From the NCBI GenBank assembly GCA_031376505.1, contig JANMDX010000018.1:24214-88213 (forward strand): a DNA stretch of 64,000 nt, written 5' to 3'. The DNA is from Acidobacteriota bacterium. Lineage in GTDB: Bacteria; Acidobacteriota; Vicinamibacteria; Vicinamibacterales; UBA2999. The translations under genes and the position numbers were made by a program. Positions within the stretch are counted from its first letter, which is position 1; every line of letters begins with the position of its first letter. The notes under the pieces were generated by a model. The model made no database searches, was not told the DNA's origin, and was given only the letters and a program-made list of their open reading frames with translations. Shown here piece after piece: positions 1 to 64,000 of the stretch.

Positions 1-1
1 C

Positions 2-1141
2 TACAAGTTGCGCGACGGTCGGTGGATTGATCGGCGCAAGGCGCGCGACTCGCACCACTACGTGCTGGGCCTGAACTTTCTTGTGGCCAATCAGATTGAT
101 CTGGCCATCGAGGAGTTGAGCCAAGCGGCCCGCGTGGACGCCGACGCCCTCGAGATCCACCTCATCCTCGGCAACGTCTACCGCGAGCGCGGCCAGGTCT
201 CACGCGCCATCCAGGTGCACCAGTCGCTGCTCCAGCGTCAGAACCTGACGCGCGTCGAGCACGCCTACGTGATGCTGTGTCTGGGCCTCGACTTCAAGCG
301 CGGCGGATTTGTTGACCGGGCGGTCGAGGCCTTCAAGGAAGTGCGCCGGCTCGACCCGTCGAACTCCTATGCGCTGCTGCATCTGGAGAAGGTCTATGAA
401 GAGCAGCGCCAGTGGGACGAGGCCGCACGCGTTCGACAGGAACTGGTCGCAATGGCCGGGCCAGAGTCGCCCGCGAAGAGTCAATCGATCTTGGCCTTTC
501 TCGAGAACGAGCGCGGCCTGGCGGCGTTGAAGGCAGGCGACATCACCGCAGCGCTGGCTCGTTTCGCCGCTGCGCTCGACCTCGATGCGGCGGTCACACC
601 CGCCTCGGTCAATCTGGGGGATGCGCTCGAACGGCAGGGCCGGCCCGCTGAGGCAATTGGGATCTGGGAGGGCGTGATGGACAGCACTCCCGACCGCGCC
701 CATCTGGTGCTCGAACGGCTCCGCGCCGGCTACACCGCGGCGGGGCAGCCGGAACGCTTTCTGGCCTTGTGCCGGCGGGTAGCCGCCACGCATCCGGACA
801 ATTGGCGTGCCCGGCTGGCACTGGGACGCGCCCTGGCCGATAGCGGCGAGTCTGGTCAGGCCCTGGATCAACTTCTCGAGGCGCTCAGCCACAATCCTCA
901 CGGCCTCACCGTGCACGAAGCGATCTGGGATCTACTGCTGCACATGGCCCTCGACCGCGGGTCGGTCGAACGCTACGTCCGGCACGCCAAGGCCGCCGTC
1001 TTCTATCTCGATCCGCATGTGTGTCTGCGCTGCCACTATCGCAGTACGGAGTTGCTCTGGCAGTGTCCTCACTGCCACGAATGGAACAGCTTTGTCGAGG
1101 AGCGTATCGGGCCGGTCACCCGCGACTCGACCGACCTCTGA
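2..1141 (+). CDS. lapB: Lipopolysaccharide assembly protein B (LapB/YciM), 5'-partial
   Basis: TPR repeats are followed by a C-terminal rubredoxin-like CxxC..CxxC motif (CLRCHYRSTELLWQCPHCHEW), typical of LapB. The frame is open to the window edge, so the N-terminal membrane anchor is missing. Confidence 0.8.
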   Translation, partial: YKLRDGRWIDRRKARDSHHYVLGLNFLVANQIDLAIEELSQAARVDADALEIHLILGNVYRERGQVSRAIQVHQSLLQRQNLTRVEHAYVMLCLGLDFKRGGFVDRAVEAFKEVRRLDPSNSYALLHLEKVYEEQRQWDEAARVRQELVAMAGPESPAKSQSILAFLENERGLAALKAGDITAALARFAAALDLDAAVTPASVNLGDALERQGRPAEAIGIWEGVMDSTPDRAHLVLERLRAGYTAAGQPERFLALCRRVAATHPDNWRARLALGRALADSGESGQALDQLLEALSHNPHGLTVHEAIWDLLLHMALDRGSVERYVRHAKAAVFYLDPHVCLRCHYRSTELLWQCPHCHEWNSFVEERIGPVTRDSTDL

Positions 1142-1718
1142 TCCATCCGGCCAGCCACTGAGCCTGGGAGCGCGTGGCCGCGATGGGCCCCTCCGTGACG
1201 ATGACCGCATCGGCCAGCCGCGCTTTGTCTTCGATGGGCCACTGAGCGGCGAGCCGCTGATCCGCGGCAGCTTCCGTGAGCCCGTCGCGCAGGACCAGAC
1301 GAGCCCGCTGGGTCGAGGCCCGGCACGCGGTCACGACCGCCCCGTCGAACGCGCTGACCCACCCAGTCTCGTACAGCAACGGCACCTCCGCCACCCCGGT
1401 CACGCCCGGAGGCAGCCGCGCGAAGAAGGCTTCGATCCCAGCCCGTACGAGCGGATGCAGAAGGGCCTCCAACTCCCGACGCGCCACCACGTCCGCAAAC
1501 ACGACGCGCCCGAGAGCCGGCCGGTCGAGCTGACCGTCCGGCAGCAGCACGCCGTGTCCGAACCGGCCGACGACCGCCGCGAGCCCGGGCGTACCCGGGC
1601 GCACCACCTCGCGCGCCAGCTGGTCGGCTTCGACGGTCGGCACCCCTGCGGTCCGGAGCGCGTGCGCCACGACGCTCTTGCCCGTTGCGATGCCGCCGGT
1701 CAGGGCGATGCGAACCAC
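1116..1718 (-). CDS. coaE: Dephospho-CoA kinase
   Basis: N-terminal P-loop ALTGGIATGKS and CoaE-like length (200 aa) and layout. Its 3' end overlaps the lapB 3' end convergently by 26 nt. Confidence 0.88.
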   Translation of the reverse strand: MVRIALTGGIATGKSVVAHALRTAGVPTVEADQLAREVVRPGTPGLAAVVGRFGHGVLLPDGQLDRPALGRVVFADVVARRELEALLHPLVRAGIEAFFARLPPGVTGVAEVPLLYETGWVSAFDGAVVTACRASTQRARLVLRDGLTEAAADQRLAAQWPIEDKARLADAVIVTEGPIAATRSQAQWLAGWIRGRSSRG

Positions 1719-1724
1719 GGGTCC

Positions 1725-2663
1725 TCAGTTCGACGCGAGGCCGGCGCGCCGCTCGGCGGCGACCACCGTGTTGCGCAGCAGCATGGCGATCGTCAACGGA
1801 CCCACGCCACCGGGCACGGGTGTGATGGCGCCGGCCACCTGCTCCACGTCTGGATGCACGTCGCCCATGACCAGACTCCCCTTCGCCTCGAACTGGGCGC
1901 GACGGGCATGACCCTCGGGATACCACTGCGCCACGAGCGACGGGTCGGTGACTCGATTGATGCCCACATCGACTACGGTGGCCCCCGGCTTTACGAACGC
2001 CGGGGTGAGGTAGGCCGCGCGGCCCACGGCGGCGACGAGGACGTCGGCCTCGCGCGCCAGCGTCGCCACATCGGGAGTCCGCGAGTGGCACACCGTCACT
2101 GTCGCATCCTGGTGCAACAGGAGCAGCGCCATCGGCTTGCCCACGATGTCACTGCGGCCGATCACCACCGCCCGCTTCCCCGCCAGCCGGATGCACTCGC
2201 GCGCCAGCAGCTCCATGACACCGAGCGGCGTGCATGCCACCAGGACGGCGCGCTTCTGGACGAGCAGGCCGATGTTCTGGGGATGGAAGCCGTCGACGTC
2301 CTTCTCGGGGAGCAGCGCATCGAATACCCGCTGCTCCGCGCCGCGGCCCCTGGCCGCCGGCAGGGGCGACTGTACAAGAATCCCGTCGAATGCGTCGTCG
2401 CCGTTGAGCCGGGCCACGACGGCCAGCACCTCGGCGAGTGGGGCGGCCGCATCGACCCGAAACAGCTCCGCACGGCAGCCCGCGTCAGCGGCTGTCCGCA
2501 GTTTGTTCCGGACGTAGATCTCCGACGCGGGGTCGCCGCCCGCGAGCACGATGCCGAGCCCGGGCGCCCGGCCGCGCGCAGTGGTGAACCGGGCGATCCG
2601 CGGCACCAACTCGCCTCGGATCACTGCAGCCGTCGCCATGCCGTCGAGCCTGCGGGCGCTCAC
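1725..2663 (-). CDS. folD: Bifunctional methylenetetrahydrofolate dehydrogenase/methenyl-THF cyclohydrolase
   Basis: Full-length FolD-like sequence (VIGRSDIVGKPMALLL, PVPGGVGPLTIAMLL). Confidence 0.95.
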   Translation of the reverse strand: MSARRLDGMATAAVIRGELVPRIARFTTARGRAPGLGIVLAGGDPASEIYVRNKLRTAADAGCRAELFRVDAAAPLAEVLAVVARLNGDDAFDGILVQSPLPAARGRGAEQRVFDALLPEKDVDGFHPQNIGLLVQKRAVLVACTPLGVMELLARECIRLAGKRAVVIGRSDIVGKPMALLLLHQDATVTVCHSRTPDVATLAREADVLVAAVGRAAYLTPAFVKPGATVVDVGINRVTDPSLVAQWYPEGHARRAQFEAKGSLVMGDVHPDVEQVAGAITPVPGGVGPLTIAMLLRNTVVAAERRAGLASN

Positions 2664-3706
2664 GAGCGTCCTTTGTCGAGCAACGGCGGGCGGGCCTCGG
2701 CGTCGAGCTCGCGCAGTTTCTCGGTGCTGCCGAGCAGCACGAGCTGGTCGCCACCGTGCAACGTCGCCTCGGGCGACGGATTGAACTCCATGTGCCCTTC
2801 CCGCCGGCGGATCGCGACCACGATGACGCCGTACCGCTGTCGCAGCTCAGCCTCGCGAATCGTCTTGCCTACGAGCGTGGCGTGCGCGGCCAGCTCGATT
2901 TGTTCGGCCGACAGATCGAGATGTTCCGAACTCGTGGCCAGGCGCATGAAGTCGACGACCGCCGGCCGAAGTGCCGTGTGCGCCATCTGAATCGCCCCGA
3001 GGGTATAGGGCGAGATCACGCGGTCGGCACCCGCGCGCTTCAGCTTTGGTTCGGCGTCGTCGGATTCCACGCGCGCAATGATGAACAGGTCCGGCCGCAG
3101 CACACGCGCGGTCAGCACGGTGTACACGTTCTCGGCGTCGGTGGACACCGCGGCAATCAGTCCGCGGGCACGGTCGAGACCCACCCGCTTCAATACTTCC
3201 TCGCGGCTGGCATCGGCTTCCACCGCCAATCCGCCGCCAGCGATGATCGCGTGGACCTTGTCGGGGTCCCGGTCGATCACCACACACGGCACGCCTTGAC
3301 GGCGAAACTCGTCGGCAATCGTGGAGCCGATGCGCCCGTAGCCGCAGATGATGAAGTGGTTGTCCAATGCGTCGAGCATACGTTTGAAGCGGCGCTGTTC
3401 GAAGCCCCGGTGCAACCCTCCGTCCACGATCAGCGCCATCAGCACGAAGGCGGTGTAGTACAAAGTGGCGACGCCGCCGAGCAGCACGAACGCCGTCCAT
3501 CCTTCTCCGGCGCGGCTCAGCGGATGCGGGTAGCCGTAGCCGACGGTCGTCACCGTGATGAGCGTCATGAACGCGGAGTCCCACAGGCTCCAGCCTTCAA
3601 TCGCCGCATACCCGGCCGTGCCCGCCGCAAACACCGCGGCGAAGAGGACCACGCCGAGACCCGGCCCCCGGGCCCACGACAGTGGCGTTGACGACGTGGT
3701 GTTCAC
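2660..3706 (-). CDS. Potassium channel protein with RCK (TrkA-N/TrkA-C) domains
   Basis: Two TM helices flank a pore loop with the TVGYG selectivity filter. A Rossmann-type IICGYGRIGS (TrkA-N) and a TrkA-C-like C-terminus follow. There is a 4-nt overlap with folD. Confidence 0.85.
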   Translation of the reverse strand: MNTTSSTPLSWARGPGLGVVLFAAVFAAGTAGYAAIEGWSLWDSAFMTLITVTTVGYGYPHPLSRAGEGWTAFVLLGGVATLYYTAFVLMALIVDGGLHRGFEQRRFKRMLDALDNHFIICGYGRIGSTIADEFRRQGVPCVVIDRDPDKVHAIIAGGGLAVEADASREEVLKRVGLDRARGLIAAVSTDAENVYTVLTARVLRPDLFIIARVESDDAEPKLKRAGADRVISPYTLGAIQMAHTALRPAVVDFMRLATSSEHLDLSAEQIELAAHATLVGKTIREAELRQRYGVIVVAIRRREGHMEFNPSPEATLHGGDQLVLLGSTEKLRELDAEARPPLLDKGRS

Positions 3707-3745
3707 CGCAGACGTCCCTGCCTTCGATGGCTTGACGGGCCGGCC

Positions 3746-5446
3746 TTACTTCGAGGCTGAGGCCTTTCGCAGGCCGAAGCCCGCGGCCAACAGCACCAGT
3801 GACACCCCCAACCACTTCAGGCCAAATGCGTCTGCGACTTCGGCGGTCACTCCGATCTCATGCCACTTGGCAATGGTCTCGGTTGTGAGCCCCAGTTCGG
3901 TCATGTAGGCCAGCACGGTGATGCAGGCGGTGTTGAAGACGGCGAGTGAACCGGCCATGAACACGAAGTTCGCAACGCTCTCGAACGCGGAACGGCTGGA
4001 GGATTCGCGCGCGTCCACGAGCGGACTGTGGGTGCGGCCGTAGAACCAGTAGATGAGCATGCCGAGGTCGAGCCACACGAGGAAGCGAACCCAGGTCAGG
4101 ATGGGGAGATTCAGCATCAGATAGACGCAGGACAGAATCCCGAGCACGGGGAACACCGGCCCGAACGGCACGCGGAACGGTCGGTGCACTTCAGGGCGGC
4201 TGACGCGCAGAATCAGCACCGCGCCGCACACGATCGCAAACGCGAACAGCGTGCCGATCGAGGTCATCTCGCCCACGGTCTGAATCTGCGTGACGCCCGC
4301 CACGAGCGCCACGACGATGCAGGTGATGATCGTCGTGATGTAGGGCGTGCCGAACTTCGGGTGCACCTTGCTCACGCCCTGTGGCAGCAGGCCGTCGCGG
4401 CTCATCGCGAAGAAAATCCGTGGCTGGCTCATCAGCATCACGAGCAGCACCGACGTGATGCCGGCGACCGCTCCGGCCGAGACCAGATAGGCGGCCCAGT
4501 CCTGGCCGATGAGGCTGAGCGCGAAGGCGACCGGCGCATTGAGGAACGCCTGGTCGGCCTTGTAGGCCACCACCGGCACGATGCCTGTGAGCACCGCGGC
4601 CACGACCAGATAGAGCGTCGTGCAGACGACGAGCGACGCGATGATGCCGATCGGCAGATCCCGCTGCGGATTCTTGGCCTCTTCGGCCGTGGTCGACACG
4701 GCATCGAAGCCGATGTAGGCGAAGAACACGACGCCGGCTGCGCCCATCACGCCCGACCAGCCATACGGCGTGAAGGGGTCCCAGTTCTCGGGCTTCACAT
4801 ACACCGCGCCGGCACCGATGAAGAACACCACGGCCGCCAGCTTGATCCCCACCATGACGGCGTTGAAGCGCGCGCTCTCACGAATGCCCACGACCAGCAG
4901 ATACATGATGCATAGAACGATGATCACGGCCGGCAGGTTGACGACCGTCCCGGGGCTGGATGCGCTCGGCGCTGCCGACATCCACAACGGCAGCGTGATC
5001 CCTGCGCCCGAGAGCAGCTTCTGCATATAGCCGCTCCACCCGATGGCCACGGTCATCGAGCCCACGGCGTACTCGAGAATCAGATCCCAGCCGATGATCC
5101 ACGCGAACAACTCCCCCATCGTGGCGTAGGCGTAGGTGTAGGCGCTGCCGGCAATCGGGATCATCGAGGCGAATTCCGCATAGCAGAGCGCCGCGAATCC
5201 GCAGGCGAGACCGGCAAACAGGTAGGACATCATGATGGCCGGGCCGGCCTGGTTGGCCGCCGCCGTTCCCGTCAGGACGAAGATCCCGGTGCCGATGATG
5301 GCGCCGATTCCGAGCAGCGTCAGATCCCACGCCGTCAGGCTGCGCCTGAGAGCCTTGCTGCCGTGTTCGACGTCGCCGACGAGTTGCTCGATGGACTTCG
5401 TCTTGAGCAGGTTCGAATCCATGCAGCCTCCATTTGGAGCGACCAT
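3746..5446 (-). CDS. Amino acid permease (APC superfamily, cationic amino acid transporter-like)
   Basis: 566-aa polytopic membrane protein with an APC/CAT-type N-terminal region (LTAWDLTLLGIGAIIGTGIFVLTG). An alternative start is M9 (5422). Confidence 0.85.
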   Translation of the reverse strand: MVAPNGGCMDSNLLKTKSIEQLVGDVEHGSKALRRSLTAWDLTLLGIGAIIGTGIFVLTGTAAANQAGPAIMMSYLFAGLACGFAALCYAEFASMIPIAGSAYTYAYATMGELFAWIIGWDLILEYAVGSMTVAIGWSGYMQKLLSGAGITLPLWMSAAPSASSPGTVVNLPAVIIVLCIMYLLVVGIRESARFNAVMVGIKLAAVVFFIGAGAVYVKPENWDPFTPYGWSGVMGAAGVVFFAYIGFDAVSTTAEEAKNPQRDLPIGIIASLVVCTTLYLVVAAVLTGIVPVVAYKADQAFLNAPVAFALSLIGQDWAAYLVSAGAVAGITSVLLVMLMSQPRIFFAMSRDGLLPQGVSKVHPKFGTPYITTIITCIVVALVAGVTQIQTVGEMTSIGTLFAFAIVCGAVLILRVSRPEVHRPFRVPFGPVFPVLGILSCVYLMLNLPILTWVRFLVWLDLGMLIYWFYGRTHSPLVDARESSSRSAFESVANFVFMAGSLAVFNTACITVLAYMTELGLTTETIAKWHEIGVTAEVADAFGLKWLGVSLVLLAAGFGLRKASASK

Positions 5447-5485
5447 CGCCGCATCAGACGCGGAACGGGCCCAAAGCCGGGGGAA

Positions 5486-6127
5486 TTATACAGGGTGTGC
5501 GTCGTTGAGGACCGACAGAAACCGGCGAACCCGGTCTTCCGGGGCCTCTGGGCCAACCAGTAGGTCCGAGATCACAGCCACACTCGCCGCGCCCGCACGA
5601 CGCACGGCCGCCGCCGTCGCCACCGTGATTCCGCCGATGGCCACGAGCGGTACACCGGCGCGCGCGAGCGCCGCCGCTGCATCCGCCACACCCGCCAAGC
5701 CCACGACGGGGTCCGGGGCGGCCTTGGTCGCAGTGGCGAAGACCGGTCCGTAGGCCACATAGTTGACGGGAAGGCTGAGGGCGAGCGCCAGCTGCGCAGG
5801 CGTATGCGTCGACAGCCCAACCACTGCCTCGTGACCGAGCAGGGCGCGCGCCTCAGCCGCAGGCAGGTCGTCCTGCCCCAGGTGCACGCCCAGGCCGGCG
5901 ACGCGGGCCACGTCGGCGCGGTCGTTCACGATGAGCGTGGCGCCGGCGGCGCGCGCCGCCACCGCGATCTCTTCGACGAGGTGCAGGAAGGCGCCGCTTG
6001 GGAGGAGCTTCGCCCGCACCTGAAGCAGCCTGGCGCCTCCAGCGAGATAGGCACGGGCAACCGCGGTCGGCGCTATGCCTGCGCGCGTGCAGGTATCCAC
6101 GTCGACAATGGCGTAGAGCGGCGACAT
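5486..6127 (-). CDS. thiE: Thiamine-phosphate synthase
   Basis: ThiE layout: LLQVRAK, LIVNDRADVA, GVHLGQDD, GLSTHT, PLVAIGGI. Confidence 0.85.
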   Translation of the reverse strand: MSPLYAIVDVDTCTRAGIAPTAVARAYLAGGARLLQVRAKLLPSGAFLHLVEEIAVAARAAGATLIVNDRADVARVAGLGVHLGQDDLPAAEARALLGHEAVVGLSTHTPAQLALALSLPVNYVAYGPVFATATKAAPDPVVGLAGVADAAAALARAGVPLVAIGGITVATAAAVRRAGAASVAVISDLLVGPEAPEDRVRRFLSVLNDAHPV

Positions 6128-6147
6128 CGCTCGTCGCGGAGACTGCG

Positions 6148-7518
6148 TCAGGCGGAGGCCGCGAGCGAAGAAGCCTTGGCAGGAGGCATGAACCGCTCCA
6201 TGAAATGGGTGTGGATCCGCCCGGCCACGAAGTCCGGATCGCTGAGGATCTTGAGATGCAGCGGGATGCTGGTCTTGATGCCCTCAATCACCGTCATCCC
6301 GAGGACACGCTTCATGCGGGCAATCGACTCGGCGCGATCACGGCCGTGGACGATGACCTTGGCAATCATCGAGTCGTAGTACGGCGTAATCGTACACTCG
6401 GCGTGGGCAGCCGTGTCGACCCGCACGCCAGGTCCGCCGGGAATCGAGAAGGCGTGAATCACGCCCGGCGACGGCACGAACGTCTCGGGATCCTCGGCGT
6501 TGACCCGGCACTCGAGCGAATGCCCCGTGAAGGTCACGTCGCTCTGGCGGACCGACAGGCGTTCCCCGGCCGCGATCCGGATCTGCTCCTTCACGATGTC
6601 GAGTCCCGTCACGAACTCCGTCACCGGGTGCTCGACCTGCACACGGGTGTTTACTTCCATGAAGTAGAAGTGGCCTTTCTCGTCCATCAGGAACTCGAAG
6701 GTTCCGGCATTGGTGTATTGCACCGCGAGCGCCGCATCGGCCACGAGTGCGCCCATCTTGCGGCGGATCTTGTCGGTGATGACCGGCGACGGCGACTCCT
6801 CAATGAGCTTCTGGTGCCGCCGCTGGATCGAGCACTCACGCTCGCCCAGGTGGATCACCGAGCCGTGGTGGTCGCCGAGGATTTGAAATTCGATATGGCG
6901 CGGCGAGTCGAGATAGCGCTCGATGTAGACATCGCCGAGTCCGAAGGCCGCTTCCGCCTCGCGCTGTGCCGTGCGCAGCGCATGCGGCAGCTCGGCCGGC
7001 GTTTTCACGACGCGCATCCCGCGCCCGCCGCCACCAGCGACGGCTTTCACGATCACCGGATAGCCGATGTCCTTGGCCAGCTGCACGGCGTGGTCTTCGC
7101 TCTCGACCGGCCCATCGCTGCCCGGCAGCATGGGCAGACCGGCCTTCTTCATCGCGCGGCGCGCCTTCGACTTGTCGCCGAGCAGGCGGATGACATGCGG
7201 GTCTGGCCCGATGAAGCGGATGTGGCAGGCCTCGCACACTTCCGCCAAGTAGGCACTCTCGGACAGAAAGCCGTAGCCCGGATGGATCGCATCGGCGCCG
7301 GTTATCTCGGCGGCGCTGATGATCGCCGGGACGTTCAGATAGCTGTCGGCGCTGCGCGCGCCGCCGATGCAGATGTCTTCATCGGCAAACCGCACGTGCA
7401 AGGAGTTCTCGTCGGCCTCGGAGTACACGGCCACCGTCTTGATGCCGAGTTCACGGCACGCAAAGATGATCCGCAGGGCGATCTCACCACGATTTGCAAC
7501 CAGGATCTTCTTGAACAT
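6148..7518 (-). CDS. accC: Acetyl-CoA carboxylase, biotin carboxylase subunit
   Basis: Full-length AccC similarity ([20 protein letters not shown]-grasp, EMNTR-like [15 protein letters not shown]). Confidence 0.97.
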
Positions 7519-7525
7519 GAGGGGC

Positions 7526-7981
7526 TCAGGCGCGCAGGCGGATGGCGAAGATTCGCTCGCCGTACTGCACCGGTTGACCGTTCTCGACGTAGACGTTCAC
7601 GACCTCCCCGTCGTACTCGGAGTCAATCTCGTTCATGAGCTTCATCGCCTCGATGATGCAGAGCACTTGGCCCTTCTTCACCTGGTCCCCGACGCTGGCG
7701 AGCGCCGTGGCACCGGGTTCCGCCGCCCGGTAGAAGGTGCCGACAATCGGCGACTTCACGATGGCCAGCTCGGCGCCGGCCTCGACCGGGGCTGCGGCCA
7801 GCGGGGCCGGTGAAACGGCAGGGCTCGCGGCGACGGGCGCCGGCATGTGCATGACTTGAGTGACCACGTGTGGACCGCCGCGTTTGACGCGCAGCTTGAA
7901 GGAGCCTTCCTCGAACTCGAACTCAGCCAGGTCGTGCGTCTGGACCAGGTCGAGCAGTTGCTTGATGTCTTCAGGATTCAT
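7526..7981 (-). CDS. accB: Acetyl-CoA carboxylase, biotin carboxyl carrier protein
   Basis: C-terminal biotinyl domain with EAMKLMNEI and an Ala/Pro linker. The start was chosen at [10 protein letters not shown] (ATG 7981), just after the pepP stop, rather than the longer track ORF. Confidence 0.9.
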
Positions 7982-9092
7982 GGGCCTCAAAACCCGGAAC
8001 GGCGCCGGTAAGGCGCTCGACTCCAGCTGCTGTAACAATCACGTCGTCTTCGATTCTGACTCCGCCGTGCCCAGGGACGTAGACGCCCGGTTCGACGGTG
8101 AACACCATTCCAGCGGCAACCGGCCCGGTGGCATCGCCCCTCGGCCCAATCACCGGTCGCTCGTGCACTTCGAGGCCCAGGCCATGCCCCGTGCTGTGGA
8201 CGAACCGTTCCCCCAGCCCCACCTGCTGCAGGTAGTCACGGGCGGCCGCGTCAATGCGTGACGGCAACACGCCCGGTGCGATCGCCTCAATGGCGACGCG
8301 CTGCGAAGTGGCGACCGCCGCCAGCCATTGCCGGCGGTCGCGCGATACGGTTCCGACCGCGACCGTGCGGGTCATGTCGACGGCATACCCCTCGAGGACC
8401 CCTCCGAAGTCGACCACCACCAGGTCGCCGGCGTCGATACGCCGGTCACTAGCCCGGTGATGAGGACGGGCGCCGTTGGCACCCGACGCCACAATGGTCT
8501 CGAACGCCGGCCGTTCGAAGCCGCCCACGCGGAGGGCGACATCGATGTCCCAGGCAACCTCACGTTCGGGCCGCCCGGCCAAGACCTTGGGCAGTATACA
8601 CGCGGCCACTGCAGTCAACCGAGCCCCCGCTTCGCGGAATATGGCCTGTTCCCACGGGTCCTTGACCATGCGAAGCAGCTCAACCATGCCGTCGGTCTCG
8701 ACCAGCTCGGCGCCGTGGGATCCAAGATGGCGGCGGATCGCACTGGCACGGCTCAAGGTCAAGGCGTCGGCTTCGACGCCAACGGCATGCAGGCCCAGTT
8801 CAGCGACGATGGCTCCGAGGCGCTCTTCGTAGCTCGAACCGACCGCGACGGCCACCACCGACACCTCGGGCAGGCCGGCGACGGCGTGCGTGAACGCCTC
8901 GCAGTACCGCTCGTCGGCCAGCAGCCTGACGCGGTCTCGCGTGATCACGGCAAGCCCGGCCGACGCGATCACACCGAACAGGTAGCGGAGATTTGGAAGA
9001 TGCGACACGACCAAGGCGTCGACGGGCGACTGCCCAACCGCAGACGCCAGACGGGCCAGGCGAGACCGACGCAGTTCGACTGGCGCTGACAT
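7971..9092 (-). CDS. Xaa-Pro aminopeptidase / M24 family metallopeptidase
   Basis: Creatinase-like N-domain plus an M24 pita-bread domain (DFGGVLEGYAVDMTRT, HSTGHGLGLEVHE, VFTVEPGVY). Confidence 0.85.
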   Translation of the reverse strand: MSAPVELRRSRLARLASAVGQSPVDALVVSHLPNLRYLFGVIASAGLAVITRDRVRLLADERYCEAFTHAVAGLPEVSVVAVAVGSSYEERLGAIVAELGLHAVGVEADALTLSRASAIRRHLGSHGAELVETDGMVELLRMVKDPWEQAIFREAGARLTAVAACILPKVLAGRPEREVAWDIDVALRVGGFERPAFETIVASGANGARPHHRASDRRIDAGDLVVVDFGGVLEGYAVDMTRTVAVGTVSRDRRQWLAAVATSQRVAIEAIAPGVLPSRIDAAARDYLQQVGLGERFVHSTGHGLGLEVHERPVIGPRGDATGPVAAGMVFTVEPGVYVPGHGGVRIEDDVIVTAAGVERLTGAVPGFEAHES

Positions 9093-9115
9093 GCAGGGGC
9101 CACCTGAACGGTGGG

Positions 9116-10297
9116 CTATTGGCTGGTGCGGTCTTGCAGCGTCGTCAGCCAGCCCTCGAGCTCGTCGAGCACGCCTTCGGCGGACGGTGCGGCGGACGGA
9201 TCCAATCGCAATGGTTCGACCTCCGGCGTGGCCGCCAGTTGCGGTGCCACCATGGGCTCTGGCACCGGCTCCGGCTCCGACGCCGGCGCGGTCGTCCCGG
9301 CATCGGCTTCGGAGACCTCCACCGCGGCGAGTGCGTCGTGGGCGGAGCTGTCGTGGGTCGCGAACGGGTCGATGACGATTTCACTCAGCTGGGCGAAGGC
9401 ATCTTCGGTACCGGCCTCGGGAGTAGCGAGCACGTTACCGAGCAGAGTGTCGGCTAGCACCTCTTCCACCGAAGGCAGGCTCGCCACGACGGGTGCCACC
9501 GGCAACGCGGGCTGGTCGTCGTCCTCGACGTCTTCCGGCTCTGGCGAAGTCCAGGGCGCCACCTTCGCGGAGGGGCTCTGCGCGTCGTTCGCCCGCAACT
9601 CGGCTTCGAGTGCGGCGAACGGGTCGGGACCAAGGGATACCGTCTCTGGCAGTTCGAGCGACACCGTGGACGGGCGCCCCTCTACTGCCGCCGCTATCTG
9701 CGGCGGCGCGGCAGGCGACCCCAGGGCAGCGACGAGACGATCGAAATCAAACGGCGCCGTGGAGCCTTCGTCAGCATCACGCCCGTGGAGCCCTTTCTGC
9801 GGGGGTATGACCGGCAGGCGTTCGGCCGCCGAAAGCAGCTCCTGGTGGGCCTCCTCAAATGAGAGCCCGCCCCCAGGATCCGTCGTGGCCGCGCCCACCT
9901 GACGCGACAACTGCTGGACGATCTCTTCAATCTCAGGGTCGTGGCGCGCCAAGGCCAACGCGCGCTGATAATAGGTGAGCGCTTCTGCCGTTTCTCCCTC
10001 GCGATGGTAGATCTCCGCAAGACCGCGGACGGCCGCAAGATTCTCCGGCGCTTCGCCGACGACGAATTGCAGCTCGTCGCGCGCCCCAGGAAGCTGTCCA
10101 AGGTCGAGTAGCGCGCGCCCCAGCGTGACCCGCGCCGACAGGTAGCCTGGGTGACGGGTCAGCCCCTCCCGGCACACCCGCACCGCCTCGTCGGTCTGGC
10201 CAGACCGGCGATACTCCTCGGCCAGTTGCGCGAAGGCGATGGACGCCGGATCGTTTTGGACCCGGCGTCGCAGTTCGTCGATACGGGAGGGCGCCAC
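9116..10297 (-). CDS. TPR-repeat protein with long acidic Ala/Pro/Glu-rich C-terminal tail
   Basis: The N-terminal ~130 aa form TPR-like helical repeats. The remainder is low-complexity and acidic. No signal peptide is present. It is co-oriented with, and 10 nt downstream of, the PKD lipoprotein gene. Confidence 0.7.
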   Translation of the reverse strand: MAPSRIDELRRRVQNDPASIAFAQLAEEYRRSGQTDEAVRVCREGLTRHPGYLSARVTLGRALLDLGQLPGARDELQFVVGEAPENLAAVRGLAEIYHREGETAEALTYYQRALALARHDPEIEEIVQQLSRQVGAATTDPGGGLSFEEAHQELLSAAERLPVIPPQKGLHGRDADEGSTAPFDFDRLVAALGSPAAPPQIAAAVEGRPSTVSLELPETVSLGPDPFAALEAELRANDAQSPSAKVAPWTSPEPEDVEDDDQPALPVAPVVASLPSVEEVLADTLLGNVLATPEAGTEDAFAQLSEIVIDPFATHDSSAHDALAAVEVSEADAGTTAPASEPEPVPEPMVAPQLAATPEVEPLRLDPSAAPSAEGVLDELEGWLTTLQDRTSQ

Positions 10298-10307
10298 AGG
10301 GTTGTCT

Positions 10308-11402
10308 TTACGGAACGGTGACGGTGACCGACTTCGTCACGACCGCCGTGCCGCTCGGCGAGAACGTGTCGTCGGTCACGGTCAGCGTCACGCTGTAGGT
10401 GGCCGGGGTGTCATAGCGCTTCGCGACCGTCATGCCCGTGCCGGTGCGGCCACTGCCGAAATCCCAGTCGTAGGCGACGATTTTGCGGCCAGCGGCAGCG
10501 GTGGAGGCAGCCGCATTGAAGAAGATGTCCTGCCCGGCCTTGGGTGCGGTGGGCGAAAACACGAAGTCGGGCTTGGGCTTGTCTGAGAGCACCACAGTGA
10601 TGGCTTGCGAGATCGTGGTCGACCGACCGCGCACGTCAGTGACGGTGAGGCGGACGGTGAAGGTGTTGGCGGTTTTGAACTCGTGCGACACGACGATTCC
10701 GGTCGCCGACGACCCGTCCCCGAAATCCCACGCGTATCGGCACGCGGAGCCGCAGGGTGCGCCTTCATCCGCAGTGCTCGACGCATCGAAGGTGACTGGC
10801 GTGAACGCGGTGACCGGAGTTGGGGTGATGATGAACACAGGGATAGGCGCGCCATTGGGCGGAATGATGACGCCGCGTGGCACCAGACGAATCTCGACCG
10901 ATCGGGAGTCCGAACCGTTGAAGTCGCTGCCGATAGGCGTGAGCACCAGGGTCACGACCGTAAAGCTATCAACCGGTTCGGCTGGGGCTGGCGGCGCGGT
11001 ATACGTCAGGCGCGCAGTGCCGTCGTCACCGGTCACCACGTTGCGGGCCGACAGTCGCCCGAAATCGACGATCTGTCCGCCGAGCCGGATCTCGGCCCGT
11101 ACGGGCACGGCCCGCATGGGCCGGCCATCTGGGCCGCGGGCCAGGATCTCGACGGTCGACTGTGAGAAGCCGTCGTAGTCAAGGATGTCTGGCACGACGG
11201 ACGTGCGCAGGGACAGGCCCAGTTCGGAGGGGCCTGCCAATGGCGGCGCCTCGGTCTTCTTCACCGTGCAGGCACTGAGGCCGATGGAGGCTGCCACCAG
11301 CACGGTCAACGCCGACGCGCGAGAGCATGAAAACGTCACGGCTCGTATCCTTTCAAAGTCTCGAGAAAGCGCGCTATTTCGGGTCACGCTATTTCGGGTC
11401 AC
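10308..11402 (-). CDS. PKD-domain lipoprotein
   Basis: Lipobox IGLSAC follows a hydrophobic stretch. There are two PKD-type repeats with WDFGDG / WDFGSG motifs. The start is uncertain (GTG at 11402 or 11387). Confidence 0.75.
   Translation of the reverse strand: MTRNSVTRNSALSRDFERIRAVTFSCSRASALTVLVAASIGLSACTVKKTEAPPLAGPSELGLSLRTSVVPDILDYDGFSQSTVEILARGPDGRPMRAVPVRAEIRLGGQIVDFGRLSARNVVTGDDGTARLTYTAPPAPAEPVDSFTVVTLVLTPIGSDFNGSDSRSVEIRLVPRGVIIPPNGAPIPVFIITPTPVTAFTPVTFDASSTADEGAPCGSACRYAWDFGDGSSATGIVVSHEFKTANTFTVRLTVTDVRGRSTTISQAITVVLSDKPKPDFVFSPTAPKAGQDIFFNAAASTAAAGRKIVAYDWDFGSGRTGTGMTVAKRYDTPATYSVTLTVTDDTFSPSGTAVVTKSVTVTVP
11373..11402. repeat. Perfect 15-bp tandem duplication (gctatttcgggtcac x2)
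   Basis: Read directly: 11373-11387 is identical to 11388-11402. It spans the stop of the upstream lipoprotein gene and the first 10 codons (VTRNS VTRNS) of the PKD lipoprotein ORF. Confidence 0.85.
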
Positions 11403-12057
11403 CGAAATCCGCGAAGCTCACGGAGATACTGCCCGACACCTCGACATCGTTGCCGGCCTGATCGCGACCGTAGAACGTGATGTCGGCGATGGTGCCGATG
11501 AACTGCGCGCCGCCCGCACTCGCGGCCGTATCACGCAGGTTCGAGAGCGGGGGCTCGCGCTTGGCCGCCACGCGCACGAGATCAAAGCCGGCCCCGGCGC
11601 TGCCGGCGGCCGGCACCGTCACGGTGAAGGCACCGTCGAAGGCATACGGCACGTCGACGCCTTGCGTATTGCGGCCATCGGCGCGCTTGTAGACGACCCG
11701 GTAGCGGTTCACGGTGACCGCATTCAGCGGACTGGCCGTCGTGGGCGTCGCGGCCGTACCGGGATTCTTCAGGCCCAGCCTAAACGTCACTCGTCCGATG
11801 TCGCCGAAAATCGTCGGAACTTTCACCTTCGATCCGTTGACATCCACCTCGACGAGAGTCAGGACGTCGGACGAGACAGTCGAACCAAACTCGCCAGGAG
11901 CGGCGCCGCTGGCGCCTTCGAGGGTTTCAATAATCAGGAAGCCGGGCGAACGACCTGTCCGCGCCACTTCGCCGCACGCGCTGGTCACAAGGGCCGAGGC
12001 CGCCAGCAGCAGCGCGGCCATCCGATGGTGTGGAATCGAAAATCGCATAATGTCCAT
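11389..12057 (-). CDS. Hypothetical lipoprotein (beta-rich), downstream of pilQ
   Basis: Signal peptide with lipobox LVTSAC. I recognise no family. It starts 22 nt after the pilQ stop on the same strand. Confidence 0.6.
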   Translation of the reverse strand: MDIMRFSIPHHRMAALLLAASALVTSACGEVARTGRSPGFLIIETLEGASGAAPGEFGSTVSSDVLTLVEVDVNGSKVKVPTIFGDIGRVTFRLGLKNPGTAATPTTASPLNAVTVNRYRVVYKRADGRNTQGVDVPYAFDGAFTVTVPAAGSAGAGFDLVRVAAKREPPLSNLRDTAASAGGAQFIGTIADITFYGRDQAGNDVEVSGSISVSFADFGDPK

Positions 12058-12079
12058 GTCCTCGTAATTGCTCGACCGA

Positions 12080-14386
12080 TCAGCCCTTGGTAATGCGAGG
12101 CGTGAGGAAAATCAGCAACTCGCGGCTCTCATCGCTCGACTCGTCACGCTTGAAGAGCCAGCCGAGCAGCGGCACGCGCGACAGGAGCGGTGTGCGTCCC
12201 TGCACGGACTGTTCGCGGCTCAGGTAGATGCCGCCGATGACCGTCGTCTCGCCGTCAGCCACGAGCACCGTGGTCACGGCCCGCTGCGTGTCGATGGGCG
12301 GGATGTCGTTGATGGCGCGGCTGTAGTCGGGTGCCGCGTTCTCGAGATTGACACGCATGATCACCGTGTTCGACGCGGTAATCTGCGGCGTGACCTTGAG
12401 CGTGAGAGCCGCGTCCTTGAACGTGACGGTCACGGTGTTGTTGGCGATCGTCTGGATGGGAATCTGCACGCCTTGCGTGATCTCGGCTTCCACGTTGTTC
12501 TGCGTCGAGACCCGGGGCGTCGAGAGTAGACGCCCCTGGCCGGAACGTTCCAAGGCGCTCAACGCCAAGTCCAGATTCAGTGCGCCGTTGATCGAACCGA
12601 GCGCCAGGCCCAGTGCGCTCGACGCGTTGGCGACGCCCAGGTTGACCCCGTTCGGCACGCCGTCGGGACCCTGGGCGAGGCCGGTGCGGCCGGAGACGCT
12701 GCCGTTGTTCGGAAACGACAGGCCCGTGGTGTTGCCGAGCTCCGGTGACACGCGGCCGCTGACGCCCCACTGCACGCCGATGTTGCGCGCGAAGTCTCGC
12801 GTGGTCTGCACGATGCGGGCTTCAATTTCGACCTGCGGTTGCGGCAAGTCGAGCGCCGTCATCAAGGCGTCGGCCGCCGTGAGTCGGTCCGGCAGGTCAC
12901 GGATGATGACCGTGTTGGTGCGTGGGTCAACCTGCACCTCGCCGCGTGTCGACAAGGCGCTGCGCGTCAGGATCGACACCAGGTCTCCGCCCTTGGCGTA
13001 GCTGAGCGCCCGCGTCAGCACCCGCAGCTCGCCGGCGAGCGCTTGCTCGTCGGTCAACTTGCGACGCTGCGACTCTTCCTCTGCGAGCACGGTCAGAGGC
13101 GCGATGCGCACGATGGTGCCGTCCACGAAGTAGCCGAGCTTGTTGGCTTTGAGGATGATGTCGAGCGCCTGGTCCCAGGGCACATCGCGCAATGACACAT
13201 CGACGCTGCCGCTGATCGTCGGATCGATGACGACGTTCAAGCTGCTGATCTCAGAGAACGTCCGCAGCACGGCGCGCAGATCCGCACCCTGGAAATCGAG
13301 CGACACGGGATGGCCAGTGAACTTCGACTTGACGCCGTGCTCGCCGCCGGCGCCCTGGGCCATCGTGGATTGGGCCTGGCCGGTCATCGCCGCAGGGCCG
13401 GCGGCACGTACAGGCTCTGCCACAGGAGCCACAATCGCCGGTGAGGGTGGGGTCGCAGGCGTCGCCACAACGGGGGCCATCACAGGCGGGATCGGCGCCA
13501 GGGACATATCCGCGGCCACCGGGCGTGCCGGCGATGGCTCCAACATGGCCGGTGCCTCGGGCGCGGGCGCGGCCGCGACCGGCGAGCCGAAGATCACCCG
13601 CAGTTCGTCGCCGTCGGTCCCGGCTGGCTCGACGCGGTAGGGCATCTTCCGCTTGAGGTCCACGACGACGCGGGTGACGAGGGGCGCGAGGCTGTTGGTG
13701 GCGACCCGGACGCGCGTGACGTCCGCCTGATTGACGCCCAGGACGGCCGGCACCGCCCGACCGGAAGCGACGCCTTCGAAATCGAGCAGCACCCGCGGGG
13801 GCATGTCCTTGGCCTCTTCCACCGACGTGGCCTTGAGGACGCCGTTTCCGACGATGGCGACCGTGACTTCGTCACCCGATCGCGAGGCCCGCACGGCGCG
13901 CAGTTCGGTCGCGGCAGCGCGCACGGCGGTCGTGGCCGCCGAGGTTGCCGTCCTGGCCGGCGTCTCGCGGTCCACCTCGACGACGATGAGATTGCGCGTC
14001 GTCCGCACCCGGTGGGACGCGGCCCTGTCCAAATAGACCCGCACGCGTGCGAGCGGGGTGCCATCCGCCGCTCTGCTTTCTTCGACCCGCACGCCGCGAA
14101 GGGGCGCCAGACCGCGGCCCATGGTCCCGGCCTGGATGCCACCGGCCTGCACGTTGCGCAGGTCGACGAGCACGGTCAGGGGGTCGGGCTGCGATGTCAC
14201 ATAGGCTACCGGCTCGGTCGCCTCGATGACCACCGCGCTGATGCCGCCGTCGTCGCGGGCGGACACCGCACGCAGGTGCGGAATCTCCGCACCACTGGCC
14301 GTGGCGTCGACTGCGGCGACGTGTCCCGCAAGCGCGGCGACACACGCAGCAACCGTCACAAGTGGAGCGATTCGGCCGAGCATCAT
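12080..14386 (-). CDS. pilQ: Type IV pilus secretin PilQ
   Basis: Signal peptide, two AMIN-like N-terminal domains, an Ala/Pro linker, secretin N-domains (VSLDFQGADLRAVLRTF) and a C-terminal secretin domain (PLLGWLFK). Confidence 0.92.
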   Translation of the reverse strand: MMLGRIAPLVTVAACVAALAGHVAAVDATASGAEIPHLRAVSARDDGGISAVVIEATEPVAYVTSQPDPLTVLVDLRNVQAGGIQAGTMGRGLAPLRGVRVEESRAADGTPLARVRVYLDRAASHRVRTTRNLIVVEVDRETPARTATSAATTAVRAAATELRAVRASRSGDEVTVAIVGNGVLKATSVEEAKDMPPRVLLDFEGVASGRAVPAVLGVNQADVTRVRVATNSLAPLVTRVVVDLKRKMPYRVEPAGTDGDELRVIFGSPVAAAPAPEAPAMLEPSPARPVAADMSLAPIPPVMAPVVATPATPPSPAIVAPVAEPVRAAGPAAMTGQAQSTMAQGAGGEHGVKSKFTGHPVSLDFQGADLRAVLRTFSEISSLNVVIDPTISGSVDVSLRDVPWDQALDIILKANKLGYFVDGTIVRIAPLTVLAEEESQRRKLTDEQALAGELRVLTRALSYAKGGDLVSILTRSALSTRGEVQVDPRTNTVIIRDLPDRLTAADALMTALDLPQPQVEIEARIVQTTRDFARNIGVQWGVSGRVSPELGNTTGLSFPNNGSVSGRTGLAQGPDGVPNGVNLGVANASSALGLALGSINGALNLDLALSALERSGQGRLLSTPRVSTQNNVEAEITQGVQIPIQTIANNTVTVTFKDAALTLKVTPQITASNTVIMRVNLENAAPDYSRAINDIPPIDTQRAVTTVLVADGETTVIGGIYLSREQSVQGRTPLLSRVPLLGWLFKRDESSDESRELLIFLTPRITKG

Positions 14387-14880
14387 TTGCCCTCTTCCTG
14401 GGTGCGCAGGGGCTTGCGCACCCGGCGTTGCTTTTCGAGTGACAGCGGATCACTGACCTGCTGGAGAATCACGAGGGCATCGGCAGTGATCGACTGCACC
14501 GTGCCATCGAATAATCGACTACCGGCCTTGACGGTGTAGGTCTGTGTCTTGCCGCCGGGGCCCGCGACCATCGCGACATAGTTGCCGTTCGAGAGGACGA
14601 TGCCCTTGACGCTCAGCTCGTCAACGAGAATCCCGGCGGCGCCTTTCGGCATGCTGCCCGGTGTCGAGCTCGTAATGGGCCCGCGCCCTGGCGTCGCGAG
14701 GCTCATGAACGGATCACGACGACCGCTCGGGCTGTACGCATAGTCGCCCGGCGGCGACGGGAGATCGGCAGCCGGCGCGGCCTGAGCCGGTACCGTCGGA
14801 GCCACTGGTGCCGGCGTCTGAGCATCGAGCGCCGTGGCTGCGGCGATGGTCAGCGCGAGGACGAACGCAAGGGACTTCAT
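14383..14880 (-). CDS. pilP: Type IV pilus assembly lipoprotein-like PilP
   Basis: Signal peptide MKSLAFVLALTIAAATA, an RRDPF motif and a beta-rich C-terminus. It sits between pilO and pilQ, with ATGA/4-nt overlaps on both sides. The start is trimmed from the track ORF to ATG 14880. Confidence 0.75.
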   Translation of the reverse strand: MKSLAFVLALTIAAATALDAQTPAPVAPTVPAQAAPAADLPSPPGDYAYSPSGRRDPFMSLATPGRGPITSSTPGSMPKGAAGILVDELSVKGIVLSNGNYVAMVAGPGGKTQTYTVKAGSRLFDGTVQSITADALVILQQVSDPLSLEKQRRVRKPLRTQEEGK

Positions 14881-15473
14881 TCGGTCTTTTTCGCCGGCAC
14901 CGCGGGTGCAGGCGCTCCTGTGGGTTGGTCGTTGAGCACGAAGGTCATGGCCGTGCAAGTCACCTTCACGGTTGCCGCCGAACCCGGCCGGGGCGTTGCC
15001 GACGTCATCTCGATGGCACCGACGTTGATGATCCGCGGCAGCTTGGCCACGCGGTCGAGGAACAGCCCGACGTTGTGATACGCCCCTTCCACCTCGAGCT
15101 CGATGGGCCACTCGGCGTGCAGTTCCTTCTTCGTGATGGCGCGGGGCCTGAAATGCCGGATGGTCAGGTTCGACTGCGACGCCATCGTCTGGATGCGGCG
15201 CAGCAGATCGGCCACGTCCTTTTCTTCAGGCAGGATAGCTTTCAGCCCCTCGAGCTTCGATTCGAGGTCGCCCACCTGCGCGCGGAACTCGGGTAGCTTC
15301 CGAGCGGTCTCCATGCCCTTGTCGATGCGGCCTTGGATGGCGGCGAGCTCAGCGCGGCGGACGTCGAGCAGTGCCTGCTGCGGCCATTCCCACATGTAGA
15401 GGTAGCCGCCGACGATCAGCACGCCGACAAACACGAACACGAGCAACTGGCCCCACCAGGGCAGCTTGTTCAT
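14877..15473 (-). CDS. pilO: Type IV pilus assembly protein PilO
   Basis: A single N-terminal TM helix (LPWWGQLLVFVFVGVLIVGGY), then a coiled coil and a ferredoxin-like domain. Operon position supports the call. The start is trimmed to MNKLPWW. Confidence 0.8.
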   Translation of the reverse strand: MNKLPWWGQLLVFVFVGVLIVGGYLYMWEWPQQALLDVRRAELAAIQGRIDKGMETARKLPEFRAQVGDLESKLEGLKAILPEEKDVADLLRRIQTMASQSNLTIRHFRPRAITKKELHAEWPIELEVEGAYHNVGLFLDRVAKLPRIINVGAIEMTSATPRPGSAATVKVTCTAMTFVLNDQPTGAPAPAVPAKKTE

Positions 15474-15480
15474 CGAGAGA

Positions 15481-16113
15481 CTAGCCACGGGCGGCTCCCT
15501 TCGCCGGCGGGGCGCCCGCTGGAGCGGCCGGCGGCGCCGGCGCGTGCAGTCCCGACATCTGGAACCCACCCTTGATGACGAACTTGATGAGTTCGGGCGT
15601 CGTCGCCGTCGCGGCTACGACCTCGCTGTTGATGATCTCGACGGGGCGGTTGAAGTAGCGGGAGTGCTCGAGGGCGCCGACGAAATCCGACAGCGCCGTA
15701 AGCGTCAGACAATTGCCTTCAAGCGTGATGTCGTAGCCGGTCTGCGCCATCTTGGTCAGCCACACCATGTCGGGCAGGCTGCGACTCACCTGGTCGAGGA
15801 TGTGCACCGGCGCCGTCTGGCCGCGGCGGAGTTCCTCGATGAGCGTCACGCGCTGCTGCAGCCGTTCGCGACGCGCTTCGAACTCGCGTACTTCGGAGAT
15901 CACTTGCACAAGTCGCGCTTCTTCCCGCTGCCGCTCCTCGATGTCGCGTTCGATCTGGGCGCTCGTCTGGCCAAGCGACCAGTAGCTCCACCCCACAAAG
16001 GCGGCGGCCAGCAGCAGGATCAGGCTGCCGCCAAGCGCAATCTTCTGCGCCGCGTCGATCGGCTTCGGAGCGGCCTTTATCGTCTGGCCCGCGAGCAGGT
16101 TGATGCGAATCAC
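15481..16113 (-). CDS. pilN: Type IV pilus assembly protein PilN
   Basis: MIRINLL start, a single TM helix and a coiled coil. There is a 4-nt overlap with pilM. Confidence 0.8.
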   Translation of the reverse strand: MIRINLLAGQTIKAAPKPIDAAQKIALGGSLILLLAAAFVGWSYWSLGQTSAQIERDIEERQREEARLVQVISEVREFEARRERLQQRVTLIEELRRGQTAPVHILDQVSRSLPDMVWLTKMAQTGYDITLEGNCLTLTALSDFVGALEHSRYFNRPVEIINSEVVAATATTPELIKFVIKGGFQMSGLHAPAPPAAPAGAPPAKGAARG

Positions 16114-17168
16114 CGGTCACCGCCTTTGCGAAGGGCGAGGCCGAGCGCTACCGCGCAGGCCGGCGCGAAGTCCGCGGCTGTACCCCCTTGCAGGATCGCC
16201 GGGTCAACCGACACGGTCTTGAAGGGGTCGAACCGCTCCACTTCGACCCCGAGTCGGTCACGCAACGCCTGGTCGAAGAGATCGACGAGCGACCCACCGC
16301 CGCTCACGAGGACGCGGTCAATGCGGTCGTTCGCGGAGGTAGCCTTGAAGAAGTCGAACGTCTTCTCAATCTCCAGCAGCACGTTGTCCATGACCGCTGC
16401 CAGCACCGGGCGCAAGTCCTCGGCACGGACGCCGTCGACCGGCAGACCCTTCTTGGCGTCTTCCGCGCTTTCAAATGGCAAGCCCAGTTCTTTCTGGATG
16501 GCCTCGGTGAAGGCGTTGCCGCCAATGCCGACGTCGCGAGTAAACAGCGACGTGCCGTCACACACGAGATTGATGTTGGTGGCACTGGCGCCGGCGTTCA
16601 CGAGCGCGACCACCCTGCCCGGCTCGATGCCGTAGTTGGCCTCGAACGCGTTCTGCAGCGCGAAGGCGTCGACGTCGACCACAACCGCCGTGCGGCCCAC
16701 TGCGCTCACGACGCCCGTGTAGTCGGCGATCTTGTCCTTCTTGGCCGCCACGAGCAGCACTTCCATCGTGCCCTGGCGCTGCGCCACCGGCGTGAGAATC
16801 TGGTAGTCGAGGTTCACGTCCTGAATGTCGAACGGGATGTATTGCTCGGCTTCCCACTGGATCGACTGGCTCAGGTCTTCGTCACTCATGACGGGCAGAC
16901 TGATCTTCTTGACGATGACCGAGCTGCCTGAGAGCGACGCGACCACATCCTTGGCCTTGAACCGCGGCGACTCGAGTACGCGACGCACGGCATCCGTCAC
17001 CGCACCGGCGTCGATGATTGCGCCGTCAACGATGCTGTCAGGCGGCACCGGCTCGACACCGAGCGCGACGACCTTGAAGCCGCGCCCCGACGCTTTGAGC
17101 TCGATGGCCTTGACGGAACTGGACCCGATGTCCAGGCCGACGACCGGCTTTCGTCTATTGAAGAGCAC
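16110..17168 (-). CDS. pilM: Type IV pilus assembly ATPase-like protein PilM
   Basis: Actin/FtsA-like fold sequence (VGLDIGSSSVKAIEL, GGGSLV). Confidence 0.92.
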   Translation of the reverse strand: MLFNRRKPVVGLDIGSSSVKAIELKASGRGFKVVALGVEPVPPDSIVDGAIIDAGAVTDAVRRVLESPRFKAKDVVASLSGSSVIVKKISLPVMSDEDLSQSIQWEAEQYIPFDIQDVNLDYQILTPVAQRQGTMEVLLVAAKKDKIADYTGVVSAVGRTAVVVDVDAFALQNAFEANYGIEPGRVVALVNAGASATNINLVCDGTSLFTRDVGIGGNAFTEAIQKELGLPFESAEDAKKGLPVDGVRAEDLRPVLAAVMDNVLLEIEKTFDFFKATSANDRIDRVLVSGGGSLVDLFDQALRDRLGVEVERFDPFKTVSVDPAILQGGTAADFAPACAVALGLALRKGGDR

Positions 17169-17613
17169 TACGCCGCCTTCCCTTCCTGATCGCCGGAACG
17201 CTCGTTCCCGCGGCCTTCGAACCCGCTATCGCAAACCCGGTACCAACCGCGGGGAGTTCTAGCTGCGGCTGGAAATCGCCCAAAACTGTGGCAGCTGTCG
17301 GCGCACCGTGCCGAAGATGTCGGTTTCCGCACATACAGATCCGAGTGCCAATGACAGAATTAGCCGTGTCGCTTGGTTTGGCACGCCTGTATGACTCCAC
17401 CGGGTTCTATCGGCAGGACCGCCACCCTACACAAGCGCAACTCGTTTGCATCGTTAGGCTTGGAGCGAGCACTGCTGTGCAGCTCCGAGCATGAATGCGG
17501 CTCAGTTCACTTGCAAATCCGTGCATGAGCATGCACATGGTAGCAGAGGCTGGCGACCAGGACGTCTGCAACGCGCACAATTCCGTGATCGGACTCTGCC
17601 GGGAGATTGGCGC

Positions 17614-17643
17614 TTGACCAGTTTCAGGAAACGGGCTTATTAT
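17614..17643 (+). promoter_or_regulatory. Candidate sigma-70 promoter for rplM-rpsI
   Basis: TTGACC (17614-17619), an 18-nt spacer, then TATTAT (17638-17643), about 45 nt upstream of the rplM ATG. Confidence 0.45.
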
Positions 17644-17688
17644 TTGGGTTTGCCGTAACCTGGCATGAACGAGAAGGGTACTGAAACG

Positions 17689-18120
17689 ATGCGAACGTAT
17701 GTGGCGACACCCGCAACGGTGGCGCGTCGCTGGCACGTGATCGACGCCGAGGGCAAGGTTCTCGGACGGATTGCCACGGCCGCGGCCAAGATGCTCCAGG
17801 GTAAGCACAAGGCGACCTATACGCCGTTCCTCGATACCGGCGATCACGTGGTGATCGTGAACGCTGCGAAGGTCAAGCTGACGGGCCGTAAGGAAGATCA
17901 GAAAATCTATCGTCACCACTCCGGCTACGAGGGCGGCCTACGCGAAGAGCGCGCCAAGATCGTGCGCCAGCGTCAGCCAGCGCGCCTCGTCGAAGAAGCC
18001 GTGCGCGGCATGCTGCCGAAATCGATTCTCGGCGATGCGATGTACGGAAAACTCAAAGTGTACGCCGGCGCCACGCATCCACATGCGGCGCAGCAGCCGG
18101 TTTCGTTCGAGGTGTCATAA
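17689..18120 (+). CDS. rplM: 50S ribosomal protein L13
   Basis: [27 protein letters not shown] is typical of L13. ATG 17689 is preferred over 17665. Confidence 0.95.
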
Positions 18121-18121
18121 G

Positions 18122-18514
18122 TTGGCTGCACTCCAGTATTACGCCACCGGGCGGCGCAAGACCTCCACGGCCCGCGTGTTCCTGCGTCCCGGTTCAGGCA
18201 CCATCACCGTGAACCGTCGCGAGTTTGCCGAGTTCTTCCCCACCGAGTCCTTGCGCATCGCCGTCAAGACGCCGCTGAACCTTACCGAAACCGGTGAGAA
18301 GTTCGACGTGCTGTGCACGGTCGCAGGCGGCGGCGTGGCCGGACAGGCCGGCGCGATTCGCCTCGGGATTGCGCGCGCCTTGTGCGCGTTCGACCTCGAA
18401 CTGCGCGGCAAGTTGAAGAAGGACGGGCTCCTCACGCGCGATTCGCGCGCCAAGGAACGCAAGAAGTACGGTCTGGCCGGAGCGCGCAAGCGATTCCAGT
18501 TCAGCAAGCGGTAA
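18122..18514 (+). CDS. rpsI: 30S ribosomal protein S9
   Basis: [14 protein letters not shown] at the start and a C-terminal [10 protein letters not shown]. The start is TTG, 1 nt after the rplM stop, giving a 130-aa product. Confidence 0.93.
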
Positions 18515-18521
18515 ACGACCG

Positions 18522-19355
18522 ATGGATGGAGGACGCTTGACCCCACTCGCGATGAAGGACCTGCTCGAGGCAGGTGTACATTTTGGTCACCAGACCAAGC
18601 GCTGGAATCCGAAGATGAAGCCTTACATCTTCGGCGAACGCAGCGGCATCTATATTCTGGACCTCGGCAAGACCGTGAAGCTGTTCAACGAGGCGGAAGC
18701 GTACGTGCGTCGTCTGGTGGCAGAAGACAAGACGATTCTGTTTGTCGGCACCAAGCGGCAAGCGCAGGACGTCGTGGCCATCGAAGCCGCGCGCTGTGGG
18801 ATGTACTACATCAACGAGCGTTGGCTCGGCGGCCTCCTCACGAACTTCACCACCATTCAGCGCAGCATCGCGCGCCTGCGCGATCTCGAAGCGATGTCAA
18901 CCGACGGCCGTTACGAGGTCATGCCGAAGAAGGAAATCGCGAAGGCCGAGAAGGAGAAGCGCAAGCTTCAGAAGAATCTCGACGGCATTCGTCATATGTC
19001 GCGGCTGCCAGACGCGCTCTTCGTCGTCGACACCCGCAAAGAGAAGATCGCCGTCGACGAGGCGCGCAAGTTGAAGATTCCGGTCATCGGCATCGTCGAC
19101 ACCAACTGCGATCCCGACGAAGTCGACTTCGTGATTCCCGGGAACGACGACGCCCTGCGCTCGATCAAGCTGTTTGCCGCACGCGTCGCCGACGTGGTGC
19201 TCGACGGCCAGGCTGAACGCGAGTCGCGCCGCGCCGACGCCGCGGCGGCGCAGGCCGAGCAGGTTGCCGCCGACGAAGCCGCGCGCGTCGTGCGTCCGGC
19301 GGCCATACGCCGGCCGCAACGCGCTGAAACGCCGACCCCCGCACCGACGGCCTGA
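18522..19355 (+). CDS. rpsB: 30S ribosomal protein S2
   Basis: [22 protein letters not shown]. The start is ambiguous: ATG 18522, TTG 18537 (after GGAGGA) or ATG 18552. Confidence 0.95.
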
Positions 19356-19378
19356 CGGCGTCGCGTTCATTGCTAGAC

Positions 19379-19414
19379 GCCGGCCGCGAGCGGAACTCCG
19401 GCCGGCCTTTTCTT
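19379..19414 (+). terminator. Intrinsic terminator/attenuator-like hairpin between rpsB and tsf
   Basis: GCCGGCCG (19379-86) pairs with CGGCCGGC (19399-406) across a 12-nt loop, followed by CTTTTCTTG. An upstream alternative hairpin (19356-19382) shares 4 nt with it. Confidence 0.5.
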
Positions 19415-19481
19415 GTACCGCGTCGCCCGGCCCCGACGCGACGGCAACACGGCGCCCCGAAGGCGTCCCGATGGAGACGAC

Positions 19482-20084
19482 ATGGCAATTACGGCAGAAA
19501 TGGTGAAGCAGCTGCGCGAGAAGACCGGCGCAGGCATGATGGACTGCAAGTCGGCCCTGAGCGAAGCCAACGGCGACGCCGAGAAGGCCCTCGAGATTCT
19601 ACGCAAGAAGGGTCAAGCCACCGCGGCCAAGCGCGCCGGCCGGGCCACCAAGGAAGGGGTCGTCGGACACTACATCCACATGGGCGGCAAGGTGGGCGTG
19701 CTCGTGGAAGTGAACTGTGAGACCGACTTCGTCGCGCGCACCGACGGCTTCCAGGCGCTCGCCAAAGAAATCGCGATGCACGTGGCCGCCGCCGATCCGC
19801 GTTTCGTGAGCCGCGACCAGGTGCCCGGGGCGGAGCTCGAGAAGGAAAAGGACATCTATCGTGGCCAATTCGCCGAGTCTGGCAAGCCGGCGCAGGTGAT
19901 CGAGAAGATCGTGGACGGAAAGCTGGGCAGCTTCTTCGCGCAGGTCTGCCTGCTCGAGCAGCCCTCGGTGCGCGACCCCGCGGTGACGATCCAGCAGATG
20001 CTGCAGGCGGCGACCGCAAAGACCGGCGAGAACATCACCGTGTCGCGGTTCGTGCGCTTCAAACTCGGCGAGATCGCCGAGTAG
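19482..20084 (+). CDS. tsf: Elongation factor Ts
   Basis: [30 protein letters not shown] lies 6 nt upstream. The start is trimmed from the track ORF. Confidence 0.95.
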
Positions 20085-20093
20085 TCCTGCCGC

Positions 20094-20125
20094 GGCGCGG
20101 CGCCGGTTCGCTCCGGGGCCGCGCC
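20094..20125 (+). terminator. GC-rich hairpin downstream of tsf (possible terminator, no U-tract)
   Basis: GGCGCGGCGCCGG / CCGGGGCCGCGCC form 8+4 bp with one mismatch and a loop of TTCGCT. Confidence 0.3.
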
Positions 20126-20151
20126 CGTCTGACCTATAATGCCCGCCTGAG

Positions 20152-20892
20152 ATGACGCCGCCTGCCACTGCCCCTCCGCCCGCTATGCATTACACCCGCG
20201 TGCTGCTCAAGTTGTCCGGCGAAGCGCTGATGGGCGACAGTCAATACGGCATCGATCCCGATGTCGCCACCCGCATCGCGTCGGAGGTGGCCGACCTGCA
20301 GGCTGCCGGCGTGCAGACCGCGATTGTGATTGGCGGCGGCAATATCTTCCGCGGCGTGGCGGCCAGCGCCAAGGGCATGGATCGCTCCACCGCCGACTAC
20401 ATGGGCATGCTGGCCACGGTGATCAACGCGCTGGCCCTGCAGGACGCGCTCGAGCAACAGGGCGTCGCCACCCGGGTGCTCTCGGCCATCGAAATGCGTG
20501 CGGTCGCCGAGCCCTTCATCCGGCGCCGGGCGATCCGTCACCTCGAGAAGGGCCGCGTCGTCGTCTTTGCGGCTGGCACCGGGAATCCGTACTTCACGAC
20601 CGATACGGCCGCGGCGTTGCGGGCCATGGAAGTCAAGGCTGAAGTCATCCTCAAGGCGACCAAGGTGGACGGCATCTACACGGCCGACCCGGTGAAAGAT
20701 CCGACCGCCACGAGATACGAGCGGATCTCGTACCTGCAGGTGCTGCAAGACCGGCTGCAGGTCATGGATGCCACCGCCATCTCGCTGTGCATGGACAACA
20801 AACTTCCCATCGTGGTCTTCAACCTCCGCACGCCTGGCAACGTCCGGCGCGTGGTGGCCGGCGAGCCCGTGGGCACCACCGTCACGGGATAA
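20152..20892 (+). CDS. pyrH: UMP kinase
   Basis: [11 protein letters not shown] and [10 protein letters not shown] motifs. The true start may be M12 (20185). Confidence 0.95.
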
Positions 20893-20895
20893 CAC

Positions 20896-21465
20896 ATGGA
20901 CGTCAACGATCTCAAGGAACTCTACGCCGAGGCCAAGAAGCGCATGGACGGCCAGATCGACCACGTACGCCGTGAGATGTCGGGCGTGCGGACGGGCCGC
21001 GCGAGTACGGCCCTGCTCGAAAGCATCGTGGTCGAGGCCTACGGCGCGAAGATGCCGCTCAATCAGGTGGCGGCCATGTCGATTCCCGAGCCCTCGCTCA
21101 TCCTGGCCCAGCCGTTTGACCCAGGCACGATCGGCACCATCGAAAAGGCCATCCGGATGTCCGGCCTCGGGCTCAACCCGGCGAGCGACGGCAAGGTCAT
21201 CCGGATTCCGATTCCCTCCCTCACCGAAGAGCGCCGGAAGGAGCTCTCGAAGCACGTGCACAAGTGCGCGGAAGAAGGCCGCAACCACGTGCGGACGGTG
21301 CGGCGCGACGCCAACGACCGGCTGAAGAAGATGCTGAAGGACAGCCTGATCTCCGAAGACGACGAGAAGCGCGGCCTCGACGAGATCCAGAAGATCACCG
21401 ATCAGGCCATCCGATCCGTCGACGACCTGCAGAAGAAAAAGGACGAAGACTTGCTCGGACGATAG
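20896..21465 (+). CDS. frr: Ribosome recycling factor
   Basis: Full-length Frr-like sequence, 189 aa, 3 nt after pyrH. Confidence 0.95.
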   Translation: MDVNDLKELYAEAKKRMDGQIDHVRREMSGVRTGRASTALLESIVVEAYGAKMPLNQVAAMSIPEPSLILAQPFDPGTIGTIEKAIRMSGLGLNPASDGKVIRIPIPSLTEERRKELSKHVHKCAEEGRNHVRTVRRDANDRLKKMLKDSLISEDDEKRGLDEIQKITDQAIRSVDDLQKKKDEDLLGR

Positions 21466-21470
21466 ACTCC

Positions 21471-22646
21471 ATGTATTTCAGCCACCTCGAATGCAGTGAG
21501 CCGTGCGGCGCAGGTCCGTTCGACGCACACGAGCGACACCACGTGTGCCCCTCGTGCGGCATGCCGCTGCTGGCGCGCTACGACCTGACGCGCGCCCAGG
21601 AGTGGTCGCGTGACAGCCTGACGGGCCGCCCGCCGAACATGTGGCGGTATCGCGAGATGATGCCGCTCTTCCCAGGCGAATCTCCGACCACGCTCGGCGA
21701 GGGTTTTACGCCGCTCCTGCGGACCTGCCGGCTCGGCGATGAGGTCGGACTCAGACGCCTCTACATCAAAGACGAAGCGTTCAACCCCACCAACTCTTTC
21801 AAGGCGCGCGGGCAGTCAGCGGCCATCACCAGGGCCCTGGCGCTCGGCGCCACCACGATTACTCTGCCCACCGCCGGCAACGCCGGCAACGCCGCGGCGG
21901 CGTACGCGGCGGCGGCCGGCATGCACTGCGAAGTCTTCATGCCGCGGGATGCCAAGCAGCCATTCATCGACGAGTGCCAGCTCTACGGCGCCAACATCAC
22001 GCTCGTTGACGGGCTGATTACCGACGCCGGCAAGCTGGCCGGCCAGAAGGCCAAGGAACTCGGCTGGTACGACGTCTCGACGCTGAAGGAGCCGTACCGC
22101 GTCGAAGGCAAGAAGACCATGGGCTACGAGCTGGCCGAGCAGTTCGGTTGGGTCCTGCCCGACTGGATCATCTATCCGACCGGCGGCGGCACGGGCATGG
22201 TGGGCATGTGGAAAGCCTTCGACGAGCTGGAGGCCATCGGTTGGATCGGCCCGAAGCGGCCGAAGATGGTGACCGTGCAGCCGACCGGCTGCGCGCCCAT
22301 CGTGCGCGCGTTCGAACAGGGCGATATCCGGGCGGCCCAGTGGGAGAACCCCGACACCGAAGCGCATGGGTTGCGAGTGCCGCGCGCGATCGGAGACTTC
22401 CTGGTGCTGCGCGCCATTCGTGAAAGCGGCGGCACGGCGCTCGCGGTCACCGACCGGCAGATGGTCGACGACATGCTCCTCATCGGCAGGCTCGAGGGCA
22501 TCTCGGCGGCGCCTGAGGGCGCGGCGGCGTTGTCGGCCGCCCGTGTGCTCTTTGCGTCAGGGCAGATCGCCCGCGATGAGACTGTGGTGCTCTTCAACAC
22601 CGGCGGCGCACTGAAGTACCTCGACGTGCTCCGCTCGGTGAAGTGA
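21471..22646 (+). CDS. thrC: Threonine synthase (PLP-dependent, N-terminal Cys-rich zinc-ribbon type)
   Basis: N-terminal CxxxC...CPSC, a PLP-lysine motif FNPTNSFKARG, and a Trp-synthase-beta fold. The start is trimmed to MYFSHLEC. Confidence 0.78.
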   Translation: MYFSHLECSEPCGAGPFDAHERHHVCPSCGMPLLARYDLTRAQEWSRDSLTGRPPNMWRYREMMPLFPGESPTTLGEGFTPLLRTCRLGDEVGLRRLYIKDEAFNPTNSFKARGQSAAITRALALGATTITLPTAGNAGNAAAAYAAAAGMHCEVFMPRDAKQPFIDECQLYGANITLVDGLITDAGKLAGQKAKELGWYDVSTLKEPYRVEGKKTMGYELAEQFGWVLPDWIIYPTGGGTGMVGMWKAFDELEAIGWIGPKRPKMVTVQPTGCAPIVRAFEQGDIRAAQWENPDTEAHGLRVPRAIGDFLVLRAIRESGGTALAVTDRQMVDDMLLIGRLEGISAAPEGAAALSAARVLFASGQIARDETVVLFNTGGALKYLDVLRSVK

Positions 22647-22674
22647 CTCCCGCCCCGACGCCAACGCCTGCGGG

Positions 22675-23754
22675 TCAGTCGCCGAGCGACACGCCGAGAC
22701 CGCGGGCCGTCGCGAGCAGGTCGTAGTCAAGCGGCACCGTCTTGGTCCGTCCAACCACGTCGGACAGCGGAATGTGCACGATGTCTGGGGGGTTGTTGGC
22801 GACCATGCGTCCAAACACCCCGCGCCGCACGAGTTCGACCGCCTTGGCGCCGAAGCGCGTGGCCAGCACGCGATCAAACGGGGTGGGCGAGCCGCCGCGC
22901 TGCAGGTGCCCAAGCACCACGTGGCGACTTTCCTTCCCCGTCATGTCCCCCAAGGCGACCGCCACCTGTTCGCCGACCCCACCCAGACGCTCCACGACAC
23001 CGGGCCGCGCTTCGGATCTCAGCGTCAGCTTGCCGCCCACGGGCTTGGCGCCTTCGGCGACGACCACGATGCTGAAGCGCGCTCCCCAGGCATCACGTTC
23101 CCGCACCCGCGCCGCGACCTTCTCGAGGTCGTAGGCGATCTCGGGAATCAGAATCACGTCCGCGCCGCCGGCGATGCCGGCGTGCAGCGCGATCCACCCG
23201 GCGTAGCGGCCCATGACCTCGACCACCATGATGCGCCGGTGCGACTGCGCGGTCGTGTGGAGCCGGTCGATGGCGTCCGACGCGAACGACACCGCGGTAT
23301 CGAAGCCAAAGCAACTCGTGGTACCGACGATGTCGTTGTCGATGGTCTTTGGCACGCCCACGACGGGAATGCCCTTCAGATGGAACTGGTGCGCGATGGC
23401 CAACGTGCCGTCACCCCCGATCACGACCAAGGCGTCGAGGCCCATAGCCCCAAACGTCTCGACCACCCGGTCGGAGTAGTCGGCTTTGCCGCCGTCGGTG
23501 GGATACTCGAACGGGTTGCCGCGGTTGGTCGTGCCGAGGATCGTGCCGCCGAGGCGAAGGATGCCCGTGACGTCATGCGGCGTGAGACGGCGCGACCTGT
23601 CCGGGTCGAGCAGGCCATCGAAGCTGTCTTCGAGCCCGATGACTTCCATGCCGGCGTTGCAGCCCGACTTCACCACCGCGCGGATGACCGCGTTCAACCC
23701 GGGCGCGTCGCCGCCGCCAGTGAGCACACCAATTTTGCGGCTGTCTGATGACAT
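22675..23754 (-). CDS. pfkA: 6-phosphofructokinase
   Basis: IGVLTGGGDAPGLNAVIRAVV, VVIGGDGT, GVPKTIDND and MGRYAGW motifs. Phosphoryl donor (ATP versus PPi) is not determined. Confidence 0.9.
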   Translation of the reverse strand: MSSDSRKIGVLTGGGDAPGLNAVIRAVVKSGCNAGMEVIGLEDSFDGLLDPDRSRRLTPHDVTGILRLGGTILGTTNRGNPFEYPTDGGKADYSDRVVETFGAMGLDALVVIGGDGTLAIAHQFHLKGIPVVGVPKTIDNDIVGTTSCFGFDTAVSFASDAIDRLHTTAQSHRRIMVVEVMGRYAGWIALHAGIAGGADVILIPEIAYDLEKVAARVRERDAWGARFSIVVVAEGAKPVGGKLTLRSEARPGVVERLGGVGEQVAVALGDMTGKESRHVVLGHLQRGGSPTPFDRVLATRFGAKAVELVRRGVFGRMVANNPPDIVHIPLSDVVGRTKTVPLDYDLLATARGLGVSLGD

Positions 23755-23815
23755 CGACTACCGAGTATATCGGCGTTCTGCCGCTCGCCCGTGGTCGAGC
23801 AACCCATGCGCTCCG

Positions 23816-25381
23816 TTACCGCGCCTGGGTCACATCGAACAGGCGGGCGTTCGACGGCGTGTCGGCGAGCGGAATCTCTTTGTAGCCCGCTTCGATCGCG
23901 GTGGCCACGTCCGGCTTGTCGTGGCTCAGGTCGTGCCAGTTCGTCACGGCCAGATATCGCGCGCCGAGCGTCGTGCGTAGCCACTCCACTTCACGAACTG
24001 AAATCGATTTCAGATCGAAGCTCCAGCCACGGCGGTGGGCGAAGTACAGGAGCATCGGCGAGTTCACGCCGTACTCGCCATACTCTACCGTCACGATCAG
24101 CCCCTCGGGGGTCGTGGACTGGCGAATGCGATCACCAATCGCCATCACGTCCTCCTGCAGGTTGTCGGGGCGATAGAGATTTCGCTCAACACCGGACCCC
24201 CTGACCCCTTGCACCGCGATCAGCGCCGCAAGCGCCACCAGCGAGCCCGACGCCAGACGGCCAGGGAGTTGGTGGGCGCGCCAGGCCGCATCGAAGATCG
24301 GTCCGGCGGCGACACCGAAGGACAGCAGCAGGGGGGGCAGCAGCGGCAACTGGTGAAACTCGTGCCAGAACTGACCCTCCGCGGCTGCCACAAACAGGGC
24401 AATCCCGCCCACCAGCCAGAGATCCACGACGACGCGCCCCGCCTCCCGGCGCATCCTGAGCCAGCCAAGCAGCGCGCCCATCGCGCCAATCGCGGTGAGA
24501 TGCAGCTGCCAGAAGCGGTCGCCGAGCTCGCGCCAGAATTCAACCGAGGCCAGGCGCGCCGCCGTCGCCCAGTGCGACACGGACGAGAACTGCACCCCAG
24601 GAGCCACGCTGATCGGATAGGTCCCAGACGGCCGGAATACAGCCTGGGTCAGACCCGTCTCCAGGAACACCTGGTCGGCGTGCCAGTACCACCCCGCCGT
24701 CAGCATGAGTGCGGCGATCGCCGCCACCCAGGCGCGACTATCAGCCAGCGCTCGCCATCGCTGGTGGCGCCACGCCACGCCCACGACGGGCGCCAGCACG
24801 AGAATCGCTGGCAGCTTCACGAGCGCCGCCAGTGCCGTGAACAACGACGCCCAGACAGCACGTCCAGTAGAGGGCCGCGCGAAGTAGACGTCCCACGCCC
24901 ACACCGCGGCCACCATGAACGTGAGCATCGGCGTGTCCGACAAGAAGCTCCGGCCGAAGAAGGCAATGCTGGGTGAGACCGCCATCAGCCACGCGCCGCC
25001 CAGGCCCGCCGGTCGGCCGAATAAACGAGCACCGAGGCCAAAGATGCTGACGACTCCCGCCAGAGAGAACAGCGTCGTCACCAGGCGGGCACTCACTGGC
25101 GACTCGCCCGTGACCCGCCACACGATCCCAGTGAGCCAGTGCAGCAGTGGGAACTCCATGCCCACCACGCCGTCGCGGCCGCCCCACGACACTTGTGGTC
25201 GCAAGATGTCGAGCGAGTCCTCGGCAAAGTGCCTCGCGATGTCGGCGTTGGTGACCTGTCGCCAACTATGCGCATCGATGAGCGGTGTAGTGATGTACCA
25301 GAGCCGCAGCGCGAGCGCGACCAGCAGAATCCCGAGCAGCGCGAGGTCGGGCGAGGCTGCTTTCCTGCCGATTGCCGTCAT
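23816..25381 (-). CDS. GT39-family (GT-C fold, PMT/ArnT-like) membrane glycosyltransferase
   Basis: 521-aa polytopic protein with a PMT_2/ArnT-like N-terminal half (LALRLWYITTPLIDAHSWRQ) and a soluble C-terminal domain. The start is trimmed to MTAIGRK (ATG 25381). Confidence 0.78.
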   Translation of the reverse strand: MTAIGRKAASPDLALLGILLVALALRLWYITTPLIDAHSWRQVTNADIARHFAEDSLDILRPQVSWGGRDGVVGMEFPLLHWLTGIVWRVTGESPVSARLVTTLFSLAGVVSIFGLGARLFGRPAGLGGAWLMAVSPSIAFFGRSFLSDTPMLTFMVAAVWAWDVYFARPSTGRAVWASLFTALAALVKLPAILVLAPVVGVAWRHQRWRALADSRAWVAAIAALMLTAGWYWHADQVFLETGLTQAVFRPSGTYPISVAPGVQFSSVSHWATAARLASVEFWRELGDRFWQLHLTAIGAMGALLGWLRMRREAGRVVVDLWLVGGIALFVAAAEGQFWHEFHQLPLLPPLLLSFGVAAGPIFDAAWRAHQLPGRLASGSLVALAALIAVQGVRGSGVERNLYRPDNLQEDVMAIGDRIRQSTTPEGLIVTVEYGEYGVNSPMLLYFAHRRGWSFDLKSISVREVEWLRTTLGARYLAVTNWHDLSHDKPDVATAIEAGYKEIPLADTPSNARLFDVTQAR

Positions 25382-25523
25382 GATGAGGGGCAATCGTAGC
25401 CCACCGACCTGCACGGAGGCCAGAGTGTGTATTCTCGTCAGTTGAGCATCAATTTGCGTCCCTCCGGGTGGATCCGGTGGTCTCTCGCCCCCGATGAACC
25501 GAGTGAAGCGGCAGGTATCGGAT

Positions 25524-25539
25524 TGGCACCGTATTCGCA
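25524..25539 (+). promoter_or_regulatory. Candidate sigma-54 (-24/-12) promoter
   Basis: TGGCAC-cgtat-TCGCA compared with the consensus TGGCAC-N5-TTGCA. GG and GC are separated by 10 nt. It lies about 35 nt upstream of ATG 25574, with GAGGA 6 nt before the ATG. Confidence 0.5.
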
Positions 25540-25573
25540 GGCGGTACACCGATTCGTGTCCCGAGGATTCCAG

Positions 25574-26881
25574 ATGCTGCGAAAGATCACCCACGTCACC
25601 CTACTGATGGCCCTGGTGGCCGTGCCGTCGCTGTCATCCGCGCAGGCGCCTGCCGCGCCGGTGCTGCAGGTCGCCGTCTCTGGCCAGACGGTGTCTGCTA
25701 CGTGGACGGCCGTGGCCGGCGCCACCAGCTACCGGGTCGAAGCCGGGCTCTCGCCCGCCGTGATGCTGGCTGGCTACGAGATGGGCGGGCTGACGACCTT
25801 TTCTATTTCGGCGCCTCAGGGCGTGTACTACCTGCGGGTGCTGGCGCGCAATGCCGGCGGTCTCGGCGCCCCGTCGAATGTCGTGACGGTGAGCGTACTG
25901 TCTGCGCAGGGGCCGCCACCCTCGCCGACGAACTTCGCGGCCAGCGTCAACGGCACAACCGTGACGTTGACGGCGCAGTTGCCCTCGGTGTCACTGACCG
26001 GCCTGCTACTGGTTGGCGGCGGCACGCCTGGGGCCTCGCAGGGCGTGGTGCCGCTGCAGGTATCGGCCCAGAACACCCTGCCGAATGTGCCCCCGGGCAC
26101 CTACTACACGCGGCTCGTCGCGGTGAGCGCGGGCGGTTCGAGCGCCCCGTCAAATGAAGTGCAGATCGTGGTGTCCGCCGCCGCGTGCGTGGCTCCCGCG
26201 ACGCCGGTGCTGAACGCGCAAGTGTCGGGGTCGGCCGTGGTCTTGTCGTGGGGCGCCGTGAGCGGTGCCGCCGGCTACCGCGTGGACGTGGCCACCACGC
26301 CCGGTGGCGCGCCGATAGCGTCGCAGCCCGTGGGCCCGCAGACGACCGCCCTGTCAAACCCGAGCGCGCCAGCGGGAACCTACTATGTCAAGGTCACGGC
26401 CCTTAATGCCTGTGGCCTCGGCGCCACATCGGCCGAGGCCACGGTGGTCATCACGCCGCCGGTCCCAGGGACCAACCGCACGCCGAATCCTCCGGCAGGT
26501 CAGCGGCTTCCTCTGCCAAACAAGGCGGCCGTGGTTGACGAGGTCGCGCGCCTCTATCCTGGCGACCTGCGCAACTCATGCCGCGATAGCGGCGGCAACA
26601 ACGACTGGCTCTTCCGTCTCGTCCAGCGCCTGCGTCAGGAAGACACGCGCTGGGGCCTCAACTGGAAGCGCGGGCGTACCGGCGACATGTCGCAGGACGT
26701 GGTCACCTACAATTGGGGTTCGCTGGCGGACGAAGGCAACCGTGAAATCTACGTCGTTGACGTGATCGGAGGGCACTGCGGTTCGAACCCTGGCGCCTCC
26801 TGGATCAACCAGACCGGTGTGGGCGGCGCCGACGCCGCCTGGACCCTTCAGCCCTTCACTGCTGCCGGCTTCCCGCGCTGA
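25574..26881 (+). CDS. Secreted FN3-like triple-repeat protein with uncharacterised C-terminal domain (paralog A)
   Basis: Signal peptide MLRKITHVTLLMALVAVPSLSSAQA, three ~90-aa FN3-like modules (..SW..V.GA.GYRV.., GTYYV+V.A.NA.G...PSNEV) and a 135-aa Cys-containing C-terminal domain. Confidence 0.8.
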   Translation: MLRKITHVTLLMALVAVPSLSSAQAPAAPVLQVAVSGQTVSATWTAVAGATSYRVEAGLSPAVMLAGYEMGGLTTFSISAPQGVYYLRVLARNAGGLGAPSNVVTVSVLSAQGPPPSPTNFAASVNGTTVTLTAQLPSVSLTGLLLVGGGTPGASQGVVPLQVSAQNTLPNVPPGTYYTRLVAVSAGGSSAPSNEVQIVVSAAACVAPATPVLNAQVSGSAVVLSWGAVSGAAGYRVDVATTPGGAPIASQPVGPQTTALSNPSAPAGTYYVKVTALNACGLGATSAEATVVITPPVPGTNRTPNPPAGQRLPLPNKAAVVDEVARLYPGDLRNSCRDSGGNNDWLFRLVQRLRQEDTRWGLNWKRGRTGDMSQDVVTYNWGSLADEGNREIYVVDVIGGHCGSNPGASWINQTGVGGADAAWTLQPFTAAGFPR

Positions 26882-26934
26882 GCGCGGCCCCACGCGGCCA
26901 TCTCTGCCGCCTGTGGTACACTTCTGCACGACTC

Positions 26935-26958
26935 AACGGGTGCCGAGTGGCACCCGTT
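26935..26958 (+). terminator. Perfect 10-bp hairpin downstream of paralog A
   Basis: AACGGGTGCC-GAGT-GGCACCCGTT, 54 nt after the stop. No U-tract follows. Confidence 0.4.
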
Positions 26959-27066
26959 GCCACGTGATCCCCCAAGATCGTCGGCGGAGATATCGTTGGT
27001 TGCGACCAACGGCCCGGCATGTCAGAAGGCCGGCTCGTTGCTCACTTTCGTGTCAAGGAGACTGCA

Positions 27067-28398
27067 ATGACAGGACGTTTCGTTCGGAGTTTCGCCGCAG
27101 CCGTGGCGCTGCTCATCGGCGCGGGCACAGCCAGTGCCCAGCCCCCAGTCTTGAGCCCGGCCACCGTCAACGGCTCGACCGTGACGTTCAACTGGTCGCC
27201 AACGGCTGGCGCCACCGGTTACCGTCTTGAAGCCGGGATTGCGCCTGCGGTCTATATCGGTAGCCTGACCCTTGGCGCGGTGACCACCTACGTGGCACCT
27301 GGCGTCGGAAACGGCGTCTATTTCGTGCGCCTGGTCGCCCTCACGGCTGGTGGCGACGTGCCGTCCAATGAGATTCGCGTCCAACTCCCCGCGCCCCCCG
27401 CACCCCCGACGAACCTGCAGGTCGTCCGCAACGGCACGGCCATCGTGGCGGCCTGGACGCCAGGCAGCGGCGGCGGCACCGCGACCAGCTACCAGCTCAG
27501 AGTGGGATTGACCGCCGGGGCCACCGACGCGTCGTTTCCGGTCGTGGGCACCACGTTCTCGGCCGGGCCGGTGCCCGCCAACACGTTCTTCTTCCGCGTC
27601 GTGGGCGTGAACGCAGCGGGCGCCAGCACCGAGTCGAACGAAGTGCAGGTCGTCATGCCCGCGGGCGGGGCGTGCGATGCGCCGCCGACGGTGACGTTCA
27701 CGCAGTTCACGTTCAGCTCCTACCTCAGCCTGTCGTGGGCGCCGGTACCCGGCGCGAGCGGGTATCTCGTGAGCGCTACCCAAAATGGCGCCGCCCTGGT
27801 CACCGATCAGCCCTACCCGCCGACGTTCACCAGCATCAGCACGACCGTGCCGCTGGCCACCTACACGATCACGGTGAAGGCGCGGTTCGCGTGTGGCTCG
27901 ACGGGCGCGCCGACTACGGCCACCCTGCTGGTGAATGGAGCGCCGCCCCCAGGGCCGCGCACGCCAGACCCGGCGCCTGGCACGCTTCTGCCGATTCCCG
28001 GCTATGGTCTGTCGGTCGTGAACCAGGTGGCCGCAGCGCGCCGCGACCTGTTGCTGAACTCCTGCAAGGACACCGGCGGCAACAACCGCTTCATGTTTGA
28101 AGTCGTCAAGGAATTGCGCGCGCGCGACAACCGCTGGGGACTGAACTGGAAGCGCGGTAATGTCGGCGACGTGTCCCAGGACATCGTGTCCTACAACCGC
28201 AGTGCGCTGTCTGACGAAGGGGCGACCACGGGTCCCACGAGCTCAACGTTCGCCATCTCGATTTTTGACATGATCGCCGGCCACTGTGGCGGCAATCCAG
28301 GACCGAATTTCGAGGACGTCACGGGCAAGACGATCGAAGGCGGCGCGCGCGCCGTGTGGACGCTCATTCCGTTCATCAACGCGGGCTACACGCCCTAG
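27067..28398 (+). CDS. Secreted FN3-like triple-repeat protein with uncharacterised C-terminal domain (paralog B)
   Basis: AAGGAGA lies 6 nt upstream of the ATG. Signal peptide MTGRFVRSFAAAVALLIGAGTASAQ, three FN3-like modules, and a 147-aa C-terminal domain alignable with that of paralog A. Confidence 0.8.
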   Translation: MTGRFVRSFAAAVALLIGAGTASAQPPVLSPATVNGSTVTFNWSPTAGATGYRLEAGIAPAVYIGSLTLGAVTTYVAPGVGNGVYFVRLVALTAGGDVPSNEIRVQLPAPPAPPTNLQVVRNGTAIVAAWTPGSGGGTATSYQLRVGLTAGATDASFPVVGTTFSAGPVPANTFFFRVVGVNAAGASTESNEVQVVMPAGGACDAPPTVTFTQFTFSSYLSLSWAPVPGASGYLVSATQNGAALVTDQPYPPTFTSISTTVPLATYTITVKARFACGSTGAPTTATLLVNGAPPPGPRTPDPAPGTLLPIPGYGLSVVNQVAAARRDLLLNSCKDTGGNNRFMFEVVKELRARDNRWGLNWKRGNVGDVSQDIVSYNRSALSDEGATTGPTSSTFAISIFDMIAGHCGGNPGPNFEDVTGKTIEGGARAVWTLIPFINAGYTP

Positions 28399-28422
28399 TC
28401 GTCGCAACCGGACACGTGCGAG

Positions 28423-28456
28423 GGGCCGGTGCGACATGCGCCGGCCCTTCCTCTGT
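28423..28456 (+). terminator. Intrinsic terminator-like hairpin downstream of paralog B
   Basis: GGGCCGGTGC-GACAT-GCGCCGGCCC (10 bp, one G.U pair) followed by TTCCTCTGT. Confidence 0.5.
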
Positions 28457-28495
28457 ACACCACCCCGCCCCGTCATCATGCGGCCGACCCGTGGT

Positions 28496-30508
28496 ATGAG
28501 TGACACACCGATGAAGCTGCTCTACACCGCCCTGCACATGCTGCCGCTGCTGGCGATGCTGTCCAATGCGTCCGACCTGCGCGCTCAGACGCCTGGTGCG
28601 CTGCCTGACGCGCCCGACGGCACGCTGGTTGTCGCCGGCAGGGTGACAAGCGTCGAAGCGCGCTGGGACGACCGGTCCCGCACGATTCACTCGTATGTGG
28701 CGCTCGACGTCGCCCGTGCCCTGCTCGGCATCGACGTGCCGTCACGGTTGGTGCTCGAACACCTTGGCGGCGAGACCGGCGGCATCGGCATGTGGGTCGC
28801 CGAGCAGGCGGCGTTCCGGGTGGGCGAAGACGTGCTCGTCGTACTCACCGCACGTCCGGGCGATCGTTCACTGCACACCGTGGGACTCGGCCGCGGCAAG
28901 TGGACGCTCGACACCAGCGCGATTGGCGGCCCGGTCGCGGGCGCGTCGCTGTCGCAGAGTGGCGCCTCGCCCACCATTTCCATCGCCGAAGCCGACCGGC
29001 GCCTCGCCCTCCGACCGCGTCAGGCCCTGCAGGTCTACGACGCGACGCCACCGGAGTTCGCGGCGTTCACGCGCCAGGCGGCGCCCGCGTTTGCGTACCT
29101 GCCAACCGACGGCGGCTATCCCGCGCGGTGGCACGAGGTGGACGAACGAACGCCCGTGTCGGTGGACCTGTCACCGCTGCCGGCCTCCTGGACCCACGCA
29201 AGTCCGGCCAATGCCACCGCCGCCATCAACCTGTGGCGAGGTTCCGGCATGGACCTCAACCTGCAGCAAGGCGGGACGTTCTCCGGTCAGTGCTCGGCCA
29301 TCTTCACCGGCAACGGACGCATTGCCGTGTCGTACAATCCGTGCCCGCAACCCATTAGTGACTGGGTCGTAGGCGGTGGGTACTACACCACCGGCGACCT
29401 GCGCACGGTGAACGGCACGACGTTCCAGAAGTTCATTCAGGGCTTCGTGATTCTCGACGACACCGGTCCACAGTCAAGCTCCGCGGGCTGTTTTCAAGAC
29501 GCCGTGACGCACGGCCTCGGCCACGCGCTGGGCCTGGGCCATACGACGAGCAGCGGCGCCATCATGCAGGCGGGGCCGAACTGTGGCGCCAGTCCAGCGG
29601 GTCTTGGCGCCGACGACATCTCGGGCATCACCGCGATCTATTCGGGTATTGCAAGCGGTCCGTTTCCGCCCGCCGCGCCGACGAACTTCAGCGTGACGGC
29701 GGCGCTCTCCACCGTGGCGCTCTCGTGGACACCCGCGGCGACGGGCGGGCCGGCGCAGCGCTACATCGTCGATGCCGGCAACACCGTGCCGGGCGTCTAC
29801 AATCTCGGGTCCACCACGTTTCCTGCCTCGACGACGTCCACGAGTGTCGGCGGCGTGCCAGTCGGAACGTATTACCTGCGCGTGCGCGCGCAGAATGCCA
29901 TTGGCACGAGCCCGCCCTCGGCGGAGCGTTTCGTGACTGTCGGCGCCTGCACACCGCCGAGCCGTCCCGGGACACTCACCGCGTCGTCGCTCGACACCCT
30001 CGTGAATCTCGGGTGGTCTGCGCCCGCGACGGGAGTGACCCAAGGCTACCAACTCGCTGTCGGCACGGCTCCGGGGCTCGCCAATCTTGGGGCGCAGAAC
30101 TACCCCGCCACGGTCACCGCGCTTTCTGGACCGGCGCCGTATGGCACCTACTTCGTTCGCGTGCTGGCCACCAATGTCTGTGGCGTCAGCCCGCCGTCAA
30201 ACGAAGTGACGCTGGTAGTACAACCGTGCGCGGCGGCACCGCAGGCGCCGACCGGGCTGGCCATCGCGAAGAGCGGCACGTTCCTGACGATCACCTGGAA
30301 CGCGCCAGCCGGCACCCCGCCCACCGGCTACACGCTGGCCGTCGGCAGCATGCCTGGGCTCAGCAATCTGGCCGTGCTCCCCACCGGCAACGCGAGTACC
30401 AGTCTGGCGGGCAACGCCCCACCGGGCCCGTATTACGTGCGAGTCATCGCGCAGAACGCCTGTGGGATGAGCGGGCCCTCGAACGAAGTCTTCGTCACCG
30501 TACCGTGA
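28496..30508 (+). CDS. Secreted matrixin (M10 metzincin)-like protein with HGxxH motif and three FN3-like modules (paralog C)
   Basis: Signal-like N-terminus (MKLLYTALHMLPLLAMLSNASDLRAQ). Metzincin signature HGLGHALGLGH, a Met-turn (GAIM) and LGADDISGITAIYSG. Three modules of the same type as in A and B follow. The start is 28496 or 28511. The longer track ORF runs through the terminator hairpin. Confidence 0.8.
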   Translation: MSDTPMKLLYTALHMLPLLAMLSNASDLRAQTPGALPDAPDGTLVVAGRVTSVEARWDDRSRTIHSYVALDVARALLGIDVPSRLVLEHLGGETGGIGMWVAEQAAFRVGEDVLVVLTARPGDRSLHTVGLGRGKWTLDTSAIGGPVAGASLSQSGASPTISIAEADRRLALRPRQALQVYDATPPEFAAFTRQAAPAFAYLPTDGGYPARWHEVDERTPVSVDLSPLPASWTHASPANATAAINLWRGSGMDLNLQQGGTFSGQCSAIFTGNGRIAVSYNPCPQPISDWVVGGGYYTTGDLRTVNGTTFQKFIQGFVILDDTGPQSSSAGCFQDAVTHGLGHALGLGHTTSSGAIMQAGPNCGASPAGLGADDISGITAIYSGIASGPFPPAAPTNFSVTAALSTVALSWTPAATGGPAQRYIVDAGNTVPGVYNLGSTTFPASTTSTSVGGVPVGTYYLRVRAQNAIGTSPPSAERFVTVGACTPPSRPGTLTASSLDTLVNLGWSAPATGVTQGYQLAVGTAPGLANLGAQNYPATVTALSGPAPYGTYFVRVLATNVCGVSPPSNEVTLVVQPCAAAPQAPTGLAIAKSGTFLTITWNAPAGTPPTGYTLAVGSMPGLSNLAVLPTGNASTSLAGNAPPGPYYVRVIAQNACGMSGPSNEVFVTVP

Positions 30509-30518
30509 GCGCGCCTTC

Positions 30519-31490
30519 ATGATGCCCGAGCCGTTGCCGCTAGCCGACTTGCCGCGCGAGCACTTCTTGGCTTTGCTCGAGGCACATGCCTTCAAGCCGT
30601 ACCGCCAGTACCGGACCTACTCGCGGAAAGAGCAGCTCGCGATTCTGCAGGCGGAAGTCGACAGCACCCTCGCTATTTCAGGCGACTTCAGCCGCGTGGT
30701 CGGCGCTGACTCGCCCCGCGCCGCAGTCGTTGCGCGGCCACTCGCGTGGGACACGGCGTTTTTCGGCGTGTCCATGGCGCGCATCGACGGCGTGCTCGTC
30801 GCGCCCGAGGCGACGCGCGAGGATCGAATTGCGGTGGTCCAGGCCACCTGCAGCGCCGCTCGCGCCGCCGGCATCCGCCACCTCACCGCGCGGGTCGATG
30901 TGGCCGACCTCGACACGTTGGGCGTGCTCGAGGACCACGGCTTTCGCACGATGGATGCGCTCGTGACCTACATCATGCGGCCGGTGAAGGACCCGCCGCG
31001 CGACGTGCGCACCGTCGGGGTGATTCGCGAATCGCGCACGGACGATCATCCCGCCATTCTCGAGATCACTCGTGAGGCATACGAGGGCTACCGGGGACGC
31101 TTCCACCTCGACCCGCACCTCTCGTCGGCCCGCGCTGACGAGCTCTACGTGGAGTGGGCACGGCAGTGCGTGAGCGGCGCGATGTCCGACATCATCATGG
31201 TGGCCGAGGATTCGCTCGGCCGCCTGCAAGGGTATCTGGCGTACCGCCGCCGCGAGCCCGCCTCGAGCCTCGGCATGCCGATTTTCGGGGGCGGCCTCGG
31301 CGCGTGCCGGCGCGATTCCCCCGGGGCGTATGCCAGTCTCATCCGCGACGCCACGATCTGGTCGCATGCCCGTGGCGGCATGGGCGAGTACCAGACGCAG
31401 AATTACAACTTCCCGGTCATTCGCGTCTACGAAGCCGCTGGCGCCCACTACGTGCGTGCCGAATACACGCTCCATGCATGGCTTGGATGA
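30519..31490 (+). CDS. GNAT-family N-acetyltransferase, WecD (dTDP-fucosamine acetyltransferase)-like, two-domain
   Basis: PLAWDTAFFGV resembles the WecD N-terminal motif, with a GNAT-like C-terminal half. No signal peptide is present. It starts 10 nt after paralog C. Confidence 0.55.
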   Translation: MMPEPLPLADLPREHFLALLEAHAFKPYRQYRTYSRKEQLAILQAEVDSTLAISGDFSRVVGADSPRAAVVARPLAWDTAFFGVSMARIDGVLVAPEATREDRIAVVQATCSAARAAGIRHLTARVDVADLDTLGVLEDHGFRTMDALVTYIMRPVKDPPRDVRTVGVIRESRTDDHPAILEITREAYEGYRGRFHLDPHLSSARADELYVEWARQCVSGAMSDIIMVAEDSLGRLQGYLAYRRREPASSLGMPIFGGGLGACRRDSPGAYASLIRDATIWSHARGGMGEYQTQNYNFPVIRVYEAAGAHYVRAEYTLHAWLG

Positions 31491-31558
31491 GGCCGGAAGC
31501 CGGGTTGTGCTACGATTCAGGGGTTGTCACGCTCGGCCGACAACGCGCCAGGGTCTTT

Positions 31559-31634
<76 letters not shown>

Positions 31635-31674
31635 TCACCCACCCCGGTTCATCACAACCCCGTATACTGAAGGC

Positions 31675-32355
31675 GTGACTACCCGTCACGGCTCACGATG
31701 GCTCCTGCTCGCGCTGGCGCTGTTCGGGACGGTCGGCACGAGTGCCGCTCGGTCGCTGGCAACGGCTCTTGGCCCCGCTGAGCTTGCCCGCCGGGTGCAG
31801 GCCCGATACGACGGGGTGCGCGACTTCGAAGCCGCCTTCACCCAGACCTATGAGGGCGGCGTGCTGCGCACCAGGACCACGGAGCGCGGCACGGTCGTCA
31901 TCAAACGGCCCGGCCGGATGCGCTGGCTCTACGAGGCACCCGAGCGGAAGGAGTTCGTGTCGGACGGCGTCACGATCTACGCCTACTTCCCGGCGGACAA
32001 GCAGGTCATGGTCAGTCCCGCCCCGACGGGCGCCGACACCACGCCGGCACTGTTTCTCACGGGTCAGGCCAATCTGGTCCGCGATTTCGACGCCTCGGCG
32101 ATGGACGTGCCCGGCGCGGCTCCTGGCTTGTTCGGGCTGAAGCTCGTGGCCAGGCGGCCGGATCCTGATTTCGAGTGGCTGGCCATTGCCGTGGACCCCA
32201 CGACCTATCAGATTCGCCACCTGGTTGCGCTGGATCGGCAGGGGGGCCGGTCCACGTTCGTGTTTGCGAATCTGAAGGAAAACCAGCGTCCGCCCGATAC
32301 ACTATTCGCATTCCGCGTCCCGAAAGGCGTGGACGTCATCACCAATGGCCGCTAG
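31675..32355 (+). CDS. lolA: Outer-membrane lipoprotein carrier protein LolA
   Basis: Signal peptide plus a LolA-type pattern (FEAAFTQTY.., IKRPGRMRWLYEAPERKEFVSDG..IYAYFPADKQV). The start is GTG at 31675, trimmed from the track ORF, which would run through the tRNA. Confidence 0.8.
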   Translation: MTTRHGSRWLLLALALFGTVGTSAARSLATALGPAELARRVQARYDGVRDFEAAFTQTYEGGVLRTRTTERGTVVIKRPGRMRWLYEAPERKEFVSDGVTIYAYFPADKQVMVSPAPTGADTTPALFLTGQANLVRDFDASAMDVPGAAPGLFGLKLVARRPDPDFEWLAIAVDPTTYQIRHLVALDRQGGRSTFVFANLKENQRPPDTLFAFRVPKGVDVITNGR

Positions 32356-34195
32356 CCGCCGTCGCCACGACCGCCTTGCCGCTGCCGTGCTCGCCGCACT
32401 GCTGGCGACGGCGTGCGCCTCGACGAGTGCGCTCACCCACGCCCGCGCGGCCGAACAGCAGCAAGACTACGACCTGGCCGTTGCAGAGTACACGAAGGCG
32501 GCGCGCGCCAAGCCCAGCGACCGGAGTGTGCGCCTGGCGCTCGACCGCGCCAAGCTGCGGGCCTCGCAAGACCATTTTTCCCGCGCCCGCCGGCATGCCG
32601 CAACCGGTCGTGCCGAAGAAGCGCTCATCGAATATCAGCTCGCTGCGGAGTTGAACCCCGCCAGCGGCGACATTCAGAACGAGTTGCGCACGCTCCGCAC
32701 CCAGATGCGCACCCAGGTGGCCCTCGACCGGGGCGGCAAGACCACGCTCGAAGCCCTCATCAGAGACAGCCTGGCCGCGCCGCTCCCGGGCGCCGACCTG
32801 CCCGCCGATGTCACCCTGCCCGATTCCCTCGTCTTTCGCGAGGCGGGCGCGCGCGACGTGTTTACTGCGATCGGCAAGTTCGCGAACCTCAGCGTGATCT
32901 TCGACCCCGCGTTCCGCGACACCCCGGTCAGCATCGACTTGCGTAAGGCGCCGCTGGCCGACGCGCTCAACGCGGTCGGCACGGTAACGCGCACGTTCTG
33001 GCGCGTGGCCGCGCCGCGCCCGATCGCGATCGTGCCCGACACGGCCCCCAAGCCCCGCGAGTACGAGGAAGAGATCGTGCGCACCTTCTTCCTCAGTAAC
33101 GCTGATCTGAAAGAGACCGTCGACGTGCTGCGCATCGTGGTCGATGCGCGCCGGCTCGCGCCCGTCGCTGCCAGCAACGCCATTACCATCAAGGACACGC
33201 CCGAGCGCGTCGCCGCGGCGGGCCGCATCATTCAGGCCATCGACAAGGCGCGCCCCGAGGTGGTCATCGACGTGGAGCTGCTGGAAGTGGACCGCACGCG
33301 TCTGCGCGACTATGGCATGCAGATCGCCTCGCCGACGGCGGCACCCACCGGCCTGGACGGCCAGGTGGCCGTGGGCAGCGACAGCTTGACGCTACGCGAC
33401 CTGCGCAACCTCACGACCTCGGACGTGCTCCTCACGAACCTGCCGGGCTTGTTCTACCGGCTGCTCAAAAGCGACACCAACACCCGCACGCTGGCCAATC
33501 CGCAGCTGCGCACGTCGGAAGGCATCTCGGCGCAGGCGCGTTTCGGCGAGCGCGTGCCGGTACCGGTCACCACCTTTGCGCCCATCGCCGCTGGCGGCGT
33601 CCAGACCCAGCCCATCACCTCGTTCAACTACGAGAACATCGGCGTCAACATCGACATCACGCCGCGCACGCATCACGATGACGACGTCACCCTGGCGGTG
33701 AAGATCGAGGTCAGCAGCATCTCTGGCAGCGGCTTCGGCGGTCTACCTACGTTCGGCAACCGGTCCATTACGACCGTGATCCGCCTGCGCGACGGCGAGA
33801 CCAACATGCTGGCCGGTCTCATCCGCGACGAAGAGCGCAAGGTGCTCTCGGGCATCCCGGGACTGAGCGACATCCCGATCCTTGGGCGGCTGTTCGCCTT
33901 CAATCGTATCGAGACACAAGAAACCGACATCATCCTGACGCTCACGCCGCACATCGTGCGCGTGCTCGACCTCACCGAGGCCGACGTCCGGGCGTTCCGC
34001 GTGGGACGCGATACGGGGACGTCGGTCATCGACGCGCCGATTCCGCCCGCCAATCGGCCACCCGGCGGGGACGCGCCTGCCCCTGCGGCCGCGCCGCCGG
34101 CGGCCCCAGCCGGGCCGTCGTTGCGCCCGTTGCCGCCAGCGCCCGGCCCCGCTTCGCCCCTGAAGCCGCCCCCGCCGCGTCCACCTGGCCGCTAG
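32345..34195 (+). CDS. Secretin-family outer-membrane protein with lipobox-like signal, N-terminal TPR-like region and Pro-rich tail
   Basis: N-terminus MAASRRRHDRLAAAVLAALLATAC. A TPR-like helical segment, secretin N-domains and a canonical secretin C-domain (LANPQLRT.., GIPGLSDIPILGRLF, DIILTLTPHIV). The ~55-aa C-terminal tail is Pro/Ala-rich. Confidence 0.85.
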   Translation: MAASRRRHDRLAAAVLAALLATACASTSALTHARAAEQQQDYDLAVAEYTKAARAKPSDRSVRLALDRAKLRASQDHFSRARRHAATGRAEEALIEYQLAAELNPASGDIQNELRTLRTQMRTQVALDRGGKTTLEALIRDSLAAPLPGADLPADVTLPDSLVFREAGARDVFTAIGKFANLSVIFDPAFRDTPVSIDLRKAPLADALNAVGTVTRTFWRVAAPRPIAIVPDTAPKPREYEEEIVRTFFLSNADLKETVDVLRIVVDARRLAPVAASNAITIKDTPERVAAAGRIIQAIDKARPEVVIDVELLEVDRTRLRDYGMQIASPTAAPTGLDGQVAVGSDSLTLRDLRNLTTSDVLLTNLPGLFYRLLKSDTNTRTLANPQLRTSEGISAQARFGERVPVPVTTFAPIAAGGVQTQPITSFNYENIGVNIDITPRTHHDDDVTLAVKIEVSSISGSGFGGLPTFGNRSITTVIRLRDGETNMLAGLIRDEERKVLSGIPGLSDIPILGRLFAFNRIETQETDIILTLTPHIVRVLDLTEADVRAFRVGRDTGTSVIDAPIPPANRPPGGDAPAPAAAPPAAPAGPSLRPLPPAPGPASPLKPPPPRPPGR

Positions 34196-35445
34196 ACCTT
34201 CGACACCCGTGCGCCGAGCGACTGCAGGCGCTCCACGAGCTTGCTGTAGCCCCGCTCTACCGTTTCGAGCGGCTCGACCCGGCTCTGGCCCTTGGCGGCC
34301 AGCGCCGCCGCGATAAGCGCCATGCCCGAGCGAATGTCGCGGCTATCGAGCGTCTTGCCCTTCAGCTTCGCCGGACCGGTCACGATGATGCGGTGCGGAT
34401 CGCACAGGAACAAGTCGGCGCCCATGCCGCTCATCTGCTCGAGTGCGAAGAGACGCAACTCATAGAGCCAGTCGTGCACCAGGGTGGCGCCCTCCGCCTG
34501 CGTCGCTAACACCGTCACCAGGCTGACGAGATCGCTCGGGAAGCCCGGCCACAGACCCGTGGTAAGGCGCCCGGCTCCGACCAGCGTCGAGGGCTCCACG
34601 GTGAGCACGTCGCCGTCCTGGCGGCACCGCACCGACAACTTGCGAAGCGTGGCGATCACCACCTCCATGTCGAGGGCACGGGCGCCACGGATTTCCACCT
34701 CGCCGCCCGTAATCGCGCCCACCACTGCCCAACTCCCCGCTTCGATGTAGTCGCCATACAGCGCCTTGCTCGCACCGCCAAGGCGGATGCCGCCCTCCAC
34801 GCGGATCGTGTGTGAACCAGCGCCTGTAATTCCCACGCCCATGAGCGCCAGGAATTCGCACAACTCAACGACATGCGGTTCGCAGGCGGCATGGCGGATC
34901 TCGGAGATCCCGGGCGCCGCGGCCGCAGCCAGAAGCGCCGTCTCGGTGCCGGTCACGGATGCCTCGTCAAGGTAGATCGACGCGGGCTTCAATCCCCTCG
35001 GCACTTCGAGCCGATGTCCGTCGCCCTCCACGTGCTCGGCGCCCATCGCCGTGAGGGCCTCCAGATGGGTGCGAATCGTGCGTCGGGCCGGAAAGTCGCC
35101 GCCCGGCGGCGCGACAAATGCCCGGCCGGTCCGCGCCAGCAGGGGGCCCAGCAGCAACACCGAGCCGCGCAATCGTCCGACCAGTGCCCGGTCTGGTTCG
35201 TGCGAACGCACCTCTTTGCACCGGATGTGCAGCGTGGGGCTCCCGATCCCCTCGACCTCCGCACCGAGATCGAGCAGCAAGCGCGCCATGACGTCCACGT
35301 CGACAATCCGCGGCACGTTCATGAGCACACACGGCTCGGACGTGAGCAGCGCGGCGGCCATGAGCGGCAAGGCCGCGTTCTTGTTGCCCTCGACGTCCAC
35401 CGCGCCTGACAAGCGGTGGCCGCCCTCGATGATCAACGTCGACAT
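34192..35445 (-). CDS. murA: UDP-N-acetylglucosamine 1-carboxyvinyltransferase
   Basis: MSTLIIEGGHRLSGAVDVEGNKNAALPLMAAALLT. The start is trimmed to ATG 35445. Confidence 0.95.
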   Translation of the reverse strand: MSTLIIEGGHRLSGAVDVEGNKNAALPLMAAALLTSEPCVLMNVPRIVDVDVMARLLLDLGAEVEGIGSPTLHIRCKEVRSHEPDRALVGRLRGSVLLLGPLLARTGRAFVAPPGGDFPARRTIRTHLEALTAMGAEHVEGDGHRLEVPRGLKPASIYLDEASVTGTETALLAAAAAPGISEIRHAACEPHVVELCEFLALMGVGITGAGSHTIRVEGGIRLGGASKALYGDYIEAGSWAVVGAITGGEVEIRGARALDMEVVIATLRKLSVRCRQDGDVLTVEPSTLVGAGRLTTGLWPGFPSDLVSLVTVLATQAEGATLVHDWLYELRLFALEQMSGMGADLFLCDPHRIIVTGPAKLKGKTLDSRDIRSGMALIAAALAAKGQSRVEPLETVERGYSKLVERLQSLGARVSKV

Positions 35446-35461
35446 GATGGATTCCCGTGGG

Positions 35462-36400
35462 TTACCAGGCGCCGAGCCTGACGATCTCCTCGCGCAGGGC
35501 GACGCCGAAGGCGTCGTGCACCCGCGCGCGGCACAACTCGATGAGAGCGGCGATGTCGGCCGCGGTGGCCGTGCCATCGTTCACGATGAAGTTGCCGTGC
35601 GTCAGCGAGACGCGCGCGCCGCCCACGACATGGCCCTTCAGGCCGGCCCGGTCGACGAGCGCCCCGGCCGACGCCGCGATGCCCTCGGGCACGCGGTCAC
35701 GCCCGGGCTGTGGATTCTGGAAGATGCAGCCGGCACTCGGCGAGGCGAGGGGTTGGGTCCGCTTGCGAAATGCCAGCGACGCCCTCGCCACAGCACGCAA
35801 GGCCTCCGGGTCGCAGCCGGGCCTGAGTCGAAAGGCAGCCCAGATCGCGACCTCGCCGGAACGCTGCAGCCGGCTCGTGTCGTAGGCAAACTCCATCCGG
35901 TCGTGGTCCACCTGTCGCAGGCCGCCGCCGCGGCCGGCGATGCGGACGCTCTCGACCAGGTCGCCGATGTTCGCCTTCTGCCAATGAGCATTGCCGTAGA
36001 TGGCGCCGCCGACGGTGCCAGGCGTGCCGGCCCAGGCCTCGGTCCCACCGAGGCCACGCGCGATGGACCACCGCACGAGGCCGTTCACCGTGACCGCCGC
36101 ATCAATCCGGACGAGGTCGCGGCCCACCATCTGCAACGTGCCGCCACGCGGCCGAATGACGAGCCCGCGCACGCCCGCGTCCGACACCAGGACGTTCGAA
36201 CCGCCACCGAGCATCGTGACCGGAACGCCGTGCGCGTGCGCCACCTTCAGCAGACGCACGACCACGTCGCCGTCCCGCGGTTCAACCAGCCACTCGGCCA
36301 GACCACCGACCTTGAACGTGGTGAGCGGCGCAAGCGGCGCGTCACCGTACACGGCCAGGTCCGGAAAGCCGTCGCGCAGCACGTCGCCAAATGCGCTCAT
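35462..36400 (-). CDS. murB: UDP-N-acetylenolpyruvoylglucosamine reductase
   Basis: FAD-binding PCMH domain (TFKVGGLAEW, GGGSNVL) and a MurB C-terminal domain. Confidence 0.93.
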   Translation of the reverse strand: MSAFGDVLRDGFPDLAVYGDAPLAPLTTFKVGGLAEWLVEPRDGDVVVRLLKVAHAHGVPVTMLGGGSNVLVSDAGVRGLVIRPRGGTLQMVGRDLVRIDAAVTVNGLVRWSIARGLGGTEAWAGTPGTVGGAIYGNAHWQKANIGDLVESVRIAGRGGGLRQVDHDRMEFAYDTSRLQRSGEVAIWAAFRLRPGCDPEALRAVARASLAFRKRTQPLASPSAGCIFQNPQPGRDRVPEGIAASAGALVDRAGLKGHVVGGARVSLTHGNFIVNDGTATAADIAALIELCRARVHDAFGVALREEIVRLGAW

Positions 36401-37356
36401 GCGCCGGCCCCATCAGGGATGGCGCGCAGCAGTTCACGCTCGCGAGCAATGAGGGCGTGTCTGGCTTCGGCTCGTGTACAGGAGACGAAGCGCAGCGCGT
36501 CGCCAGGGCCCAGCTGGCCGGCCAGCGGAAGGTCGGCGGTGATGACGGTGGCAATCTTCGGATAGCCTCCGGCCGTCTGCCGATCCGCCATCAACAGGAT
36601 CGGCGCTCCTCCGGCCGGTACCTGGATCGCGCCGAATGGGACGGGCTCTGAGAGCAGTTCCTCCGACTGCAAGGTCGTGAGCACTGGCCCTTCGAGCCGG
36701 AATCCCATCCGATTGGACTGCGGCGACACGCGGAAGACTTCGCGCAGCAGAGCCTCAATCGACGGCCGTGAGAAACGCGAGTCCTGTGGGCCAAGCATCA
36801 CGCGCAGCGCTGGCGTTGCCGCAGCGTCGAACCGCTGGACCCTGACGGCGGCCCGGGGCGTGATGGTCCACGAGACACGTCCCACCGGGAGCGAGTCGCC
36901 ACTGATCAGCGCGCGGCCGGCCACGCCGCCCATGCCACTCAGGAGGTGCGTGGAACGGCTGCCGAGTACCATCGGCGTCTCGATCCCCCCGGCCACGGCG
37001 AGATAGGCACGGCTTTCCGCACGGCGCTGGCCGAAGCGCAACGTGGCCCCTGGCTCGAGTGCAAACGCGGTCTGGTGCGCGACCGGCCGGCCATCAACGC
37101 TCAGCACGAATTCGGCGCCAGTCACGGCGGCCACCAGGGCCTGCTCCGCCCGCAGTTCAGGGCCGATCAGCGTCACCTCGAGTGTGGCGGCGGTGGCGGC
37201 GTTACCCACGAGGGCGTTGGCCAGACGATGGGCGAACGTGTCCATGGCACCACAAACCGGCACGCCGCGCGACTGACTGCCCCAGCGCCCGAGGTCCTGC
37301 ACCGTGGTGAGCAACCCGGGCCGGACCACGGTCAGGCCCGTCTGACTTACGTCCAT
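36397..37356 (-). CDS. pxpC: 5-oxoprolinase subunit C / KipA (allophanate hydrolase subunit 2) family protein
   Basis: GLLTTVQDLGRWG, SNRMGFRLEG and ADRQTAGGYPKIA motifs. Confidence 0.85.
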   Translation of the reverse strand: MDVSQTGLTVVRPGLLTTVQDLGRWGSQSRGVPVCGAMDTFAHRLANALVGNAATAATLEVTLIGPELRAEQALVAAVTGAEFVLSVDGRPVAHQTAFALEPGATLRFGQRRAESRAYLAVAGGIETPMVLGSRSTHLLSGMGGVAGRALISGDSLPVGRVSWTITPRAAVRVQRFDAAATPALRVMLGPQDSRFSRPSIEALLREVFRVSPQSNRMGFRLEGPVLTTLQSEELLSEPVPFGAIQVPAGGAPILLMADRQTAGGYPKIATVITADLPLAGQLGPGDALRFVSCTRAEARHALIARERELLRAIPDGAGA

Positions 37357-38048
37357 GGGCCACCGGCGCGGAGGTCCCAGTCGTCCGGAGCCATGGCGAC
37401 GAAACGCACGCAGTCACCGGCCCGGAGCAGCGCGGGCTCCTCGCGGTCCACGTCGAACATCCGCCACGGCGTGCGGCCGATGATCTGCCAGCCGCCGGGG
37501 CTGTCGCAGGGATAGACGCCGGTCTGCTGGCCGGCGATTCCCACGCTGCCGGCTGGCACCAGTGGGCGCGGCGCCGCGCGGCGGGACATCGCGATGGTCG
37601 TCTCCACCGAGCCGAGATACGCGAATCCTGGCAGGAAGCCGAGCATGTAGACGCGATAGGTCTGCCGCGCGTGACGCGCCACGACCTCGTGACTCGAGCA
37701 TCCGGCCCACGCCGCGACAGCATCGAGGTCTGGACCATGGACGCCGCCGTAGCAGACTGGGACTTCGACCACCCGGGCCGGCGTGTCCGGGCCGGCCGCA
37801 CGGTCCCAGGCGTGAGTCACGACCTGCTCGAGGGCCGTGCCGTCGAAGTACAGCGGATCCACGTGCACTCCCACCGACGCGTAGCCGGGAACCACGTCAC
37901 GTACTCCGGCGACCCTGGCCTCGACGATCGCTTGCGCCAACGTCACGACCCGCGCGTTGACCTCGGGCGACATCTGCGCCTCGAACTCCACCAGCACGAG
38001 CGCGTCGCCGGAATGGTGCAGTCGCGGGCGCGCGAGTGTGGCCGTCAC
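37347..38048 (-). CDS. pxpB: 5-oxoprolinase subunit B / KipI (allophanate hydrolase subunit 1) family protein
   Basis: VPGYASVGVHVDP, MLGFLPGFAYLG and GIAGQQTGVYPCDSPGGWQIIGRTP. GTG start in a GTGA overlap with the mpl stop. Confidence 0.85.
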   Translation of the reverse strand: MTATLARPRLHHSGDALVLVEFEAQMSPEVNARVVTLAQAIVEARVAGVRDVVPGYASVGVHVDPLYFDGTALEQVVTHAWDRAAGPDTPARVVEVPVCYGGVHGPDLDAVAAWAGCSSHEVVARHARQTYRVYMLGFLPGFAYLGSVETTIAMSRRAAPRPLVPAGSVGIAGQQTGVYPCDSPGGWQIIGRTPWRMFDVDREEPALLRAGDCVRFVAMAPDDWDLRAGGPWT

Positions 38049-39445
38049 GCCAAGGCCTCGAGCAGCTGCGCATGGATGCCGTCGAAGCCGCCGTTGGACA
38101 TGATGACGATGTCGTCGCCCGCAGCCGCCTCGGCGGCCAGGTGCGCCACGATGGCCGCGACGTTGGGCAGTTGCCGCGCCGACACGCCCGCCGCGCGCAC
38201 ATCGTCGATGAGCTGCGCCCCCGACAGTCGCAGTGCCTCAGGCAGCGTGCTGCGATACACCGGAGCGATCACCACTTCGTCGGCCGCCGCAAACGCCTTC
38301 GCGAAGGCGTCCTGGAACACGCGCCGGCACGACGAAGCGGAGCGTGGCTCGAACACGGTCCATAGCCGGTGGCCCGGCCTGGATGCGCGCATCGCGGCGA
38401 TGGTCTCCGCCACGGCGGTGGGGTGGTGCGCGAAGTCGTCATACACCGTGATGCCGCGCCGTTCTCCAACCACCTCGAGCCGGCGCTTCACGCCGGCAAA
38501 GGTGGCCAGTCCCGCTCGGATGGCCGCCATGCTCAGCCCGCACTCGTGGCCGATCGCGACGGCCGCTAGCGCGTTGCGGACGTTGTGCGCGCCTCGTAGC
38601 GGCACCTCGAGTTCGCCGGCGAACCCGTCAGGGCCACCTACAAAGAAGCGGGTGCTGTCGCCCCGAGAGATGAGCGCGGTCGCCTGCCAGGTCGCGCCGT
38701 CGGTCGTGCCGAAGGTCTGCACCCGGCACCTGGCGTGCGGCGCGAGCGCCGCGGCCTCCGGACTATCGGCACCGAGCAGCACCAGTCCCCGACCGGGAAC
38801 GAGCATCACCAACCTGGTAAACGCCAGTCGGACGGCCGCCAGGTCAGGATAGATATCGGCGTGGTCGAACTCCACGTTGTTCACGACGGCGATGTCGGGC
38901 AGGTATTTCAAGAACTTCGCTGTCTTGTCAAAGTACGCGCTGTCGTATTCGTCACCCTCGATCACAAACGCCCGGCCGCCCCCGACGCGATAGCTGGCGC
39001 CGCCGGCGCCGAAGTTCTTGGCGATGCCGCCGACGAGCATCGATGGGTCCGCGCCACCGCTCGTGAGCACCCATGCCGCCAGCGACGTCGTCGTCGTCTT
39101 CCCGTGGGTGCCCGCCACCACGATCGCGTCGGCGTTCCACAGGAACGTGTCGCGGATGGTCTCCGGCAAGGACGCATACCGGATCGACCGATCGAGCACG
39201 GCCTCGAGCTCAGCGTTCCCGCGGGAGATCGCGTTCCCCACGACGACGAGATCGAGGTCGTCGGCAATGTGCGCGGCGGCGTAGCCCTCGAGGATCGGAA
39301 TGCCCTCGCCCGCCAGGAAATCGCTCATCGGTGGGTACACGTGCTCGTCAGAGCCCTGCACCTGGTCGCCGCGCGATTTCAGCAACGCCGCCAGCGTGGC
39401 CATGGCCGTGCCGCAGATGCCGATGAGATGGACGCGCCGCCCCAT
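38045..39445 (-). CDS. mpl: UDP-N-acetylmuramate:L-alanyl-gamma-D-glutamyl-meso-diaminopimelate ligase
   Basis: HLIGICGTAMATLAALLKSRG.V.GSD...YPPMSDFL is the Mpl-type N-terminus, followed by a Mur ligase central P-loop (VAGTHGKTTTTS). The start is trimmed to ATG 39445. Confidence 0.9.
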   Translation of the reverse strand: MGRRVHLIGICGTAMATLAALLKSRGDQVQGSDEHVYPPMSDFLAGEGIPILEGYAAAHIADDLDLVVVGNAISRGNAELEAVLDRSIRYASLPETIRDTFLWNADAIVVAGTHGKTTTTSLAAWVLTSGGADPSMLVGGIAKNFGAGGASYRVGGGRAFVIEGDEYDSAYFDKTAKFLKYLPDIAVVNNVEFDHADIYPDLAAVRLAFTRLVMLVPGRGLVLLGADSPEAAALAPHARCRVQTFGTTDGATWQATALISRGDSTRFFVGGPDGFAGELEVPLRGAHNVRNALAAVAIGHECGLSMAAIRAGLATFAGVKRRLEVVGERRGITVYDDFAHHPTAVAETIAAMRASRPGHRLWTVFEPRSASSCRRVFQDAFAKAFAAADEVVIAPVYRSTLPEALRLSGAQLIDDVRAAGVSARQLPNVAAIVAHLAAEAAAGDDIVIMSNGGFDGIHAQLLEALA

Positions 39446-40398
39446 CAGTAGACCGCAGGTTCTTCGATCGACAGGGCCGGCGCGGCGCCCGCGAGCAGAC
39501 GCGCCGACACCCCGAACGGCAGCGTCAGTGCGGCGCCGACCGTGTGACCCGACGGAAAGCCGAATACGACTGGTCCGGGAAAGTGGGCGAACAGGTCGCG
39601 CAGAACGGCCCGCACCGTGGGCTCGCCGCCACCCTCGTCGCATCCAGGGAAGGTGCCCAGTACGACTCCCGTCACATGCCGGAACATCCCGGCTTGGTGA
39701 AGCTGCGTCACCAGACGATCGATGCGGTACGGCCGCTCACCGACGTCCTCGAGAAACAGCACACTCGGCTCGCTCGGGAGGCAGGCGAAGGGCGTGCCCA
39801 GCAGCGACGCCAATTGAGTGAGCGTGCCGCCGACGAGCACGCCGGCGGCCTCGCCGGGCCGAAACACCTCGAGTCCGGCCGGCGCCAGCGTGCCCATGGC
39901 CACGGGCTGCGTTACGGCGGCGAGCAGCGACGCCCGGTCGTAGCCCGCGTGTCCCTGCGCGAGGCGTCCCTCGACCATAGGGCCGTGAAACGCCACCACG
40001 CCGTGCGCGACCTGCCACGCCAGCAGCGCCGTCAGATCGCTGTAGCCCACAAACACCTTCGGGTCGGCAACCAGCCATCGTGGGTCGAGCATCGGCAGGA
40101 GCTGCTGACTGCCATACCCGCCTCGAACTGCCACGATGCCGCGAATGGCGGGGTCGCCCCACGCGTCGGCCAGCGCCGAGGCGCGCACTGCCGGCAGACC
40201 CGCGACGTAGCCATGGCGGGCCTTCACGCGATCGTCGTAGACCGGCTCGAAACCAAGCGCGCGTAACTCGTCGGCACCCCGTTCGAGGTCCTCAGCCTTC
40301 ACGGGACTGGCTGGGGCGACCAGGGCGATGCGGTCGCCGGGCTGCAGCCGTCGGGGCCGCCTGCGCCCCGACTCGGTGCGCGCGTCTGCTGTGATCAC
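39445..40398 (-). CDS. ldcA: LD-carboxypeptidase (S66, muramoyltetrapeptide carboxypeptidase)
   Basis: GDRIALVAPASP, GYSDLTALL (nucleophile Ser) and GFPSGH. GTG start in a GTGA overlap with the nagZ stop. The longer track ORF would overlap nagZ. Confidence 0.85.
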   Translation of the reverse strand: MITADARTESGRRRPRRLQPGDRIALVAPASPVKAEDLERGADELRALGFEPVYDDRVKARHGYVAGLPAVRASALADAWGDPAIRGIVAVRGGYGSQQLLPMLDPRWLVADPKVFVGYSDLTALLAWQVAHGVVAFHGPMVEGRLAQGHAGYDRASLLAAVTQPVAMGTLAPAGLEVFRPGEAAGVLVGGTLTQLASLLGTPFACLPSEPSVLFLEDVGERPYRIDRLVTQLHQAGMFRHVTGVVLGTFPGCDEGGGEPTVRAVLRDLFAHFPGPVVFGFPSGHTVGAALTLPFGVSARLLAGAAPALSIEEPAVY

Positions 40399-41489
40399 GC
40401 GAACGCCGCCATTTCGGCCGCCACGATCTGGTGTTCCTCGCAGCCCACGACGCCGCGCCAGGCCCGCAAGCGTTGGCGAATGGGCACGGTCGCGCCGCCT
40501 CCGAGGAAGCGCGTCTTCGTGCGGGTCATCCGCGCCAACGCATCGTCGACGCGCGCCAGCGAGAGTGCGCCCGACTCCACTGCCTTCACAAGCGCTTCGA
40601 GAGTAGCGACCTGCACTTCGACGTTGCCACTGCACACGAGGACCGCGTCGCACCCGGCGGCGATCGCGGCCACGGCCGCCTCCGGCGGCGGCCACGACTT
40701 GGCGATGGCTCCCATGTCGAGGTCATCGCTCACCACGACGCCGCCGAAGCCCAGCTCGTCGCGCAACAGGCGCAACACCGCGGGTGACAGCGTGGCCGGC
40801 CGAGCGTCGTCAATCGACGGCACGACTACGTGGGCCGTCATGACGAAGGCCACGCCCGCCTCGATGGCCGCCCGGAACGGTCGAAACTCCACCGCGCGCA
40901 AGCGGTCCGGAGCGTGGTCGACATACGCAAGATCACGGTGTGAGTCGACGGTAGTGTCGCCATGGCCAGGGAAGTGCTTTCCACACGCCGCCACGCCGGC
41001 ATTCTGAAGGGCGGTGATGATCGCCACGCCGAGCGCCGACGCCGTCTCGACGTCTGCCGAGAGCGACCGATCGCCGATGACCGGATTACTGGGATTGGTG
41101 TTCAGGTCGAGCACCGGTGCAAAGTCGAGCGTCACGCCCACGGCCCGTAACTCGCGGGCCAGGGCCACGGCAAAGCGCGTCGCGAGTTCGGCCGACGGCG
41201 CGCGGCCGAGCGCGGCCATCGGCGGCCACACCGTGAAAGGCTCCCGCAGGCGCGCGACCCGGCCACCCTCCTGGTCCACGCCCACCCACGCGGTGGATCC
41301 TACGCCGAGGCACTCACTGGCAAATGCGAGTTCGAGCACCTGCTCTGGGCTCTCCACGTTGCGCGCAAACAGGATGACGCCACCGAGGTCGAACTCGCGG
41401 GCGAGCGCACGAAGTTCCACGGTGACCTCGCGGCCGGGAAGACTCCCGATGAGCAATTGACCGATACGGCGACGGACTGGGACGGGCAT
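40395..41489 (-). CDS. nagZ: Beta-N-acetylhexosaminidase (GH3)
   Basis: GH3 NagZ motifs (GGVILF.RN, VDQEGGRV, KHFPGHGDT..DSH). Confidence 0.9.
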   Translation of the reverse strand: MPVPVRRRIGQLLIGSLPGREVTVELRALAREFDLGGVILFARNVESPEQVLELAFASECLGVGSTAWVGVDQEGGRVARLREPFTVWPPMAALGRAPSAELATRFAVALARELRAVGVTLDFAPVLDLNTNPSNPVIGDRSLSADVETASALGVAIITALQNAGVAACGKHFPGHGDTTVDSHRDLAYVDHAPDRLRAVEFRPFRAAIEAGVAFVMTAHVVVPSIDDARPATLSPAVLRLLRDELGFGGVVVSDDLDMGAIAKSWPPPEAAVAAIAAGCDAVLVCSGNVEVQVATLEALVKAVESGALSLARVDDALARMTRTKTRFLGGGATVPIRQRLRAWRGVVGCEEHQIVAAEMAAFA

Positions 41490-41503
41490 GGGTGTGGGAG
41501 CAT

Positions 41504-41509
41504 TATAAT
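41504..41509 (+). promoter_or_regulatory. Perfect TATAAT hexamer in the 26-bp nagZ/GHMP-kinase divergent spacer
   Basis: TATAAT is read at 41504-41509. Six nt separate it from the GTG at 41516. No convincing -35 element is present. Confidence 0.3.
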
Positions 41510-41515
41510 TCCGCC

Positions 41516-42514
41516 GTGACCGTTACCGCGTCGGCTCCGACCCGCGTCGATCTCGCCGGCGGGACCATCGACATCTGGCCGCTCTATCTGTTTCACCCGG
41601 GCGCCCAGACACTCAACGCCGCCGTCAGCTTGCGCGCGTACGTCCGCCTCGCGCCGCGCACCGACGGACGGCTCCTGCTGGCGTCTGACGACTTGGGCAT
41701 CTCGACCGGCCCGCTCGAATACGACGACCTCCCCGCTGACACGACCTTGCCCCTCTTGGCGAAGTTGGCGCACGCCTTCGGCGCACGCGGCGTCACGATC
41801 ACGACCTCCAGCCAGGCGCCCGCCGGCGCCGGCATCGCCGGCTCTTCGGCACTGAATATCGCCGTCTCGGCCGCGCTCGCCCGGTGGACCGGCCGTGCGG
41901 TCGGCGACGACGACCTGCTCGAGGTCGCCAAGAACGTCGAGGCCCAGGTCATCGGCGTGCCCACGGGACTGCAGGACTACCGCCCTGCCCTGCACGGCGG
42001 CGTGGCCGCGATCGAGCTCGGCGTGCACGGCGCCCGGCGTGTGGCTCTGTCGGTCGACCCGGCGCAACTCTCAGCACGACTCGCCCTGTGCTACACCGGC
42101 GCGCCCCGCCAGTCCGGTATCAACAACTGGGAGATCACCAAGCGCCGGATCGACGGTGACGCCCAGGTGATTCGCTCCTTCACCGAGATCGTGGCGGCCA
42201 CACGGGCCATGCGTGCGGCGCTTGAACGCGGTGAGTGGCGCGAGGCCGGCGCGTCTCTGGCCGCCGAGTGGCAGACCCGGAAGCAACTGGCGCCTGGCGT
42301 CACGACGCCGGAGATCGACGCCTTGCTGGCGACGGCGGTCGCCGCCGGAGCCTGGGCCGGCAAGGTTTGCGGCGCTGGTGGCGGCGGCTGCGTATTCGCC
42401 CTTGCGCCGCCCGAGGCCATTGATGCGGTGCGACAGGCCTGGGCCGCGAGGGGCGCCACGGTGCTCGATGCCGCGGTCGAGTCTCGCGGTGTCATCGTGA
42501 GCGAGGAGCCCTGA
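41516..42514 (+). CDS. GHMP-family sugar kinase (HddA / fucokinase / sugar-1-kinase-like)
   Basis: N-terminal APTRVDLAGGTIDIWP and the GHMP motif II PAGAGIAGSSALNIAVSAAL. The GTG 41516 start gives the family-typical N-terminus. Confidence 0.75.
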   Translation: MTVTASAPTRVDLAGGTIDIWPLYLFHPGAQTLNAAVSLRAYVRLAPRTDGRLLLASDDLGISTGPLEYDDLPADTTLPLLAKLAHAFGARGVTITTSSQAPAGAGIAGSSALNIAVSAALARWTGRAVGDDDLLEVAKNVEAQVIGVPTGLQDYRPALHGGVAAIELGVHGARRVALSVDPAQLSARLALCYTGAPRQSGINNWEITKRRIDGDAQVIRSFTEIVAATRAMRAALERGEWREAGASLAAEWQTRKQLAPGVTTPEIDALLATAVAAGAWAGKVCGAGGGGCVFALAPPEAIDAVRQAWAARGATVLDAAVESRGVIVSEEP

Positions 42515-42515
42515 C

Positions 42516-42803
42516 ATGTCCCGTCCCCCGGATGCCGCCGAGCAAATCAGGCGGCTCTACTTCGACGCCACGAAGAGGACCATCGCCGCGGACCTCGAGC
42601 GGGCGATCGCGTTGCTCATCTCGCTCGAGTCCGACGAGGCGCGCGCACGCGTCGCCGTGTACATGGACGGGCTCTCGCAGATGCGTTCGGAGTGGGCCGT
42701 CAGCCCTGCCGCCGCATCAGCGGCGCCTTCAGCATCGCCGCCAGCGCGCGCCGCACGGCCCAAGCGGCCGGCGCGCGACGGCGTCAAGCGCCCGACGCCT
42801 TGA
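42516..42803 (+). CDS. Hypothetical small protein (95 aa)
   Basis: The ATG lies 1 nt after the GHMP kinase stop, suggesting translational coupling. Helical N-terminal part and Ala/Pro/Arg-rich tail. No family recognised. Confidence 0.45.
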   Translation: MSRPPDAAEQIRRLYFDATKRTIAADLERAIALLISLESDEARARVAVYMDGLSQMRSEWAVSPAAASAAPSASPPARAARPKRPARDGVKRPTP

Positions 42804-43572
42804 CTATCCGCTTGCGCGCCGCCAGTCGCAGCGGCTCGGGAATGTTGCGATCGACCGCGAGCGACCGCACGTCGCGGTCGATCAGTCGCTGCATCAGATT
42901 CAGCGACATCGCGACCGGCGTCTTGGGATTCTTCACGAGCGCGTGCGCCACGCCGTAGTTCTTGACCCAGCCGCGGTTCTGCGCGATGGCGCGCAGCACG
43001 TCATCAGACACGTTGGTCATCTTGGCGAAACGCTCGACCTCCGAGGTCGAGAGCTTGGGCGACGACAGCACCGCCGAGGCCACCATCTTGTTGGGATCGC
43101 GAATGAGCAAGGCGCGAGCCTCACGCGAGCCCTTCATCGCCGCGCGCACGCGCTCCACGATGCCCATCTGCTGAATCTGCTGAGTGATCGATAAGGTGTC
43201 GCTGTCGTCCTCCACGGCCGCGTCATCGGTCGAAGGGAACGCCGCGTCGGGAGTCTCCACGAGGGGCGCGTCACTGTCGACGTCGCCGCCCGGCGGACCC
43301 GGCGCCGGACTGATGCCGCGCGCGGCAAAGAACCGCAGGAGGTCCGCGGGCGTATCGGTACGCGCCAGCACCACGCCGATCGCAGCGGCCGGAATGGCCG
43401 CCAGCGTGCGCTCTGCCGTCGCGCGCACGTCCTCATCGGCGTCGTCCACGAGCATCGCAAAGAGCGCCAGCTGCTCCTGTCCGCGCGGCGCGACCAGGCC
43501 TGCGGCGGCGTCCATGCGCACCTCTGTGGGGACGTCGGCACGCCGGAACGCATCCACCAGCGGACTCCGCAT
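42784..43572 (-). CDS. Hypothetical helical-repeat protein (HEAT/LRV-like, NPxTP-type repeats)
   Basis: Repeated helix-turn units (LIRDPNKMVASAVLSSPKLS.., LVKNPKTPVAMSL..). The start is trimmed to ATG 43572, after the upstream stop. Confidence 0.5.
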   Translation of the reverse strand: MRSPLVDAFRRADVPTEVRMDAAAGLVAPRGQEQLALFAMLVDDADEDVRATAERTLAAIPAAAIGVVLARTDTPADLLRFFAARGISPAPGPPGGDVDSDAPLVETPDAAFPSTDDAAVEDDSDTLSITQQIQQMGIVERVRAAMKGSREARALLIRDPNKMVASAVLSSPKLSTSEVERFAKMTNVSDDVLRAIAQNRGWVKNYGVAHALVKNPKTPVAMSLNLMQRLIDRDVRSLAVDRNIPEPLRLAARKRIVKASGA

Positions 43573-43583
43573 CCCGACGTCCA

Positions 43584-44069
43584 CTACGAGGCCCTCCAGG
43601 CGGCGGTGACGTGCGCATACGCGATCGCCGCGTGGTCTCGCGTGGGAGCGGCGGCGCCCGCGGTGGCGCGCTGCGTCCACTGCAGGACCACGATCGCCAG
43701 CAGCACGACCACCGCGACGATCAAGCCGACGAGGAGCCACGGCGAGATGTCCGACGTGCGTGACACCCGCATAGTCGCGTCAGCGACCGGCCCGCTCTGC
43801 CGCCCTGGCGGCGGCAAGTCGTCGGGGTGGCGCTCGAGAAACGCCAGCAGCGTCGCCTCCGGATCGAGTCCGATCTCTCGTGCGTAGGCCCGCACGACCG
43901 ACCGCCGGAAGATGCCCGGCGGCAGCCGGTCCACCTGGTTGCGTTCGAGCGCGTCGAGCGTGCGAACCCCGAGTTTGGTCACGTCGGCGACCTCGCGCAG
44001 CGAACGGCCGGCCGCTTCCCGTTTCGCGCGCAGGACGAGGCCCAGATCGTCGGTTGGCTCCACTTCCAC
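43584..44069 (-). CDS. RodZ-like helix-turn-helix membrane protein (short form)
   Basis: XRE/HTH_25 N-terminus (LGLVLRAKREAAGRSLREVADVTKLGVRTLDALE) and a single TM helix. No long periplasmic domain. GTG start. Confidence 0.65.
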   Translation of the reverse strand: MEVEPTDDLGLVLRAKREAAGRSLREVADVTKLGVRTLDALERNQVDRLPPGIFRRSVVRAYAREIGLDPEATLLAFLERHPDDLPPPGRQSGPVADATMRVSRTSDISPWLLVGLIVAVVVLLAIVVLQWTQRATAGAAAPTRDHAAIAYAHVTAAWRAS

Positions 44070-44117
44070 GCAACCCCTATTCTTGTGTCTTCCGAGTGAT
44101 TGGTAGAACTAATCATT

Positions 44118-44825
44118 TTAGGAGTCCGGTTCGCGCCCGTCAACGACCGCGCGCAGTTCCTCCATGGCCCGCACCACCCCGTCACCGGCACCTTCACCCG
44201 CCCGCGGCAGCACCCAGCCGATGGCGGCGATGCCGACGGCGCCCGCGGCGGCGATCGCCGGCCAGTCGGTCGCGGCCATCCCGCCGATCGCAAACACGGG
44301 CCGCGCGCTGGCGGCGACGACGCGTGCCAGGCCTGCCATACCGAGCGTTCGCGTGCCAGTCGACTTGGACGCCGTGTCGTGAACCGTGCCCGCCAACACC
44401 GCGTTTACCTCGCCGGCGCCTGACACTTCGGCCTCGTCGTGTGCGGCGCAGGAAATCCACGTAGCCGGCGGTAGCCACGGGCGTAGCCGATCGACCGGCA
44501 TCGAAGCGACTCTGAGGTGCAGGGCGGCACCGGCCGCCGCCGCCACGTCGGCGCGGTCGTTGACCACGACTCGCACGCGGCCACGCGACACCGCGGTCAG
44601 GGCCCGCACGAGTGTCAGTAATGCCGCTCCGCCGAGGTCAGCCTCGCGGACCTGGAAAAATTCCACCCCGCTGACAGCGGCGGCCTCGACCTGTTCGCTG
44701 AGCCACGCCGACGCCTCGTCGAGGGGACGCTGCAGTGCGGCACACAAGCGATGGCGGCTGCTCACGATGCCCACCCGCGGTGGCGCCAACCACAGCCCGA
44801 GCGGGGATGGCGCCGCGTCCGTCAC
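44118..44825 (-). CDS. ThiE/TenI-family (thiamine-phosphate synthase-like) protein
   Basis: VVNDRADVAAAAG, HL and FAIGGM patterns of the TMP-synthase TIM barrel. This is the second family member in the window. Confidence 0.6.
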   Translation of the reverse strand: MTDAAPSPLGLWLAPPRVGIVSSRHRLCAALQRPLDEASAWLSEQVEAAAVSGVEFFQVREADLGGAALLTLVRALTAVSRGRVRVVVNDRADVAAAAGAALHLRVASMPVDRLRPWLPPATWISCAAHDEAEVSGAGEVNAVLAGTVHDTASKSTGTRTLGMAGLARVVAASARPVFAIGGMAATDWPAIAAAGAVGIAAIGWVLPRAGEGAGDGVVRAMEELRAVVDGREPDS

Positions 44826-45052
44826 GAGGGAGAACGGCGGCGCACGAGCAGCGCCAGATCGGCCAGGGCGGCCAACAGATTGACCGCGCCCAGCCCAGTG
44901 ACGGCGCCGCGCACGTAGTTGTTCGTGACGAGCGCATTCACGCTCGGGGAGATCTGCGCAAAGTAGTTGCGCTCCCAGTACGCAGACCAGGGAACGACGA
45001 TCAGGAGCAGGCCCAGTTCGACGAGCAGGGCAATGATCAGGAGTCGGCGCAC
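44822..45052 (-). CDS. Small membrane protein (76 aa, two predicted TM helices)
   Basis: Hydrophobic segments LLIIALLVELGLLLIVV and GLGAVNLLAALADLALLV. There is a 4-nt overlap with the downstream ThiE-like gene. Confidence 0.5.
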   Translation of the reverse strand: MRRLLIIALLVELGLLLIVVPWSAYWERNYFAQISPSVNALVTNNYVRGAVTGLGAVNLLAALADLALLVRRRSPS

Positions 45053-45059
45053 GAAGCGC

Positions 45060-47039
45060 CTACCCTTGAACCTGCGGGCGGCTCAGACGCGCCAGACGAG
45101 CCGGTACGTCGCGATAGCCGCCCGCGTCGGCGTCGAGCTCGCCAAAAACCGCCAGGGCGCGCGCCGTTTCTCCGAGATCTTCAAGCACGTCGGCGAGATC
45201 ATACAGCAAGGCACGTCCGGCCTCGACCGAGGGCGCGGGGGCTTCGGCCGCCCGTTCGAACCAGGTGAGTGCGCCGGCTCGATCCTGGCGCTCTGCCAGC
45301 AGCCTTCCTAACGTGGAGGCCGCATCGAACCGTTGCCGCGCCGAGCGTGCCGCCAGCTCGAGCGATTGAATCGCGTCGTCAAGCATCCCCATGTCGCGGT
45401 ATGTCATCCCAAGGCGCAGTTGCTCTGCTGCCAGTCCGTCGTCGGCGCTGCGCCCCGGTTCGGGCGGCGCGCTCGCCTTGCGCGTCTTGCCGGTCTTCAT
45501 GAGCCTGCGGTCGTCGCCATCAGCGAGCGAGTCCGTGAGGTCGACTTCGGAGGACTCGGGACCCGGGGAGGCAGGCTCGAGATCGATCGGGTCGTCGAAG
45601 ATGACGCCTTCGTTCAGATCCATCTTGTCGGTGGCCATGAAGGGGCTGTCGCCACTCAGGCGGTCGGCGATGACCGCGTCGGGATCGGCTTCGCCTAGCA
45701 TCTCGAGGGCGCGCCTGAACCGCTCGATGTTGGCGCGATCCCATGGCTCACGTGCGACGAGGTCTTCGCTGATGATGCGCGCCTCCAGGCCACGGCCGGC
45801 ATCGAGGTAGGCATCGGCCAGCTGCGCCTGAGCGGAGTACATCGTGGCCTCGAGGCCGCCGTCGACGCAGATCTCGACCAGCCGCATCAACGCCACGATG
45901 TGGCGACGCACCCGGGTCACAAACTCGTGCAACGCCGCGGCGGCGGCCGCGAAATCGCCGTCGGCAACCGCCGCATCGGCGACGGCCTCGATCCCTGGAT
46001 ACGCGGAATCGGCGTCGTGCTCGGCAAGGCGGCACGACATGGCAATTGCGGCTTCGCGCTGCGACGGGTCGGCGGCAAGCGCATGGGCGACGGCGGCGCG
46101 CCCCTCGTCGAGGTGGCCCTGCCGCAGTTCGGACTCGGCCACCACCATCCACAGGGTCGGGTCGTGGGCAACGACCTCGGGGGTCAGGTAGCGACGGGCT
46201 GTGCCCATGTCGCCGTTGGCCAGGTGCGCGCGCACCAGCCTGACACGGGCATCGACGTCACCGGCATCCATGTCGGCCACGCGGCCGAGCACGGCCAGGG
46301 CTTCCCCGTGCTGGCCCGCGCCTTCGAGGGCGGTCGCCAGCTGGCGCAGTTCGGCCGGCGACGAGGCCCACGCCAACGCGCGCGCAAACTCGCCGCTGGC
46401 GAGGTCGGCCGCCAGCACGTGACCGCGGGCGACATCGTCGCTCGGATCGAGTTCGAGGAGATCGCGGTAGGCCGACCGCGCCTCGTCGTGGCGGTCCTGC
46501 TTGATGAACCATTCCGCGACGGCCCGGAACTCGCGGATGGCCGCATCGGAGTCGCCGAGGTCGCGCGCGGCCTTGGCCGCAGTGAAGCGAGCGGCGAAGT
46601 CCTCGGGATCGACCATGCCGAGGCGCACCGCCATCTCGGCGGCCCCCCGGATGTTGCCCATCTTGCGCCGGCGCTCGCCAACGGCCAGAAAGGCAGCCTT
46701 GGCATCGGCCAGCAGGCCCTGCTTGGCGGAGACATCGCCCGAGCGGATCTGGGCGTACTCATCAAGCGGCTTGACCTTGATGATCTTCTTGAAGAGCGCC
46801 GCTGCCTTCGGGTAGAAGCCCTCGTCGGCCAGGTGGTCGGCAATGCGTGTGTACTGCTCCACGCCCTTGTCGAGCTGGCCGGCGCGCACGAAGAGATCGC
46901 CGAGCGCGTTCGCACTGTTCCAGTCACGCGGCTGCGCGAGCACCAGCGCCTGGTACTCGTCAATGGCTGCGTCCACCCGGCCAAGCCGCAGGGCCTTCTC
47001 AGCCCGCTTCAAAGCCCCGTCGCGATCGAATGGCGCCAC
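45060..47039 (-). CDS. TPR-repeat protein (659 aa, cytoplasmic)
   Basis: Many TPR-like helical hairpins. No signal peptide. Confidence 0.75.
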   Translation of the reverse strand: MAPFDRDGALKRAEKALRLGRVDAAIDEYQALVLAQPRDWNSANALGDLFVRAGQLDKGVEQYTRIADHLADEGFYPKAAALFKKIIKVKPLDEYAQIRSGDVSAKQGLLADAKAAFLAVGERRRKMGNIRGAAEMAVRLGMVDPEDFAARFTAAKAARDLGDSDAAIREFRAVAEWFIKQDRHDEARSAYRDLLELDPSDDVARGHVLAADLASGEFARALAWASSPAELRQLATALEGAGQHGEALAVLGRVADMDAGDVDARVRLVRAHLANGDMGTARRYLTPEVVAHDPTLWMVVAESELRQGHLDEGRAAVAHALAADPSQREAAIAMSCRLAEHDADSAYPGIEAVADAAVADGDFAAAAAALHEFVTRVRRHIVALMRLVEICVDGGLEATMYSAQAQLADAYLDAGRGLEARIISEDLVAREPWDRANIERFRRALEMLGEADPDAVIADRLSGDSPFMATDKMDLNEGVIFDDPIDLEPASPGPESSEVDLTDSLADGDDRRLMKTGKTRKASAPPEPGRSADDGLAAEQLRLGMTYRDMGMLDDAIQSLELAARSARQRFDAASTLGRLLAERQDRAGALTWFERAAEAPAPSVEAGRALLYDLADVLEDLGETARALAVFGELDADAGGYRDVPARLARLSRPQVQG

Positions 47040-47051
47040 GTGCGTCCGCCC

Positions 47052-47681
47052 TCAGTCCAGAGTATTGAATAGCGACGCCGGCTTGAACGAGCGCCGGTGC
47101 GCCTGCGAGTAACCGAACCTGGCTAGTGCGGCCAGATGCTCGGCCGTGCCGTAACCCTTGTGCCGGCTGTAGCCATACCGGCTATCGGTCAGGTGCAACG
47201 CGTCCATCAGCCGGTCGCGCGTCACCTTTGCGACAATCGACGCCGCCGCAATGGCCGAGCAGCGCCGATCGCCCCCCGTAACCGCATGCTGCGCCATCGG
47301 CAGCCCGTCGAGCCGAAAAGCATCGACCAGCACGAGCTCGGGTTGAGGCAGGAGTCCGGACACCGCCCGGGCCATCGCCAACAGCGACGCTCGATGGATG
47401 TTGTATCGGTCTATCTCGGCAGGATCTGCAACCCCGACGGCCCAGGCGACCGCGCGGTGGCAGATGGCGTCGTGCAGCCGTTCCCGGGCGGCCGCCGTGA
47501 GCAGTTTCGAGTCGGCCAAGCCGGGGATGTGGCGAGCCGGATCGAGCACAACTGCGCACGCGAGAACGGGACCAGCCAGGCAGCCGCGTCCCACTTCGTC
47601 GACGCCGGCGATCCGGCCGAAGCCGTATCGCCGGTAGAGATTTTCCGTCGTGCGCCGGGCGCGAGCGTGCGGCATGGCCAC
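47052..47681 (-). CDS. rnhB: Ribonuclease HII
   Basis: AGVDEVGRGCLAGPV, DSK, and the C-terminal HR.SF motif. Confidence 0.92.
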   Translation of the reverse strand: MAMPHARARRTTENLYRRYGFGRIAGVDEVGRGCLAGPVLACAVVLDPARHIPGLADSKLLTAAARERLHDAICHRAVAWAVGVADPAEIDRYNIHRASLLAMARAVSGLLPQPELVLVDAFRLDGLPMAQHAVTGGDRRCSAIAAASIVAKVTRDRLMDALHLTDSRYGYSRHKGYGTAEHLAALARFGYSQAHRRSFKPASLFNTLD

Positions 47682-47699
47682 AGCGCAGACGGATCCACG

Positions 47700-48044
47700 T
47701 CAGCCTCTGCGGACTTCCTTCATACGGGCGGCTTTGCCCTTCAAGTCGCGCAGGTAGAACAGCTTGGCGCGGCGCACCTTGGCCGAGCGCAGCACTTCGA
47801 TCTTCTGAATGATTGGCGAGTGCAGCGGAAAAATGCGCTCGACGCCCTGACTGAACGACACCTTGCGCACCGTGAACGACGCGCGCGTGCCTCCGCGGCG
47901 CTGGGCGATGACGATCCCCTCGAAGACCTGGATACGTTCTTTGTCGCCTTCTTTGACGCGCACATGCACCTTGACGGTGTCGCCAGGCTGCATAGCCGGC
48001 CGTGCGATCATCTGCTTCTGCTCCAACATCTCGATTGCGTCCAT
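47700..48044 (-). CDS. rplS: 50S ribosomal protein L19
   Basis: [32 protein letters not shown]. The start is trimmed to ATG 48044, giving 114 aa. Confidence 0.95.
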
Positions 48045-48049
48045 CGTTC

Positions 48050-48757
48050 CTAGCCGCTCCCTTCGTCGCTTGTCGTGACGCCGGGGATCAGGTCGGGCCG
48101 TCGCGCGCGCGTGCGCGCAGTGGCCGACTCCCGTCGCCATGTCGCAATGGCTCCGTGGTGCCCCGACAGCAGCACGCCCGGAACCTCCCGCCCCCGCCAC
48201 ACGGCCGGCCGTGTGTAATGCGGATGGTCTAGCCGCCCGGCCGAGAACGAATCCTCGCTCACCGACCGCGCATCCCCGACGACGCCGGGCACCAGCCGTG
48301 CCACGGCATCGAGCATGACGAGCGCCGGCAATTCCCCGCCGCTCACCACGTAGTCGCCAATCGACCACTCCTCGGCGCCGACGGCTTCACAGACCCGTTC
48401 GTCGATGCCTTCGTAGCGCCCGCACAGCCATGTCACGTGTCTCGCAGTCAAGAGGCGCTCTGCTGCCGCCTGATCGAATCGCCTGCCCGCTGGTGTCGGT
48501 ACAATCACCACCCCGGCAGTCCCCCGCGTCCCTCGGATCGCCTCCACGGCCAAGTACAGCGGCTCTGGCGTCATGACCATGCCAGGTCCTCCGCCAAACG
48601 GCTCATCGTCGACAACGCGGTGCCGGTCGGTCGTGTACGCGCGCAGGTCGTGAACCGCGATCTTCAGTAACCCGCTCGTCCGTGCCCGCCCCACCACCCC
48701 TTCGGCGAGGCCAGCTTCCACCATCCGCGGAAAGATCGTGACGATATCGAATGTCAC
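48050..48757 (-). CDS. trmD: tRNA (guanine37-N1)-methyltransferase
   Basis: [14 protein letters not shown] and [19 protein letters not shown] 48757 is preferred, with ATG 48796 as the alternative. Confidence 0.93.
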
Positions 48758-48783
48758 GTGTGCCTCCCCCGTGGTGCTTCTCG

Positions 48784-49308
48784 CTACTCCTGCCACGCCC
48801 CATTGGCGTCGAGCAGGCCTTCCGGCGGCGTGACGACAATCCGCCGGGCCGCGGTGTCGACCGCGCAGAACGACTGCACGAGCGGCACAAGTACTTCGCC
48901 GCGCGGGGCGGCGATCACGAGCCGCACCGCCTGACCAGCGCCGTCAACCCGGTTCACGACTCCGACCCGCGTGCCGTCGGCCGTGACCACCTCGCATCCC
49001 ACCAGGTCATGGTGGTAGTACACATGTGGCGGCAGCGTCTGGACCGCCGACGCCGGCACCCGCAGCTGCCACCCGGCGACGCGTTCCGCGCCGGTCATGT
49101 CCACGATGCCCTCGAACCGCACGATCGGCCGGTCGAGATGCATCCGGAACTGCTCCACGGTCAGCGCCTCGATGGCACCGCCCGCTTCGGGACGCCCCCA
49201 CACCGTTGCGCCCTGGGCAAACCTGGTGTCAGGGAAGTCGGTCGTCGCGTTGACGATTACTTCCCCCCTGGTGCCCCGTGCCCGCGCCACCACCCCGACG
49301 AGCAACAT
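48784..49308 (-). CDS. rimM: 16S rRNA processing protein RimM
   Basis: VGVVARARGTRGEV and a PRC barrel at the C-terminus. The start is trimmed to ATG 49308. Confidence 0.85.
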   Translation of the reverse strand: MLLVGVVARARGTRGEVIVNATTDFPDTRFAQGATVWGRPEAGGAIEALTVEQFRMHLDRPIVRFEGIVDMTGAERVAGWQLRVPASAVQTLPPHVYYHHDLVGCEVVTADGTRVGVVNRVDGAGQAVRLVIAAPRGEVLVPLVQSFCAVDTAARRIVVTPPEGLLDANGAWQE

Positions 49309-49333
49309 CTCGCCCCAGGTGGCCGCCGACGGC

Positions 49334-49588
49334 TCAACGCCGCCCGGACGAGTCGCGGATGTCGAGTTGGATTTTCTGTCCATCCACGTCGGCCGCGGCT
49401 GCGAGCAACTGCCGGAGCGCCGCAGCGGTGCGGCCCTGCCGTCCGATGACGCGGCCCAAATCGCCGGTCGCCACCTGCAACTCGAAATGCAAGCCGCCAC
49501 GGCGTTCGCCCTGGACGACTTCCACCGCATCGGGCTCGTCTGCCAGGGCCCGCGCCACGATTTCGACGAGCGATTTCAGCTCAGCCAC
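49334..49588 (-). CDS. KH-domain RNA-binding protein (YlqC/UPF0109-like)
   Basis: VATGDLGRVIGRQGRTAAALR (GxxG KH motif). It occupies the conserved position between rpsP and rimM. Confidence 0.85.
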   Translation of the reverse strand: MAELKSLVEIVARALADEPDAVEVVQGERRGGLHFELQVATGDLGRVIGRQGRTAAALRQLLAAAADVDGQKIQLDIRDSSGRR

Positions 49589-49600
49589 GCTGTCGCTCCG

Positions 49601-49894
49601 TTACGACTGCGGCGCAGCCGCCGCCGCCTCGACGACCGGCACCGTGGCGCTCAGGTCGCGCGTCACGTGCTTGGCGAGCAGTGTCCGCACCGAGTCCGAC
49701 GGCCGGGCGCCCTGGGAGATCCAGTGCGCGATGCGCTCGCGATTCACGTCAACCACGGCCGGCTTGGTGCGTGGGTTGTAGAAGCCGAGGGTCTCGAGAA
49801 ACCCACCCTCGCGCGGCGAGCGCCGCTCGGTGACGACCACCCGGTAATGGGGGCGCTTCTTCGACCCCGTGCGACGCATGCGAATAACCAACAT
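49601..49894 (-). CDS. rpsP: 30S ribosomal protein S16
   Basis: MLVIRMRRTGSKKRPHYRVVV. Confidence 0.95.
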   Translation of the reverse strand: MLVIRMRRTGSKKRPHYRVVVTERRSPREGGFLETLGFYNPRTKPAVVDVNRERIAHWISQGARPSDSVRTLLAKHVTRDLSATVPVVEAAAAAPQS

Positions 49895-49930
49895 AAGTAG
49901 TGTCCTCGTCCTCGCCAGCCGGACATCCGG

Positions 49931-51292
49931 CTAGCGCATCAGGCTGTAGGGCCCCTTCTTCTTCCGCTTTTTGGGAGCTTCTGGCACGGTCTCGCCCGTC
50001 ATCTGCCCCACCATCTTGAGCATCTTCCGCATCTCGGCATACTGCTTCAGCAGCCGGTTCACATCCTCGACCGACGTGCCGCTGCCCTTGGCAATGCGCT
50101 TCCGCCGGCTCCCGTCGATCACCTCGGCGTGCTCGCGCTCATCGGGCGTCATCGCATTGATGATCGCCTCGACCCGTCGCAGCTGCCGCTCGTCGGGCTT
50201 CTGCGCGCCGAGTTCCTTCATCTGGCCCATGCCCGGGAGCAGCTTCATGATGTGCTCGAGCGGGCCCATCTTTCGAATCGTGCGCAGCTGATCGCGGAAG
50301 TCGGCGAGGCTGAACGTGTTCTTGCGAATCTTGTCTTCGAGCCGAGCCGCGTCCGCGCCGTCGATGACGCCTTCGGCCTTCTCGATGAGCGAGAGCACAT
50401 CGCCCATGCCGAGCAGGCGCGACACGAATCGGTCGGAATGAAAGGCGTCGAGGTCTTCCAGGCGCTCGCCCGCACCCACAAACGCGATGGGCACGCCCAC
50501 CACCGACACGACCGACAGTGCCGCGCCGCCGCGGGCATCGCCGTCGACTTTCGAGAGCACGACGCCGGTGACGCCAATCTGACGGTTGAATTCACCAGCG
50601 CTCTTGATGGCGTCCTGGCCCGTCATGGCGTCGGCGACGTAGAGCAGGTCGGACGGCGACACGGCGGCCTTGATGGCCGCGAGCTCGGCCATCAGCTCGT
50701 CGTCGATATGCAGGCGGCCGGCGGTATCGACGATGACGACGTCGCAGCCGGTGTTCCGGGCTTCGACCATCGCACCGCGCGCCCGCGCAACGGGGTCGAG
50801 GTTGCCCACCGGATCAAAGACCCGCACGCCGGCCTTGGCGCCCACCACGGCGAGCTGCTCGATGGCAGCGGGACGGCGAACGTCGGTCGAGACCACGACC
50901 GGGTGCCGGCCTTGCTTGGCCAGCATCAGCGCCAGTTTGCCGGTCGTCGTGGTTTTGCCCGAGCCCTGCAGGCCGAGCATCACAATGACCTTCGGCACCG
51001 GTCCGCCGACCGACAGACCGCCTTTGGCGTCGCCGAAGAGACCGAGCAGTTCGTCGCGCACGATCTTGATGACGTGCTGGCTGGGGCTGAGACTGGCCAG
51101 GACGACCGCATCGCTCGCCTTGTCGCGCACGCGATCGACAAACGCCTTCACGACCTGGAGGTTGACGTCGGCCTCGATGAGGGCGACCCGAAGCTCGCGC
51201 AAGACGCGTTCCGTCGTCTCTGGCGTGAGGCGAACCTCGCCGCTCAACGACTGGAAGACATCTTGGAGCCGGGTACTCAGGGCGTCGAACAT
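49931..51292 (-). CDS. ffh: Signal recognition particle protein Ffh
   Basis: N, G (GLQGSGKTTT, DTAGR) and M domains. Full length. Confidence 0.97.
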   Translation of the reverse strand: MFDALSTRLQDVFQSLSGEVRLTPETTERVLRELRVALIEADVNLQVVKAFVDRVRDKASDAVVLASLSPSQHVIKIVRDELLGLFGDAKGGLSVGGPVPKVIVMLGLQGSGKTTTTGKLALMLAKQGRHPVVVSTDVRRPAAIEQLAVVGAKAGVRVFDPVGNLDPVARARGAMVEARNTGCDVVIVDTAGRLHIDDELMAELAAIKAAVSPSDLLYVADAMTGQDAIKSAGEFNRQIGVTGVVLSKVDGDARGGAALSVVSVVGVPIAFVGAGERLEDLDAFHSDRFVSRLLGMGDVLSLIEKAEGVIDGADAARLEDKIRKNTFSLADFRDQLRTIRKMGPLEHIMKLLPGMGQMKELGAQKPDERQLRRVEAIINAMTPDEREHAEVIDGSRRKRIAKGSGTSVEDVNRLLKQYAEMRKMLKMVGQMTGETVPEAPKKRKKKGPYSLMR

Positions 51293-51329
51293 GGGTATGG
51301 TCGGCCGAGTGTCCTCGGCACAAACCTTT

Positions 51330-51359
51330 ATTCTACTTGAGGTTCTGACGAACGGTCAA
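51330..51359 (-). promoter_or_regulatory. Candidate sigma-70 promoter for the ffh-rpsP-...-rplS string
   Basis: On the minus strand: TTGACC (51359-51354, overlapping the ribBA stop), an 18-nt spacer, then TAGAAT (51335-51330). It lies about 38 nt upstream of the ffh ATG. Confidence 0.35.
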
Positions 51360-52657
51360 ACCTTCGTGAGCCGATGTCCCAGTCGTTTCTTCTTCGTCCG
51401 CAGATATCCACGAGTCGTGTCGGTGGGTGCCATCTCGAGCGGTGACGTCGCCACCACCGCCAGCCCGTAGCCCTGCAAACCCACGAACTTTCGCGGATTG
51501 TTCGTCAGCAACCTCATCGTGCGGACCCCCAGGTCGCGCAGGACCTGGGCGCCGATGCCGTAGTCGCGCTGGTCGGGCTTGAAGCCCAGGCGTCTGTTCG
51601 CCTCGACCGTGTCGAGACCCTGATCCTGGAGTTCGTAGGCGCGAATCTTGTTGGACAGACCGATACCGCGCCCTTCCTGGTTCAAGTAAAGCAGCACACC
51701 CCGCCCCTCGGCCGCGATGCGCTGCATGGCGGCCTCGAGCTGGGCCCCGCAGTCGCAGCGGGACGACTGGAAGACGTCGCCCGTGAGGCACTTCGAGTGC
51801 ACCCTCACGAGCACGTCCTGGCCATCTCCGAGGTCGCCGCACACGAGCGCCACATGCGTTTCCTTGTCGAGAGGGCTCTCATAGGCGTGAATCCGGAACG
51901 CGCCGTGCGCGGTGGGCAGGCCGGCCTGCGCCACCCGAGTCACAAGGCGCTCGGTGCGCATCCGGTACCGGATCAGGTCGGCCACCGTAATCATGAGCAG
52001 ACGGTGCCGCCTGGCAAACGTCACCAGGTCGGGAACGCGCGCCATGCTGCCGTCGGCCTTGGCGATCTCGCAAATCACCCCGGCCGGATAGAGCCCGGCC
52101 GCACGCGCCAGGTCGATGGCCGCTTCCGTCTGTCCAGCGCGTACGAGCACCCCGCCGTCGCGCGCCCGGAGTGGCAGCACGTGGCCCGGCCTCGCCAGGT
52201 CGGTCGCCTTGGTGCGCTTGTGGATGGCCGTCAGAATCGTCGTCGCGCGATCGGAAGCCGAAATCCCGGTCGTGACGCCGCGGCGCGCCTCGATGCCCAC
52301 GCAAAAGGCCGTGTCGAACATCGTCGTATTCCGGCCGGCGGGTACCTGGAGCGGCACGTCCAGTTCGTCGAGCCGCTCGGCGGTCATCGGCATGCAGATC
52401 AGGCCACGGCCCTCGGTCATCATGAAATTGATGATCCCGGGTGTGACCTTCTCGGCCGCCACCGTCAGGTCGCCTTCGTTCTCGCGATCTTCGTCATCGA
52501 CCACGATGACCATGTGTCCGCGACGGATGGCGTCGACGGCCAGTTCAACCGGGGCGAAGGGACCGCGCCTCCGTGAAGGCGCCGGGCGCGATGCCGCCCG
52601 AGCGGTGCGATCGGGCTTGCGCGCGGAGGAACGGGAACGGGGAGCGGGCTTTGGCAT
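51356..52657 (-). CDS. ribBA: Bifunctional 3,4-dihydroxy-2-butanone-4-phosphate synthase / GTP cyclohydrolase II
   Basis: [13 protein letters not shown] (RibB) and the Cys-rich [13 protein letters not shown] (RibA). The start is trimmed to ATG 52657. A basic ~35-aa N-terminal extension remains. Confidence 0.93.
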
Positions 52658-52668
52658 GATGCGTCCGG

Positions 52669-53280
52669 TCACCGTCGCCGCAGGTCGGACAGCCCGGCGA
52701 TTTCCGCCGCGCGTACGACATATTTCCCAAGCACGTCGCACTCGAGGTTGACCCTGTCCCCTGTCTTGAGGTCGGCAAGCGTCGTGTGTGCCCAGGTGTA
52801 TGGCACGATTTGCAGATCGATGCGGCGGTCGTCTAGCCCAGCCACGGTCAGGCTTACGCCCTCGACCGTGACGCTGCCCTTCCGGATGAAGAGCGGAGCC
52901 AGCGAAGGCGGATAGCTCACGGTAAGCCAGTGACTGTCGCCTTCGGCGCGCACGTCGTCGATCACCCCGACGCCGTCGACGTGCCCAAGGACGAAATGTC
53001 CGCCGAGGCGGCCATCGGCGCGCATCGGCCGTTCGAGGTTGACGCGCTGGCCGCGGGCCAGTCCCCCGAGCGTCGTGACCCGTGCCGTTTCCGGTCCGAT
53101 GTCGGCGTGGATCTCGCCCTGTCCCACGACCAGCGTCGTAAGGCAGACACCGCAAACCGCCACGCTGTCGCCCGGCTGCGTCTCGCGAGCAAGCGGCGTC
53201 TCGATCCGCACGCGATACCCACCCGCCATGGGCTTCACTTCGGCCAGGCGTCCGACGTGCTCAACGATTCCAGTGAACAT
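52669..53280 (-). CDS. ribE: Riboflavin synthase (alpha chain)
   Basis: MFTGIV..VG and duplicated lumazine-binding repeats ([12 protein letters not shown] / [11 protein letters not shown]). Confidence 0.92.
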
Positions 53281-54343
53281 CAGCCTCTATCCAGACATCT
53301 TGCCCGCAGGGCTCTGCGTTCAGCCCGCTCAGTCGATCCCACGGGACGGGATACCCGTCAAAGAGCGGCACACCGCCATCACCGAGCACGCCAGGTGCGA
53401 CGATGAGATGCAAGCGATCGACCAATCCGGCCTCCCAGAGTGCCCGCTGCAAGCGGCCGCCGCCCTCGACCAGCAGCGTCTGTACGTCGAAACCTACGAG
53501 CAGCCGACACGCATGCTCGAGCGTGGCCGCCGCGATGACCACGGCCCCCTGCACTTCCAACTCGCTCACCCGATCGGAGCGTTCGGCCAACGATGTCGGT
53601 GATGTGACTATTATCACCCGGCCGCCCCCGCAGGTGACCAGGATGCGCGCGCCCGGCGGCGTCCGCAGGGCGCGATCGAACACCACGCGCGTGAACGGCC
53701 GGTCGCGAACCACGTCGCGCACGGTCAGCCACGGGTCATCCACGAGAATCGTGCCGACCCCCACGCCAATCGCGTCTGTCGACGCGCGGAGCACCTGGGT
53801 GCGACGCCCGGCGGCGGCGCCAGTGATCCTGGTCCGCAGACCCGGCGCGGCGGCAATGCGACCGTCGCGGCTGGCTGCGGCCTTGAGGACGACCAGCACC
53901 CGGCCGCGTTCGTGCGCCGACAGGAATGCGGCATTGAGGCGCCGCGCGGCCGTTTCTTCCAGCCCCACATCGACCGTCACTCCGGCGGCGCGCAACTGGG
54001 CGATGCCCCCGCCAGACACCCGCGGGTCCGGATCCCGGGTGGCCACGACGACACGCGCGACGCCAGCGGCCAGAAGCCGCTCGGTGCATGGCCCGGTGCG
54101 CCCAGTGTGACAGCACGGCTCGAGCGTGACGTAGATCGTGGCGCCGCGGCCCCGTGCTCCGGCGGCGTCGAGAGCCACCACTTCCGCGTGCGGGTCCCCG
54201 GCGCGCGCGTGAAACCCTTCTCCGACCACGACGCCGTCAGTGTCCACGACCACCGCGCCGACGAGCGGGTTGGGCGCGGTCGCGCCCTGGGCACGGGCAG
54301 CGTGGAACAACGCCCGGCGCATCATCTGCGCATCGTCTACCAC
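53261..54343 (-). CDS. ribD: Bifunctional riboflavin biosynthesis deaminase/reductase
   Basis: CMP/dCMP deaminase zinc motifs HAEV and PCxHxGRTGPC, then the reductase domain. It overlaps the ftsY stop by 7 nt. Confidence 0.9.
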   Translation of the reverse strand: MVDDAQMMRRALFHAARAQGATAPNPLVGAVVVDTDGVVVGEGFHARAGDPHAEVVALDAAGARGRGATIYVTLEPCCHTGRTGPCTERLLAAGVARVVVATRDPDPRVSGGGIAQLRAAGVTVDVGLEETAARRLNAAFLSAHERGRVLVVLKAAASRDGRIAAAPGLRTRITGAAAGRRTQVLRASTDAIGVGVGTILVDDPWLTVRDVVRDRPFTRVVFDRALRTPPGARILVTCGGGRVIIVTSPTSLAERSDRVSELEVQGAVVIAAATLEHACRLLVGFDVQTLLVEGGGRLQRALWEAGLVDRLHLIVAPGVLGDGGVPLFDGYPVPWDRLSGLNAEPCGQDVWIEADVHWNR

Positions 54344-55266
54344 GAGGGCCGGAACAACGCGTCGACATACGTCTCGGCGGAAAACGGCAACAGGTCGTCG
54401 ATGCTCTCGCCGACCCCGACGTAACGAATCGGCAGCTTCAGTTCGTGCGCGATGGCAATGGCGATGCCGCCCTTGGCGGTGCCATCGAGCTTGGTGAGGA
54501 CCACTCCGGTCACGCCGGCGGTTGCGGCGAACTCTCGAGCCTGCACGAGGCCGTTCTGCCCCACCGTGGCATCGAGCACCAGCAGCACTTCGTGCGGCGC
54601 GCCCGGCACTTCGCGCTCGGTGATGCGACGAATCTTGTCGAGTTCGGCCATCAGGTTGACACGGGTGTGAAGGCGCCCGGCCGTATCGATCACCACCGTG
54701 CGCGTGTGGCGGGCCTTAGCCGCGGTCAGGGCATCGAATACCACAGCGGCGGCATCCGAACCTTCCTGCGCGCGCACGATGTCGACACCGGCCCGTGTGG
54801 CCCAGATCTGCAACTGGTCGACGGCCGCGGCGCGGAACGTATCAGCCGCGCAAATGAGCGTCTGCTCGCCGTCGAGCCGCAGACGATTGGCGAGCTTCCC
54901 GACGGTCGTGGTCTTGCCCGTGCCGTTCACGCCCACCACCAGCACGACTCGCGGTCCCGCGACCGGGCGAACGATCGGCCTGTCTGCCCCAGCGAAGACC
55001 TCCTGCAGTTCCTCAGCCAGCAGCGTCCGCAACCCGGAACCGCGCCGGTAGCGGCGTTTCACACCCTCGAGCAGCCGCGCCGTGGCCGCCAGACCCACGT
55101 CGGCTCCGAGCAGCAGTTCCTCGAGCGCCTCGGTCGTGTCGACGTCCACGCCGTCGACCTGGCGATCCGGCGCGTCGGCCCGCCGGACGATCTCGTCGAA
55201 ACGCTGCGCCAGCCGTTCGGCGGTCCGCGAGAGTCCTTGCGTGAGTCCGTCGAGGAACCTCATCAC
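54337..55266 (-). CDS. ftsY: Signal recognition particle receptor FtsY
   Basis: NG domain only (GVNGTGKTTT, DTAGR, TKLDGTAKGG). No long acidic A-domain. Confidence 0.93.
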   Translation of the reverse strand: MMRFLDGLTQGLSRTAERLAQRFDEIVRRADAPDRQVDGVDVDTTEALEELLLGADVGLAATARLLEGVKRRYRRGSGLRTLLAEELQEVFAGADRPIVRPVAGPRVVLVVGVNGTGKTTTVGKLANRLRLDGEQTLICAADTFRAAAVDQLQIWATRAGVDIVRAQEGSDAAAVVFDALTAAKARHTRTVVIDTAGRLHTRVNLMAELDKIRRITEREVPGAPHEVLLVLDATVGQNGLVQAREFAATAGVTGVVLTKLDGTAKGGIAIAIAHELKLPIRYVGVGESIDDLLPFSAETYVDALFRPSW

Positions 55267-55327
55267 GCCGATCTTAGCAGGCCCGCGGTGTCCACAGTCG
55301 AGGCGCCCGGGGCCTGAGGGACGGCCG

Positions 55328-56380
55328 TTACGCCCGGGCGTCGGATTCGGCGCGCTGTCGCCGCCCCATCAGCTTGCTGACCGCCACAGCCGCGCTGACG
55401 CGCCCGGACAGCAGCGCGTCCACCTGTGCGGCAATCGGCAGTTCGACGCCGTGCGCGGCACCGAGCGACAGCGCGGCGTGGGTCGTGCGCACGCCCTCGG
55501 CCACCATCTTCGTGCTCGCGACGATCTCGGCGAGCACCCGTCCTTTTGCCAGTTCGAGACCCACGTGCCGATTGCGGCTCAACTGGCCGGTGCACGTGAG
55601 CACCAGGTCACCCATGCCGGCCAGGCCGGCGAGCGTCTCGCGCTCACCGCCGGCCGCGACGGCCAGACGCGAGATCTCGGCGAGACCGCGCGTCATGAGT
55701 GCCGCCAGTGCGTTGTGGCCAAGGCCCAGCCCGTCAACGACCCCTGCGGCAATCGCAATCACGTTCTTCAGCGCGCCACCCAGTTCGACGCCGACGACAT
55801 CGCCGCTCGCGTAGAGACGCATCGCGCCCGAGCGAAATTCTTCCTGTACGTGGCGCACGGCGCCTTCGCTGCGCGACGCCACGACCACGACCGTCGGGAG
55901 TTGTTGGGCCAGCTCACGGGCAAAGCTCGGACCCGAGAGCACCGCGACTTCCACCACTTGCGGCCACTCCTGGAGAATCACCTCGGACATCCGCAACAGC
56001 GAGCCGTCCTCGAGCCCCTTGGTGGCACTGAGCACCACGGCTCCAGGATCGACATGCGCAGTCGACTGACGTAGCACCTGACGGAGTCCGTGGGACGGAA
56101 CGGCCACGAGGATTAGCTGCGCATCGGCGAGCGCGGCTGGCAGGCTCGTGCTCACCGACAGGGATTCGGGAAACGGCATGTCCGGGAGGTACACCGCGTT
56201 GGCTCGCCTGCGCTCCATGTCGGCCGCCAGGTCGCCGTCGCGCGCCCACAGACGCACCTGATGTCCGATGCCGGCCAGGTGAATGGCCAGCGCCGTGCCC
56301 CAGCTGCCGGCTCCCAGCACCGCGACGCTACGCACGAGACACCGCCCCACGAGGGCGGCCAAGGCGCGGCTCCGTGCCAC
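55328..56380 (-). CDS. gpsA: NAD(P)H-dependent glycerol-3-phosphate dehydrogenase
   Basis: VAVLGAGSWGTALA and KGLE motifs, full length. The true start may be GTG near 56335, since the ATG start would overlap plsY by 53 nt. Confidence 0.9.
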   Translation of the reverse strand: MARSRALAALVGRCLVRSVAVLGAGSWGTALAIHLAGIGHQVRLWARDGDLAADMERRRANAVYLPDMPFPESLSVSTSLPAALADAQLILVAVPSHGLRQVLRQSTAHVDPGAVVLSATKGLEDGSLLRMSEVILQEWPQVVEVAVLSGPSFARELAQQLPTVVVVASRSEGAVRHVQEEFRSGAMRLYASGDVVGVELGGALKNVIAIAAGVVDGLGLGHNALAALMTRGLAEISRLAVAAGGERETLAGLAGMGDLVLTCTGQLSRNRHVGLELAKGRVLAEIVASTKMVAEGVRTTHAALSLGAAHGVELPIAAQVDALLSGRVSAAVAVSKLMGRRQRAESDARA

Positions 56381-56930
56381 GCCGAATCCGACGCAGATTC
56401 CCCCGATGGCGCCACACGATCAACGCGGCGGCCACGGCCCCGCCAGTCACAACTTCAGGCGACGCCCCCAACGCCGTCGCGGCAAGCGGGAGTGTGATCG
56501 TCGCGACCACCGAGCCGGCCGACACGAAGCGTGTCGCCCCCGCCGCCACGACGAACGCGGCGGCCGCACAGGCCGTGGCCTCGGGAGCCAGACAGCCGAA
56601 CGCACCGGCCGCGGTGGCGACGCCTTTCCCGCCTCTGCCGGCAAGCCAGAAGGGAAAAATGTGCCCGGCCACTGCCGCGACTCCGGCCGTGACCGCATCG
56701 CGTTCTGTCGGCGCGATCAGGCCGCCCGCCGCGACCGACACGAAGCCCTTGGCCACGTCCATGGCCATGACCGCGAGCCCAAGCGCGACTCCCGAGACCC
56801 GAAACACGTTTGTGGCGCCGACGTTGCCGCTGCCCACGTGCCGCAGGTCGACACCGGCCCATCGACGCGCCGCAAGATAGCCGAGCGGCAGTGAGCCGAT
56901 CAGGTAGCCAACCGCACCGCTGGTCACCAT
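56328..56930 (-). CDS. plsY: Glycerol-3-phosphate acyltransferase PlsY
   Basis: GYLIGSLPLGYL, GSGN.GATN and GGKGVAT. The start is trimmed to ATG 56930 (TGATG junction with cinA). Confidence 0.9.
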   Translation of the reverse strand: MVTSGAVGYLIGSLPLGYLAARRWAGVDLRHVGSGNVGATNVFRVSGVALGLAVMAMDVAKGFVSVAAGGLIAPTERDAVTAGVAAVAGHIFPFWLAGRGGKGVATAAGAFGCLAPEATACAAAAFVVAAGATRFVSAGSVVATITLPLAATALGASPEVVTGGAVAAALIVWRHRGNLRRIRRGTEPRLGRPRGAVSRA

Positions 56931-58210
56931 CACGCACAGCCTCCAGCGAGCAGGTAGCGACGCAGCATATCGAGGATGGTGGTGCTTGAGAGCGACTTGA
57001 TCACCAGGCGGTCGCCCGTAAATCGCGTGGTGCGCGCGACCGAACCGCGCGTGCCCACCACGGCCAGGCATACGGTGCCGACAGGTTTCTCGTCCGAACC
57101 GCCGCCAGGACCCGCGATGCCGGTAATCGCCACGCCCACATCGACGCCGGCGCGACGGCGAAGGCCCTCCGCCATCGCGATGGCTACGGGCTCGCTGACC
57201 GCTCCGTACGCGTCAATGAGGGCGGCGGGCACGTCGAGGTCGGCAATCTTGGCGCGGTTGCTGTACGCGACTACGGCGCGGTCGACATACGCGCTGCTGC
57301 CCGCAATGTCGGTGAGGCGTGAGGTGACGAGCCCGCCCGTGCACGACTCGGCGAGCGCGAGAGTCAGACCCAGCGCGCGCAATTGGTCGCCGACCACCTG
57401 CTCGAGGCCGCGCCCATCGGTACTCACGACATCGGCGCCGAGCGCCGACACCAGCACCTCGACGGCGGCCTCGAGCCGTACCGCGAGCGCCCCGGCCTCG
57501 GCTCCATGCGCCGTGAGGTGCAACTCCACTGAACCCAGGCTCGCGAGAATCGTGGTGTGAACGGGCGGCGCTTCGAGACGCCACGGTCCGTATAGCGGCT
57601 GCACACGTTCATCGACCCAGGACTCGCTGCGCCCGGCAACGACGACCGAGCGCTGGGCCATTTGGCCGGCGCCCCAGCGCGGAGCCACATGCACCGTCAC
57701 GAGATGGTCGAGCATCGGCTGCATCTCGCGCGGCGGCCCCGGCAGCAGCGCGATCGCCTTGGCGCTCGTGGGAATCCAGAGCCCGGGCGCCGTCCCGCGC
57801 AGGTTCGGCAGGATGGCGGCGCCCTCGGGCACCTGTGCCTGGCGGCGGTTGATCTCGGGCATCACGAGTCCCCGCGCCTGGAATCGCTCGCGAATCGTAG
57901 TGACCACAGCCGCGTCTTCGCGCATCGGGCGCTCGAGCACGTGTGCCGCCGCATCGCGCGTGCGATCGTCGTCGGTCGGCCCGAGGCCGCCGGTGCAGAC
58001 CACCAGGTCGGCGCGCGCGTGCGCGTGGCGCAACGTCTCGACGAGGTCGCCCCAGTCGTCGCCAACCACCGTCGTGAACGACACCAAGAGGCCGTGTCGT
58101 TGCAGCACGCCCGCGATGTGCGGCGAATTCGTGTCAGTACGCCCGAGATTGAGGAGCTCGCTGCCAACGGCCACGATGGCGGCCGTGGCGGGACGCCCGG
58201 ACGGATTCAC
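56930..58210 (-). CDS. cinA: CinA-family protein (MoCF-biosynthesis domain + nicotinamide-nucleotide amidase PncC domain)
   Basis: AAIVAVGSELL.GRT.DTN, with a C-terminal CinA/PncC domain (ESCTGG). GTG 58210 forms a GTGA overlap with the pgpA stop. Confidence 0.85.
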   Translation of the reverse strand: MNPSGRPATAAIVAVGSELLNLGRTDTNSPHIAGVLQRHGLLVSFTTVVGDDWGDLVETLRHAHARADLVVCTGGLGPTDDDRTRDAAAHVLERPMREDAAVVTTIRERFQARGLVMPEINRRQAQVPEGAAILPNLRGTAPGLWIPTSAKAIALLPGPPREMQPMLDHLVTVHVAPRWGAGQMAQRSVVVAGRSESWVDERVQPLYGPWRLEAPPVHTTILASLGSVELHLTAHGAEAGALAVRLEAAVEVLVSALGADVVSTDGRGLEQVVGDQLRALGLTLALAESCTGGLVTSRLTDIAGSSAYVDRAVVAYSNRAKIADLDVPAALIDAYGAVSEPVAIAMAEGLRRRAGVDVGVAITGIAGPGGGSDEKPVGTVCLAVVGTRGSVARTTRFTGDRLVIKSLSSTTILDMLRRYLLAGGCA

Positions 58211-58677
58211 GACCGCCACGCCGGGAACAGCCACAGCAGGAACGTCAGCACGCCCCAGGCATAACCGCCGGCCGCCAGATCGTCGAGCATGATGCCCCAG
58301 CCCGCGTGTTGCCTTTCGAGCTGACGCGCGGGCGGCGGCTTCAGGATGTCGAACACCCGGAACAAGACGAAGCCCGCCAGCGCGGCGTGCCACGTAAACG
58401 GCGCCGCGATCATCGTCACGCACATGCCCATCACTTCGTCGACCACGACCGGGCCTGGGTCGGTCGTGCCCAGCTGACCTTCCACGAGCGTGGCGGCCCA
58501 GGCCCCGACCACGAGCAACAGAGTGGCAATGACGAGTTCTGTCCAAAGACCGGCACCACTGACGCGCGCGCCCCCCCAGACCACCAGACCGATCGCTGAC
58601 CCGACCGTCCCAGGGGCGAGCGGAAAAAACCCCGTGTACCCTGCGGTGGCAATTGCCAGGGCGAGCCGTGCCCTCAA
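58207..58677 (-). CDS. pgpA: Phosphatidylglycerophosphatase A
   Basis: FPLAPGT.GS, V.DE. and FR.FDI.KPPP motifs. Confidence 0.85.
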   Translation of the reverse strand: MRARLALAIATAGYTGFFPLAPGTVGSAIGLVVWGGARVSGAGLWTELVIATLLLVVGAWAATLVEGQLGTTDPGPVVVDEVMGMCVTMIAAPFTWHAALAGFVLFRVFDILKPPPARQLERQHAGWGIMLDDLAAGGYAWGVLTFLLWLFPAWRS

Positions 58678-59528
58678 AGTGTCACCTTCACAACCCGAGT
58701 GCCCGCCGCATAGTCGTGGAGTGCGCGGCCATCCGCCCTCGCGAGCGCCGGCAGAAAGCCCGCGCCCGCCACCAGGGCGCCGAGCAGCGCGACGCCCACA
58801 CGGAGTATGGCAGCGCCTGTTGAGAAGCCACCGGCCAGCCCGATGACGCGCAATCCCATCGCCATCTTGCCGAGCGTCTGACCGCCACTGGCGGTGAACA
58901 CGGCAAGATAGGCGACGTTCAAACCCAGCAGAAACGCGCCGAGCGGTACGAGCGGCAGCGTCGCCACCTCGGCGATCTGCACGCCGGCCAGTTGCACCGT
59001 CAGGTAGACCACCGCCAGATCGATGGCAGCCAGCACCAGCAGGTCAATGACCGCGGCCGCCAACCGCAAACCGGCGGGGGCCACCACGATCTCCGACGGG
59101 CCGGCTTCAGTCGTGGGCACCGCATGCGGCGCCACATCGAGCAACGGCGACGACGCGCGTCGCACGAGCTCTGTGGAGGTCCGGCCGCGAGGGCGATCCG
59201 CCAAGGCCCGGCGCACGGCCAGCGGCGTGCGAGCCGGAGGCGGCTGAGGGTCGTGCCCCAGGACGGGAAAGGTCGATGATCGCAACGGGAAGTCCATGAG
59301 CGCCCCGCCCTCTGCGTCGGCCGCCAGGCTTACGTCGGCGAGATCGCCCACCACGCCGAGGCGGTGCTCGCGAGGTCTGGGCGTGAACGCTCGCACCTCA
59401 GGCGCCGCATCGGCCTCGGCCGCGGCAAATGCGCTGGTCTCAGTCGCGAGGAGCGAGAACTCACAGCCGCAGTGCCGGCACCTGTCGGTATCTTCGAAGC
59501 CGATGTAGGCGCACTTCGGGCACTTCAT
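58674..59528 (-). CDS. RDD-family membrane protein with N-terminal zinc ribbon
   Basis: MKCPKCAYIGFEDTDRCRHCGCEF, a disordered linker and a C-terminal RDD-type three-TM region. There is a 4-nt overlap with pgpA. Confidence 0.75.
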   Translation of the reverse strand: MKCPKCAYIGFEDTDRCRHCGCEFSLLATETSAFAAAEADAAPEVRAFTPRPREHRLGVVGDLADVSLAADAEGGALMDFPLRSSTFPVLGHDPQPPPARTPLAVRRALADRPRGRTSTELVRRASSPLLDVAPHAVPTTEAGPSEIVVAPAGLRLAAAVIDLLVLAAIDLAVVYLTVQLAGVQIAEVATLPLVPLGAFLLGLNVAYLAVFTASGGQTLGKMAMGLRVIGLAGGFSTGAAILRVGVALLGALVAGAGFLPALARADGRALHDYAAGTRVVKVTL

Positions 59529-60376
59529 GGCACTGTCCCCTCGATGCCTCCGGTCAAGCCTGCCGTGGCATTCAGCAGCACTCGCTGGACCCGTCCACGG
59601 AGGTCTTGCGCCTGACGGTAGTGGCTGTCGCCGGCATCGACGCGGTCGAGCATCACGAGCGCATCGGCCAGTTTACCCGCTCCAAACAACGCCTCCGCGC
59701 GCGCAAGATAGGCGTCGGCGGACGCCGGCACCGGAAGCGGCGATGGCGCGGCGTCAATTGACGCGACCGGAGTACCAGAGTCGACGCCGGCGTCGGTGCG
59801 GAAGAGCACCAGGGCCGCCACGCCGATCGCCGCGGTCACCACGAGCACGGGGCCGAACCGGGATCGTGCCCGTGCGCCCGTGACGCCCCCTGAAGAACGC
59901 CCGCGACCCAAGACCGTCGCGACGGCAGGACCCGGCGCCGCCGACGCGAGGTCCAACAGGCCGATACGGTGCAGCACGGGCAGCGCCTGCTCGTGAGGTG
60001 CGCCCCGCTCGGTCGCAGTCACGAGCAACTGTCGCGCCCGCTCGACATCGCCCTGGTCGAACGCCTGGAGGCCCTCGTGAAGAAGCGCTTCGGACTCCCG
60101 CTGGAGCTCGGCTTGCGCACGTCGCGCACGGTCGATGTACGCGCGCGCCCGATCGTTGGCACGATCGAGGAAGAGCACGCGCGTCCACACATTCATGGCC
60201 TGGTCGAGCCGGCCAGCGAAGTACTCGTCGAGCCCCGCCACCAGCAGTTGCTCCACGCGGGCGCCGCGCTCCTCGTCGGAAAGCGCGGTGGTCACCGTCG
60301 CGTCGCCAGTCCTGGGGTCCGTCATGTCCGCAAGTCGATGCGCAGTATAGCAGTTGCGCGGCGCCGCGGCAGTCAT
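59525..60376 (-). CDS. Hypothetical bitopic protein with TPR-like helical domains on both sides of one TM helix
   Basis: A helical N-domain, TM helix FGPVLVVTAAIGVAALVLF, and a TPR-like C-terminus. There is a 4-nt overlap with the RDD gene. The start is uncertain (ATG 60376 or 60325). Confidence 0.5.
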   Translation of the reverse strand: MTAAAPRNCYTAHRLADMTDPRTGDATVTTALSDEERGARVEQLLVAGLDEYFAGRLDQAMNVWTRVLFLDRANDRARAYIDRARRAQAELQRESEALLHEGLQAFDQGDVERARQLLVTATERGAPHEQALPVLHRIGLLDLASAAPGPAVATVLGRGRSSGGVTGARARSRFGPVLVVTAAIGVAALVLFRTDAGVDSGTPVASIDAAPSPLPVPASADAYLARAEALFGAGKLADALVMLDRVDAGDSHYRQAQDLRGRVQRVLLNATAGLTGGIEGTVP

Positions 60377-60390
60377 GGTACAACGCCGAC

Positions 60391-61284
60391 ATGCCCCAGC
60401 TCGAGTGCGTGCCGAACATCAGTGAAGGACGCGATCTGGCGGTCGTCGACCACCTCGCGGCCGCGATGGCGGCCGTGCCCGGCGTGCAGTTGCTGGACCG
60501 GCACTCCGATGCCGTTCACCACCGTTCTGTGTTCACACTCACGGGCGAGTCGACGCCCCTCCGGACCGCGGTGCTCGCGCTGGTGGAAGCCACGCTGCCA
60601 CGCGTGAATCTACACCACCACCACGGCGCCCATCCGCGAATCGGGGCGGTCGATGTCGTGCCATTCATCCCACTTGCCGGCGCCACGATGAACGACGCGG
60701 TCCTGGCAGCACGCGCCACTGCGGCTGAGGTGGCGGCGCACTTCGCGATTCCGGTGTTTCTCTACGAGGCCGCGGCGTCGCGTTCCGATCGGCGGGCGCT
60801 ACAGGACGTGCGTCGGGGCCAGTTCGAGGGGCTCGCCGAAAAAATGCGGCGGCCCGAATGGCAACCCGACTACGGGCCGCAGGCGCCGCACCCCACGGCC
60901 GGTGCCGTGGCCATCGGCGCGCGGGGCCTGCTGGTCGCCTACAACATCAACCTGGCCACCGACCGCCTCGCGGTGGCGGCGCGCATCGCGCGGACGATCC
61001 GCGAGAGTTCCGGTGGACTGCCGGGCGTGAAGGCCATGGCCCTGGCGCTACCGGATCGCAGTCTCGTGCAGGTGTCGATGAACCTCACGGACCCGGACCG
61101 GACCTCGATGGCCGTCGTCTTTGACGCCGTGACGCGCGAGGCAGCGCGCGAGGGCGTCGCGGTGTTCGAGAGCGAAGTCGTCGGACTCGTGCCGGCTCGC
61201 GCGCTGGGTGGCGCCACCGCCCGCCACCTGCGGTTGTCGAACTTCACCGCCCGGCACGTCCTCGAAACCCGGCTGCTGCCGTAG
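60391..61284 (+). CDS. ftcD: Glutamate formimidoyltransferase
   Basis: MPQLECVPNISEGRD is the typical FTCD N-terminus. Length 297 aa. The start is trimmed from the track ORF. Confidence 0.85.
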   Translation: MPQLECVPNISEGRDLAVVDHLAAAMAAVPGVQLLDRHSDAVHHRSVFTLTGESTPLRTAVLALVEATLPRVNLHHHHGAHPRIGAVDVVPFIPLAGATMNDAVLAARATAAEVAAHFAIPVFLYEAAASRSDRRALQDVRRGQFEGLAEKMRRPEWQPDYGPQAPHPTAGAVAIGARGLLVAYNINLATDRLAVAARIARTIRESSGGLPGVKAMALALPDRSLVQVSMNLTDPDRTSMAVVFDAVTREAAREGVAVFESEVVGLVPARALGGATARHLRLSNFTARHVLETRLLP

Positions 61285-61287
61285 GTC

Positions 61288-62667
61288 CTAGTCCGGCTCG
61301 CGCCGCGAGGGGGCGATGCCGAAAGCGCGCATCTTCTTGTACAGGTTGCTCCGTTCGACGGCCAGGACGTCGGCCGTGCGGGAGATATTGCCCTGACTGG
61401 CGGCCAGCACGTGCAGGATGTAGTCGCGCTCGAATCGGTCGCGCGCCTCGGCCAGTGGCAGTGTGAGTGCGGGGGCCGGAGCCACCTGCGCCATGGGCGC
61501 ATCCCCCACGAAGCTCACGTCCTGCAAGGTCACAGTGCTGTCATGCACCATGATGAGGAGGCGCTCGACCACGTTGTGCAACTCCCGCACGTTGCCGGGC
61601 CACGGGTAGCGCTGCAGCCGGGCCATGGCCTCGGGCGCAAACCGCTTCACGCGTCTCCCATACTCGGTTGCCAGGGTCGCCATGAAATGCTCCGCCAGCC
61701 GCGGCACATCATCGGTCCGGTCGCGCAGCGGCGGCACGAAGATCGGCACGACATTCAATCGAAAGAACAGATCCTCACGGAATCGGCCTGCCCGGATCTC
61801 TTCCTGCAAATCCTTGTTGGTGGCGGCCACGACCCGCACGTCCACCCGCACGCTCGAGGTACCACCGACGGGCTGAATCACCTGCTCCTGAAGCGCCCTC
61901 AGCACCTTGGCCTGGGTCTTCAGACTCATGTCGCCGATTTCGTCGAGAAAGATGGTGCCGCCGTGCGCGTGCTCGAACCGTCCGCGGCGGTCGGCGACGG
62001 CGCCCGTGAAGGCGCCCTTGGAGTGCCCGAAGAGCTCCGACTCGATGAGTTCCTCCGGAATCGCGGCGCAGTTCACTTCCACGAACGGCTCGCTGCGGCG
62101 ACGGCTGTGGGCATGCAAGGTGCGCGCAACGAGCTCCTTCCCCGTGCCGTTCTCGCCGAGCACGAGCACGCGGCCGTTGGTAGGCGCGGCCAGCAGCACC
62201 TGCTCGCGCAGATGCCGCATCACAGGACTGTCGCCCACCATGACGTAGCGGCGATCGACTTGTGCGCGGAGATCGCGGTTCTCGGCCTCGAGCAGCCGCT
62301 GCCGCAGCGCGTTCCGCACGACGAGAACGGCTTTGTCGAGCGACAGGGGCTTCTCGACGAAGTCGTAGGCGCCCAGCTTGATGGCGCGCACCGCGGACTC
62401 GACGCTGCCATGTCCCGAGATGACCACGACCTGCGCGTCGACCTGCCGTTCGCGCAGCCGCTGCAACGTCTCGAGGCCATCGATGCCTGGCAGCCACACG
62501 TCCAGCAACACCAGATCGAACGTCTGGCCCACAACGCGCTCGAGGCACGCTTCGCCGGACTCCACTGCGTCCACGGTGTAGCCCTCATCGCGGAGCACGC
62601 CACCGAGCGCCGTCCGGACCCCTGGCTCATCGTCGACAATCAGGATCGATGCCATGCGTTCGTTCAA
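61288..62667 (-). CDS. Sigma-54-dependent response regulator (NtrC/NtrX family)
   Basis: Receiver domain (ILIVDDE, D in LLDVWLPG), AAA+ domain with Walker A GENGTGKE and an intact GAFTGA, and a C-terminal Fis-type HTH. Confidence 0.9.
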
Positions 62668-64000
62668 CAGGGCAGCTCGATGGTGAACCGCGTGCCCCTC
62701 GGTGTATTGTCCGTCACTTCGACGTTGCCGCCGTGTTCAGCCACGATACGCCGGACGATCGCCAACCCGAGGCCAGACCCGCGCCGCTTGGTCGAGTAGT
62801 ACGGAAGGAACAGTTTGTCACGCTCACCGGCGGGAATCCCGGGACCGTCATCGGCGATCACGACTCGCGCGACCCGGTGCACGGCGTCGTGGGAGGTCTC
62901 GACCGCAATTGTGCCGCGATGGTCCATCGCCTCGACGGCGTTGTCCACGAGGTTGATGAGCACCCGCTTGATCTGCTCCGGATCGAGCCGCACCTGCGGC
63001 ATCGCAGCGCTCAGTTCCGGGCGGATGGCGACATCGGCAAACAGACCGGCATAGAGCGACAGCGCGTCGGTCACGACCTGATTGAGCGACGTCGGCACCG
63101 CTTTGGGGGCCGGCATGCGGGCAAATTGTGCGAACTCATCCACGAGCCCCTTGAGCGACTCGACTTCTCCGATGATGGTACTCGTGCATTCCTTGATCAG
63201 CGCCTGGTGCGGCGAGTTCGCGTCGCCAAGCTTTCGCTGCAGCCGTTCGGCCGACAACTGGATGGGCGTGAGCGGATTCTTGATCTCGTGCGCCAGACGC
63301 CGGGCGACTTCCCGCCAGGCCGCCACCTTCTGCGCACGGATGAGGGGCGTGACGTCGTCGAGCACGAGCACGGTGCCCTCGAATCCGCCCGCGCCCTGAA
63401 GGCGCGTCGCCGCGACTGCCAGGTTCAGCTCACGGCCGTCGCGCGTGATGCTGACCTCCTGCGCCACCGACTCTGCCTTGGAACGCGCGGCGTCATCGAG
63501 CACCGCCGCCACGGCCGCCAGATCGTCCCCGAGCACGTGTGCGACGGGCCGCCCGATCGCGGATGCCCCGAGTCCCAGAAGCCGCGCGGCCGCCGAGTTG
63601 ATCCGCCCGATGGCCCCGGAGCCGTCGATGGACACGACGCCGGTCGCGATGCGCTCCAGAATCGTCTCTACCGAGCGATGACGCCGTTCGACGTCCTGGT
63701 GACGCTGCTCGAGTTCGACGGCCGCGCGCTCCAGTCGCCGCTGACGTGACGACAGATCGGCGGCCATCGCGTTGAACGACTCGATCATGTTGCCGAACTC
63801 GTCGTCGGCCTGATGCTCGATCCGGTGCTCGAGCCGCCCGGCGCCGATCTCCCGGGCCGCCGCCGACAGCATCTGTACGGGTCGTGTAATGCGCTTGGCG
63901 AGATACAGGCCCATCCACGTCGACCCGACGAGGATGAGCAACGTCACCATCACGAAGAACGACAGGTAGACGCCGGCGAGCGGCTGCTTCAGCACGCGCA
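62664..64000 (-). CDS. Sensor histidine kinase (TM-HAMP-PAS-HisKA-HATPase, NtrY-like), N-terminus beyond window
   Basis: H-box LAHEIKNPLTP, an N/G-box ATPase domain, HAMP after a TM helix, and one PAS domain. The frame is still open at 64000. There is a 4-nt overlap with the regulator gene. Confidence 0.85.
   Translation of the reverse strand, partial: RVLKQPLAGVYLSFFVMVTLLILVGSTWMGLYLAKRITRPVQMLSAAAREIGAGRLEHRIEHQADDEFGNMIESFNAMAADLSSRQRRLERAAVELEQRHQDVERRHRSVETILERIATGVVSIDGSGAIGRINSAAARLLGLGASAIGRPVAHVLGDDLAAVAAVLDDAARSKAESVAQEVSITRDGRELNLAVAATRLQGAGGFEGTVLVLDDVTPLIRAQKVAAWREVARRLAHEIKNPLTPIQLSAERLQRKLGDANSPHQALIKECTSTIIGEVESLKGLVDEFAQFARMPAPKAVPTSLNQVVTDALSLYAGLFADVAIRPELSAAMPQVRLDPEQIKRVLINLVDNAVEAMDHRGTIAVETSHDAVHRVARVVIADDGPGIPAGERDKLFLPYYSTKRRGSGLGLAIVRRIVAEHGGNVEVTDNTPRGTRFTIELPC

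Follow-up and report, generated by a model that had tools for sequence, protein, structure and literature searches.

The genes pxpB and pxpC located between mpl and murB seem to code for standard subunits B and C of the tripartite prokaryotic ATP-dependent 5-oxoprolinase, relocated a single time into an essential operon for the cell wall, and we assign a probability of about 0.75 to this reading. Their partner PxpA would be the product of a single unlinked pxpA on another contig. As summarised in PMC13274462, phosphorylation of 5-oxo-L-proline with ATP is presumably the task of PxpB and PxpC, and PxpA opens the ring to give L-glutamate.

The window, i.e., the whole stretch of 64,000 nucleotides that was analysed, originates from a soil-dwelling member of the Acidobacteriota, order Vicinamibacterales. 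Seven ORFs, nagZ, ldcA, mpl, pxpB, pxpC, murB, and murA, follow one another in that order on the minus strand between positions 34192 and 41489 (Table 1). Family-model matches confirm the seven identities and the order proposed in the first-pass annotation, and all six junctions are exactly as it had claimed once the start codon of each gene is taken as the candidate nearest to where the family match begins. A TATAAT motif is situated 12 nt upstream of the nagZ ATG (41489), within a 26-nt divergent spacer, and a simple consensus scan, from which acidobacterial signals may differ, revealed no promoter-like or terminator-like site inside the block on the minus strand. We infer that the seven genes are co-transcribed as one operon.

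Table 1. Genes and gene junctions of the nagZ-murA block, with positions in the window.
Feature	Position	Strand	Description
nagZ	40395..41489	-	GH3 beta-N-acetylglucosaminidase; first gene of the block; PF00933 287 bits; NF003740 245 vs. cut-off 207
ldcA	39445..40398	-	LD-carboxypeptidase, Peptidase_S66; PF02016 and PF17676 (N- and C-terminal domains)
mpl	38045..39445	-	UDP-MurNAc:L-Ala-gamma-D-Glu-meso-DAP ligase; TIGR01081 405.9 vs. cut-off 388.7
pxpB	37347..38048	-	5-oxoprolinase subunit B, CT_C_D, KipI-like; TIGR00370 214.8 vs. cut-off 145.55
pxpC	36397..37356	-	5-oxoprolinase subunit C, CT_A_B, KipA-like; PF02626 313 bits; TIGR00724 284.5 vs. cut-off 230.2
murB	35462..36400	-	UDP-N-acetylenolpyruvoylglucosamine reductase; NF010480 261 vs. 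cut-off 259
murA	34192..35445	-	UDP-GlcNAc 1-carboxyvinyltransferase; TIGR01072 400.5 vs. cut-off 392.7
nagZ/ldcA junction	ldcA GTG at 40398	-	GTGA, 4-nt overlap
ldcA/mpl junction	mpl ATG at 39445	-	TGATG, 1-nt overlap
mpl/pxpB junction	pxpB GTG at 38048	-	GTGA, 4-nt overlap
pxpB/pxpC junction	pxpC ATG at 37356	-	10-nt overlap
pxpC/murB junction	murB ATG at 36400	-	ATGA, 4-nt overlap
murB/murA junction	murA ATG at 35445	-	16-nt gap

The assignment of mpl as distinct from murC is based on its score with the murC model TIGR01082, which stays under that model's own cut-off, whereas the score with TIGR01081 lies above. In each of the five relatives searched, a separate paralog of mpl with 34-37% identity is encoded elsewhere, which we take to be MurC. 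The LdcA homolog possesses both Peptidase_S66 domains and reaches a score of 130 with the equivalog model for E. coli LdcA (NF008424, cut-off 378). Both murB and murA are single-copy genes, with one PF02873 match for murB and no second match above cut-off for murA in the whole genome. Because no other murB or murA exists in the genome, the block would constitute an essential, probably constitutive transcription unit starting at the predicted nagZ promoter. In the core of this operon, NagZ and LdcA would trim imported muropeptides, MurA and MurB would provide UDP-MurNAc, and Mpl would join the recycled tripeptide to it.

As to the two genes in the middle, pxpB is the sole CT_C_D gene and pxpC the sole CT_A_B gene of the genome. 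PxpC passes the family-level model TIGR00724 and scores 258 with the NCBIfam PxpC equivalog NF045499, for which the cut-off is 500, a shortfall that we count against the ordinary-enzyme reading. Among solved structures, PxpB is nearest to PH0987 (175 bits) and to YbgJ from E. coli (5DUD, 168 bits), and it also matches 2ZP2 (158 bits) as well as 3MML and 9YX5 (119-120 bits). A PxpB tree built from 114 rows places the copies embedded in the cell-wall operon in one clade (SH-aLRT 98) with a stem of ordinary length (0.20), and this clade is nested among pxpA-linked PxpBs from several phyla. If those columns that are at least 90% conserved in pxpA-linked homologs are considered canonical, the embedded clade has kept 30 of 33 of them in PxpB and 47 of 48 in PxpC, and the column comparison with pxpA-linked homologs shows no radical clade-specific substitutions in either protein. 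Both the position in the tree and the retention of the canonical columns are in line with standard 5-oxoprolinase subunits.

It is correct, as noted in the first-pass annotation, that pxpA is absent from the window. The genome's sole PF03746 match (348 bits) is found on a contig (C86) other than that of the operon, and its product passes the NCBIfam PxpA subfamily model NF003814 (373 vs. cut-off 226), a result in favour of the ordinary-enzyme reading. Among 151 genomes of the class, pxpB was detected in 131 and pxpA in 132; both are present in 130 genomes and neither in 18, and in the three discordant ones the gene in question, or the neighbouring mpl, is cut at a contig edge. This co-occurrence does not depend on linkage: of the 47 genomes of the order carrying both genes, 46 do not have pxpA beside pxpB, and in closed genomes of the order pxpA is situated hundreds of kilobases to megabases away from pxpBC. 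The genes are also lost jointly, in members of five of the sampled families of the order (G032/G108; G036; G154/G163; G157; G166), and in five of these seven genomes without pxpABC the cluster reads nagZ-ldcA-mpl-murB-murA, pxpBC being cleanly gone. From such near-perfect co-occurrence and co-loss of unlinked genes we infer that PxpBC still work with PxpA, and the three proteins would be expected to assemble physically and to be active as an enzyme. A conserved membership of pxpA in an arginine operon was considered and rejected, as the arrangement argC..argJ-argF-pxpA is seen within the genus only. That pxpA has no conserved operon partner counts against the ordinary-enzyme reading, as the co-ordination of the three subunits is left unaccounted for.

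In sister orders, ldcA-mpl occurs without pxpBC and murB-murA, and pxpA adjoins pxpBC. Beyond the Vicinamibacterales, where the analysis covered the sample of the class and the top 80 loci from a genome-collection scan, pxpA lies next to pxpBC in almost all loci examined. The usual pxpABC cluster was probably split in the ancestor of the Vicinamibacterales, with pxpBC landing between mpl and murB; either a single step or a series of steps could have brought in pxpB-pxpC-murB-murA. Thereafter, the essential operon would have locked pxpBC in place, and a metabolite-repair enzyme would have gained housekeeping expression.

The same gene order recurs in about 60 loci of relatives, so that the arrangement is not due to chance. 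The seven-gene order holds across the Vicinamibacterales, and mpl-pxpB-pxpC-murB persists together with its overlaps down to about 50% protein identity in at least 17 families. Over the 40 loci with all seven genes, median junction distances range from -4 to -1 nt, except for murB/murA (17.5 nt), and those of mpl/pxpB and pxpC/murB are both -4 nt. Since the gene order extends well beyond this genome, only part of what the first-pass annotation had itself named as refuting its proposal (a co-regulated pxpA elsewhere, PxpBC of standard type, and an order restricted to this genome) is encountered. The persistence of order and of overlapping junctions is compatible with selection for expression together with the cell-wall genes, and we count it against our best explanation, which treats it as incidental.

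A sub-case of the 5-oxoprolinase reading, differing from it only on whether the position has been selected, is that the placement has no functional meaning and reflects a neutral ancestral rearrangement, kept only by a slowly rearranging neighbourhood and by the essential murB-murA downstream; we regard this as a serious but tentative possibility. The unrelated flanking genes, i.e., those for a secretin, a GHMP kinase, ORFs of 95 and 318 amino acids, and an HTH_25 protein, are equally syntenic across the order, and conserved order alone is therefore no argument for shared function. In addition, some lineages have a broken or edited cluster, and nothing is seen there that would replace it. However, the overlaps are maintained in the 40 loci, and immediately beyond the block insertions occur frequently; in many loci, for instance, about 1.8 kb separate the GHMP kinase gene from the next gene. 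The best match of this upstream GHMP kinase is HddA-like, with 107 bits against a cut-off of 600, which yields no assignment to a specific sugar kinase.

Alternatively, PxpBC might form a true 5-oxoprolinase with the unlinked PxpA and their position might nevertheless have been selected, since substrate or product would be tied to cell-wall metabolism and co-expression with mpl, murB, and murA would be functional. The enzyme could, for example, clear a pyroglutamyl or 5-oxoproline by-product that increases as stem peptides are turned over or Mur ligases act, or feed glutamate back into the supply of D-Glu. Besides the order-wide conservation of the overlaps, such selection would be in line with genome G039 (locus L059), which lacks ldcA and mpl from the interval separating nagZ and pxpB and in which pxpBC still stay with murB-murA, and with one sub-clade in which the order is unchanged although pxpBC are fused and the place of murB is taken by another type of MurB. 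We nevertheless consider it unlikely, given that the unrelated neighbours are just as syntenic, that the five-gene cluster remains intact in five members of the order devoid of pxpABC, and that sister orders have ldcA-mpl without pxpBC. Moreover, the D-Glu of the stem peptide is N-acylated, which would leave no obvious route to free 5-oxoproline, and in the literature searched 5-oxoprolinase is not linked to peptidoglycan-recycling genes. The proposal that PxpBC are tied to muropeptide turnover rather than to general 5-oxoprolinase activity finds no support in view of the presence of pxpA, the co-occurrence and co-loss, the canonical columns, and the equally syntenic flanks. It is similarly doubtful that PxpBC are kept in the operon for an as yet undescribed physiological reason, be it that 5-oxoproline/glutamate homeostasis is coupled to stem-peptide turnover or that PxpBC, besides working with PxpA, bind an enzyme for cell-wall precursors and adjust its activity, in the way that the mycobacterial homologs do with acyl-CoA carboxylase. 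Least probable is that PxpBC without PxpA act as a protein-binding regulator of an envelope-precursor enzyme, modelled on KipI/KipA (the other role suggested in the first-pass annotation) or on MSMEG_0435-0436: although a complex of PxpBC homologs attaches to BCCP domains and reduces the activity of propionyl-CoA carboxylase (PMC13012033), and pxpBC lie inside an envelope operon away from pxpA, the strictness with which the pair and the unlinked pxpA occur and are lost together, the retained canonical columns, the position in the tree, and the fact that PxpB resembles YbgJ and PH0987 more closely than its mycobacterial counterpart all speak against it.

If the ordinary 5-oxoprolinase reading holds, the genes for a multi-subunit enzyme have been split and two subunits have been locked into an essential cell-wall operon throughout the history of the order, and the co-loss of the unlinked parts is unusually clear genomic evidence that they continue to work jointly. 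The case also calls for caution, since deducing function from conserved gene order may mislead where synteny in a lineage is generally high. The core nagZ-ldcA-mpl-murB-murA makes a tidy genomic statement that recycled tripeptide and new UDP-MurNAc meet at Mpl, and we know of no study on peptidoglycan recycling in this phylum. Should 5-oxoproline and the cell wall really be linked in function, this would be new biology, but none of the present tests supports such a link.

NagZ, LdcA, and Mpl, together with AmpG, AmpD, and AnmK, are responsible for the cytoplasmic recycling of murein peptides in the Gram-negative bacteria E. coli and Caulobacter (PMC13046382). Similarly, homologs of NagZ, the LdcA family, and Mpl are encoded in the operon described here, and one AmpD-like amidase (Amidase_2 match) is encoded elsewhere in the genome. 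In contrast to the Gram-negative system, the three recycling genes are joined directly, in one block, with the sole murB and murA that the genome contains, and no match to AnmK was found in the genome, which is rated 100% complete. The lack of an AnmK match suggests that recycling of the sugar moiety probably does not follow the E. coli route and that the UDP-MurNAc for Mpl would need to come from MurA and MurB.

PxpABC is known as YbgL/YbgJ/YbgK in E. coli, YcsF/KipI/KipA in B. subtilis, and PxpABC in C. glutamicum (Niehaus et al., 2017, as cited in PMC13274462). As in these systems, A, B, and C homologs are single-copy here and pass family models (for PxpC, the family-level TIGR00724), PxpB and PxpC keep the canonical columns, and YbgJ and PH0987 are among the nearest solved relatives of PxpB. 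The difference consists in the genes being unclustered, with pxpBC in a peptidoglycan operon and pxpA unlinked.

KipI and KipA from B. subtilis inhibit the kinase KinA. In M. smegmatis, MSMEG_0435-0436 binds the biotin carrier of the long-chain acyl-CoA carboxylase and lowers its activity. The authors of PMC13012033 suggest that the PxpBC homolog complex takes part in the regulation of cell-wall lipid precursors. PxpBC belong to the same two protein families as these regulators (MSMEG_0435-0436, Rv0263c/Rv0264c, and KipI/KipA), as is also evident from the matches to 3MML, 9YX5, and 2ZP2. However, the similarity of PxpB to the mycobacterial BCCP-binding homolog (119 bits) is below that to the canonical subunits (168-175 bits), and the close coupling with pxpA in phyletic distribution points to a role as enzyme.

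Seven minus-strand ORFs lie head-to-tail in the block that runs from nagZ to murA, and their identities were assigned with Pfam and NCBIfam profile models (see table). With the start codon of each gene taken as the candidate nearest to the beginning of the family match, the junctions from nagZ to murA consist of GTGA, TGATG, GTGA, a 10-nt overlap, ATGA, and a 16-nt gap, which reproduces exactly those listed by the first-pass annotation for a seven-gene operon. A simple consensus scan of the minus strand within the block returned no promoter-like or terminator-like site, although signals of acidobacteria may deviate from the consensus. The 3' end of murA overlaps a convergent secretin gene by 4 nt. 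At the other end, a short spacer separates nagZ from a divergent gene for a GHMP-family sugar kinase of no specific type, which might conceivably take part in the salvage of amino sugars. This spacer contains a TATAAT, 12 nt downstream of which nagZ starts, and holds the palindromic ATTATAAT, a putative -10 box that could serve both genes and would leave each of them with a near-zero 5' leader.

Features of the block, its flank, and loci elsewhere (positions without a locus or contig label are those of the window)
Feature	Location	Strand	Basis or remark
Block of seven ORFs	34192-41489	minus	
NagZ		minus	GH3; NF003740 above cut-off
LdcA-family LD-carboxypeptidase		minus	both Peptidase_S66 domains; score under cut-off of the E. 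coli equivalog model
Mpl		minus	TIGR01081 406 (cut-off 389); MurC model under its own cut-off
PxpB		minus	TIGR00370 215 (cut-off 146)
PxpC		minus	TIGR00724 285 (cut-off 230); PxpC equivalog model 258 (cut-off 500)
MurB		minus	NF010480 261 (cut-off 259)
MurA		minus	TIGR01072 400.5 (cut-off 393)
nagZ/GHMP-kinase spacer	41490-41515		26 nt, between nagZ ATG (41489) and family-typical GTG of the kinase gene (41516)
GHMP-family sugar kinase	41516-42514	plus	best match HddA-like, 107 bits (cut-off 600)
Run ending in pxpA, own genome	L004 7844-13833 (contig C86)		argC, two ORFs without assignment, argJ, ornithine carbamoyltransferase gene, pxpA
Locus with mpl and murB split, relative G025	L073 8180-14539		
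pxpA match in pieces, relative G085	C2:617530-618245		three consecutive pieces, different frames

As the genome has no murA or murB besides those of the block, the block is essential. Mpl uses as substrates UDP-MurNAc, the product of MurA and MurB, and the tripeptide that is left after the action of NagZ, an AmpD-type amidase, and LdcA. A single AmpD-like gene lies outside the block, and no AnmK was found in this assembly, so that recycled peptide may have to be joined to newly made UDP-MurNAc, which would provide a rationale for the linkage of mpl to murB-murA. No chemical step of this scheme evidently calls for PxpBC, and the D-Glu of the stem peptide, being N-acylated, would not be expected to cyclise to free 5-oxoproline. 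The literature searched did not link 5-oxoprolinase to nagZ, ldcA, or mpl.

The absence of pxpA from the window holds true locally. A genome-wide search, as proposed in the first-pass annotation, identifies exactly one LamB/YcsF gene in the assembly (6.48 Mb, 435 contigs, rated 100% complete); it is situated on a separate contig, and its product scores above the cut-off of the NCBIfam PxpA subfamily model. pxpB and pxpC are also single-copy genome-wide, the pair in the block being the only one. The location of pxpA behind several arg genes is confined to the genus, and in other families pxpA is often found near a DndB-like gene. In one member of the order (G085), in which pxpB is intact, the fragmented pxpA match stems from a pseudogene with frameshifts or else from errors in a long-read assembly.

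Among 151 genomes of the class Vicinamibacteria, each at least 85% complete, pxpB is encoded in 131 and pxpA in 132, with both genes present in 130 and neither in 18; in the three discordant genomes a contig edge falls at the gene in question or at the adjacent mpl. Inside the order Vicinamibacterales pxpA and pxpBC are unlinked, and the cases found there are the informative ones. Both are absent in members of five families (G032 and G108; G036; G154 and G163; G157; G166). Five of these genomes (G032, G036, G154, G163, and G166) have a nagZ-ldcA-mpl-murB-murA cluster with only a short spacer at the pxpBC site, in G108 mpl is followed by a PPK2 gene, and in G157 (L195) and its congener G025 mpl and murB are split by about 6 kb, the insert of G025 comprising two genes for TMEM260-like (GT-C) glycosyltransferases and an oppositely oriented LolA gene. 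Clusters that are intact without pxpBC, together with the joint loss of an unlinked pxpA, indicate that the operon works without PxpBC and that PxpBC are dropped when PxpA is dropped. This is the pattern of subunits of one enzyme rather than of a PxpA-independent function in the cell wall and, with a single pxpA in the genome, it speaks against the earlier proposal that PxpBC work without PxpA.

The order mpl-pxpB-pxpC-murB proved to be conserved across Vicinamibacterales when relatives were compared. With few exceptions, the genomes sampled from the genus, family, and order (17 family codes) have all seven genes following one another from nagZ to murA, while protein identity drops to about 50%. 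Of the 80 best PxpB loci of the genome collection, all those from Vicinamibacteria-like MAGs show this order too. Median junction distances in the 40 loci with all seven genes lie between -4 and -1 nt, with 17.5 nt for murB/murA. As gene order and junction distances are common to the relatives, the compact layout is ancestral and not a peculiarity of this genome. In two genus members seemingly devoid of pxpB, mpl is truncated by the contig end. Unrelated flanking genes also keep their positions across the order, i.e., those for the convergent secretin, the divergent GHMP kinase, and an HTH_25 protein as well as two ORFs of 95 and 318 aa, and because they are equally syntenic, conserved order alone says little in favour of PxpBC sharing a function with the cell-wall genes.

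Some variants occur. In locus L059 (genome G039), pxpB-pxpC-murB-murA directly follow nagZ in a cluster without ldcA and mpl. In six loci from one sub-clade of the family (L054, L062, L063, L068, L087, and L145), pxpB and pxpC form a single open frame, and the MurB encoded at the same operon position is only about 30% identical to that of the window; a different type of MurB apparently occupies the murB position there. L078 and L082, from MAG records whose titles name Acidimicrobiia and Bifidobacteriaceae, contain the full Vicinamibacterales-type cluster, their PxpBs fall inside the clade of embedded copies, and their taxonomic labels are probably wrong.

Outside the order, pxpA adjoins pxpBC in almost all loci examined, including those from Bacillota, Chloroflexota, Bacteroidota, Pseudomonadota, Bathyarchaeia, and other Acidobacteriota (Holophagaceae and Pyrinomonadaceae). 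Within the class, the sister orders have pxpA and pxpB adjacent in all but one genus, and their ldcA-mpl, sometimes with nagZ ahead, has no murB, murA, or pxpBC behind it. In one sister-order genome the convergent secretin directly follows mpl, an adjacency which suggests that pxpB-pxpC-murB-murA gained their position between mpl and the secretin gene at the base of Vicinamibacterales.

A maximum-likelihood tree was built from 114 PxpB sequences; in it, all 43 copies embedded in the cell-wall operon form one clade (SH-aLRT 98) that is nested among pxpA-linked PxpBs and whose stem (0.20) is no longer than neighbouring stems. A separation from bona fide 5-oxoprolinases, for which the first-pass annotation had suggested such a phylogeny, is therefore not observed for PxpB. 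PxpBs from G030 and G025, two members of the order with a different arrangement, group with Chloroflexota copies, and this placement suggests replacement by transfer. Of the alignment columns with at least 90% conservation among pxpA-linked homologues, 30 of 33 (PxpB) and 47 of 48 (PxpC) are as conserved in the embedded clade, and residues specific for this clade are conservative changes only.

PxpABC is a widespread three-subunit prokaryotic 5-oxoprolinase, and loss of any one subunit leads to 5-oxoproline accumulation, as stated in a passage of PMC13274462 that cites Niehaus et al. (2017). In mycobacteria, PxpBC homologues were reported in 2026 to bind the biotin carrier of a long-chain acyl-CoA carboxylase and to damp its activity (PMC13012033), a precedent for PxpBC acting without PxpA as a protein-binding regulator; the coupling of pxpA with pxpBC in the class genomes argues against such a role here, and we consider it very improbable. 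From the first-pass interpretation, the operon stands as real, as does the lack of a nearby pxpA, but a special role in muropeptide metabolism finds no support in the joint loss with pxpA, the canonical columns, or the synteny of the flanks. We favour, with a probability of roughly three in four, that PxpBC are ordinary B and C subunits of a 5-oxoprolinase whose PxpA would be supplied from elsewhere in the genome, and that pxpBC were relocated into an essential cell-wall operon in what would have been a single event, being kept there ever since. Among deposited structures there is none with PxpA bound to PxpBC. Of the solved structures, those closest to the PxpB of the block are PH0987 and E. 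coli YbgJ, whose genes lie beside those of PxpA homologues, and the match to MSMEG_0436 from mycobacteria is weaker.
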